From assembly GCA_013115125.1 (NCBI GenBank), contig JABANN010000399.1, positions 1-32,742 on the forward strand: DNA of 32,742 bases, given 5' to 3'. Source of the DNA: Perkinsus olseni (Eukaryota). Under the pieces are notes generated by a model. The model saw nothing but the letters and a program-made list of their open reading frames with translations. It was not told where the DNA came from and searched no databases. Positions within the stretch are counted from its first letter, which is position 1. The number at the start of each line of letters is the position of its first letter. This document shows, in pieces, positions 1 to 32,742 of the stretch. A program made the position numbers and the translations under genes.

Positions 1-71
1 ATCTTGGCTCAAGGTAAATATCAGGTCCGCTCGCTAGGCTGCAGCCGAAAGGTGAATGCCAGTGACGACCC
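1..71 (+). ncRNA. Spliced-leader RNA gene, copy 1 (5'-truncated by the window edge)
   Basis: 1-13 ATCTTGGCTCAAG is the 3' part of the SL exon, followed by GTAAAT. 1-221 is identical to 1940-2160. The 3' end is estimated from the intron stem-loop. Confidence 0.85.
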
Positions 72-221
72 TTGTTGTATATCATATAGCATGGACTATA
101 TCAGTCACCCCGTGACCCCCTGGACAACGTTTTATGCAAGCGTAGTGATTCAACGATGAGTGCAATCTGACAGGGGCGAGAATCCACGCGAGGGAAACAT
201 TGTCCAGAGGGTGCGGGGTTG
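1..221 (+). repeat. 221-bp direct repeat, copy 1 (SL RNA gene plus 3' flank)
   Basis: Reads identical to 1940-2160 (offset 1939); the sequences diverge after ...GTGCGGGGTTG. Confidence 0.95.
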
Positions 222-330
222 GAGCACTTGTGCGCGTGGCTTGCACGACTGCGCTGCATCACTCACGACACGCTCTGGCTCTCCGTGGAGCCGACTTACG
301 CTCATATCCGAACTTTATTGATTCCGTACT

Positions 331-403
331 TGACAGCAGCAGGAATCGAACCTGGGTCTTTTAAATGATAGGCGTGAAGACTAACCGCTGCGCTACAATG
401 GAA
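331..403 (-). pseudogene. Degenerate tRNA-like element (Asp/Glu-like, ATC at the anticodon position)
   Basis: Minus strand reads TTCCATTG-TAGCGCAGCGGTTAG (A box)...CT ATC AT...CCAGGTTCGATTCC (B box); 73 nt long. Acceptor and anticodon stems do not pair properly. Confidence 0.7.
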
Positions 404-560
404 GCGAAGCAGCTAACACCGTTAGCGACGACGCGGATTCTGATCGGCGATTCATTCTCGAGTCGGAGCTCTTCCATCCCTGAGTGCCGTCGCTCACCAA
501 CTCCTCTGACTCTGCGCAGAGCCTGGTCTGCTCATTTCGGTACATTGCCGACTCCGTACT

Positions 561-633
561 TTCCGACCCCGGGGATTGAACCTGCGCCCTACGAGTGATA
601 GCCGAGGATTCTAACCATTACGCTACGGTGGAA
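561..633 (-). pseudogene. Degenerate tRNA-like element (Glu/Asp-like, ATC at the anticodon position)
   Basis: Minus strand reads TTCCACCG-TAGCGTAATGGTTAG-AATCCTCGG CT ATC AC TCGTAGGGCGCA-GGTTCAATCCC-CGGGGTCGGAA. The acceptor stem pairs only with a bulge. It is offset exactly 230 bp from the first element. Confidence 0.72.
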
Positions 634-694
634 AGGTTGGCGGCCGATGACCCCCATGCGCAGCGACTTCGCAACATGGCATTTTCTCTATCAA

Positions 695-980
695 GCTGCG
701 TGAAATTTCGTCTTCCCCTTTCATGCCAGCTGCGCATTTCGCTTTCATCACTCATAGTCTATCATAGAGCGTCACCTGCACGGCAAATTCGCTTTCGTCT
801 CACTCGTCCACACAACACGATCAGCGTGCGTTGCTCTTTCGCGCAATCACAGTCAATCATAAACGAGGGTCTGCACGGCAATTTCGCTTTTATCGCTCAC
901 ACTCCCTCACAGTCTGCACACCGAGTTCGCGTTCACCTCCCACAGACTCTCACGATCTGCAGCCGGACTTCGTTTTTTAA
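695..980 (+). repeat. Degenerate ~43-bp minisatellite (CTGC-N4-7-TTCGyTTT...CTCAC)
   Basis: Units start near 696, 730, 776, 871, 914 and 957; e.g. CTGCACGGCAAATTCGCTTT (776) vs CTGCACGGCAATTTCGCTTT (871). Confidence 0.6.
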
Positions 981-1644
981 AGTGAAACTCATGTTCTTTC
1001 ACACACGCTCACACCCCATCAGTCGTCCCGACGAAGGGTCTTTCTCAGACGAAATTCGGAAGAAGTGGTATGCAGGAGTACTGCTCGATACCACATGATG
1101 TGGTCCACATCTCCCACAAATTGGCCGTAGGGTTATGCACCGACCATTTAAATGACCGTGTCACCGTCAGTTGGCTTCAATCCTCTCACAATTTGACGAC
1201 TTATGACTGCTTTACCTCGTTGCCCAATACATAGGGTGACTGGTGACACAACATGTAACGAGAAGAGATATCATATATATACCTTTCATTTTGAATCTCT
1301 GTGTCACCAATCACCACGACATCCAATTCCTAGTCATACAAATGACTTTCTCTCTCACGGGCCCTTACATTCAGCATCATCATGGGTGACACAGTGCCTT
1401 CTGCATCACAACCTGCACCATCCTTAGCATACCACTCCCCACTCAACGCACCGGACTTCTGGACAACATGGACTCTCGTAACCCATTGAGTTCGGCGATG
1501 GCTATGGCTGCGAGGCACGTGAAGTCAGAGATGGTGAGGGAATGCGTTCGAGCGGATAGAAAGGCAGTAGTTGGGAATAGTGCCGACATCAACTCGAGAT
1601 TGATTGCTGCGCGGTGGGGGAGGTCCAGGGAGGTGGTCGCCCGG

Positions 1645-1655
1645 AGAATCGAACC
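1645..1655 (-). promoter_or_regulatory. Pol III B-box-like motif
   Basis: Minus strand GGTTCGATTCT. 1646-1660 (GAATCGAACCTGGGT) is identical to 343-357 in the first tRNA-like element. Confidence 0.5.
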
Positions 1656-1831
1656 TGGGTGGGAAGTCGGAGACGCGCATGACAAGATATCGGCCTGGGA
1701 CGAGTCGGAACAAGCTGGAACAGGCAGACGTAGGAACTGATGGTTCTGGAGGCATGAGCGAACCGGACCTCGCGCAAGCCAAAATGAATAGATCACGAGG
1801 AGATAGTCTGTGGCGAGAAGTGAAGTCTGTG

Positions 1832-1842
1832 GGAATCGAACC
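1832..1842 (-). promoter_or_regulatory. Pol III B-box ~90 bp upstream of, and divergent from, the SL RNA gene
   Basis: Minus strand GGTTCGATTCC is a perfect match to the GGTTCGANTCC consensus. Confidence 0.55.
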
Positions 1843-1930
1843 AGCGCAAGATTCCATACACAATATAATATTGTGTGCGCGCGGGTATTTTATGCTACCA
1901 GCACGACCACAACCTAGACCCCTATAGGTT

Positions 1931-2010
1931 ACCGTAGCCATCTTGGCTCAAGGTAAATATCAGGTCCGCTCGCTAGGCTGCAGCCGAAAGGTGAATGCCA
2001 GTGACGACCC
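1931..2010 (+). ncRNA. Spliced-leader (SL) RNA gene, copy 2; exon 1931-1952
   Basis: ACCGTAGCCATCTTGGCTCAAG (Perkinsus 22-nt SL; the dinoflagellate SL is DCCGTAGCCATTTTGGCTCAAG) is immediately followed by a GT donor. The intron folds into a stem-loop (1963-2009) capped by GAAA. The 3' end is approximate. Confidence 0.92.
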
Positions 2011-2160
2011 TTGTTGTATATCATATAGCATGGACTATATCAGTCACCCCGTGACCCCCTGGACAACGTTTTATGCAAGCGTAGTGATTCAACGATGAGT
2101 GCAATCTGACAGGGGCGAGAATCCACGCGAGGGAAACATTGTCCAGAGGGTGCGGGGTTG
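1940..2160 (+). repeat. 221-bp direct repeat, copy 2
   Basis: Identical to 1-221. Confidence 0.95.
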
Positions 2161-4094
2161 CTCGACAATGCCGAAGGTCGAACCTGATACAGGACATATT
2201 ACCACGATACAGGAGAGTAATGTTCATTCTCCAGGAACGTCACCCGAAACCCGATGAACTTCATCGCTTCATCAGATGAAGCGTATGCGCATCGAATGAA
2301 ATGCCATGATTATGAACGACACCCACATAAGGAAAGCGTGGTAGCTCACCTCGACCAGATAACACCTCACTTGGCAGCAGTGAATAGCGGAAACCAAGCG
2401 TCGGTGGCCACATATTTCTTTTGCTCGATAGTCAGGCTATCCATTGTCCATAGGGGAAAAGCTCAGGTTTCTGAGTGACTAGGCGCTAGGTTCGCACGTA
2501 CAGTTGTAAAGAGAGGTTGAGGACAACCGGCCTACCTCAAACACGGTTGAGGGGAGCCCCCAGTAGCGAGTCACTACTCCTGTATAATGTTCACGCGCAC
2601 TCGCTGCCTTACTTAGTCTTGAAGATACTGTAGCCGATATCGTCGCACATACCACGGAGACCATTCTTGGGCAAGCCGCGCCTGCTGGCTTCGTGGACCA
2701 TATCGATAAGCGTGCTGCGCGGCACTACAGTACCTAAATGAGCTGCTTTGTATTCGTCGTTTTGCCGCACCCGACGCATATCTCGCGGACATTCTAAGCA
2801 TGACGCGTAACGAGCGAGTGGGATACAACGAAATTATAGGACTGATGGGGACTTCCACCGCCGCGGGACTTAAGTGCTCGTTGTCAGGGCGGAAAAGGAA
2901 AACTCCATCCGACATGGTAGCGATTCGAATCTGACGAGCAGCAATCCCCGACAGAGAGAGTACAGCAGGACTCACCAGAGAGATCGGGTTTCTTGTCATT
3001 CCGGTTTCCCAGTTCCACTCGAAGTGATAGGGCAGCATAAACGTGGAGAGGGAGCAGGTACACATCTTTTTGACCGAGTTCGGGAAGTTCAGCGCCTACA
3101 AATTTAGTTCACACTTCAACTCGGTCTGATCTCCTATGCCAGACGATGACTGGCTGAAATGGGGTCACTGCGCGTGCTGACTCACCACGCGCGCGCATAC
3201 GAAACAAACCATGTTGTGCAACCATTCTAGGCCGAGCGCCAAACTTTCAGACTGGGTGGACTCCACCCCTTTCGACCCAGTGGGCGCAGTAAGGCCTTTA
3301 GTAAGCAAAGAATATCCATCCCAGGAGAATACCCCACGATAGTACTTCCATGCTGATTCCATGCCCGTGCTCCATGCCATTTAACTCCCAGGCAGAGCTG
3401 AGTTACCATCGCATGAAGAAATGCGGAGATGATTCGGGGTGCATTAGATAAGGACCATTCAGCCCTCCGTCACAACTATACCCAACGCTTCCACATTCAC
3501 CGTTACTCAGAATAAAGTACACCATCTAATTCCATCCTAGAACTCGTCGTCGTGCAGAGCTCACGAGTCGTGTGCAGTCGAAGTTCCGAGACAGTCGGCG
3601 TGCATCTGGTCATATATCTCGTCATCTAACAGGAAGTTCCCAAACTGGAGTACGCAGTTTACACTACGGTGGTTTCCAGAGAAGGACTCCCCGGAGTGTT
3701 GGACTCGTATTCAGGCAACACAGGTAGCCTTATTTTCGTGGAGACTAGTTGGCCCGTGAGGGGGCTTCATCAGCTATCCCAATTAGGGTTCCTACGATCA
3801 TCCGTCGGGTGGCATCTTTACTGATCGCTCAGTCAACCACGCGCTTATCCAGATCGTAGATGATAATTATCAGCGAGAAATACGGAATGATTAACCGACC
3901 GAGGCCCCGCAGGGACTGTCATAAGTGTGACATACTCATCGGACTCCAACACATATGGTACATCATGCAAATACCGAGTACTGGGCGCGCTTCAATGGAC
4001 TCATAAGCATCGGATCGACTTACTCATACGACATACCAATCAAGAAAATAGAAATACGATATCATGCAAATGGGATGCTTCCGATAGGGTCGAT

Positions 4095-5156
4095 TTACCC
4101 GCCGGAGCTCCTCACCCTCTTCGTCTTTGAATCGTCATCACCGTCATATCCCAATTGTAGTGTAGTGACATAGAGCAGTGGATACGCATCATACAGCTTT
4201 AGCATGTAGTCCCAGCCTCGCAGGGATACCCTCCAGTCCCCATTCACCATAATAGATGACACCTCAATATCCTCACCAAAGTAAAAGATAGCATCCTCTG
4301 GCTCTGTGAGGAATTTATCTTCATACACATCGTAGACGCCGAAGAAGTTCATATCGCCTTTCCTGTAGAAGACACCGCAGCAGGCATTGCCTTGAGTCCC
4401 GGGAACGAACTTCACCGCCTCAGCATTCACTTCCTCACTCTCATGGATGGAACCATCACTCTGCCAAACACAGATGCGAACGGACCTCCCATGAATCCAG
4501 CTACGCTTCTGGGGTTGCTCCCTCTTTCGGAGTAGAGCCTTCACCACTTTCCCGTCCTCAACGATGGCATCTTCGAACGTGAACAAATTCTCGCTCTTTT
4601 CAGACCCCTTGGGCAAGGTCATGACATTATGCCACTTACCAGCAGTCTGCATCATGTATATCTTGCCAGACTTTCCCACGGCCAAGAGTTCCTTACCACA
4701 AGCGTCAGCAGTCAGCTCCATTATTGGCTCAGGTAGTTCCATAGGTTTACCCATCTTCCCTCCAAGAGGCTTGTGGCGGACGTGCTCCTGATCCTGTTTG
4801 ATAACAAAGTAGAACGCGCCACCAAATATACAACCAGTTGCGAACTTCCCCTTGAACGACCCCAGGGAACTTATGAATCGCTTGAAGGACACACTTCTGG
4901 GATAGTCTTTCATTTCTTGAACATCGAAGAAGAACAATGAGAAGCCAGAAGTGGTCCGCTTATAAGAGAATATTCCAAGCGAATATCTTTCGTCGTCGCC
5001 ATAGTAAGCCATTGAGAGATGTTTGTCTAGGCGGGCAGCATAGGTCTTGGCCCCTACCAGCTTGCGAGTGGTCGGCAAGCGCATAATCTTCCTTTTCATC
5101 GAGGCATGGTCGTCCACCATTCCACACCGATCTTTGTCATCAGCAGCTGTTGCCAT
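4095..5156 (-). CDS. Hypothetical protein, 353 aa, intronless
   Basis: Long ATG-initiated ORF with protein-like composition rich in short beta-strand-like segments; no family recognised. Confidence 0.75.
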   Translation of the reverse strand: MATAADDKDRCGMVDDHASMKRKIMRLPTTRKLVGAKTYAARLDKHLSMAYYGDDERYSLGIFSYKRTTSGFSLFFFDVQEMKDYPRSVSFKRFISSLGSFKGKFATGCIFGGAFYFVIKQDQEHVRHKPLGGKMGKPMELPEPIMELTADACGKELLAVGKSGKIYMMQTAGKWHNVMTLPKGSEKSENLFTFEDAIVEDGKVVKALLRKREQPQKRSWIHGRSVRICVWQSDGSIHESEEVNAEAVKFVPGTQGNACCGVFYRKGDMNFFGVYDVYEDKFLTEPEDAIFYFGEDIEVSSIMVNGDWRVSLRGWDYMLKLYDAYPLLYVTTLQLGYDGDDDSKTKRVRSSGG

Positions 5157-6417
5157 GATTGAGTAGAACGCCAGAAAGTCCTGGAATTCGACGGGGCTGT
5201 CACTGGTAGTCTACACGAGAAATGGAAGAGAGACCAGCGCGACCCTGCGGCACAGTAATAGTTCGTCTAGTGCACTTCTTCATAGTGGTCATTCAATCCT
5301 CAATTCTGTCGGAAGGGAATTTGATCACCCCTGAGGGAAGTAGACGTCACTCCAATGATTGTGCCCTTCAAGTGCATGGAAGTGAGCTTTGAAGCACGCT
5401 AGTAGCGCTGCGTTACCCGCATCTCAAAACTGTAGCTGCTGTTGTCTCAAAGGTACGTGTGTGGAACCCGGTAAACGCGCCAACACGAATAGTATACTCC
5501 AACAAAGAAGTGGCCCATGCCCCCCATTGACGTTGGAACGCCACATGTGGATTGGCCTAGGCAGAGACAATTTGAGTAAATCCCTTCACAATATGATCGA
5601 CGCAGTCCTGTATAACTCGTTCACTACGCAAAAGGTCACGGCTCAGACCCAGCGATAGTACCATCCGAGTGCCTGAGAAGAATGGAGAAGCAAATACAAT
5701 GTGTGATCACACCTCAAACCTACAGATTGGCCCTCCATAGCTACGACTGAGACTCTGCAGAGCGATGCGGGGGAGAATTGTGACTTCGCTGAGCATCCTT
5801 CTGTCGCCGAAGAGAACTTTGGTCTCGAAACCAACAGAACCGTCCAGGATTGAGTTAGAGACGGTAGTGTCCATCTGAAAAGCATCACAATAATTGCTCG
5901 TGTCAAGAATGATGTGACGAAAAAACTCGGACTGGACCAGCGGATTGCACTTACTATTGCACCAATACTTCCAGTCGTAGAAATAGTCACGAACAGCGTA
6001 CTCCCAGACTTCGTGATTGCCAAGCTAGCGGTCGCGCAATCCAGTGGTACGTTTGCAGTATAGGAAGATGGCGCATCCACTGGCATTTGGTTTCCCAAGG
6101 TAACCGTGCAGGGACTATTCCTATCAGGCGACTGCACGTCATCAAACAAGGTCTGATTTGGGGGCAGAGTGTCCATTGAGGGGTGATCAACATCACTGAG
6201 CAGTCAGCCAGGATTCCTAAGCACATTGTGACGCTAATCCAAGAACGCAGCACCGAGTCATGTACAGAGATAAAACCAGTAATCAAATGACAGTCCGCTA
6301 TTCGAATCCGCCCAAGTAGAAGCAACGAGCACATTATCATCCTGGATGATTCATCCAACATTTTCAGATAAAATAGAAAGAAGCTCACAGGAATACACCA
6401 CGCTCAGGCAGGATAGC

Positions 6418-7458
6418 CTAAATCAGCCACATGCTGCCGAGGAAGATTTCATCCTCCTTCCTATCCTCGTACTCATAGACTATCCGACCACTTCTGAGCA
6501 CATGCACATTGTTTGTGACAAAACCTTCGAAGTCCGCCGAGGTGTGGAGTATGACACCGACAAGAACATCTATCACGTGCACCCGTAGAGAGTGAGATAG
6601 AGATGTTGCAGCGACTAGGCCGACCTTGTCAGGAATAACGCAGCAATCCAACAGCGGCTGGCCGCTCGAGAATGATAGGGTGCTACCGTTCACTTGCATA
6701 TAGAGGATACCACGGTTAGAGTAGAAGTTGTATGCACATTGCCAACTCTCCGACGAAACGAAAACATCCAAAGAGTACGTCGACTCAGGTTGTGCGGGTC
6801 GAGAAATTCCTTCACCACCATGTGGCGTCGCATCTCGTGAACGGAGTCGGCCCATTAGAGCAGAGAAAGGGTCCTTGTGCATTGGCAGAGCGTTGAACCA
6901 AAAGTACCACGCAGATGACGGCGAATAAGATTCCGAGGAGCAGAAACGGCACTCAGCTCGAAAAGTGAGACAAAAGAGGTAGCCGCCAGAGGCTAGAACC
7001 CTACCATCAAAATCGATCGGAATAGATGCGATCTCTTCATTCGAATTGCAAGACCACCTCCGTAGTTTGGGCTCGTCCTCAACTTTGTAATAAACTATTC
7101 CGTTGTGATGCAGTACCGAAGTAACCGGCAATCCAGCAGGTAAGCTCATCAGGTGAGTATCCCCCGATGACATATCATGATTTAGAATCCGATCGTCGGA
7201 ACTCCGGCAAACCGCTACTGCATCATTCCCAGTACCACTGCCTATAATGCTCATGGAGGATGCCCACGGATCGGAATGAGGTCGGGTGAAACTCGTAGGC
7301 GAATGAGACTTCGTATAGCGCCAAATGGTTTCCCTGATCCCTAGGAACCCTTCATCAATTATGGAAGACAGCAATCCGATTCTCATAGCCTCTGGCTCGC
7401 GTCTCAATTGCAGAGGATGAGCTTTGGGCACCTCAGGAGCTGAGGGAATGTTGGGCAT
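6418..7458 (-). CDS. Hypothetical protein, ~346 aa, apparently intronless
   Basis: Long ORF; first ATG at 7458 (the track's 7470 start is TTG). Possible beta-propeller-like segments; no family recognised. Confidence 0.7.
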   Translation of the reverse strand: MPNIPSAPEVPKAHPLQLRREPEAMRIGLLSSIIDEGFLGIRETIWRYTKSHSPTSFTRPHSDPWASSMSIIGSGTGNDAVAVCRSSDDRILNHDMSSGDTHLMSLPAGLPVTSVLHHNGIVYYKVEDEPKLRRWSCNSNEEIASIPIDFDGRVLASGGYLFCLTFRAECRFCSSESYSPSSAWYFWFNALPMHKDPFSALMGRLRSRDATPHGGEGISRPAQPESTYSLDVFVSSESWQCAYNFYSNRGILYMQVNGSTLSFSSGQPLLDCCVIPDKVGLVAATSLSHSLRVHVIDVLVGVILHTSADFEGFVTNNVHVLRSGRIVYEYEDRKEDEIFLGSMWLI

Positions 7459-7636
7459 CGAGTCAGGCAAACAAAAACTGATCGTATGGATAACTTGGCT
7501 ATCGCGATTTCAAAGTCCAGTCCCCCTGAGCACGAGAACGGAAGCCAATGGGTGAGCAGAGAGCTTGAAACAGTAACAGGTACGTTAAAATACTGACGCG
7601 CCAAATCAATGGCTGCCACTCAGAGCATCAATGGTT

Positions 7637-9739
7637 TCATCCGTGGATCATAGTAACAGCAACTTGAGCCAACTACAATGCACGAGGAGGGTAACTCACG
7701 ACGCCGTCGAAATGGTAGCCGCCAGCTTACCTCTAAAACAACCTCAAGGATGATGAGTATTATCACTATAACTTCCAGCTTATTGCCGTGTTCGACGTTC
7801 AATTCGTTCTGAGGGGCATTGGTCGATCAGTTTCTAGTTGGAGGCCAGATCCTCTACCTGAATCATCTCGTACATATCCTTCATGATATCAAGCTTTTGA
7901 TTCAACACATCCAGTCGCTTATGGACATCAAGATAATCTCGGCACATATCATACACTCTCTCGATGAGATCAAACTCCCTAAAAGGTGGAAGCAGTAGCA
8001 TTCGGGATACGAGCCTGCTGAGCGCCTACCAGAACACGTCTGGGGTATCCAGAATATCACTATGAAGATTTATGTTACTCCGTTGGACAAAGAGTTCACC
8101 CATCTGAAGGAAGAAAGATCTCGTTTGCAGGGCTCCTTGAGGTGCTCACTACCTTCTTTGTAACCTCCGTAATGCCGATACCTATCTTACCCGTTCGGGC
8201 TAGGTTCTCTGGAATATTCCGGGTGCCTTGGATTGTACGATCAATCGACCACTCGAACAGGTCGAGCTTCACCGATTGGCCGAAGGCGTAGCTGTATGCA
8301 AGACGCTCGTACCTTAAAGAGAAAAGGCGTAATATGAGCTGTGGTAGATTGCATGGAGATCTCACACGCCATCCGTCGAGAGACGTATATCATCATTCAC
8401 AATAGTAGACTGATGTCTCTCTTCCTCGGTCTCTTCTGTTCGGGCACACGCCGGAGTGTAACTATCATAGGGGAAAGTCAGATGAGGTGTGCAGTAATTC
8501 AAGAATGCTACACCATGTAATCATCGAAAGTCTCTGCTGCCGGTTTTCGAACATACCTGACATACGGGCATTCACGTCGATAAGAAGCTCATCGCCCTGA
8601 CGAAGCGTACGGTCGGATAACATGTAGCAGTTTCCGTCCTTCAGCAGCAGTTAGGCCCCAGAAGACGATGCATCCGAAGTCGAAGAGAAAACAGTCTAAC
8701 CTGCAGGAGACCACGATCCCCCCGACCCAGTTGCAGGATAATGCCATTCATGAGTAACATGGGGTCATTCGAGTGGTATCTACGGTTGATCATGATACGC
8801 AGCGGCGTGCTCACCAGTCAAACGTCTTCATATGAATCACCTCCGGATCGAGAACCTGCGAATACGATGATATGAGATGCGTCTCAAGCGGCATACGCTG
8901 CATACATCTAACTCCAATACTATTCCTTCCAATCCTTCGGATTCAGCAGTCGACGATAGAGGCTTCCGAGGGTTCGCAGCCTTACCACCTTAGCAACTCG
9001 TGAATGCTAGTACGATGACGCGCAAGAATCTCGTCTGACCTGTGACCATCTCCCATCTGCTAGCTATTGCTCTCAAATCTATCTTGTCACCGATGGCAAT
9101 ACTGTAAACACGCCCGGCAGACTCATCGTGCTTCCGATCTACGAATGAAATAAGCTGAATCGCCGGACAACTTCTGGCATTCTACGGCTTCGTACTACCA
9201 GTTACGTTTTTCCGCCTGCGACGTCCCGCTATAACCCCTCCAACTTGCTCTGTCTTCATCCGTGCAGCGATAACCTCGTCGGTGGTACTCACCAAGGGTA
9301 CAGCATTGACGTGGCTGAAGTGTCACAACGCTACAGGAATCCGCGTGATCTCCCGGAGCTACCTTTCACTCTGTTGGCTCTTAGGTGTACCGGCATCCGA
9401 CCGCGAGTTACCAACGTTGAAGTTGACCCCAGCCTGATCCGAACCGGGCCTCGGAGATGCTGCTTCGGAATACCGAGGTGAGGGAGGTTGCTGAAAGTTC
9501 ACGGTCCAGTCACCCGATCGACCTAAGGTAGAGGACGACTCTTCAAGGAGCCTAGGACCTCGCAGCTGGTTACTTTGATGTCGAGGAGGATGGGAATGTT
9601 CAACCTCAATATCCAACGAATGCTGGCTGACTAACGACGTTCTCCGAGATGGCTCTGCCCAGGAGGCGGGGATGAACTCCGGTGGGGTACTGCTCGCAAG
9701 AAGCCGAGCCCTCAGGTCATCTGCACGAGAGTCCGCCAT
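7637..9739 (-). CDS. RMD1/Sif2-family (DUF155) protein, multi-exon
   Basis: Spliced translation gives CFLFDFGCIVFWG, ERLAYSYAFGQSVKLDLFE, INLHSDILDTPDVFWE, YLDVHKRLDVLNQKLD and LEVIVIILIILEVVLE. Last exon LAQVAVTMIHG*; low-complexity N-terminus. Confidence 0.88.
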
Positions 9740-10146
9740 GATCACAACTGCAGCGGATGAGGTATCACATCCAGGCGCTCAGTGAAGTGCGATAGCCCCT
9801 ATTAACTAAGCCAATATCGGAAGGAAATCCAACAAAACGATCCTAGCTGTGAAGCAACCAATCTTGAAGCATGGCAGCGATGAAGGCCAATGACCTCCAT
9901 CGGATGGAGGATGAGATGCAGAGCAACATTGGGTGTTCAACAAGAAGGCGGGACCACCTAGGGCTTGGCCACAGAATTTTCCGATCTAATCTTCTTCCTG
10001 ACAGAACCTGACCAACGACCTAGCCTAGGCAGAACAGTCGGCGCTCTTCGCAAGGTTAGCGACGACCATGATTCTACCATTGCCACTGACGCTGCTGTCG
10101 GAAGCATCAGCGGGGTCTGCAGACAACTGTACGAGGCATCTCAACG

Positions 10147-13004
10147 CTACGGAAACAACGTGGCCAGCTGCATGGTTTGCTTCGTGAAAGGGTGGGTCTC
10201 CGAGGGTTGAGGAGCTGAGAGAATCTCCTGAACGAAAACGGTGAGTGCTGAACCCAGCAAGGGAGAGTCATCATCCTTGCCTTCGAATACATCCCACGTT
10301 GTGAGATCATCCTCCCTGTAAGTCGAGTCGTCAGAAGGGCCTCGGCAATGGAGTGTGTCTAGGGTGTCTGAGTTCGTGTCTTCCTGGAGCATGAACAAGT
10401 TCCTCCTGACAGAGGAATAAATATATTGTCATCATAGCAACACAGGGAGTCGCTTTGAGCATAGTTGGGGCGTGAGGAGCGGCATTGAGCGCCGTGTACC
10501 TCCGAGGGGTGTCTTACAGATGGGCAGCGGAGAACAAAGAAGAGCCAGCGCTTCTCCTATCAGCATCGTCCCTCGGCACGGCAGATGATGATGACGCCGA
10601 GGATGAGCTTCGACGACTAGCTGATTCTTCACGTACACTGTCATCTTGCACGACTAGTTCGCTGAGGCTATCCTTCTTCATCTGCCGCTGATATATCTTC
10701 TCCTCAATGGTGCCTAGCAGCTGGTAGTACCCGCCGGGTACTGGAGAACAATGAGGGGTTGCGCAACTCCACCTGTAGAGAGGAGTCTATATATCCAGCA
10801 TGTCTTGGTTTGACCATCTCTCCATATCCTAGCCATAGCTTGCCTATCATTGGCTGGATTCCAATCCGGGTCGAACATGATAAGCCGGTTCCCGCCTACG
10901 AGGCAGCACAGTAATAGTGATAACAGCCCAGATCTCTACCGAGGACCTATGAGATTCAACCCACAGCCGCCCGCCTTCGATGAAAGTAGGAATACAAAAG
11001 CATCAGCCTTCGGATCATTGAAGGTTGACACTAGAGAGTGCCGTTTTTTCACCTGACCACGTCAGCAGGGCTGCTTCCCCGAGAAGATCCACAGAAGGAG
11101 TGTCTACCCCGATGCTGCCATCGAGACGGATAACCGGCCACCCTTCCTCTTGGCACATCCTCTGCAGCAGATCGATTGTCTGAGTGTAATTGGATATGAC
11201 GACAACCCGGTCAGAGTTGCGTCCGCCAGTGGTCCTCAAGGTTCGGAGGAAATGGTACACCAAGGAGAATTTCGCTGAAGCTGATACTCTGAAGAAGGAG
11301 GGGTATTGCGAATCCTGCGACGCTGACTCAGCCCCTACATCACTTTATCCCCTCTATTCCGTCCCGATTCCTTAGCCGCTCGAGTGAGCTCATCCAGCTC
11401 GGTGAAGACGCTATCCGCTGCTTCAAAGCCCTTCTCGCATCGTTTATCGAACCGTCGAATGAGAGAAGGATGATTACATAACTTGGTCAAGCTTTGTATC
11501 AGAGACAATACGTTCTTGCCAACTTTGCCTCGGCTGGCAGACTTAGCAACAGTCGTCTTGACACAATCACTGCTTATGAATGCTTTGTATAGCTGAGTCT
11601 GGATATCGCTAAGTCGCACAAATGCCACCAGAATATGTTTCGGTGGCAGTACCTAAGACAATGGAATTTAGAGTGTTTATGGACGACACTCACTTTTGCT
11701 AACAGAGCATTGGTTCTGCGGAGGATGAACTTGTTGCTCATATCACTCAGCTCAGCTAACCGTTCATCAGCTAGAGCCTTCTCTTCTGCTGACGCTCCAG
11801 GCTCTCTGCCTCGACTGATTGGGTTAGCGAATCGCTTCCGGAAACTGTTGCGGCCTTTCTCCTCACCCAGACAAGGATTCGCTAAGGTAATCATAGCGAA
11901 GAACTCGTCAAGATCATTCTGTATAGGTGTGCCCGATAGAAGAAGTCTCTTTCGTGTTCGCAGCCCATTGATGCATACAGCTGTTCTCGTACGGTCATTC
12001 TTCAGGCGGTGCGCCTCATCACACACCAGCAATCCAATGGGGCAGTCAGCGAGGAGTTCACAGTGATTTCTGAAAGTCTCATAGGAGGCAATCAGGACTC
12101 GCATCTCTCGATTATACCTAAAGGGAAGTAGATGCGAGGAGGCTTCAAGGTGTTGGGACCCACAGGAATCCAGTGAAGGCACCAATGACTTTCTCACGCT
12201 GACTTTCTGCAACAGCGCAAACCTTGACGCTATCACCGAGCCACTTGCCGAACTCGGCCTCCCAGTTCTTCACCAATGCTGCAGGGCATATCACTAGAGC
12301 TCTGCCAAGTTAGGCTCCGTCACACGATACGATGAGTAACTATACCTTTCTATAGCCGGGCCACGATTCCTGACTGTATTGGCGGTAAGGAGGGTCCAAA
12401 CTAGTGTTACGGATTGTAAGGTCTTCCCTAAACCCATATCGTCCGCTAGTATACAGCCTTCACCATCGAAGTCCTCGATGAGGCCCATTAGACAGTTAAA
12501 TACGAATTGGACGCCTTGCCTGAAATGGTCATCATAGCGAGTATCAACGCGTGTATGTCATCACCTTTGATGATCCCTCAAGACACCCGACAGGCGCGGG
12601 TCAACGACAACTTCATGGCCATTCTCTGCACGCCACAGTACAAGTCGATGCTCATCATTCACAGATTTCTCGATCTGTTTTGAAGACCCATCATCAAGAT
12701 CACTGTCCCCACTCTGAGGCTGCGGTTTGTATCGTAGAATAGATTCAGTCCCATACCGCCGCCTGCATCCTAGGGTCTTCCTCCGCCCAGCAATACTCTG
12801 CTGCGCAGCGATATTTTCCGCAACATCCTCACGCCTTAGGGGGCACTTGAAGGGAGCCTTCAAGACGTCGTACTCAGTACCATCCACAAATAGCATTGGC
12901 ATGATTGGTGCTCGTATGAGTACGATGCTGGTGGACGCCTGACCATCTTCCGGCGACCCAGAATTGCCTTCAGTGACGAAGCCCACTTGGAAGGAACGTC
13001 TCAT
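10147..13004 (-). CDS. RAD54: DNA repair/recombination SNF2-family ATPase RAD54, multi-exon
   Basis: [101 protein letters not shown]. The 3' end is approximate. Confidence 0.93.
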
Positions 13005-13224
13005 TGTGGAGGGTCACACTTAGCTGAGGCGACCCATATTGCATCCCATATTGAGTGATCGATCACTATAACGCAAAGGCCATGATATAGAAATGAAATC
13101 TAGTGAAGATTGACAAAACATAGTTTATAGAACCACTCGTCAGGATCGCATCCCTCTAGGAACCACTATCGGGGCATGTAGTGATTGGATACATGAAAGT
13201 ACTACGCCAAGCAAGGTCAGAACC

Positions 13225-16200
13225 TCAATTGGAAGCTACAGCTGGAGCATCATGGTGACGGGCTCCCTGCGGCCTGAAGACCACATGCGGGACAGTGGTG
13301 AGGAATACGGGAAGACAGCTTACTTTCCTCGTCTCCAGTTATGATACCCCGCACGATAGTTCGAGCGAGTCACGTGGATTTCAGTGGGATCATCGGCCTG
13401 GTCCATGACTGCTCTTTCGAGGAGCATGCGCGACACATTAGCAAGAACCTTGAAGGCCTCTAGCATGAAGCCAAATACAGCGGGAGTAAGCTACATCATG
13501 TATCTCTCCCTTCGCACCCTTATGACCACCCTTACGCCAATTCATATAGTCATCTCTATACATGCCCAAGGCCTTGAGCTCCTGTGAGAAATCTGTAGGA
13601 GAAAAGGCGATGACGGGACCCTCCTCCAGCTGGACTCAGGTAGCTACTACCAGGAAGGTTGGCAACGTCTTCTTTCGTTGGCGGGGGGCGCTCGGAAGGT
13701 GTCGTAGCCATCGACACCAGGGAGGCCGAGGACCACTCTGAAACGGGATTATTACGCTTGCTGCGATACTTGTGAATGTCAAGAGGAGTTGCGACGGCTT
13801 ACCCCCAGCCAATAGACTGCTCAGTCCAGCACGGCTTCTAGACATTCCAAGAGGTAGCTTAGCCGCAACATCCTCTGCAACTTTCCTGTATCCCACACGC
13901 TCCAATGCCCGCGATAAAACACGTCTCCAGTCTTCCCAGTTATCCAAGCGGTACCTTGAAGAATCCTGTGAGCCAACGAAGCCCGCAGGGCCGTGAACAT
14001 ATACCTTCCATCCGGAGGAATATCCGAGTTATACGGAGCAGTGAATAAAACATGTTCCCATGCTGGATACTCCGAGCCCGTAATGTATGGTTTATCATCT
14101 ATCAAGACGTCACCGCGTATCCTAGTCTTATCCGATGTGATGATAAGCCTCTTCAGCCACCTGGTCAGTACGGCTGTTGGGAGGACGTCGCTTATGAATA
14201 GGCTTACTCGTCTCCGAGCCTTTCCTTCACCCATTGAGCCTTCTCCTGATGACAGAAACTGGATGCGAGGATAGGTGAAGTGCACAGAAGGAGCGACACA
14301 CCTATGGATAGGTAGCAAGTTCTAACGCTTCCTGGATCGCCAATACTACCAGGCAGGGCTCCCATCTCACGGATGGCGTCCAAGCTCCCTGGCATTGCAG
14401 GGAGGCTTGCAAAGAATCCCTTAGAACAAAAAAGGTCTGTAGCTTGCTTTTTATATCTACGCCATGAAGAGCTCAGATCGAGCACTGCCTGCCTCCTTTA
14501 CTTTGCCGGAACACATAACTCCATTGCGTAGCTTTTGCTCCTATCAATGTCGCTACGTTGGCCCCAGGCGGCTCCTGAGGAGAGCAATGAAAGCGTGTCC
14601 AGCCTACACGATGTGCGCTACTGAATCCACTGTCCCAGTCCACCACGCAGCCATCCATATCTAGAAGTATGCAGATAGGAGAGAGGGTGCGAGCGATGGA
14701 AGCGTAGCGATCATTCATACCTGCCACCGCACTTCTGAATCTGTTTGCAGACAGAAGCACGGCTAGGCCCCTATCTATGGAGTACAATCGAGGGTTAGGT
14801 GTTCCTTCGCGTGTTCCTCAGCCCTCAACCCCATCTCGGATCTGAGTTGAGGATTATCAGCTACTTCTGCCATTGCCTTGACAAAGCCATCCTCGTCATC
14901 GGGATCGATGATCTAATGGAGGCGTCGACTGAAGAAGCTTGAATCGATTGGCTCCCACTCACATAACCATGCTCTCCGTGGGTTAGCATCTCCGGAATGC
15001 CTGCAATTCCGGTCGTGATGACTGGCAGGCGTCTGAGCATTGCTTCAGGCAAGACCTACAGATAAGGAAAGCCACGATTGGCCCCATAACCACTTAGGAG
15101 GCGAGCTGCTCACTAACGGGGTGACCTCATTGACTGAGGCAAATACTAAAGCATCGGCCGCCCTATAGTATCTAAGAAGGCGAACTAACCATGGAAAATG
15201 AGGTCCGTGCTTTGAGTGTTACGAATCAGGATCACTAGTAACATCATGTAAAGATATTCTTGGATCGTCTGCTATGGCCTCCTCGACCTGTAGCATAGTC
15301 GTATAGTTCAGCTAGGGAGTCTAAGACATGTTGTATTACCTCATTCACGTACTCGATCTCATAGTCTCTAATACGACGGACACCCACGATAACAAGTCGA
15401 ACCTAAGTTATTGAGGTGAGCCGCGACGTCTGGTGTCATACAATCGATGAATGATACCCGACAAAGCACTACATCTGGCCTATCTCCGGCAAACTTCTTA
15501 AATAGCTTGACAACTGTAACTTGGTTTTTTCTCGGGCATACGATTCCCATGCACAGAAAAGTGCATACCACGGATGAATCCTTCGAGGATGGGTATGCTG
15601 CAGATGAGAGTCTTGGATCAGGCACCCCAACATAGCTGAAAAAAAGGGAACGTGAACATGTATTATCCGATACAGCAGAGTAATACACAATTTGTTTCGG
15701 GCACTTTATCGGGTAAACATCGGCTTGTGCTTTACAGACGCAAATGACCATACTACAGACCTGCAATACGCTATAGACTGTGAGTTCCAACGATGAGATC
15801 ATAATCACTTGTAGCGCATGATCCACGGTGGATGCATCCATAAATGTGACCTTACGAGCTGCCAACTCTCGGACCTGCAAGCCCGCGGTACGACCTCATG
15901 AAGCAGAGCAATACTGTTGATCCAGTCATACTACCAGCATATCCCTCGGCCACCACTCGTGTAGAATCCACATGTGGGGTATGCCACGATTGGCAAGATC
16001 TACTACTACATGAGCTGTCATTATTGTGTTACATACCACAAGTCTAACATCTCTAATATAACCTAAGGGCAGGTGTTTCCAGATCGGAGGATATTGAATA
16101 GTTACGAAGTAGGGAATCTAATGAGCCAATCCTAACGGCACAACCAGCTGCCTGAAATAGTTTCTCAAAAGGGCCAGAACTCGGAGAGAGCACCTGAGAA

Positions 16201-16625
16201 ATTACCACCCGGGACAACAGAATGAGGCCACCTCACAATACCATAATATTGCCATTATAAAAACCACCGTTGACCATATTCAGTAACACCTGATTGGCCC
16301 CCGATACAGCAAAGTTCTGCGTGACAATGAGACATGTACCATACATAGCGTTAGACAAGTGCACAAACTGCCAAGGCGCAATTGATACTCTAATCCACTC
16401 GAATACAAGAAGATATTCAGCACTTCTCCTGAGAGCTCTTGAAGGCACAATAATCACGAAGTCCCAGGCCCCTTACCAATAATTTATCAGAAAAGCAACA
16501 AGATCTGTAGTAGACAGAAACCGTTGTAGATTCCGAGCCGACTCTTCCAAGTTTGGAAGAGCGGCACAAGCAATAAAGCTCTACTAAACAACTCTTTACG
16601 AGACTCGCCGAGCGAGAACTGCCAT
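13225..16625 (-). CDS. GT-B (GT4-like) glycosyltransferase fused to an NT5C/NT5M-type 5'(3')-deoxyribonucleotidase HAD domain, multi-exon
   Basis: GT part: SGANQVL, WILHEW, GIVCPRKNQ, ADALVFASVNEVTP, EAMLRRLPVITTGIAGIPE. HAD part: LLDMDGCVVD, GFFASLPAMPGS, CTSP, EKAQWV, DKTRIRGDVLIDDKP, LFTAPYN. The two join in frame via a GT-AG intron at 14721-14785. The start codon is uncertain (16.58-16.70 kb). Confidence 0.8.
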
Positions 16626-16758
16626 CAACAATATGATGACGAAGAAACTAAATTAGTAGTAGCCACCGCAGCCAGCTGATACCCAAGAGGGCAGAGCTAG
16701 CACGTCTGCAGGGGATAGCTATACGCAGTCTCAGAGCAGACGTGATTTTGCATTATAA

Positions 16759-18051
16759 TTAATTACCGAAGGAAAGATCACGGAAAGGATCCTCAGCAGA
16801 GGTATCATTCATAGTGATCTCACCACGGATATTAACACCAAAGTTCGTATTAATGTCGGAAGTCTTCATACCAGCACCCAACATGTAACTGAGCTTCGTT
16901 ACAGCAGCCTCGGGAGTCATATCACCGCCGCTGATGACACCGAGATCGAGAAGCTGAGCTCCAGCGGCATAATCGGCAAGCTCAACGACACCACGAAGAA
17001 CTTGGGATACGGCAACAACTGGCACATCAAGGTTCTGGCACTTGATAAGGAAGTTGGTGAAAGCAGGCTGGTTAGAGGGAGCATCACCAGTACCGTACAA
17101 CATAAGGACGACACCCTTGACAGCCTCAGGCGAGAGAGACTCGAAGCTGGTGAGACCTGGGATGACTCTGATGGGAAGGATGGAAGACTCCATGTTAGAC
17201 TGGACAGCGAAGGGACCAGTGGGAGCAGGAAGCATGAGTTCCTTATCGAATGCAAGACCGACACCCATAGTGGCGAGATAAGGGTACTTGGGGGACTCGA
17301 AGGCCTCGATAGCACCACTATCGATCTTGACAGCACGAGTTCCGCGGATGAGCTCAGTGTCGAAGAAGATGCTAACTTCAGGGACAGTATAGAGACCAGC
17401 GAGCATGATGGAAATGATCATATTCCTTCTGGCATCACTATGGGGCTCATCAAAGGCAAGAATGGAACCAGTGATGATAACACTCTTAGAAAGGTTCGAG
17501 AACATGTAGTCAAGAGCACTGGAGGAGTAGGCCATGGTATCAGTTCCATGGAGAATGACGAAGCCATCATAGTCCGCATAGTGGTCGTCTATAGTCTTCG
17601 TCATTTGTGCCCAGTTAGCAGGGGACATATCGGAACTATCAATGAGGTTCTCATACTCGATCACATCGAAGTCGGGCATACCGGGAGCCTGGAGCTCGGG
17701 AAGGTTATTGAGCTGCTCGGTAAGATATCCGGGGACGGGATGAAGGGTACCGTTAGCGTAGGGCTTCATACCAATAGTACCACCGGTATATATAACGAGA
17801 ACCTTCCCAGGTGCGTGTCTCTCCATAGGACTGTAGACGGGCCTCAGGACCTCATCATCACAGTCGGCACCCTCAGTGGGTTGGAAACAGAAACCCTTCC
17901 CCTTCTGGTAGAAACCATAGCAAGCACCATCCTCCTGGGGATAAGATCCGAACTTGGAGAAATGGCAAGGGGAATAGGAGTCACACAACTCCTGGCACCA
18001 CTCGGCGGAAGCGGCACCAATCAAAGAGAGAGCGAAGAGAGAAAAACGCAT
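16759..18051 (-). CDS. L-asparaginase (type I/AnsA-like) with signal peptide and Cys-rich N-terminal module, intronless
   Basis: YTGGTIGM and HGTDTMAY catalytic-Thr motifs, DSSDM, SDARRN, GDMTPEAAVTKL. Start MRFSLFALSLIGAASA at 18051. Confidence 0.93.
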   Translation of the reverse strand: MRFSLFALSLIGAASAEWCQELCDSYSPCHFSKFGSYPQEDGACYGFYQKGKGFCFQPTEGADCDDEVLRPVYSPMERHAPGKVLVIYTGGTIGMKPYANGTLHPVPGYLTEQLNNLPELQAPGMPDFDVIEYENLIDSSDMSPANWAQMTKTIDDHYADYDGFVILHGTDTMAYSSSALDYMFSNLSKSVIITGSILAFDEPHSDARRNMIISIMLAGLYTVPEVSIFFDTELIRGTRAVKIDSGAIEAFESPKYPYLATMGVGLAFDKELMLPAPTGPFAVQSNMESSILPIRVIPGLTSFESLSPEAVKGVVLMLYGTGDAPSNQPAFTNFLIKCQNLDVPVVAVSQVLRGVVELADYAAGAQLLDLGVISGGDMTPEAAVTKLSYMLGAGMKTSDINTNFGVNIRGEITMNDTSAEDPFRDLSFGN

Positions 18052-18398
18052 CCCGATCGTTATAAATGAATAAACTGAGATCACACAGAATGGATTGTAT
18101 TATCTACGCATAACAGACTGCGCCCATAACAGACTTATTTTCTGTGCTTAATGACAAAATGATCGCGAGATGACGAACACCGCGAAGGGTAAAGGACAAC
18201 AGCCCGCACAGCGAGTCTCTCGAACTTAGCTAAGCTCCTACAGGTCTATCACGCTGTAGGCATTCCTCTGGAGACAATCACACAAAACAAAGGCTCACGG
18301 AACAACAACGCGACCCTCACTCTAAGAAACAGCGCATTCTACTAATGACCAAGATATAAACGTTATTGGCTGTCGTCGGCGTTATCAGCCGGCGTGCC

Positions 18399-21300
18399 TC
18401 AATCCTTCGCTTGTGGCATTGCCTCATCCTCACCGGTACCGTCACACTTCGCAGTTGTCGGCTTATCCATAGCCGTCGTCTCGCTGGATTCAGCCGTTGG
18501 AGCATGTTGGTTGCTTGATTGCTGCCCTTGAGCTACTGCACCCTTAGCCTCTTCGATATCACTAGACTTCGCCGGAGCTGAGGTCTTGTCCAAAGCTGCC
18601 GCTTGAGCATTGACCACACCGTGGATCACCTGGGAAAATACACATACACAGGATAGCACAACCTCCGTGGACGAGGTGACTCAACGGCAATATTACATTC
18701 CACATGTCCTTCACATCAGTGACCAGAGTCGCCTCGGCCGTGTCCTTCAACGAACGAGAAGTTGGGTATCTAAGAGGCGACGAATTAGGCCTAGCAGCAC
18801 TAAGCAGTTGAGCTGCTCACTTCCCATTGTTGTCACGTAGCTGCAGAGAGAGCTTGGTTGGTCTACCATCGGCCAGTAGAAGCTTGAACACTGGTGCCAT
18901 CTCTAGACAGTCTCGGAAGAGTGATAGCCGGCCCAAGATGTACAAGCCGAATCTTGCTCGAGATAGTGCAACAGTCTGGCACAAGAAGGCTTTTACGGTT
19001 CAATACCATACACGTGAGATACTCACCAGCCTTCGGATATCCCTGATGTGCCCCACATGATTGGTACGAACAAGGGACACGATGACATAGTCATTTTGCT
19101 GACCTTGATATCGATCTACCGTGGTAATCTGAGCCCACAATGGTATGACGCATGATCAGGATGAGTGAGGTTTTCGCCTACCGTCTTAGGCTGGCCGAAG
19201 AGAGGGTTCCACGAGCAGCGTGACTTAATGACATCTCGTATGAGATGTTTCTGTCCGTTATATGTCGCTAGGATGGTGATCTTATCAGCCGGATACCTGT
19301 GAAGGTGCGAGTTCACACTGTAGATAGAGCCTCTATCATAGAGGGGTGTTAGAGGTGCAGGGGTAGATTCATTGCGATCCTGGATCGCCGATCCACAACG
19401 AGTGCAGTACCACCCTTACCCCAAGAGTCGCATGTACATGAACATTGCCACGCAGTATTCCGCTTCGCCGAGGTTTTGGTAAAAGTATGGTGAGGGGCTC
19501 GACTCGCCTTGTCCTTCAAAGTCCTGAACGATACAAGGTCATGAGCTAATCTAACACAACCTCTGTTGTCTTGAGTAGAACTGCGCTACGTACCGGAACA
19601 TCGATGAACTGGTAGTCGTATGTTAGGCCGGTATTGGCCGCCTCATTATACTCCTTGCCCGTTCTGGTGTTGGGCAAATCTCCCAGGCCTGGATAACGCC
19701 ATCGATAAAGATTGGCGATGGACGGGCGAGTTCGCCCCTGCATATCTAGGTTAACAGTGGGGCTCTTCAGTCGAACAAACCGAGCGAACAACGATTGATC
19801 CAATCTGCCATATCTGAGGTCGACGAGAATTAGCTAAAATATGCTGCAATGTAGGATGTCCCACCTCTGGAAGGCGCGGTTCTTGACTACAGGTGGCAGC
19901 TGTTGATGATCTCCGATGAGAACCACCCTGAATGATAACAAGAATGGCAACATGTACATAAGCTTGCAGAGTCGGGACCATCGAACGGGCAGCTCACCTC
20001 TTCAGCCTACTGGACTTGCTATCGACACTACTCTTCTTCTGCAGTAGCATTGGGATGAAGGTCTCAATCTCCAAGACCTAAAATTAGTCAACGGATGCAC
20101 AGGCCCCCAGAGCTACTTCAATATGCTTCATTACCTGCCCGGCTTCTTCCATTACAATGTTATCGTACTGGAAGGACAGTTTGAGTAAAGTATCGCGGAC
20201 CTGACGGTGGGATTTGGCTGGTGGTTAGTCTAATGAAGATAGTCATCATCTACTCACCAAAGCAGCATGGGTGCATGTCATAGCCACAATCTTGGCATGG
20301 GTGGTTAAGAGGTATATACCACGATCATGTGAGTTACGTAGTAGCTCGAACGGGTGGGTCTCCTCCAGACGAGCGAACATATCCTCGATGTGCCTAGACA
20401 CAGGACCCCCCCATCATTGTAGCAGGTCGATTAAATGGCACTGCCCTACCGCCAGCATATCGTTGCAAGCTCGAAATCTTTTTGGATGTCATTACTCCAT
20501 TTCCCCTCGATACCGGATGCGAAGTATCTGATAGGGAGCCTACATACAACTCTCTGATGTGCCACCGCTTCCCACCTCTTGAAGGGGAACATTATCTCGG
20601 CCATGGACCGATTCTCGAGGGCGGCCTTATCCGCTTCCTTCCGGCTCTGTTCATCCTTGGATGCATCGTTACCAATCTTGCCAGGCATCGGTGCAGATGT
20701 CATGACCTCGTCCTCCTCAGCCTGAGCAATAAGATGCTGTAGGAGCAAGGCAAGCCTTACAACACGGCACGTGAGGAGCATTCCCTACCCTCTCCCGCTT
20801 CTTCTGTCTAGCGTCGACAATAGCATTCTTGGCCTCCTCCTGCTTCTCACTACTGCTACCCTCCGTCATGTAAGCAGCTACAGCTGCAGAGTACTCCTGC
20901 CAAGCTCTCACGACGTGGAAGCGATAAAACTGAGACACGAGTTGTATACCACTTCACTTTCCACCTATCAGGGAATACCTGCATTGCATTCTCTACGGAG
21001 AAGGCGTTGTCCTCAGGGCTCTGACCCAATTCGACTGCGAGCTTCTTAACCTCTGGAAGCAGACAACATAGCCACCACCAACAGTCCAGGGCTTGAGGAC
21101 TAAGCTACCTTCAAGTAAGTCTAATCTCATCTGCAACATGTATGAAACTCTCCCCATCTTCGAATAGTCTTCGTCGAGCTCCAGAAGCTCCTGACCTGAA
21201 GGAGTTCACTTCGATCCCATGAGCGCACGGAGGTGGAGGCTTGTTCCTAAACATGGCAAACACTGCCCTGTCATTACCTCTTCCAAGTCGTAGAAGCCTG

Positions 21301-24300
21301 CTCCCGGGGATATCCAGCTGCTGGATCTTCGTGAAAAGGTCATTCAGGGCTTGATTGGAGTGGGCGATCTGTATTCACAAGAGGGACGCACTAACATCTC
21401 CTTCATCGTCATCTCCACTCACTAGTAGTGTTTTCTGATTGGGGTTGTTGTGATACAACAGATTCACTATCTGTACAGCGACATCAGTTTTACCAGTACC
21501 TGATTATGATCTACCATTCTCGACCAACATTCGGGGATACTCGAGCAGTTGACTAGGTGGAGTTGGTCTTCTTACCAGGAGGTCCCACGACCATCGTTAG
21601 GCCAATAGATACTCCACTGCGTATAGCTTCCACTTGGGTCTTAGTGAAAGGTACCGCGTTCTTCTTCGGTTGATGTTGAGGGAAGGGGCTGCGGATCTCA
21701 GGCGTTACGCTCTTCGCCTTCACAGACTCGATGCTAGTGCCATCCTTCTTCTCCTCTGGTGCGAAGAACACTTGGTACCTGTTAGTACATACTACCACCT
21801 AAGAAGCGAGTCGCATTATGTCTTACGGTGGCTGATCAGCTTCAGTCATATCACAATTGGGATATACTTGCAGGAGGTGTTCTTTAGTGACGAAGGTATC
21901 ACGGAAGTCAATGGCTGAACAAAACGATACACCAGTGACTTCACCCCTCTCTGGTGTTGCTTACTTGACCGAGAGGGATTGAGCTGACGGTAATTCGCGC
22001 TAGAAGGGTCACCATAACCAAGGAAGAGATCGTGTAACCAATCAGGGATGACCTGCACGGATAAACAGACGCATGTGATACTAGGAGACCGGCCGAGTAG
22101 CGTACAGTATCGGGGCTGCTCATGAGGCCTCTAATGGTGGCAAGAACTGAGCGGAAGTTATTCTCCTTAGCCTTCCTTCTGACTAGCACGTTGAACTGGG
22201 AGTATATCTCAGCCTCCATGTTGTTCAGGTCCGCTGCGTACTGTGCACAGTCAAGATGCACCTGGTGACGAGAAAACAGTGACCTAAACTATTCGAAAAA
22301 ACTGCACTGCCAGTGCCGACCTTAAGGGTCCTCAGGTCTCCCACAGGCTCTTTCTTATTGTACTCGGAGAGGATATTCCCCTCCTCATCTAGAAGCTCGA
22401 TGACAACAGCACCCCGAACCTGAGCCAAAGGAGTCATTGACGTGGCGACAATTGCTGTCACCGATCTAACACATTACCTTCTTTATACCGTAATACTCCG
22501 GGAACTCGGATATGGTAAGCTCACGGAGGCTCTTTGGTTTGAAGCCCTTACCTCGGGTTGGAGGATCGATCTGCGACGATTTGTGGAAAGGCCCCATCGC
22601 ACTAGTGATAGACCTACCGCCAGCATGAATACACAGTCATGTTCTCGAAGCTCATCCCACTCTCGCTTCACATGGGGCAGAACGTTACGCAGAGAGTATC
22701 TTCAACAGATGATGGATGGGAGTCTTGATGACAGCAGTTGTTAGCGATTACGTTATCTCTGCTCGGACTTCACTAGGGATATCTTCTCCTACTTTAGGGC
22801 TCCTCACATTGACTATCGTTATACCCTTCAACTCGACTGCCATACGTGACTGGCCCATAATACGTGGAGGGCCATCAGCAGTCTGTCGTGCCATGTTGAG
22901 CCTTGGAATCTATGAGAAAAAGCGTAATCATAGTATATTGGCGAATACTCTTATCACATACCACATCCTCGAAGTCTCCACGTATCTCATAGGTAGACTC
23001 TAGACGATAGAGTTTGAAGTTACGCAGGAGGTAGTCAGATATAGTGAGGAATTGCAGATTGAGTTTGGGAAGGGCCAGTGAATATTCCCCAGAGTAATGC
23101 TCCGACGGTACCTACATAGCGGTGATAGTGCTTGGTACCCTAGCAGCATAGGGATGGATGCTTACCAGATTAGGGTCCCATAGGACCTTCTCGTCTGGGA
23201 ATAGTGGCAAGCGATTAATGTACTCCAACTGGCTACGCCTCCCCGCCAGATCATGAACCAAGGCGTCCACGCACAACTTGCGGAGCCTAGACATGCTGCC
23301 ACGGCTCTCTGAAAGGTAGACGAGGGGTGCTCCATGGCTTCACTAACTCCACTCGACTTACTTTTCTTCGTACCGCTAGGCGCGTCCTCGTTTGAATCCT
23401 GCGGATCGAGCGCGTGGGAGTATTCGAGAAGCTTGCTCCTAAGGATTGAAACCCAGGATGAGAGTAGGTGTGCAGAACACGTTGATGTAGCCTGTAGCAT
23501 GAGCAGGCCATCGCCTACCTATCAACTCTACATGCCGCAGCACAAAGATCCACCAGATCATCATCACTGATCCGAGACAATGCTGCAGTTATCTTGCCCT
23601 CGGTATCTACGACGAAAACGATGATGACGAGGTCGCTACCGCGGTGTAGAGCAAGCGCCTTAGGATTACCAAGGTTTCGTGCTGCCAGGAGACCGAGGCC
23701 TCTAACAGGCTCCTTGTCCTCAGGCACATCGAAGCATACTTGGCGGAAGTGGTCATGAGTGAAGTAAAGGCGCTGTTCCACCTGAGATGTAGATACTTAG
23801 ACCATGTACCGCACACCGCAGGCTACATGTGTCTTATCGAGGTGTTCAGCAGTGTAATCGTTAACCTCAAAGTTCTCATAGAAGTCTAGTATATCTACAA
23901 GCTGCAGAAACAACTTGAGGGAGTCTGGATTGGATCTGAGGATGGTACTGAGACTGACGACTGGGTGGCTCTGCGAGTGATTGGGTGTTCGAGAGTGACG
24001 ATGAAGCCAATAATACCTGACTATGTCATAGGCTTTAGCTCTATCCAAGAACATCCTGTCATGCAAAAGAGGGCGAGTGAAACGCCTCGTTGGTAGCTGA
24101 CTCTCCAGGTCTATCAAGAACTCAATGAAACGTTCCATGTACCTAGACTCACGAAGATACACATTTACCTCAGCATCTACTAGGCTCGACGCGCAGCGGC
24201 AAGACCCTACGTTATTCCAGCCTTAGTCAGCTCTGTAAGGCCTTCCATCCAATCAAAGAAGTTGTCTATCAGATCAGGTATGAAATGAATCTCGAGATAC

Positions 24301-25509
24301 TTCCTGGAACCTGCACGGAGACGGGATGCTAAGATATTCCGATAAGCCTGGTGGATATCGCGTGATGGGAGAAGACTCTTCTCAGAAGAGATGTTGCAAT
24401 TATGGTACTCACCAGGCTCGGCGTCCGAATATTTCTTCTTCATGGACTTGAACCGTTTCTGTACTCTTGTTTGGGCTTCACGCAAGGCGAACTCTCGATC
24501 TGCATACGGATACGATAAGGAGGAGCTTGGACGGGTGTAGCCCCGGTGGTACATGAATCACTGAGTGTCATCCAACACGGTAGTCCTACTAGTCGGAGGC
24601 ATGATTGGCACACAGCATCTACCTCCAACGATAGGAAGGCGTTATCTGAACATCACAATGCTCGAGGATCAACTTCCCAAAAAATGCAGGAGCCGCCGGA
24701 GGTTACTACCCAAGAACTGGATCCACATGGCCTTCTCTCGCACCTCAAGGTCCGTTAGTTTAAAGACTCGTTGGAAGAAAGCGTCTATCTTCTCTGAATC
24801 ATCGGTGCTTGCCGTGAGTGAATCCCAAGGCTGACATAGTTCAAGGTACAGTGGCGGACTATCGCCGGCAGCAGAGTGTACGGTTACTTGAAAAGTGCAG
24901 GTCCTGAACTTTTCGTTCATCATTAGAATCACCGAGAACACATGCGAGTCCTGAGGACAACAGTTGGAAGGAGCATCTTCAACTTTCACGTATAACTTCG
25001 TCGTTACCGTTGCCTTATCCGAGTCAAAAAGAGGCCAGAGGTACTTCTCAAGGTATCCCGAGTATTCCAGTATGCTCATCTTCTTCGTATCATATTCCAC
25101 CTCCTTCAACTTGGTCGCTACATCCTCGATGAATGAGGCATCCACTTTCTTAGGGGTTCCTTTAGCCCACTTCTCGGCGAACCTACAGGAAGGAGTTTAT
25201 TCCGTTTGCGAGGGCGATAAGTAGACATCTGAGCTGGAAGGCAGTGTTACTTAGCGAAGGGGTCCTTCTCCAGATCCTTCGTCGTGAGGGCAACAGTAGC
25301 CCTACCCTGTTTTTGTACTGACGACTGCTGACCTGCCATTGTGAGATGGCATACGCACGGGTCGCGCGTTGCTACACAGTACCTCCCTTGCTCTTGCCAC
25401 TGCTTCCTCTCCCCTTACCACTATTGCCACTTCTCTGCGCCCCCTTCCTTTTGGCTGGAGGGGTCTGCCTTGTCGATGATGGCGGCGGTGGTTGTCCGGG
25501 TGGGTTCAT
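18399..25509 (-). CDS. AQR: Intron-binding RNA helicase Aquarius (IBP160), many small introns
   Basis: [131 protein letters not shown]-like C-terminus. Confidence 0.95.
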
Positions 25510-25622
25510 CTTACTAGGCACGCCAAACCACTGGACGATAAAGGCTGGGGTACTCCGATAGAGCCCGAGGGATACTCCAGCAACAGAACAAGGCCACCAA
25601 GGATTAATGAAACAAATTGAAA

Positions 25623-26444
25623 TTAAGAGACACCAAGATTCATCCCACCAAGGGCATCATCCTTCACTTCGTGGTCCTTCACGTTGGCCTGTGACTCGTA
25701 TACGCTAACAACTGCTGATCGCTTCGTACCTGAAGGAACAACATTACTCTCCAGCCATGACCATTTACTGCGTTATTACCGCTAGCTACTCCTTTTATCC
25801 CTATCCAGTGGAGAATAGTCGAGATATCCTCATCATCCTCCGGCCTCTCATTAGCAGCAAAGTGCATAGAGAGAGATGACACATGCGCAAACTTGGCCAC
25901 TTTAACTGGGTACTCTACAGCACCGCAGAAGTCCTCGATAAGGTCTAGCGCCTGAAGGGCAGCACACCATCTCAGGGCAAGCTAACCACCACAACAACTC
26001 ATTCGGATGATTCACCTGAGTCTCCCATCCGCATTCAGTTATGGTCGAGAAATCAGGATTGGGATGATTGGCCAGTAGTCGTAGTTTAGTAGGGCTGTGG
26101 CCATTAGCACCCCCGATGATAAGCAGGGAGGTTATCTTCACAGGGCACTCGAATACCACTTGTATGACTATGTTAGGATCATCTTCCTCACTTCGGCATA
26201 CTTTACTATCGTCCAGTCGTTGGGAGTAGCTACGGAACAACTCAACACAGGTCCCTGCCTCCGCCTCTCCGAACGCTACTGTCTGCTGAAGAGATACGTA
26301 AGGGTTCAACCATGTTATACCTGAGGAAGGCAGGAATATCACAAAGCTTCCATCCATCCATCGACCCCCGGCTGTACCAGGCACATCATTAGCCTCCTCA
26401 TCATTCCGACAGTTACATGCCCCTCCACCGTGGCAGCCAGGCAT
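25623..26444 (-). CDS. PITH domain-containing protein (PITHD1-like), multi-exon
   Basis: SEEDDPNIVIQVVFECPVKITSL, SPTKLRLLAN, PDFST, EYPVKVAKFAHVSSLSMHF, WIGIKG, VYESQANVKDH. Confidence 0.88.
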
Positions 26445-26578
26445 TGGGTCAGGAAAAAGCTAAGATAGAAATACCCAGTGGCCCGAGCCCCTGTATAACG
26501 CAAGATTACTAGACAGTCAGAAACGGGTTATCACAAGGAGGCTGAGGCATGCTAGAATACGTGCCCCTAGCTGACGAG

Positions 26579-29415
26579 TCACGGGTCGGAAGTATCGCTG
26601 CTCCTGCTAGTAGTGGTGGAATCGAGTACTCCAGCAGCGAGAGCCTCTTTTCTTTTCTCTAGTTCAGCCATCTGCTGCAATAACAGCGCTGCATTCTCTT
26701 GCTTCTGTCTTTCTCGCTCCTCGAAAATAGCGTCCGCCACTGACTGCTCCCACACTGCTATTATGGCACTGCCGTTACCACCAGCAGCGACATGAATCGG
26801 TCGCCAGGGGAGTTGCTCTGATGAGGCATTATCGAGTCTAAACCTCATCCCCTCAGGCAATACCTTCCGTCGTAAGTTGGGACCTCTCCAGAATACCAGT
26901 GTGTTCACTAGGCTTCGACTCCTTCTCCAACTCTGGCATGGAGGGTTCCTACAGCACAGGTGTGGTATGCTGTATCATCCGCGGACACACTACTGTAATA
27001 AACATGTGCTTCATATCGGCCATCCATGACTCCAACTTCTGCTGCCATGTTTGAGGCTCAGGTACCGGTATCATATCCTTCTCGTCGAAGGGGATGTAGG
27101 ACGTATCACTCACGTGCTAAGGTAAATGGCCTATGCACTGCAAGTTCAATAGCTTGGTATCACTACCTTGGCTTCTGCCTGAGCCTCCCTACGAGCTGCG
27201 CTATTATTAGTCTCAACATCTCTCCTCAAGGGGCCCCTCTGTCTACTACCAAGCACTGCTGCTGGTGGACAAATGGTCGCTCGATTACCAACACCTCCCT
27301 GATGACAAAACAGGGTCGATTATAATACTCACTACATAGTTATTATCACTACCTGCCCGTGTTGGTTTTTACCCCAAGTATAGACAGTACCATCAACCAG
27401 TCTACATAGACAATGGTGAGACCCGCACCGTACCTCCTCTACTTTAGTAAATCTGAAAGTGATGCGAGCACCTTGCAGTACCCGACCATGGCACGACGAA
27501 GGTCACTTAGGAAGCCTGACGGGGTAGAGGGCCTGCTGATGACGCTGCGTATTCCTTCCACATTCCCCATACAAATTCTCCCCACAGGCGAAGAGTATGT
27601 TGCATTCGACATCCTTGGACCTTCGAGCCTTCTCCTCATCAAGGATGCTCAATCCCTCTTGACTCTCTAAAATGAATCCCTGGTACGGACACTGCGGCAC
27701 TATGACTACTATCCACCTTCCGGAGGACGCTTCGATGCCCAGTCGGGTTCGTCTTCATGGCAGAAAACAGATATCTTATTCCCAAGATGCACCCATAATG
27801 GTGATGTGAAAGGTTTACCACTACGTGGTGGAGGCTGCTGTGTTAGCTTAGGACGCCACTGGCAATGTGGATCATAGTAACTGTACTGTACCTGAGTAGG
27901 GTCGAACCTATGACCCGAGAGTAGCGCTACAGCAACTGCAGGAGCTCTTCCATCTCCTCACTCTAGGGGCATGAGGATTGTTATCTTCCAATCTATGCAT
28001 TTTCTCATCACCCATATTATATATGCTCTGCCAGCCTCTCTTCCCAGGTCCCATCATATCCTGTGGTTTAGACCTACATTACTATGCACAATGACCCATG
28101 CTGAACCATATCACCTAGTATCTCCTAAAGCCAACTGTATCCTACTATCATCACCGAAAGCCCATACCCTCCCATCCTCCCCCAGCACCATCGTATGCCT
28201 CCCACCGCAAGACACCTGGCGTAGGGATATTTAAGGGCTACGAGACACCCAAGGGTTGATGATCACTTGTGAGGCCTTCCCTGGGACACTGAGCAGAGGT
28301 TTAGCAGGATCCTTAAACCATTCTGGAGGCTCCCTGCTCTCCTGGATTGGCATCAGGGTGCCATCCTACAACGGCAGCATGAATCACCGAACGGCTTCCT
28401 GCAGCCAAGCAATGTCGCTAATACCTCCGGGTTCACATTCTTGGCTTTGATCTTCCTCCCGCACTGACCGAAGGTATTATCACCAACCATGTAAGTATGA
28501 CCATAATCATCAATAAAACCTGCATGCCGCCGACCCACCGACATACACCTGATGGCATTACCCCAACCTAGGAGAGAACGAAGGCGGATCCAATTGTACC
28601 GTACGGAGATTATGAATACTCACCCCTGGGAACCCACCACCATTTTATCGTGGGGAGACCTTCAAACTCAGTTGGTTGTATGGAAGCCACTGCTGTCGTC
28701 TCAGAGTCATCTGCCGAATTCAACAAGTCCTCGATAGACCATGTTACCACTCTCCCCCGTGATGTAAGGACTGAGTAGAGGAGTGACTCAACAGGTGCCC
28801 CCCATGGCTTTACCACGTTACCAAAGACTCTATCTTCTGAGATCTGTAAGTCGACTGCCTCATGGCCTTGCAATGACTTTAGTAGTAAAGGCGGAACATA
28901 TCTAGCACGTATCATGGTGATGGAGACGATCCATAAATGAAACGTACGCCCCTTCTGGGATGGGCAGCTCCATCCTCCGCAAACGCCTCTTATCCGCTTC
29001 AGGTAGCTCTGCAACCTTCTTCTGACCCCATACATACACCCTCCCCTTCTCATCTCGAGCTGCACCAAACCGCTTCCCTAATGCTACTTGCTTCCACATA
29101 CAGTCATGGAGGCTGAACCATTCTATAGGAGTTGGCCTAATGTTCACAAGCCATAAAAAACACGGTGGTAGTATGATGGTGTCACCTTGTGAGGTCACTT
29201 CCTGCGCCGTATGGTATGCAGCTCCTATCACCGAACATCCACACTACTTGCCCACGCCCATGGTCCCTCGGCTTTCCATCAATTTGGGGAGCGTCTTTCT
29301 CTTCCGCTAGGGCTAGCTTACTAGTTCTCCCTACCATTACGGCGGCAGCTGCAGCAGCTAGAGGGGCAGCCAGAGGAGCTAGTACTACACGACTCCGGCT
29401 GAAGTGGGCATACAT
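26579..29415 (-). CDS. RCC1/BLIP-II repeat protein, possibly mitochondrial (RCC1L-like), multi-exon
   Basis: QVALGKRFGAARDEKGRVYVWG, SVGRRHAGFIDDYGHTYMVGDNTFGQCG, QVSCGGRHTMVLGEDGRVWAFG, FACGENLYGECG, VAAGGNGSA. The Arg/Ala-rich N-terminus resembles a transit peptide. Confidence 0.82.
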
Positions 29416-29653
29416 GAGAAAAAAAGCAGTAGGTAAGCAAGTAGCTGTGGACCGGTGACTCGTCTATTGGTGAGAGGGGCGGCTTAAAATTTTAAATCTC
29501 TGTATCTATGGGCGTCACTAAACCAAAGCCATGCTGAGTTAGAGAATAATAGTTCACAAAACGTATCATAGTAGAAACATACAGTCAGATGTGGGCGATG
29601 TGGTCTACGTTTAGACAATGAGAATTCCTCATCGATCCGGGAAGCTGCTGCCC

Positions 29654-32235
29654 TCAGTCGGTTGGCCCTGGAATGCACCCAACGGATATTTGAGAGGCCA
29701 TCTTGTACCGCATATCGGGAATAATATCCTGTGATACTTCTGTAATGGACCTAATCATCATGTTCATAGACGAAATAAACGAGCTCGTGCGAACATGCAG
29801 GAATGCATTGTAGGCAGGTAGCAGCACTCAGGCCAGTGGGTAGATGGAAGAGTAGCGAGCCCCTTAGAGTACCTCCCTCCCGAGACTGCTTCTGCAAACA
29901 TGCACATGAATACTCCACAATCATTTGAATTATTTTGACGTGGGACCTGCCATAGAAAGAGCACATATCATATGTGACATACACTGAGGATATGAGCACG
30001 AGTAGCCACGGAGTTTGGTAGGGTGGGCACCTTACAATGCAGGTGGGTGTGATAACTGCGTCACGCCGTTGCCATTCACTAGGCTTCCTTAGTGGGGTAT
30101 GAGAGTTCTTATCCTTATGCTCATCCTCGATGTACCGCGATATGTAACTACGCCATAGCCTTTCCACCACATTAAGTTGCATAACATGGCCTACTCGTAG
30201 AACTTCGGATGCGATGCTCCGAGTGAATCGTAGTAGCTCAATGTACACTCCTTCAAGTCCACTACACCGAGAGCCCAGTGCTGAAGGTGGGATGGATCAA
30301 TAACAAGAGCCGCAACCATATCAGGGGCAGATAAAGCTTACAGTTTTCCCAACATGGATGGGCACTATCATCCTCTCGAAGGAGAAAATATCAGCGTGCC
30401 GTCGCTTGGACCACCTGAAGACGATACCAGCGGGTAGGTAAATGAGCACTTGTTCGGAGCAGTATACCTGGCAACTGACTTGTAGGAGTATGCCCCTGAG
30501 GCATTAGAGCTAAGCTTCTGCCAGAAAAATGAGTTCCAGAGGAATGTCCTCGGAAGCTTTCCTTGACTACGATCACTCCGGTCCTACAAGCGAGTATTAC
30601 TACGTACGAACTCGTCAATGACGAGTCATCACATCCACTACCTGTAGCATCATGAAGTAATAGTTAACCACCTCATCATTGAGCCATCGCCCTTGTTGAA
30701 GGCAGGATAACGAATGTGCTGTTATGTCGATATTGTACTGTTTAGGGGCTAATAGCTCCGACCTGATCGGTAGACCCTGGATAGCTACGGCGAAGTTCGC
30801 ATGTCCTTGTATACATGGTAATCACGCAGCAGAATATCCCTTGCATATCCACACGACGACGATACTATCATCGAGCCCCGTGTGCTACTACCCTGTCCTG
30901 CACAATAGTGCTCTGGCATCCATCCGCTCTTCCTCGGTCAAAAGCATCCATGATGGTCGTCGCGGCGCAGAGTGATCAGCCGACGGCTCGACTGCGACTT
31001 CCGGAGCTAAGGGAGAGCAACGCGATATGGCATTACTAAGAGCATGCCAGCTCGAGCGAGGTGTTCAGTGCACTTTACTACCTCTCTTCTCCTCCTTACT
31101 CCTGAGTGATAATTCCTGAGTCTTCAGCTTATCGTAGTGCTCTTGTAAATCAGTCTTCTTCTTTTCGAACTAACATGCTGATATAGACGAGGACGCATGT
31201 TATCTCTCAAGGCTTACTTCTTCCATTTTGACGATGTATCCCTCAGAGGCAGCTGATTGCTCAGCAGCATGTCTATACTCATCGAGTGTGTACTCTTTAT
31301 TGGGTCTATTCTGCTCAGTAGCAGCACCCTGTCCCAGTGTAGGGATTCCCAGTATAGGAGTATCATCGACCGCCAAGCTCCGATGCCGCCAAGACTGTTT
31401 CTTCGTCATAATCTTCTCAATGCCCCTACTAAACCTCATTATAGGGCTCCTCTCAACTGCCATCACAGGATGGTGCCCGGTCTCGGCGCCACCGTTGAAA
31501 TGTAGAGAGTGGAGGCATGCAGAGGTGAGCATATCATTCCGCATCTGCAGATCATCAACCCGCCGACGCCACTCGGCCTCATCCACTCGGGTGGATGGGC
31601 CTGGCCACAATGCTGAAGCAGGGCCACTTGCCCGACGCCTTATCGATGGCGGCTGGGGTTGATCGGCTGCTGATCGTATGCTTCCTAGAGATAGCCTACT
31701 GCGGACTGCTGCCGAGTCTATGGTGTGAGAGGCAGGTGGTGGTCCGGGGAATGTATCCATGTATAGACCATAACTAGGCAGGCAGGCCTCAATATCCAAC
31801 AACACGGCTCCTGCTGCTGCTGCATTATCGCTGGTAGACCGTCTTGAATAGCCATTCCGAATGACATTCTTGTTATTCAACATAGTATTAGATCGACGAC
31901 TGAAAAGAATAATGGTGAGCTGGTGAGCCGTGGCAAATAAATTACCGGGCCGGTTTAACTAGAGCGGATGGGGACTCCCTCGATGGGCCGCATTGATTAT
32001 GTCCATCACTCTCTGGAGGCAGCGCGGTGTTATGCCTCCGACGGACAGTCGGCCTACTATGCTCCTCTGGGGTATCATCATCTACTCTGGGCCTCTTCCT
32101 GCTGCTCACTAACGATTTGAAGGTGTTGGCAATGAAGGACCCCAGCCGTTGCCACGAGGAACCACCGCGTTTATCGTTTACACCAGCAGATTCTATCTTT
32201 CCGACAGGCTTGGTGGGAGGTAGAGTTGATGACAT
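29654..32235 (-). CDS. Ulp1/SENP-family SUMO protease (peptidase C48), multi-exon
   Basis: LSCLQQGRWLNDEVVNYY, IVPIHVGKTHWALGVVD (catalytic His), PRQNNSNDCGVFMC (catalytic Cys). Long disordered N-terminus with the NLS-like RKRPR. Confidence 0.9.
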
Positions 32236-32742
32236 AGGGCCAACACCAATAACGAAATATATCGAGCATCGTGTCGATCACCATGGCGCACGCTAAGTCG
32301 AAAAGCGTCCATGCGGGTGTAACAGGTTTCGCCAAGTCGGATTCCGCCAAATCGTTGCCAACCGGATTTCCAGGGGCACAAGTATAATTTTTAGGCGGAA
32401 TACGGTGGTAGAGGCCGGAGAAGGCCAACTTGGCGCCCTCTGGATGGGAACAGACATGACAAAATTTTTCTGCGGATTCCTGACTTTGTTGGCGGAGTGG
32501 AATCATTGTCTGAAATCCATGCCCCCGCCGTGTTTCGCCGTTAGAGTTGGGGTCGGCAGATTTGGACATTTTGGCGTTTTCGTGATGAACGCAGGTTCTG
32601 CCAAGTTGGCGAAAGTGGCAGATTACGCCACGGTGTAACTTGCACCACCGTGGAGCCTGCTTCCCAGTTATTCCACGGAGCACTGGCGGATGACAGACCA
32701 ATGCATGTTCATTCCATAGGACAAAACGAGGACCATAGCGGA

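Follow-up and report, generated by a model that had tools for sequence, protein, structure and literature searches.

Many Perkinsus mRNAs receive their 5′ end from SL RNA genes, and the number, arrangement and promoters of these genes therefore bear on gene expression in Perkinsus olseni, a commercially damaging parasite of molluscs (clams). The closest described gene is PmaSLRNA-L of Perkinsus marinus (accessible part of Zhang et al. 2011, PMC3101222), which has a 22-nt exon, printed there as PmaSL1, a GT donor, a candidate Sm site within the exon and conservation that ends at about nt 82. The same part reports one L-type contig of two units and six single-unit contigs of 1–1.8 kb, which are what would be expected from a collapsed 1.9-kb array; its table gives the linked genes of the L-type as 'None', and tRNA-derived elements go unmentioned there. 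Mixed arrays, in which tens to hundreds of units follow one another head to tail, are described for the P. marinus S-type with U2/U4, for the SL-5S units of dinoflagellates and the SPI agent, and for the SL-5S-U2 units of Diplonema.

The locus analysed here opens P. olseni contig JABANN010000399.1 (assembly GCA_013115125.1), of which the window, that is, the whole stretch under study, comprises 32,742 nt of the forward strand. Positions 1–2160 probably form the terminal 1.11 units of an array in which L-type SL RNA genes stand head to tail, with decayed tRNA relics in the spacer. As an SL RNA array the locus is of an ordinary, expected kind; its undescribed part is the tRNA-derived content of the spacer, and a full-text literature search found no description of a unit type that combines SL with tRNA-derived modules. 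Like the mixed arrays above, the P. olseni unit carries a small-RNA passenger; unlike theirs, its passengers are tRNA-derived, lie on the opposite strand, are decayed, and come without 5S or snRNA genes. The published assembly keeps just the edge of this array.

The SL RNA gene and the edge of its array

The features of the array and its edge are as follows.
1–221, plus strand: stretch present twice (direct repeat), holding the SL RNA gene from nt 10 and 148 bp of 3′ flank
1–73, plus strand: SL RNA gene, copy 1, truncated at the start of the contig; exon nt 10–22 (positions 1–13), GT at 14–15, intron to about nt 82; identical to 1940–2012
222–1930, no strand: spacer of the 1939-bp unit, 1709 bp; exact-match contigs at ~36–41x flank depth
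1931–2012, plus strand: SL RNA gene, copy 2, complete; exon 1931–1952, GT 1953–1954, AUCUUGG 1940–1946; exon and primer matches, fold
2160/2161, no strand: boundary between the array and single-copy DNA; repeat identity, run depth, flank alignment

Positions 1–221 and 1940–2160 are 100% identical and form a direct repeat with a spacing of 1939 bp. The initial annotation had reported two copies of SL plus GT 1939 bp apart with 221 bp of identity; the repeat is as described, but the first copy retains only the last 13 exon bases and the GT. The window takes up the full length of the contig, so that the contig itself begins, at position 1, within a repeat unit; the window contains 1.11 units. Tandem Repeats Finder, applied to 1–3000, detected no repeat.

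The exon at 1931–1952 (ACCGTAGCCATCTTGGCTCAAG, 22 nt, followed by the GT donor) equals the published Perkinsus L-type SL (PmaSL1) letter for letter, and a 21-mer search allowing ≤3 mismatches returned one match versus 0.01 expected. The degenerate 3′-RACE primer PmaSL-LS-F2, designed for P. marinus, matched without mismatch at 8–35 and 1947–1974, and the intron start agrees with those of mapped P. marinus SL RNAs; direct comparison with the L-specific primer gave two differences, namely GTAA here for GTAG in the P. marinus primer and one further change. The predicted RNA folds at −28.9 kcal/mol (z −2.56), with the donor paired to the 5′ end as set out in the accessible part of PMC3101222. As in the P. 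marinus L-type described there, the exon has a candidate Sm site and conservation ends at about nt 82. Each 1939-bp unit would hold a single gene of ~82 nt, made up of the 22-nt exon, the GT donor and an intron of ~60 nt, and its RNA would give the 22-nt leader to mRNAs by trans-splicing. By analogy with established SL arrays, the many near-identical copies may serve dosage, their likeness being kept by concerted evolution.

It is at the 3′ end that the gene departs from the described ones. The predicted end of copy 2 falls at TT 2011–2012, inside TTGTTG at 2011–2016 (nt 81–86), and an uninterrupted T tract is absent, whereas P. marinus transcripts end in a poly-T tract at about nt 80–83 (PMC3101222, accessible part); the first plus-strand T4 past the gene lies at nt 139–142. 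In the same reads, TTTT stands at this place in other SL gene families (a loose end at 2012); termination of these ~40 copies might therefore lie elsewhere, or their activity be lower. The missing T4 at nt 81–84 would also fit an array of SL-like pseudogenes in place of active SL RNA genes, and P. marinus has >100 SL-like genomic sequences that lack a clear product, according to the accessible part of PMC3101222. The same part describes those silent sequences as having no recognisable intron, whereas the intron start of verified genes is present here. Moreover, the ~40 copies are identical across two runs, and the other SL gene families diverge from the unit at 1992–2020 (~nt 62–90), that is, where the published RNA ends. 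We therefore regard a pseudogene array as quite improbable.

Array extent was assessed in two DNA runs from different studies (X1 and X2, one of which may be the window's own sample), using the word depth of Logan contigs, a measure that the tool itself warns is not a copy number. Among the contig pieces listed, five exact-match unit contigs in X1 had depths of 3470–3860 against 89.3 for the flank contig (~41x), and six in X2 had depths of 5731–6641 against 164.4 (~36x). Among the 30 pieces listed (759 further pieces exist), every part of the 1939-bp unit is represented at ~36–41x flank depth, its continuity being directly traced at some points only. The junction 2160→222, which joins the 3′ flank of the SL gene to the beginning of the spacer, had a depth of 3587 in X1 and 6500 in X2. 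Depth in both DNA runs thus points, indirectly, to a head-to-tail array of more than two copies. On the other side of the edge, flank contigs of ~30 kb start at 2117 in both runs and have single-copy depth. The unit depth of ~36–41x that of the flank, together with the flank contig from 2117, argues that the array is real, under-assembled and ends abruptly at 2160. This bears out the earlier proposal of an SL/tRNA-like repeat whose last unit stops at that position, as does the flank at 2161–3400, in which local alignment to the unit gave nothing above shuffled controls. A degenerate older unit in this flank was rejected on the same grounds.

That the 221-bp duplication might be an assembly artefact had been raised at the outset, and the contig start does fall inside the repeat. 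The same junctions at ~36–41x depth in contigs of two DNA runs from different studies argue that the duplication is no artefact and that the array was instead truncated by assembly; an artefact is thus virtually excluded. The contig begins within the repeat, we infer, because the assembler failed to resolve the array, which would stop 148 bp past the SL RNA 3′ end and adjoin single-copy DNA. The exact unit variant probably exists in ~40 copies, which related units probably outnumber several-fold.

tRNA-derived elements in the spacer

The spacer contains the following elements.
330–402, minus strand: tRNA-derived element a; A box TAGCGCAGCGG at 385–395, B box GGTTCGATTCC at 342–352; box pair, stems, Rfam
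560–634, minus strand: tRNA-derived element b; A box at 615–625, B box GGTTCAATCCC at 572–582; box pair, decayed stems
1158–1392, alternating strands: four GGTGACAC motifs, starting at 1158 (−), 1242 (+), 1301 (−) and 1385 (+); motif count
1645–1655, minus strand: B-box-like element c, GGTTCGATTCT, one mismatch; GAATCGAACCTGGGT in common with element a, A box absent; motif search
1820–1922, minus strand: tRNA-like element d, oriented head-to-head to the SL gene; B box without mismatch at 1832–1842; B-box search

Across the whole window, Rfam at gathering score returned no matches, 5S, U-snRNA and tRNA included, and at E≤10 the 5S rRNA and U-snRNA families were likewise absent from 1–2700. The initial statement that the spacer has no recognisable 5S, U1, U2, U4, U5 or U6 signature was thereby confirmed within these bounds, and a linked gene of this kind was not found. 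Pfam searches with five spacer ORFs (90–167 aa) and two neighbouring ORFs gave no matches. The GGTGACAC motif occurs five times in the window versus 1.26 expected (five reached in 1 of 100 shuffles), and by local alignment the two halves that flank these motifs have the motif alone in common.

With consensus motifs for the A and B boxes, the B box GGTTCGANTCC (≤1 mismatch) was found six times in the window versus 1.79 expected, a count reached in 1 of 100 shuffles. Four of the six matches fall in 1–2160, all on the minus strand (342–352, 606–616, 1645–1655 and 1832–1842); that at 606–616 lies between the A and B boxes of element b and is not that element's own B box. An A box and a B box at tRNA spacing occur twice on the minus strand, at 342–395 and 572–625, an outcome seen in 0 of 300 dinucleotide shuffles and confined to elements a and b. 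The two have an identical start-to-start box spacing of 43 nt and the same triplet, ATC, at the anticodon position; element b is a paralogue of element a, in a local duplication of ~231 bp. Element d, the B box of which lies 89–99 nt upstream of SL +1, has no A-box match and contains a 10-bp perfect palindrome at 1857–1877. A minus-strand T4 run at 1781–1784 lies 36 nt downstream of element d; none was found on the minus strand downstream of elements a, b and c.

By contrast with the boxes, the cloverleaf has been lost. Element a retains 4/7 pairs in the acceptor stem, 1/4 in the D, 3/5 in the anticodon and 4/5 in the T stem, and the sole related Rfam match at E≤10 is tRNA-Sec on element a, with 18.2 bits versus a cut-off of 47. 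ARAGORN found no tRNAs at default settings. Relaxed settings (-ps90/-ps80) did give tRNA-like calls; shuffled sequence yielded 0.53 intron-less, 0.38 short-intron and 8.45 calls of any kind per window, and such calls were never used as sole evidence. Among those in the spacer are tRNA-Asp(atc) for element b (0.53 expected per shuffled window) and a call on element d that is not significant alone (0.38 expected). The tRNA-like elements and B boxes first proposed for the spacer are therefore upheld, two of them as A/B pairs and the others by a B box only, but the "tRNA-like cassettes" are decayed relics and no tRNA genes.

Where elements a and b read ATC, a variant contig (a 15-nt loose end at 360) reads GTC, which in the standard code is the anticodon for Asp. 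Taken with the non-significant relaxed ARAGORN call, this single loose end hints at an Asp-type origin for both. The spacer relics would derive from tRNA genes on the strand opposite the SL gene, with two Asp-type-derived copies keeping their A and B boxes after loss of the cloverleaf and two or three further fragments retaining only a B-box-like motif. These tRNA genes may once have been part of the repeat along with the SL gene, an arrangement that an environmental relative shows with intact tRNAs, and have since decayed; the relics would now ride in every unit and yield no tRNA.

Elements a and b could instead be two copies of a tRNA-derived, SINE-like retroposon inserted before the unit was amplified. 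In each module, a conserved tail of ~100 nt unrelated to tRNA comes after the tRNA-related head, and the start of this tail, AAGTACGGA, occurs twice in the window versus 0.18 expected (two reached in 2 of 100 shuffles). However, the modules abut with a period of ~231 bp, as in a local tandem duplication, and a one-module variant of the unit exists (joint 334→569). Neither an A-rich tail nor a flanking target duplication is seen in the sequence, and the 32.7-kb window holds no further copy, which together make a retroposon origin quite improbable.

Comparison with other loci and the case for functional boxes

Decay of tRNA genes within the array, the reading preferred here, draws on comparison with a metagenome contig (L003). 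Its tandem unit of ~1578 bp combines the same 22-nt SL and GT with a spacer that holds tRNA-type sequences. ARAGORN called four tRNAs in it, of which three pass Rfam at 43.7–60.8 bits, and this environmental counterpart of the SL plus tRNA-derived unit thus carries intact tRNAs. The two differ in several respects: the L003 SL RNA is ~57 nt and ends in TTTTT, its tRNAs, largely intact, share the strand of the SL gene and belong to other types (anticodons gct/gtt and cgg), and by eye, as opposed to formal alignment, the spacers have no similarity to that of P. olseni. Two other metagenome loci (L001 and L002) were rejected as array comparators, each having SL followed by an ORF and being a relic or uncertain; three viral contigs (L004–L006) had neither tRNAs nor arrays.

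A second comparison concerns trypanosomatid snRNA genes, which have a divergent tRNA or tRNA-like companion; the likeness lies in tRNA-derived boxes on the opposite strand upstream of a spliceosome-related RNA gene. There the upstream A and B boxes act as promoter companions, and the modules of the P. olseni unit might likewise be functional entry sites for Pol III/TFIIIC, either as companions of the SL RNA promoter or as boundary elements that partition the array. On this account such sites would organise the SL RNA arrays of perkinsozoans, the A/B modules would be kept in each unit to recruit TFIIIC, and a spliced antisense RNA at the edge would use B-box-like motifs as acceptors. In keeping with such a role, elements a and b retain consensus boxes at the identical 43-nt spacing despite the decay of their stems, their identity, by simple count, being 17/22 within the boxes and 30/51 in the remainder, which hints weakly at possible selection on the boxes. 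In addition, the divergent element d places an exact B box 89–99 nt upstream of SL +1, and the B box of element a is likewise covered by a variant family of greater abundance (depth 8712 in X1).

Several observations point the other way. Both boxes are present in the trypanosomatid companion, from which element d, with no A-box match, differs; the spacing of element d to the SL gene, too, presumably differs from that in trypanosomes. Elements a and b lie ~1.3–1.6 kb from the next plus-strand SL start, and the excess of identity within their boxes is small. In another SL gene family, the shared upstream sequence begins no earlier than 1880 (loose ends in X7 and X9), which leaves that family without the B box of element d. 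Finally, the L003 tRNAs are far off and on the same strand as the SL gene. Taken together, we consider both functional boxes and the use of B-box-like motifs as acceptors unlikely, if somewhat less so than a retroposon origin. Were the boxes functional, this would be a second lineage with tRNA-type promoter elements around spliceosomal small-RNA genes, and, for promoter companions, a trypanosomatid-like solution arisen independently in an alveolate; if they are not, the locus would be a tidy case of passenger genes decaying within a homogenised array.

Two runs (X7 and X9) contain spliced RNA, as judged by GT..AG joints; no listed run is on record as RNA. Their cover of the array tracks DNA copy number (X7/X1 ~0.002–0.005 in all array bins) and is therefore indistinguishable from carried-over DNA, remaining silent on expression of the SL RNA and of the tRNA-like elements. 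One spliced exon was located.
1933–2183, minus strand: exon of a minus-strand RNA that is spliced and reads antisense across the final SL RNA gene; run contigs, acceptor 2184/2183
A further antisense GT..AG intron, at 1655–1932, is present in one contig of one run.

The SL RNA gene and its repeat

Self-comparison of the window showed 100% identity between 1–221 and 1940–2160, at an offset of 1939 bp, with ACCGTAGCC standing directly before the second repeat copy. The first copy begins at exon nt 10, where the window begins, position 1 being a contig end within the repeat. The initial annotation had described two spliced leader (SL)+GT copies 1939 bp apart with 221 identical bp; the repeat was borne out, while the full leader is found in copy 2 and copy 1 carries it from exon nt 10 only.

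Leader and neighbouring reading frame
1931–1952, plus strand: full 22-nt leader ACCGTAGCCATCTTGGCTCAAG, followed by GT at 1953–1954
4095–5156, minus strand: 353-aa ORF

The gene is an SL RNA gene: PMC3101222 prints the identical 22-mer for Perkinsus marinus under the name PmaSL1, its L-type leader, and the degenerate 3'-RACE primer PmaSL-LS-F2 from the same source matches with 0 mismatches at 8–35 and 1947–1974, where none would be expected by chance. Direct comparison with the L-specific primer gave two differences (GTAG versus GTAA, plus one base further on), which would fit an orthologue in a sister species. AUCUUGG at exon nt 10–16 is, on direct reading, a candidate Sm site by position, a role proposed for it in PMC3101222. 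By analogy with established SL arrays, these genes would be transcribed into leader donors.

The 3' end differs from that described for P. marinus, where, according to PMC3101222, the first 82–83 nt of the SL RNA are conserved and transcripts of 80–83 nt have a poly-T tract at the end. By contrast, nt 81–86 of the window gene read TTGTTG, and the first plus-strand T4 lies at nt 139–142. Contigs of other SL gene families from the same sequencing runs diverge from the window at 1992, 2012 and 2020 (nt 62–90), and one group of these goes on with TT..., making TTTT. The predicted fold of the 82-nt SL RNA (−28.9 kcal/mol, z −2.56; 2 of 200 shuffles were as stable) pairs the donor with the 5' end, as likewise described for P. 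marinus (PMC3101222). Separately, the sequence at 1857–1877, TACACAATAT-A-ATATTGTGTG, is a perfect 10-bp palindrome; placed 54–74 nt upstream of SL +1, it might serve as a promoter element.

Copy number and the array edge

Logan contigs from four runs were aligned to 222–6000, including two DNA runs from separate studies, X1 and X2, one of which may be the window's own source. The contig evidence comprises the 30 pieces listed; 759 further pieces lie outside that list. Among those listed, five contigs match the unit exactly in X1 (depth 3470–3860, versus 89.3 for the flank; ratio about 41) and six in X2 (5731–6641 versus 164.4; ratio about 36). The join from 2160 to 222, leading from the SL 3' flank into the start of the spacer, has a depth of 3587 in X1 and 6500 in X2, and the flank contigs (30,254 nt in X1, 30,205 nt in X2) both begin at 2117. 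Depth is thus ~40x throughout the unit and at both internal continuities, and 1x at the exit to unique DNA, a pattern most simply explained by an array of about 40 head-to-tail copies of the exact window variant per flank copy. The array would be explained by dosage with concerted evolution, as in established SL arrays.

Diverged unit variants are commoner than the exact variant (one contig, of depth 8712, has 16 differences over 254–360), and summed depth over the SL gene, which is not copy number, reaches 59,436 in X1 and 123,293 in X2.

Joints in unit variants
334 to 569: one of the two modules a and b lost
717 to 892: skip
1646–1678: 33-nt back-step with a 38-nt insert

Flank 2161–3400 is no more similar to the unit than shuffled controls are, so the array end is, on its sequence, abrupt; together with the 1x exit, this upholds the proposal that the last unit stops at 2160.

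A multi-intron spliced RNA was also observed at this edge (1534–3740, minus strand); it approaches and enters the last SL unit in antisense orientation to the SL gene.

GT..AG introns of the antisense RNA
3096–3345, minus strand
2931–2975, minus strand
2734–2826, minus strand
2471–2535, minus strand
2184–2349, minus strand (alternative 2184–2612)

A further intron, 1655–1932, was seen in one run only, with the antisense strand of the SL 5' end as its donor. Two of the acceptors read CAG|GTTCGA (1654–1656 and 2183–2185, minus strand), so that motifs c and e, both B-box-like, serve as 3' splice sites too. The RNA may be non-coding, because it has no ORF longer than 125 aa and a genomic ORF sharing most of that 125-aa frame has no Pfam match.

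tRNA-derived elements in the spacer

The spacer contains tRNA-derived boxes. The pattern TRGCNNANNGG-N25-45-GGTTCRANNCC, built from what we take to be the A-box and B-box consensus motifs, occurs twice in 32.7 kb, both times within the spacer, on the minus strand (342–395 and 572–625), and in 0 of 300 dinucleotide shuffles.

Spacer elements
a, 330–402, minus strand: A/B-box pair
b, 560–634, minus strand: A/B-box pair
c, 1645–1655, minus strand: 15 nt in common with the T-arm region of a, no A box
d, 1820–1922, minus strand: exact B box at 1832–1842, no A box; head-to-head with the SL gene, its acceptor-like pairing reaching to 9 nt from SL +1

Modules a and b are paralogues inside a local ~231-bp duplication (47/73 identical). 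Their stems are largely lost, with 4/7 acceptor, 1/4 D, 2–3/5 anticodon and 3–4/5 T-stem pairs remaining, and no T4 run follows either module on its own strand. The anticodon position reads ATC in both; one variant contig (loose end at 360) has GTC there, which points to a probable Asp-type ancestor.

Rfam at gathering score gave no matches in the whole window; at E<=10, three scans of the region gave tRNA-Sec at 332–417 on the minus strand (18.2 bits versus a cut-off of 47) and otherwise chance-level matches only, leaving no 5S, U-snRNA or tRNA gene. Default ARAGORN found 0 tRNAs, with introns allowed or not. The initial annotation was therefore right that the spacer lacks 5S and U-snRNA signatures, and its tRNA-like elements with B-boxes hold as box pairs in a and b and a B box in d, but not as cloverleaves by default ARAGORN or Rfam. 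Relaxed ARAGORN calls, c[560,634] and c[1820,1922], were about equally frequent in shuffles and were set aside. Five spacer ORFs had no Pfam matches. Four GGTGACAC motifs also lie at 1158–1392 on alternating strands, spaced by 84, 59 and 84 nt; the window holds five, versus 1.26 expected.

A less likely reading is that the modules are working polymerase III/TFIIIC sites rather than dead relics. Identity between a and b is indeed higher within the boxes, but the excess is small (17/22 versus 30/51 outside them); in addition, d has no A box, and upstream sequence is common to another SL family only from 1880 on. We prefer to read the modules as dead passengers.

SL loci on other contigs

In a scan of metagenome contigs, the SL+GT 23-mer was found at three loci. 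One contig (L003, 2861 bp) carries a tandem unit of ~1578 bp, its two units 86–92% identical. It has an SL RNA gene of ~57 nt with TTTTT at its end, and on that strand ARAGORN calls four tRNAs, of which three pass Rfam (60.8, 49.3 and 43.7 bits). Homologous tRNAs in its neighbouring units (76–151 and 1650–1723) have anticodons gct and gtt, making anticodon shift or decay visible within an SL–tRNA tandem unit. SL units with tRNA passengers thus exist in organisms using this leader; spacer homology with the window is not claimed, because tRNA orientation and types differ.

It is well established that SL arrays can carry 5S or snRNA genes. For P. marinus L-type SL RNA genes, one two-unit contig included, PMC3101222 lists no linked genes. 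Full-text literature on SL RNA gene units with tRNA yielded only a Diplonema paper (SL–5S–U2), and subscription journals, figures and supplements may hold more.

Exact dinoflagellate-type SL 22-mers followed by GT were also seen in IMG/VR giant-virus MAG contigs, at 2001–2023 in each (minus strand in L005 and L006, plus strand in L004). In L005 the SL lies at the border between DNA of 11–20% GC and a 40–49% GC block with ORFs; one of these ORFs gave a weak zf-CCCH match and the rest no Pfam match. The locus has the look of a host mRNA that was trans-spliced, retro-copied and captured. A metagenome contig (L001) has a Perkinsus-type SL at 838–860 and, about 60 nt on, an ORF that, read by eye, resembles an actin-type N-terminus; the SL here is apparently a relic left at a gene that was retro-copied.

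Follow-up and report, generated by a model that had tools for sequence, protein, structure and literature searches.

Organization of the SL RNA gene unit

The left end of the window, i.e. the whole stretch of 32,742 bases analysed, was found to contain an SL RNA gene in a tandem unit of 1,939 bp, with four B-boxes lying within the spacer. Positions 1-221 and 1940-2160 are 100% identical at a spacing of 1939 (repeat family D1), and a joint from 2160 to 222 was present in contigs of two sequencing runs (X6 and X7), i.e. the unit closes on itself. The features of the region are as follows.

1-221, plus strand: end of the preceding tandem unit (last 13 bases of the SL exon, SL intron and downstream stretch), identical to 1940-2160
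330-403, minus strand: E1, decayed Asp-type tRNA gene relic, with A-box-like stretch 385-395 and B-box 342-352
561-632, minus strand: E2, decayed remnant of a Glu-type tRNA gene and paralogous to E1, with A-box-like stretch 615-625 and B-box 572-582
1639-1682, minus strand: E3, T-arm-like fragment and possible relic of a tRNA 3' half, with B-box 1645-1655 and a 15-mer identical to E1
1832-1842, minus strand: E4, orphan consensus B-box, 89 bases ahead of SL +1
1858-1876, no strand: inverted repeat, its 9-base arms flanking a 1-base loop, located after E4 and ahead of the shared proximal region
1880-1930, plus strand: proximal upstream region (-51 to -1), the sole upstream part common to other SL-bearing contigs and a candidate core promoter
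1887-1897, minus strand: weak A-box-like stretch inside the shared proximal region, with 2 mismatches to TRGCNNANNGG
1931-2012, plus strand: SL RNA gene, with exon 1931-1952, GT donor 1953-1954 and 3' end near +81/+82 in TTGTTGT
2160-2161, no strand: boundary at which the tandem array gives way to unique flank, placed by the repeat comparison, the joint from 2160 to 222 and X6 record 10, which leads from 2117 on into a contig of 30,254 bases

The exon, 22 nt in length, is identical to the L-type SL of Perkinsus marinus printed in PMC9399869, and together with the GT donor and a tandem unit in the range of 1-2 kb it marks the gene as a Perkinsus L-type SL RNA gene. Its 3' end was placed from published transcripts of 80-83 nt. 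No T4 run occurs between +31 and +138, the first being at 2069-2072 (+139), and no sense-strand B-box follows the gene between +41 and +125, where the best match has 3 mismatches. An A-box-like stretch with 1 mismatch extends across the exon and donor at +14 to +24. Searches of the whole window against Rfam gave no match at the gathering score; at E<=10 over positions 1-3000, the only other RNA gene match in the spacer was to tRNA-Sec, and stop-to-stop open reading frames in the spacer were either short or of low complexity.

B-box motifs of the spacer

The preliminary description had placed B-boxes on the minus strand at 342-352, 572-582, 1645-1655 and 1832-1842, and all four were borne out, reading GGTTCGATTCC in E1, GGTTCAATCCC in E2, GGTTCGATTCT in E3 and again GGTTCGATTCC in E4, which has the same letters as the E1 box. 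With 100 shuffles of the 32,742-base window as background, the strict pattern GGTTCRANTCC had 3 matches (two of them belonging to these four boxes) against a shuffle mean of 0.09, and the relaxed pattern GGTTCRANNCY had 8 against a mean of 0.77; none of the 100 shuffles reached either count. Of the eight relaxed matches, four lie in bases 1-1,939, for which scaling the window mean gives an expectation of about 0.05, and the remaining ones, at 6889, 18997, 24444 and 27898, showed no tRNA likeness when checked. That the motifs are chance matches is thus scarcely credible; E3 and E4, with little or no tRNA likeness outside the box, would fit such an origin, but the excess over the shuffles argues against it, and for E1 and E2 it is already refuted by their full-length alignments with real tRNAs, described below.

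Judging from the letters shared among them, the four boxes did not arise independently of one another: E1 and E2 are paralogues with a common 3' flank, and E1 and E3 have an identical 15-mer (repeat family D4), so that the uniform orientation of the boxes is largely explained by duplication. Among the sequence variants listed for contigs of the same organism, none lay inside the four boxes; 58 further variants stand outside this list, and no conservation is claimed. T-stem pairing is 3-4 of 5 in E1 to E4, whereas of 13 real tRNAs of relatives 12 have all 5 pairs. Only one T4 run per unit was present on the minus strand, 496, 726 and 1,799 bases past E1, E2 and E3, respectively, and 47 bases past E4.

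Relics of tRNA genes: E1 and E2

Alignment of E1 with the real tRNA-Asp(GTC) of a relative's contig (L014) gave a score of 48, compared with a shuffled maximum of 31, and E2 aligned end to end with the real tRNA-Glu(CTC) of contigs L013 and L014 with a score of 59, compared with a shuffled maximum of 28. The two can also be aligned with each other, sharing the 3' flank AAGTACGGA(A/G)TC. In tRNA genes, the A box (consensus TRGCNNANNGG) and the B box (consensus GGTTCRANNCY) are spaced by about 44 bases; in both E1 and E2 the boxes have 0 mismatches to these consensus sequences and are 43 bases apart. However, pairing is disrupted in the acceptor, anticodon and T stems, and neither element has a Pol III terminator shortly 3' of it. 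Of the properties of a functional nuclear tRNA gene, E1 and E2 therefore have the box spacing but neither the cloverleaf nor the terminator. ARAGORN found 0 tRNA genes under default settings and with introns allowed; the 75 and 120 calls made across the window at -ps80 and -ps70, respectively, were treated as noise and set aside. The general tRNA model RF00005 had no match in 300-680 at E<=10, nor, at that threshold, did any tRNA model match E2. The sole covariance-model match of E1 was tRNA-Sec, which scored 18.2 bits where the gathering score is 47, and a selenocysteine tRNA was ruled out by this score, the lack of a variable arm and several broken pairs. On these alignments, E1 and E2 are full-length, duplicated sequences derived from Asp/Glu-type tRNAs, with broken cloverleaves.

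The boxes of E1 and E2 are perfect while the tRNA body has decayed, which could mean selection on the boxes. At about 70% overall identity to real tRNA, however, their retention does not appear to be clearly above chance.

Intact boxes at canonical spacing might also mean that E1 and E2, which lie 1,300-1,600 bases upstream of the SL gene, are still transcribed by Pol III, giving tRNA-like non-coding RNAs or antisense spacer transcripts with a role of their own. X7 contigs spanning most of the spacer, with spliced joints in the flank, would agree with this, although the type of that run is a guess and contigs reveal neither the starts, the ends nor the strand of transcripts. Given a next T4 run as far as 496 and 726 bases away, the broken stems and the lack of any tRNA model match at the general model or ARAGORN call, we consider such transcription improbable.

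E3, E4 and the proximal upstream region

Outside E1 and E2 the likeness to tRNA fades. The tRNA alignment score of E3, 32 against a shuffled maximum of 29, is marginal and its A box has 3 mismatches, so E3 is possibly, and at best, a marginal relic of a tRNA 3' half. E4 showed no tRNA likeness outside its box (score 24, shuffled maximum 31), and has 3 of 5 T-stem pairs. As had been described, the closest B-box lies about 90 bp upstream of the SL gene: E4 occupies -99 to -89, ending 89 bases ahead of +1 (1931), and the next boxes are at -276 and beyond -1,300. The weak A-box-like sequence reported at 1890-1900 was likewise confirmed (reverse complement TGGTAGCATAA), with its best register at 1887-1897, and its grading as weak is fair because it has 2 mismatches to the consensus. 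The E4 B-box and the weak A box are 55 bases apart. From the positions of this A-like box and of SL +1, a tRNA-like start would lie near 1905-1910, about 20-25 bases from +1.

E4 is a consensus B-box without a tRNA body, a point against its origin by plain decay of an entire tRNA gene, and is closer in kind to the orphan B-boxes that adjoin SL genes in relatives.

Other SL copies of the same organism

The SL gene is also present in contigs of X7, X8 and X12, which differ from the window upstream of 1880, with the same letters in all three, and one X7 contig with the SL gene diverges upstream of 1928. These copies therefore have no E4 at this place, where 30 letters of each diverging end were seen; a box further upstream in them is possible. 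The idea that a B-box is kept upstream of other SL copies is thus not borne out for E4, which lies outside 1880-1930, the only upstream stretch shared among the copies. Contigs of X8 and X12 cover 8 and 5 of 30 bins, respectively, and nothing was drawn from the remainder. The summed contig word depth in X6 was 363,121 for the SL exon bin, 2,298 for 1742-1821 and 92.5 for the unique flank; these values are not copy numbers, but they hint that the unit in the window is one of many SL-bearing sequences.

SL genes of environmental dinozoan relatives

In the environmental dinozoan contigs, SL genes are embedded among real tRNA, U6, 7SL (SRP), 5S, U1-U5 and U3 genes. A strict sense-strand B-box was present at +66 to +74, 5-15 bases past the T-tract, in 5 of 11 distinct SL genes, and a downstream B-box with no more than 1 mismatch in 7 of the 11, the other 4 having no recognisable box (2-3 mismatches); because the 11 genes are spread over 8 contigs, of which some are related, these counts are not independent. 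The 14.8-kb contig L031 has only two strict B-boxes on either strand, each following one of its two SL genes. In the orphan boxes after these genes the motif is kept while T-stem pairs number 2-3 of 5, and the distance from the A-like box (+14 to +24) to the B-box is 52-60 bases. A run of T4-6 ends all 11 genes; within L031 such a T run also ends U6, SRP and 5S, whereas U1, U2, U4 and U5 do not end in one. The dinoflagellate SL exon itself contains TTTT, a potential Pol III stop. The B-box linked to SL genes in the relatives is on the sense strand and downstream of the terminator, whereas the boxes of the window are antisense and upstream.

These data bear on the possibility that TFIIIC acts at the B-boxes, E4 in particular, to promote, enhance or insulate SL transcription, the SL RNA being made by or with the Pol III machinery. 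The recurrence of the downstream box, its exclusive placement after the two SL genes of L031, and T-stem pairing that suits a site in DNA better than an arm of an RNA are consistent with this, as are the T-run ends, which resemble those of U6, SRP and 5S. The 52-60 bases from A-like box to B-box fall within the 30-90 bp of tRNA genes given in PMC5855946, and precedents exist in SNR6 (same source) and in the trypanosome U3, U6 and 7SL genes (PMC2943599). Against it, the window's SL gene has neither the downstream sense box nor the T4 run, its upstream boxes are all antisense, at -89 to -99, -276 and beyond -1,300, other SL copies have no E4 at this place, 4 of the 11 relatives' genes are without a recognisable box in a set that is not independent, and TTTT occurs within the dinoflagellate exon. 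Furthermore, SL RNA must donate a cap to mRNAs, and in the systems studied it is synthesised by Pol II, as in nematodes. For trypanosome SL RNA, PMC2943599 states the same. We regard working TFIIIC sites as possible but rather doubtful.

A wider form of this idea, which we consider unlikely, is that dinoflagellate and perkinsid SL genes are generally TFIIIC-dependent, with an A-like box at +14 to +24, in the exon and donor that are universally conserved, and a B-box outside the RNA. Short-intron forms would have the sense B-box after the T-tract, in an SNR6-like arrangement, and the Perkinsus L-type would have taken it from tRNA relics such as E4.

Origin of the boxes and the promoter question

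We consider it probable that the B-boxes are the remnants of a small tRNA gene cluster inside the 1,939-bp tandem unit of a Perkinsus L-type SL RNA gene. Dinoflagellate and perkinsid SL RNA genes would habitually adjoin small-RNA genes (tRNA, U6, 7SL, 5S and U snRNAs), and tRNA genes captured in the SL repeat may have lost their tRNA function and now be decaying. Passive binding of TFIIIC to the A and B boxes of these relics may persist. Transcription of the SL gene itself would depend on the proximal region of that gene (-51 to -1), perhaps together with exon sequences.

The preliminary description had proposed that the boxes may act as an extragenic Pol III promoter or insulator of the SL gene. 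This reading is supported in part: the boxes derive from tRNA and are oriented divergently with respect to the SL gene, both box types have been retained at canonical spacing in E1 and E2, and SL genes of relatives are closely associated with tRNA genes and an orphan B-box. Other features do not support it: E4 lies outside the shared region from -51 to -1, a tRNA-like unit built on E4 would start only about 20 bases from SL +1, T4 is absent from +31 to +138, and the relatives' box is sense and downstream rather than antisense and upstream. A promoter role of the boxes for the window's SL gene is not supported.

Taken alone, the window is ordinary, with tRNA pseudogenes caught up in the tandem repeat of a small-RNA gene. 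The recurrent orphan B-box after the terminator of environmental dinozoan SL genes surfaced in the comparison, and may have been mentioned earlier in the primary dinoflagellate SL gene papers (Zhang et al. 2007 and 2009) or in Hearne and Pitula 2011. In the literature searched, no paper on the transcription of perkinsid or dinoflagellate SL RNA genes was found, and the word "promoter" has 0 occurrences in the texts of PMC3101222, PMC9399869 and PMC6616646. The available text of PMC3101222, which does not include the upstream alignment of its Figure 1, has no tRNA-like sequences, A/B boxes or promoter, "tRNA" appearing in a mitochondrial context only. The recurrent downstream box offers a testable handle on the polymerase machinery that makes the RNA capping every mRNA in dinozoans. 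If the TFIIIC-dependent reading were true, the donor of every mRNA 5' end would be made or organised by the Pol III machinery, and such an SL RNA would be unlike all SL RNAs so far studied.

Comparison with known systems

According to Zhang et al. 2011 (PMC3101222), the L-type SL repeats of P. marinus have units of 1-1.8 kb with uniform upstream sequence, one record holding two units, Perkinsus SL RNA is 80-83 nt in length, and S-type SL genes cluster with U2 and U4. The window's unit is similar to these L-type repeats in the 22-nt exon, GT donor and kilobase-scale unit, but differs from them in having only TTGTTGT as its T tract at +81.

In trypanosomatids, U3, U6 and 7SL are driven from the A/B boxes of tRNA genes that lie upstream in divergent orientation (Nakaar et al. 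1994, as described in PMC2943599), and trypanosome SL RNA is transcribed by Pol II (same source). The window has in common with this the presence of tRNA-derived A/B boxes ahead of a small-RNA gene and on the other strand. The unit nearest the SL gene, E4, is divergent and has a consensus B box, but only a weak A box and no tRNA body; both boxes together occur in E1 and E2, 1,300-1,600 bases upstream. In the trypanosomatid arrangement, the companion is a functional tRNA gene whose distance is fixed and the target is a Pol III gene, whereas the window has pseudogenes or a lone box, and its SL target has no T4 terminator at the mapped end. In trypanosomes about 95 bp separates the starts of the tRNA and small-RNA genes, as against about 20 bases between the E4-based tRNA-like start and SL +1.

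In Saccharomyces cerevisiae, the B block of SNR6 (U6) is downstream of the coding region (PMC5855946). It is the relatives' SL genes, not that of the window, that resemble SNR6, in the internal A-like box, T-run terminator and sense B-box; no such downstream box follows the window's SL gene. Even in the relatives the A-to-B distance is 52-60 bases compared with about 200 bp in SNR6, and TFIIIC binding there is putative.

Orphan TFIIIC sites (ETC) and tDNA insulators are B-boxes without a gene body. E3 and E4 are like them in this respect, a likeness of the motif alone, and differ from them in belonging to a many-fold reiterated repeat. E1 and E2 correspond instead to tRNA pseudogenes as generally known, in their full-length likeness to tRNA, broken stems, duplication together with flank and lack of a terminator; they have neither the poly(A) nor the target-site duplications that mark SINEs, and have been amplified by the tandem unit rather than by dispersal.

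The four B-boxes as probable tRNA gene relics

A pattern search of the window recovered the four B-box motifs of the preliminary description (342-352, 572-582, 1645-1655 and 1832-1842), all on the minus strand. The strict consensus matched three times, against 0.09 expected, and the relaxed consensus eight times, against 0.77 expected, a count reached in none of 100 shuffles; chance is a very improbable source of the boxes. Half of the relaxed matches (4/8) fall inside the 1,939-base unit carrying the spliced-leader (SL) RNA gene, and the other four, farther along the window, showed no tRNA likeness. Each box, with its minus-strand surroundings, was aligned to real tRNA genes (ARAGORN) from related environmental loci, a set of 14 entries, 12 of them distinct (the L013 pair duplicates entries already present under L014).

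Best tRNA matches of the four B-box elements
E1, 330-403, minus strand: tRNA-Asp(GTC), score 48 versus a shuffled maximum of 31
E2, 561-632, minus strand: tRNA-Glu(CTC) end to end, score 59 versus a shuffled maximum of 28
E3, box at 1645-1655, minus strand: 3' half of tRNA-Gly, marginal, score 32 versus a shuffled maximum of 29
E4, box at 1832-1842, minus strand: no match beyond the box, score 24 versus a shuffled maximum of 31

E1 also aligns with E2, the 3' flank AAGTACGGA(A/G)TC being common to both, and E3 and E1 have an identical 15-mer in common (repeat family D4). Because of these duplications, the common orientation of the boxes does not represent four independent observations. As working tRNA genes, E1-E4 were ruled out by ARAGORN, which called no tRNA at any of them with or without introns; by Rfam, with no match at the gathering score across the whole window; by T-stem pairing, 3-4 of 5 pairs versus 5 of 5 in 12 of 13 real tRNAs; and by the position of the single minus-strand T4 run of each unit, which lies 47 bases past E4 and 496, 726 and 1,799 bases past E1, E2 and E3, respectively. 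The general tRNA model gave no match at E<=10 in a 381-base search, in which tRNA-Sec alone scored (18.2 bits versus a gathering score of 47). Judged from sequence, the alignments and the failed tests together indicate that E1 and E2 are duplicated tRNA pseudogenes, E3 a fragment and E4 an orphan box. E1 and E2 each have no mismatch to the A-box and B-box consensus, with boxes 43 bases apart; that they are Pol III-made non-coding RNAs, with the T4 run at the distances listed, is an unlikely reading.

Directly after that T4 run, the minus strand at 1761-1779 reads CATTTTGGCT, a 10-base match to the dinoflagellate SL at its core and Sm-like site, which may be due to chance or may be a relic of another small-RNA gene.

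The SL gene and its tandem array

The window starts inside an SL RNA gene: positions 1-221 are identical to 1940-2160, at a spacing of 1,939 (repeat family D1), and contigs of two sequencing runs from the same organism join 2160 to 222. The window therefore holds the last one-and-a-bit units of a head-to-tail array ending at 2160. The sole complete SL exon (1931-1952, plus strand) is followed directly by GT and agrees at all 22 positions with the P. marinus SL printed in PMC9399869. According to Zhang et al. 2011 (PMC3101222), L-type SL genes lie on 1-1.8 kb records, one with two units, their upstream sequence is uniform, and transcripts are 80-83 nt long with a T-tract end. In the window gene, +81 and +82 fall within TTGTTGT, and no T4 run occurs from +31 to +138. 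The text of that paper gives the L-type Sm-like site as AUUCUGG, versus AUCUUGG in the window and in the 22-nt SL of PMC9399869, probably a slip in the text.

A spliced minus-strand gene adjoins the array (2161-2612 and beyond). Contigs of run X7 contain the joints 2181->2348 and 2470->2536, with CT..AC ends, and contigs of runs X8 and X12 pass from about 1987-2183 directly to letters equal to the window from 2613 onward, implying a minus-strand GT..AG intron at 2184-2612. This gene's last exon and the distal portion of the final SL unit apparently overlap.

Over 222-2600, we compared contigs of four runs with the window. Contigs of X7, X8 and X12 contained the SL gene with few differences, and upstream of 1880 had the same letters, unlike those of the window; one X7 contig was unlike the window upstream of 1928. 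Other SL copies, from the window organism or samples containing it, thus share only -51 to -1 with the window copy. E4, at -99 to -89, lies outside this part, so that the proposed B-box upstream of other SL copies was absent at that place, as judged over loose ends of 30 letters each; these copies may have boxes farther upstream. One X8 contig (depth 6) joins 1652 to 1931, setting the E3 box against SL +1 with E4 and the proximal region gone, a low-depth variant of little weight.

SL genes of relatives

A pattern scan for the SL exon plus GGT yielded 10 metagenome loci, nine on bacterial-MAG contigs, and three in a viral collection. We retained genes starting with A and having a GTA donor, left out L001-L006 (starting with T and lacking an SL-RNA-like intron), L011, L015, L017 and L020-L022, and merged overlapping loci into the full contigs L031-L034. 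Thirteen genes were found, one an exact duplicate, leaving 12 distinct, including that of the window.

Sense-strand B-box after the T tract
Strict: L007, L008 (second gene), L009, L010, L031
One mismatch: both L033 genes
Two mismatches: L008 first gene (broken by a 5-base insertion), both L032 genes
Three mismatches: L034, window

All 11 relatives' genes had a T4-6 run at +54 to +65, and in five the strict box lay at +66 to +74, 5-15 bases past this terminator. On both strands of the relatives' 36,473 bases there were 18 strict matches: eight in tRNA genes, six after SL genes (five distinct) and four elsewhere (one palindromic site counted twice, one site upstream of a tRNA and one in SSU rRNA). 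In L031 (14.8 kb) the sole two were those after its two SL genes. The orphan boxes after relatives' SL genes keep the motif with just 2-3 of 5 T-stem pairs, a pattern more consistent with a DNA site than with an RNA arm.

Small-RNA gene neighbourhoods of relatives
L031 (1-14791): U6, SL and SRP RNA on one strand; U1, U2, U5, U4 and 5S on the other
L032: two SL genes, six tRNAs, U3, U6
L033: U3, SRP, SL, U6, SL
L034: SL in the spacer of an rDNA unit
L008, L009, L010: SL among tRNA genes

In L010, SL +1 lies 52 bases past the end of a tRNA-Val, and in L031 T-run ends occur on the SL, U6, SRP and 5S genes and on none of U1, U2, U4 and U5. The small-RNA gene clusters of L031-L034 are eukaryotic, of dinoflagellate type, and these contigs, catalogued as bacterial MAG sequence, look like mis-binned eukaryotic DNA. 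The two L008 genes (minus-oriented, 428 and 2000), 1,572 bases apart, have the exons ATTTTGG and ATTCTGG, and the related L009 has ATCTTGG; several SL variants therefore occur in one uncultured lineage. In the viral collection, the dinoflagellate SL plus GGT occurs without a change in L020 (2000) and L021/L022 (one giant-virus MAG contig, SL at 2001-2023), at a point where GC rises sharply from 16% in the preceding 500 bases to 47-48% downstream; roughly 115 bases farther on, an ORF of 351 or 461+ aa begins. The pattern suggests either that a giant virus took up SL-tagged cDNA from its host or that the assembly is chimeric.

Origin and possible role of the boxes

The boxes are probably relics of tRNA genes: tRNA genes adjoining the SL gene, as in relatives, would have been amplified along with it and left relic boxes, any role of which for the SL gene is putative. 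That the boxes, or E4 at least, are working TFIIIC sites is a weaker prospect, for which the recurrence of the SL-linked B-box among relatives, the resemblance of +14 to +24, within the conserved exon and donor, to an A box (one mismatch) and the precedent of the B block 3' of the SNR6 coding region (PMC5855946) can be cited; however, the window gene lacks both the relatives' downstream-box geometry and a terminator, E4 is missing from its place in other copies, the dinoflagellate exon contains TTTT, and SL RNA requires a cap. Our search of the accessible literature found no paper linking B boxes or Pol III with dinozoan SL genes, and promoters were not discussed in the SL papers covered.

The trypanosomatid-like architecture first proposed for this gene fits poorly, given the missing T4 run and the spacing: a tRNA-like unit that paired E4 with the weak A-like box at 1887-1897 would begin about 20-25 bases from SL +1, unlike the divergent tRNA-box arrangement of trypanosomes, with roughly 95 bases. 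That divergent arrangement is described in PMC2943599, according to which the trypanosome SL RNA is a Pol II product, a further point against TFIIIC sites.

What the first reader, a model, noticed from the sequence alone, without database searches (positions are those of the whole stretch)
13225..16625. GT4 glycosyltransferase-NT5C HAD phosphatase fusion: candidate two-step pathway in one polypeptide
Seen: removing a 65-nt GT-AG intron (14721-14785) gives EEHAKEHLTLDC-MNDRYASIARTLSPICILLDMDGCVVD. This completes the usual GT4 C-terminal helix and runs straight into HAD motif I. Known: GT-B+HAD fusions (trehalose-6-P synthase/phosphatase, sucrose-P synthase) make and then dephosphorylate a sugar phosphate, but use Cof-type HADs rather than NT5C-type. 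Inferred: synthesis of an unknown glycoside or osmolyte, or glycosylation/sanitation of modified pyrimidine nucleotides (dinoflagellate relatives carry 5-hydroxymethyluracil). Retaining the intron would stop translation at ...LDCTP*, giving a GT-only form.
Basis: partly seen in the sequence, partly recalled or inferred. Interest (0 to 1): 0.75.

Follow-up and report, generated by a model that had tools for sequence, protein, structure and literature searches.

The report
Glycosyltransferase–nucleotidase-type phosphatase fusion gene
A transcribed 21-exon gene of the shellfish parasite Perkinsus olseni encodes one protein that joins a sugar-adding enzyme to a nucleotidase-like phosphatase, an unstudied pairing kept in coral symbionts and other marine protists that probably builds a small sugar compound in two coupled steps.

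Summary
Spliced RNA contigs from 4 of 4 runs laid (4 studies) remove the 65-nt GT-AG intron 14785..14721 (minus strand), joining the GT4 exon to the NT5C exon. The mRNA has 21 exons, carries a Perkinsus spliced-leader end at 16368/16367, starts at ATG 16346 (not 16625) and stops at 13225. Its 689-aa product is identical to a Perkinsus olseni database protein misnamed "5',3'-nucleotidase, cytosolic".

Layout: GT4 glycosyltransferase (1-356), NT5C-type HAD phosphatase (357-545), disordered linker, family-specific helical tail. Catalytic residues of both enzymes are invariant in 60 of 60 relatives, and the junction is exactly 20 residues in all 60.

The fusion is conserved in Vitrella, Symbiodiniaceae, Amphidinium, Amoebophrya and Ochromonas, with a more distant clade in Bryopsis and Stygamoeba. 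Pattern-limited scans found no relative in prokaryote genomes or viral contigs.

Function is inferred, not shown. Most likely it makes and then dephosphorylates a glycoside phosphate (0.4). A serious rival is the reverse order, as in Campylobacter Cj1432 (0.25). My literature searches found no characterisation. It is a new variant of a known kind, of moderate interest.

The parts
13103..16367 (-). Mature mRNA body (21 exons, 2213 nt after splicing); contig 3' ends at 13090-13123
   Evidence: Contigs of X19, X2, X3 (2225/2203/2202 nt) table 8; model length check
16368..16369 (-). AG acceptor for spliced-leader trans-splicing
   Evidence: X19 contig has 10 loose letters beyond 16369 (table 7). 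Their reverse complement plus this AG equals the last 12 letters of PmaSL1 as printed in PMC3101222
16344..16346 (-). Start codon, first ATG of the mRNA, 21 nt behind the leader
   Evidence: product identical to P0002
16242..16367 (-). Exon 1
   Evidence: The intron after it (16241-16194) is my prediction, checked by contig record coordinates and by identity to P0002
16106..16193 (-). Exon 2
   Evidence: flanking introns predicted, summed length 199 nt matches table 8; identity to P0002
15935..16062 (-). Exon 3
15809..15874 (-). Exon 4
15687..15760 (-). Exon 5
   Evidence: (joint 15635>15687)
15473..15635 (-). Exon 6
   Evidence: joints
15340..15402 (-). Exon 7
   Evidence: joints
15223..15287 (-). 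Exon 8
   Evidence: joints
15114..15171 (-). Exon 9 (ends inside the EX7E motif)
   Evidence: joints
14963..15055 (-). Exon 10
   Evidence: joints
14786..14912 (-). Exon 11, last exon that is purely GT4
   Evidence: joints
14721..14785 (-). The finding's 65-nt GT-AG intron; holds an in-frame TAG 2 codons in
   Evidence: Joint in 4 of 4 runs (table 5); GT..AG at shift +3; stop if retained
14622..14720 (-). Exon 12: end of the last GT4 helix plus HAD motif I (DMDG)
14502..14574 (-). Exon 13
   Evidence: Intron 14621-14575 read from X1 loose ends (table 7)
14350..14456 (-). Exon 14
14208..14301 (-). Exon 15 (HAD motif II)
14005..14160 (-). Exon 16 (HAD motifs III and IV)
13803..13954 (-). Exon 17
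13651..13737 (-). Exon 18 (disordered linker)
13495..13592 (-). Exon 19 (first WRxG motif)
13324..13448 (-). Exon 20 (second WRxG motif)
13103..13273 (-). Exon 21 with stop codon TGA 13227-13225 and the 3' UTR
14683..16346 (-). Codes for the GT4 glycosyltransferase domain, residues 1-356 (introns included in the span)
   Evidence: PF00534 87.3 bits, cut-off 26.4; Z 24-28 to GT4 structures over 325-338 residues
13879..14682 (-). Codes for the NT5C-type HAD phosphatase domain, residues 357-545
   Evidence: PF06941 58.5 bits, cut-off 24.8; human cdN/mdN E about 1e-35; Z about 25, rmsd 1.6-1.8 A, 35% identity
13225..13878 (-). Codes for the disordered linker (about 546-590) and the family-specific helical tail (about 591-675) with two Y..WRxG...GAKG motifs, plus the stop codon
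   Evidence: pLDDT under 50 for 551-588; helices 602-619, 630-649, 654-671; no Pfam match; motif counts

Best explanation
The locus is one gene of Perkinsus olseni. Its mRNA is trans-spliced to the spliced leader, loses 20 short introns, and is translated into a 689-residue soluble enzyme with two active sites.

Shown:
- One spliced mRNA with one ORF.
- A GT-B fold GT4 domain with its NDP-sugar-binding residues.
- A complete NT5C-type HAD phosphatase domain, rigidly joined to the GT4 domain by its last helix.
- A family-specific C-terminal helical tail.

Inferred mechanism:
1. The GT4 domain transfers a sugar from an NDP-sugar, with retention, to a small phosphorylated acceptor. Candidates are a glycerol, glycerate, inositol or furanose phosphate.
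2. The attached phosphatase removes that phosphate, which makes the synthesis irreversible.
3. The product is a neutral glycoside, most plausibly a compatible solute or storage heteroside.

This is the logic of sucrose-phosphate synthase/phosphatase and TPS/TPP. The phosphatase, however, comes from the 5'(3')-deoxyribonucleotidase lineage instead of the Cof/IIB lineage. The tail may regulate or localise the enzyme; that is speculation.
For: One mRNA:
- The joint across 14721-14785 appears in 4 of 4 runs, and single 2.2-kb contigs cover both halves.
- The model is identical to P0002.
- Orthologues assembled from transcriptomes (MMETSP and EukProt entries marked complete) also span both domains.

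Both enzymes look active:
- R189, K190, E266 and E274 are present in 60 of 60 relatives, and H99 in 59 of 60.
- D364, D366, K479, D489 and D490 are present in 60 of 60; position 444 is T in 56 and S in 4.

Coupling:
- The distance from M345 to D364 is exactly 20 residues in 60 of 60.
- 108 of the 113 hits with E <= 3.8e-66 carry both PF00534 and PF06941.
- A second, deeper fused clade exists in other eukaryotic supergroups.

No signal peptide or membrane helix is evident in the model.

Precedent:
- GT4 enzymes that take phosphorylated acceptors for osmolyte synthesis exist. One is the GT4-type trehalose-6-phosphate synthase of Sulfolobus, with a predicted HAD phosphatase (PMC7688234, abstract and passages).
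- SPS (6kih), MshA, BshA and TreT are among the structural neighbours.

The named carriers are mostly marine algae, protists and parasites.
Against: - No enzyme assay, metabolite or expression response links this protein to any glycoside.
- The GT4 domain is equally close (Z 24-28) to polymer-building GT4s (HepE, TarM, PglA, WbnH) and to small-molecule ones. No NCBIfam equivalog reaches its cut-off; the best scores 72.5 bits against 409.
- The phosphatase is 35% identical to true deoxyribonucleotidases and keeps their pocket aromatics: W372, Y392 and F416 in 60 of 60 (residue roles recalled). That would also fit a nucleotide-like substrate.
- The only characterised contiguous GT4-HAD enzyme I found, Cj1432, works phosphatase-first.
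- The known floridoside synthases of red algae are TPS-like, not GT4 (titles and abstracts).
Confidence: 0.4

Rival explanations
1. Same fused enzyme, reverse order. The NT5C domain first dephosphorylates a nucleotide-like (deoxy)ribofuranoside 5-phosphate, either a nucleotide or a phosphoribosylated metabolite or glycan made from PRPP by another enzyme. The GT4 domain then glycosylates the freed riboside. This is what the middle and N-terminal domains of Campylobacter jejuni Cj1432 do.
For: - Cj1432 has a GT4 at 1-356 followed by a HAD phosphatase at 357-573. The HAD removes the 5-phosphate of a riboside before the GT4 adds GlcA to C2 of that ribose (PMC12096443, abstract and passages). Domain order and boundary are the same as here (GT 1-356, HAD 357-545).
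- In the Atlas, the best structural row is a 947-aa Campylobacterota 'sugar transferase', aligned over 442 residues spanning query 1-672, more than the GT domain alone. This is a lead only.
- The NT5C domain matches mdN/cdN at rmsd 1.6-1.8 A and 35% identity and keeps their aromatic pocket positions.
Against: - No PRPP-dependent ribosyl-phosphate transferase domain is present: Pfam finds nothing beyond residue 545, and the tail is about 100 helical residues.
- The Atlas Campylobacterota cluster lists no NT5C Pfam family, so homology of the two phosphatases is unshown. I could not fetch a Cj1432 sequence to compare.
- I know of no glycosylated riboside or nucleoside in these protists (recall).
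Confidence: 0.25
2. The NT5C domain is a genuine 5'(3')-deoxyribonucleotidase working on the nucleotide pool, for example sanitation of modified pyrimidine nucleotides such as 5-hydroxymethyl-dUMP. The GT4 domain either glycosylates the released nucleoside or has an unrelated role, so the fusion is not an osmolyte pathway.
For: - E about 1e-35 to human and mouse cdN/mdN.
- All four HAD motifs and the cap length are kept.
- Databases name the protein a nucleotidase; that name is automatic, not tested.
Against: - The fusion is kept in lineages not known to carry 5-hydroxymethyluracil: Vitrella, Ochromonas, Bryopsis, Stygamoeba (base distribution recalled).
- Cap positions next to the base in mdN differ in a family-specific, invariant way. 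F75 aligns to S/K, and the block R388...Y392.M.E.CVP is invariant or nearly so.
- An exact 20-residue junction in 60 of 60 and invariant GT residues argue that the GT is an obligatory partner, not a passenger.
Confidence: 0.12
3. The enzyme works on a polymer or glycoconjugate, such as a cell-wall or surface glycan or a glycolipid, at the cytosolic face of a membrane. The basic, aromatic C-terminal tail would provide membrane or polymer attachment.
For: - The best structural neighbours include polysaccharide and teichoic-acid GT4s (HepE Z 28, TarM, PglA, WbnH).
- The best NCBIfam rows are exopolysaccharide GT4s, all far below cut-off.
- Cj1432 is a capsule polymerase with a C-terminal helical bundle.
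- The tail motifs W[RK]xG...GAKG occur twice or more in 49 of 60 sequences.
Against: - No membrane segment or signal peptide.
- Tail model confidence is only pLDDT 60-75.
- An NT5C-type phosphatase has no known polymer substrate (recall).
- The Ochromonas orthologue lacks the tail motifs.
Confidence: 0.1
4. The locus mainly yields two separate proteins: a GT-only form from intron retention (stop after ...LDCTP), and a phosphatase-only form from spliced-leader addition at the AG of 14721 followed by ATG 14718.
For: - Both forms are possible on the sequence.
- Contigs drop rare variants (notes).
- An old P. marinus gene model of 318 aa holds only the phosphatase and tail.
Against: - No contig in the 4 runs retains the intron or carries leader letters at 14720 (tables 5 and 7).
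- A GT-only form would lack the last GT4 helix.
- Met345 is conserved also in GT-only relatives, so it is a structural residue of the helix rather than a conserved second start.
- Orthologous transcript ORFs are continuous.
Confidence: 0.03

Closest known systems
Human and mouse 5'(3')-deoxyribonucleotidases cdN (NT5C) and mdN (NT5M), e.g. PDB 2i7d, 1mh9, 4l6a
   Same: - Residues 357-545 belong to the same Pfam family, PF06941.
- E about 1e-35, 35% identity, Z about 25, rmsd 1.6-1.8 A over about 182 residues.
- DxD, T/S, K and DD motifs are present.
- Aromatic residues sit at the positions of mdN F49, W76 and F102.
   Different: - Here the domain is the C-terminal half of a GT4 fusion, not a free 200-residue enzyme.
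- The cap block around R388-P399 is conserved in a family-specific way.
- The substrate is unknown.
Sucrose-phosphate synthase (GT4 plus SPP-like HAD domain) and TPS-TPP fusions (GT20 plus HAD)
   Same: - GT-B glycosyltransferase at the N-terminus and HAD phosphatase at the C-terminus on one chain.
- This gives the proposed logic of making and then dephosphorylating a glycoside phosphate.
- SPS 6kih is a structural neighbour of the GT domain (Z 25.1).
   Different: - The HAD here is NT5C-type, not the Cof/IIB type (recalled for SPS and TPP).
- SPS is no closer to the GT domain than a dozen other GT4s are.
- All phosphatase catalytic residues are kept here, whereas I recall that many plant SPS and TPS phosphatase-like domains are inactive.
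Campylobacter jejuni Cj1432 (GT4 - HAD phosphatase - PRPP ribosyl-5-phosphate transferase - helical bundle; PMC12096443)
   Same: - GT4 followed directly by a HAD phosphatase, with the boundary at residue 356/357.
- The phosphatase substrate is a ribofuranoside 5-phosphate, chemically a nucleotide analogue.
- A C-terminal helical appendage of unknown role.
   Different: - Cj1432 has a third catalytic domain that is absent here.
- It is a bacterial capsule polymerase.
- Its phosphatase acts before the GT4.
- Sequence homology of the two phosphatases was not tested here.
GT4-type trehalose-6-phosphate synthase of Sulfolobus acidocaldarius with a predicted HAD-type TPP (PMC7688234)
   Same: A GT4 enzyme takes a phosphorylated acceptor in salt-stress osmolyte synthesis, followed by a HAD phosphatase.
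   Different: - Two separate proteins.
- Archaeal, with narrow distribution.
- No specific similarity to this GT domain was shown.
MshA and BshA (GT4, small-molecule acceptors inositol phosphate and malate)
   Same: Among the best sequence and structure matches of the GT domain (E 1e-8 to 1e-9; Z 24-26). MshA's product is dephosphorylated by a separate phosphatase (recalled).
   Different: 14-18% identity only; no fused phosphatase; different biology (thiol cofactor synthesis).

Membership tests
GT4 glycosyltransferases (Pfam Glycos_transf_1, GT-B fold) | Match to PF00534 / PF13692 above the curated cut-off | tested here: met
   PF00534 87.3 bits (cut-off 26.4), residues 180-334; PF13692 79.7 bits (cut-off 27)
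GT4 glycosyltransferases (Pfam Glycos_transf_1, GT-B fold) | Two-Rossmann GT-B fold with a C-terminal helix crossing back to the N-domain | tested here: met
   AF2 model has pLDDT above 90 over most of 1-356. Z 24-28 with 325-338 aligned residues to HepE, BshA, SenB, TarM, SPS, TreT and MshA. Helix 342-356 is made complete only by the splice
GT4 glycosyltransferases (Pfam Glycos_transf_1, GT-B fold) | EX7E motif and the R/K pair of the NDP-sugar site (roles recalled) | tested here: met
   E266 and E274 are 8 residues apart; R189 and K190 are present; all four are in 60 of 60 relatives
GT4 glycosyltransferases (Pfam Glycos_transf_1, GT-B fold) | Transfer of a sugar from an NDP-sugar with retention; identity of donor and acceptor | not testable with these tools
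   Needs an enzyme assay. No NCBIfam equivalog reached its cut-off
NT5C family of HAD phosphatases (PF06941; 5'(3')-deoxyribonucleotidases) | Match to PF06941 above the curated cut-off | tested here: met
   58.5 bits (cut-off 24.8), residues 359-533, profile positions 3-174 of 180
NT5C family of HAD phosphatases (PF06941; 5'(3')-deoxyribonucleotidases) | HAD motifs I-IV (DxD nucleophile and acid, T/S, K, DD) | tested here: met
   D364, D366, K479, D489 and D490 in 60 of 60; position 444 is T in 56 and S in 4. They align with DMDG, CTSP, DKT and LIDD of cdN/mdN
NT5C family of HAD phosphatases (PF06941; 5'(3')-deoxyribonucleotidases) | Fold of cdN/mdN, including the helical cap | tested here: met
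   Z 25.2-25.7, rmsd 1.6-2.0 A, 176-187 residues, 34-36% identity; Foldseek TM by target 0.80-0.85
NT5C family of HAD phosphatases (PF06941; 5'(3')-deoxyribonucleotidases) | Nucleoside-binding pocket residues of mdN (F49, F75, W76, W96, F102, I133; roles recalled) | tested here: inconclusive
   - F49 aligns to W372, W76 to Y392 and F102 to F416, each in 60 of 60.
- W96 aligns to position 410, which is F in 33 of 60.
- F75 aligns to S.
- I133 aligns to position 447, which is V, L or I in 53 of 60.
Aromatic walls fit a base or a sugar ring equally well
NT5C family of HAD phosphatases (PF06941; 5'(3')-deoxyribonucleotidases) | Deoxyribonucleotidase activity | not testable with these tools
   Needs an assay with dNMPs against glycoside phosphates
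Bifunctional glycoside-phosphate synthase/phosphatases (SPS-SPP, TPS-TPP type) | GT-B synthase and HAD phosphatase on one polypeptide, synthase first | tested here: met
Bifunctional glycoside-phosphate synthase/phosphatases (SPS-SPP, TPS-TPP type) | Phosphatase of the Cof / subfamily IIB type (S6PP, Trehalose_PPase) | tested here: not met
   Pfam gives NT5C only, with no S6PP, Trehalose_PPase or Hydrolase_3 match at E <= 0.1. It therefore works like this class at most, and is not a member of those families
Bifunctional glycoside-phosphate synthase/phosphatases (SPS-SPP, TPS-TPP type) | Synthase takes a phosphorylated acceptor, and the phosphatase is specific for its product | not testable with these tools
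   Inference only
Cj1432-type capsule enzymes (GT4 - HAD - PRPP ribosyl-phosphate transferase) | GT4 directly followed by a HAD phosphatase | tested here: met
   Boundaries 356/357 here against 356/357 in the paper
Cj1432-type capsule enzymes (GT4 - HAD - PRPP ribosyl-phosphate transferase) | PRPP-dependent ribose-5-phosphate transferase domain | tested here: not met
   Nothing beyond residue 545 except a disordered linker and about 85 helical residues; no Pfam match
Cj1432-type capsule enzymes (GT4 - HAD - PRPP ribosyl-phosphate transferase) | Sequence homology of the phosphatase domains | not tested
   No Cj1432 sequence could be fetched with the tools left. The Atlas structural row is only a lead

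The most novel reading that the evidence does not exclude
The family is a eukaryotic, soluble 'nucleotidase-then-glycosyltransferase' machine. Its deoxyribonucleotidase-derived domain dephosphorylates a nucleotide or another ribofuranoside 5-phosphate. The rigidly attached GT4 domain then glycosylates that riboside, producing a so far undescribed class of glycosyl-riboside or glycosyl-nucleoside metabolites in dinoflagellates, perkinsids, chromerids and chrysophytes.

A milder novel reading: it is the missing floridoside/isofloridoside-type heteroside phosphate synthase-phosphatase of dinoflagellates and chrysophytes.
Probability: 0.2. Interest if true: 0.8.

Novelty: new variant of a known kind. 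Interest (0 to 1): 0.55.

Why it matters
If the two domains act on one intermediate, this is a widespread and wholly unstudied metabolic enzyme. It occurs in coral symbionts (Symbiodiniaceae), in parasites of shellfish and of dinoflagellates (Perkinsus, Amoebophrya), and in chromerids and chrysophytes.

It shows that evolution recruited a nucleotidase-type phosphatase, rather than the usual Cof-type one, into the "synthase plus phosphatase" design. It also gives a concrete, clonable candidate for the unidentified enzymes that make heteroside osmolytes in dinoflagellates and chrysophytes. None of the papers my searches returned names such a gene.

The public name "5',3'-nucleotidase, cytosolic" is misleading and is spreading through annotations. 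The finding has limits: the fusion is already present in databases, and its function is only inferred.

Tried and rejected
- **Whole genome:** none is held for this window, so I could not ask whether Perkinsus has a separate cdN-like gene or a PRPP transferase.
- **Earlier scan findings:** by sequence none; by words nothing relevant.
- **Atlas by features:** only generic bacterial GT4 clusters.
- **Tail (residues 586-689):**
  - The Atlas gave no usable feature hit, and structural rows had TM below 0.5.
  - The word-indexed search among shorter proteins gave 1 hit among 7 candidates, a 115-aa fragment.
  - A weak WRKY Pfam hit on a raw ORF (E 0.0064, below cut-off) did not recur on the real protein. 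I rejected it.
- **Viral contigs:** 21 pattern matches, none a relative.
- **Prokaryote genomes:** 14 pattern matches, none a relative. Both scans see only sequences that carry the chosen peptide patterns. (alignment A3) failed because it had no stretch conserved enough to search with; I then used A2.
- **'Prokaryotic' short forms:** I considered that the 440-500-aa hits labelled by JGI, and one labelled 'archaeon', might be real prokaryotic forms. I rejected this. They break off at ...DKV/DKT, where this gene has an exon end, and they resemble the Ochromonas sequence. They look like bacterial-style gene calls on eukaryotic contigs. This is an inference.
- **Met345 as a conserved internal start:** rejected, because it is also conserved in GT-only relatives.
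- **GT domain tree (43 rows, quick method):**
  - This clade is one strongly supported long branch (SH-aLRT 100).
  - Fused and 'GT-only' rows intermix in the other clade, so several 'GT-only' rows are probably truncated models.
  - Long branches make the deeper placements unsafe.
  - I did not build the NT5C tree, for lack of named free-standing sequences.
- **Literature:** searches gave no paper on this architecture. Subscription papers are not covered.
- **RNA runs:** Parts without contig cover are not evidence.

Full report

The gene lies on the minus strand. Position 14785 opens a GT and position 14721 closes an AG, 65 nt apart. Read through, the GT4 frame ends ...LTLDCTP and then stops.

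I looked for public RNA. Of 24 runs that hold part of 13000-16800 (14 studies), I laid four: X1, X19, X2 and X3, from four studies. X3 is recorded as RNA-Seq.

All four contain a contig with the joint 14717>14783. It skips 65 letters, reads CT..AC on the + strand, and fits equally well 3 places to the right. At least 97 letters lie on the shorter side, and no letters differ (tables 3, 5 and 8). In X19, X2 and X3 a single contig of 2225, 2203 or 2202 nt runs from 16369 to 13103-13123 with all introns removed. RNA molecules that join the last GT4 exon to the first phosphatase exon therefore exist.

These are assembled contigs, so rare isoforms cannot be excluded.

**2. Gene anatomy**

- Table 5 shows 15 joints and says 5 more were not shown.
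- I read one further intron (14621-14575) from the loose ends of X1 (table 7).
- I predicted the other four (16241-16194, 16105-16063, 15934-15875, 15808-15761) from frame-keeping GT-AG pairs.
- Their summed length of 199 nt matches the contig's own coordinates: 354 exon letters between 16240 and 15635.
- All 20 introns are GT-AG and 43-70 nt long.

The X19 contig carries 10 extra letters beyond 16369. Their reverse complement, together with the genomic AG, equals the last 12 letters of the Perkinsus spliced leader PmaSL1 as printed in PMC3101222 (passages read). The mRNA is thus trans-spliced at 16368/16367.

The first ATG is at 16346 and the stop is TGA at 13227-13225. Bin 16429-16555 has no cover in X2 and X3, and cover further upstream belongs to the 3' end of the neighbouring asparaginase gene.

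The 689-aa product is letter for letter the database protein P0002. That protein is recorded for Perkinsus olseni on a contig of 32,742 bases, the length of this window, and is named "5',3'-nucleotidase, cytosolic". The fused model is therefore already public under a misleading name.

**3. What the protein is**

Pfam finds Glycos_transf_1 (residues 180-334, 87.3 bits) and NT5C (359-533, 58.5 bits), and nothing after residue 545.

An AlphaFold2 model built on 60 relatives has mean pLDDT 84.3 and pTM 0.74:

| Residues | Feature |
|---|---|
| 1-356 | GT-B fold; its last helix (342-356) is completed only by the splice |
| 359-364 | First HAD strand, following directly |
| 551-588 | Disordered |
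| 602-619, 630-649, 654-671 | Three helices of middling confidence (block-mean pLDDT about 50-75) |

The GT domain aligns with many GT4 structures at Z 24-28: HepE, BshA, SenB, TarM, SPS, TreT and MshA. None stands out. The phosphatase aligns with human and mouse cdN and mdN at Z about 25, rmsd 1.6-2.0 A and 34-36% identity.

In the 60-sequence alignment:

- R189, K190, E266 and E274 (the EX7E pair) are in 60 of 60, and H99 is in 59 of 60.
- D364, D366, K479, D489 and D490 are in 60 of 60. Position 444 is T in 56 and S in 4.
- The stretch from M345 to D364 is exactly 20 residues in all 60. Both enzymes look active, and their geometry looks fixed.
- The tail carries a twice-repeated Y..WRxG...GAKG motif: two or more copies in 49 of 60, one in 10, none in 1.

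I found no relatives of the tail outside the family.

**4. Distribution**

The word-indexed search gave 113 proteins with E <= 3.8e-66. Of these, 108 carry both Pfam families. The next hits (E >= 2e-7) are generic GT4s.

Named carriers of this clade are P. chesapeaki, P. marinus (a truncated old model), Vitrella brassicaformis, Symbiodinium natans, Effrenium voratum, Amphidinium, Amoebophrya and Ochromonas. Several of these come from transcript assemblies with complete ORFs.

The exhaustive search found 154 representatives with E <= 1e-30. It revealed a second, more distant fused clade (31-35% identity) that includes Bryopsis, Stygamoeba and an Effrenium paralogue. Members of this clade often carry an N-terminal PF08550 motif. 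GT-only relatives also appeared, including one in the red alga Cyanidium, as did one aminotransferase-GT4-NT5C protein.

In a quick GT-domain tree the present clade is one long, well-supported branch. Fused and GT-only rows intermix elsewhere, so some 'GT-only' rows are probably truncated models.

Pattern-limited scans found no relative in 185,579 prokaryote species genomes or in viral contigs. The short hits labelled 'prokaryotic' or 'archaeon' break off at exon ends and look like eukaryotic contigs called with bacterial rules (inference).

**5. How it most likely works**

What is shown: one mRNA, one ORF, two intact catalytic domains rigidly joined, and the pairing conserved across eukaryotic supergroups.

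What is inferred: that the two act on one intermediate.

*Best reading (0.4).* The GT4 domain glycosylates a small phosphorylated acceptor and the phosphatase then removes the phosphate. This is the logic of SPS/SPP and TPS/TPP, and of the GT4-type TPS with a HAD TPP in Sulfolobus (PMC7688234). The product would be a neutral glycoside such as an osmolyte.

*Main rival (0.25).* The reverse order. In C. jejuni Cj1432, a GT4 (1-356) is followed by a HAD phosphatase (357-573). The phosphatase removes the 5-phosphate of a riboside, which is chemically a nucleotide analogue, before the GT4 glycosylates that ribose (PMC12096443). The present phosphatase descends from true nucleotidases and keeps their aromatic pocket positions. 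An Atlas structural row from Campylobacterota aligns over 442 residues (a lead only). However, the PRPP transferase domain of Cj1432 is absent here.

A role in glycan assembly (0.1). Mainly separate proteins from alternative processing (0.03).

**6. Comparison and novelty**

- It is a member of GT4 and of the NT5C family by every sequence and fold test I could run.
- It is not a member of the SPS/SPP or TPS/TPP families, because its phosphatase is of another HAD type.
- It is not of the Cj1432 type, because the third domain is missing.
- It may still work like either of them.

Seven literature searches found no study of this eukaryotic architecture. Subscription journals are not covered.

Verdict: real, conserved, publicly annotated but misnamed and uncharacterised. 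It is a new variant of a known kind, and I score interest at 0.55.

Noticed in passing
window 16762-18099 (-): An intronless 446-aa ORF directly upstream encodes an asparaginase (PF00710 1.5e-52, PF17763 3.5e-22). Contigs of its 3' end reach down to about 16515-16530. Only about 150 nt therefore separate it from the spliced-leader acceptor of the fusion gene.
   Followed up: partly
window 11577-12269 (-) and ORFs up to 13013: Downstream on the same strand lies an intron-split SNF2-family helicase gene (PF00176 2.5e-30 on one ORF piece). I did not build a gene model for it.
   Followed up: no
P0142, P0145, P0159, P0193/P0277 (relatives, not in the window): In the second fused clade and in a Cyanidium caldarium GT-only relative, the GT4 domain is preceded by the short PF08550 'GATA_AreA' motif (...RLENASWRLW...). 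It was found in 4 of 25 distant relatives scanned. Its role is unknown.
   Followed up: partly
P0267 (894 aa, unnamed source): One relative joins a class I/II aminotransferase domain to GT4 and NT5C. This hints at an amino-phosphate acceptor in that lineage.
   Followed up: no
P0008 (P. marinus, 318 aa) and P0001 (P. chesapeaki, 509 aa): The public orthologue models are truncated. The P. marinus model holds only part of the phosphatase and the tail, and the P. chesapeaki model starts inside the GT4 domain. The fusion is therefore hidden in those annotations.
   Followed up: partly
P0109 and P0099-P0117 (relatives): Hits labelled 'archaeon' or given bacterial-style JGI names end where this gene has exon boundaries and resemble the chrysophyte sequence. 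They are probably eukaryotic DNA binned or called as prokaryotic.
   Followed up: partly
Bin 16429-16555 has depth 0 in X2 and X3.
   Followed up: yes
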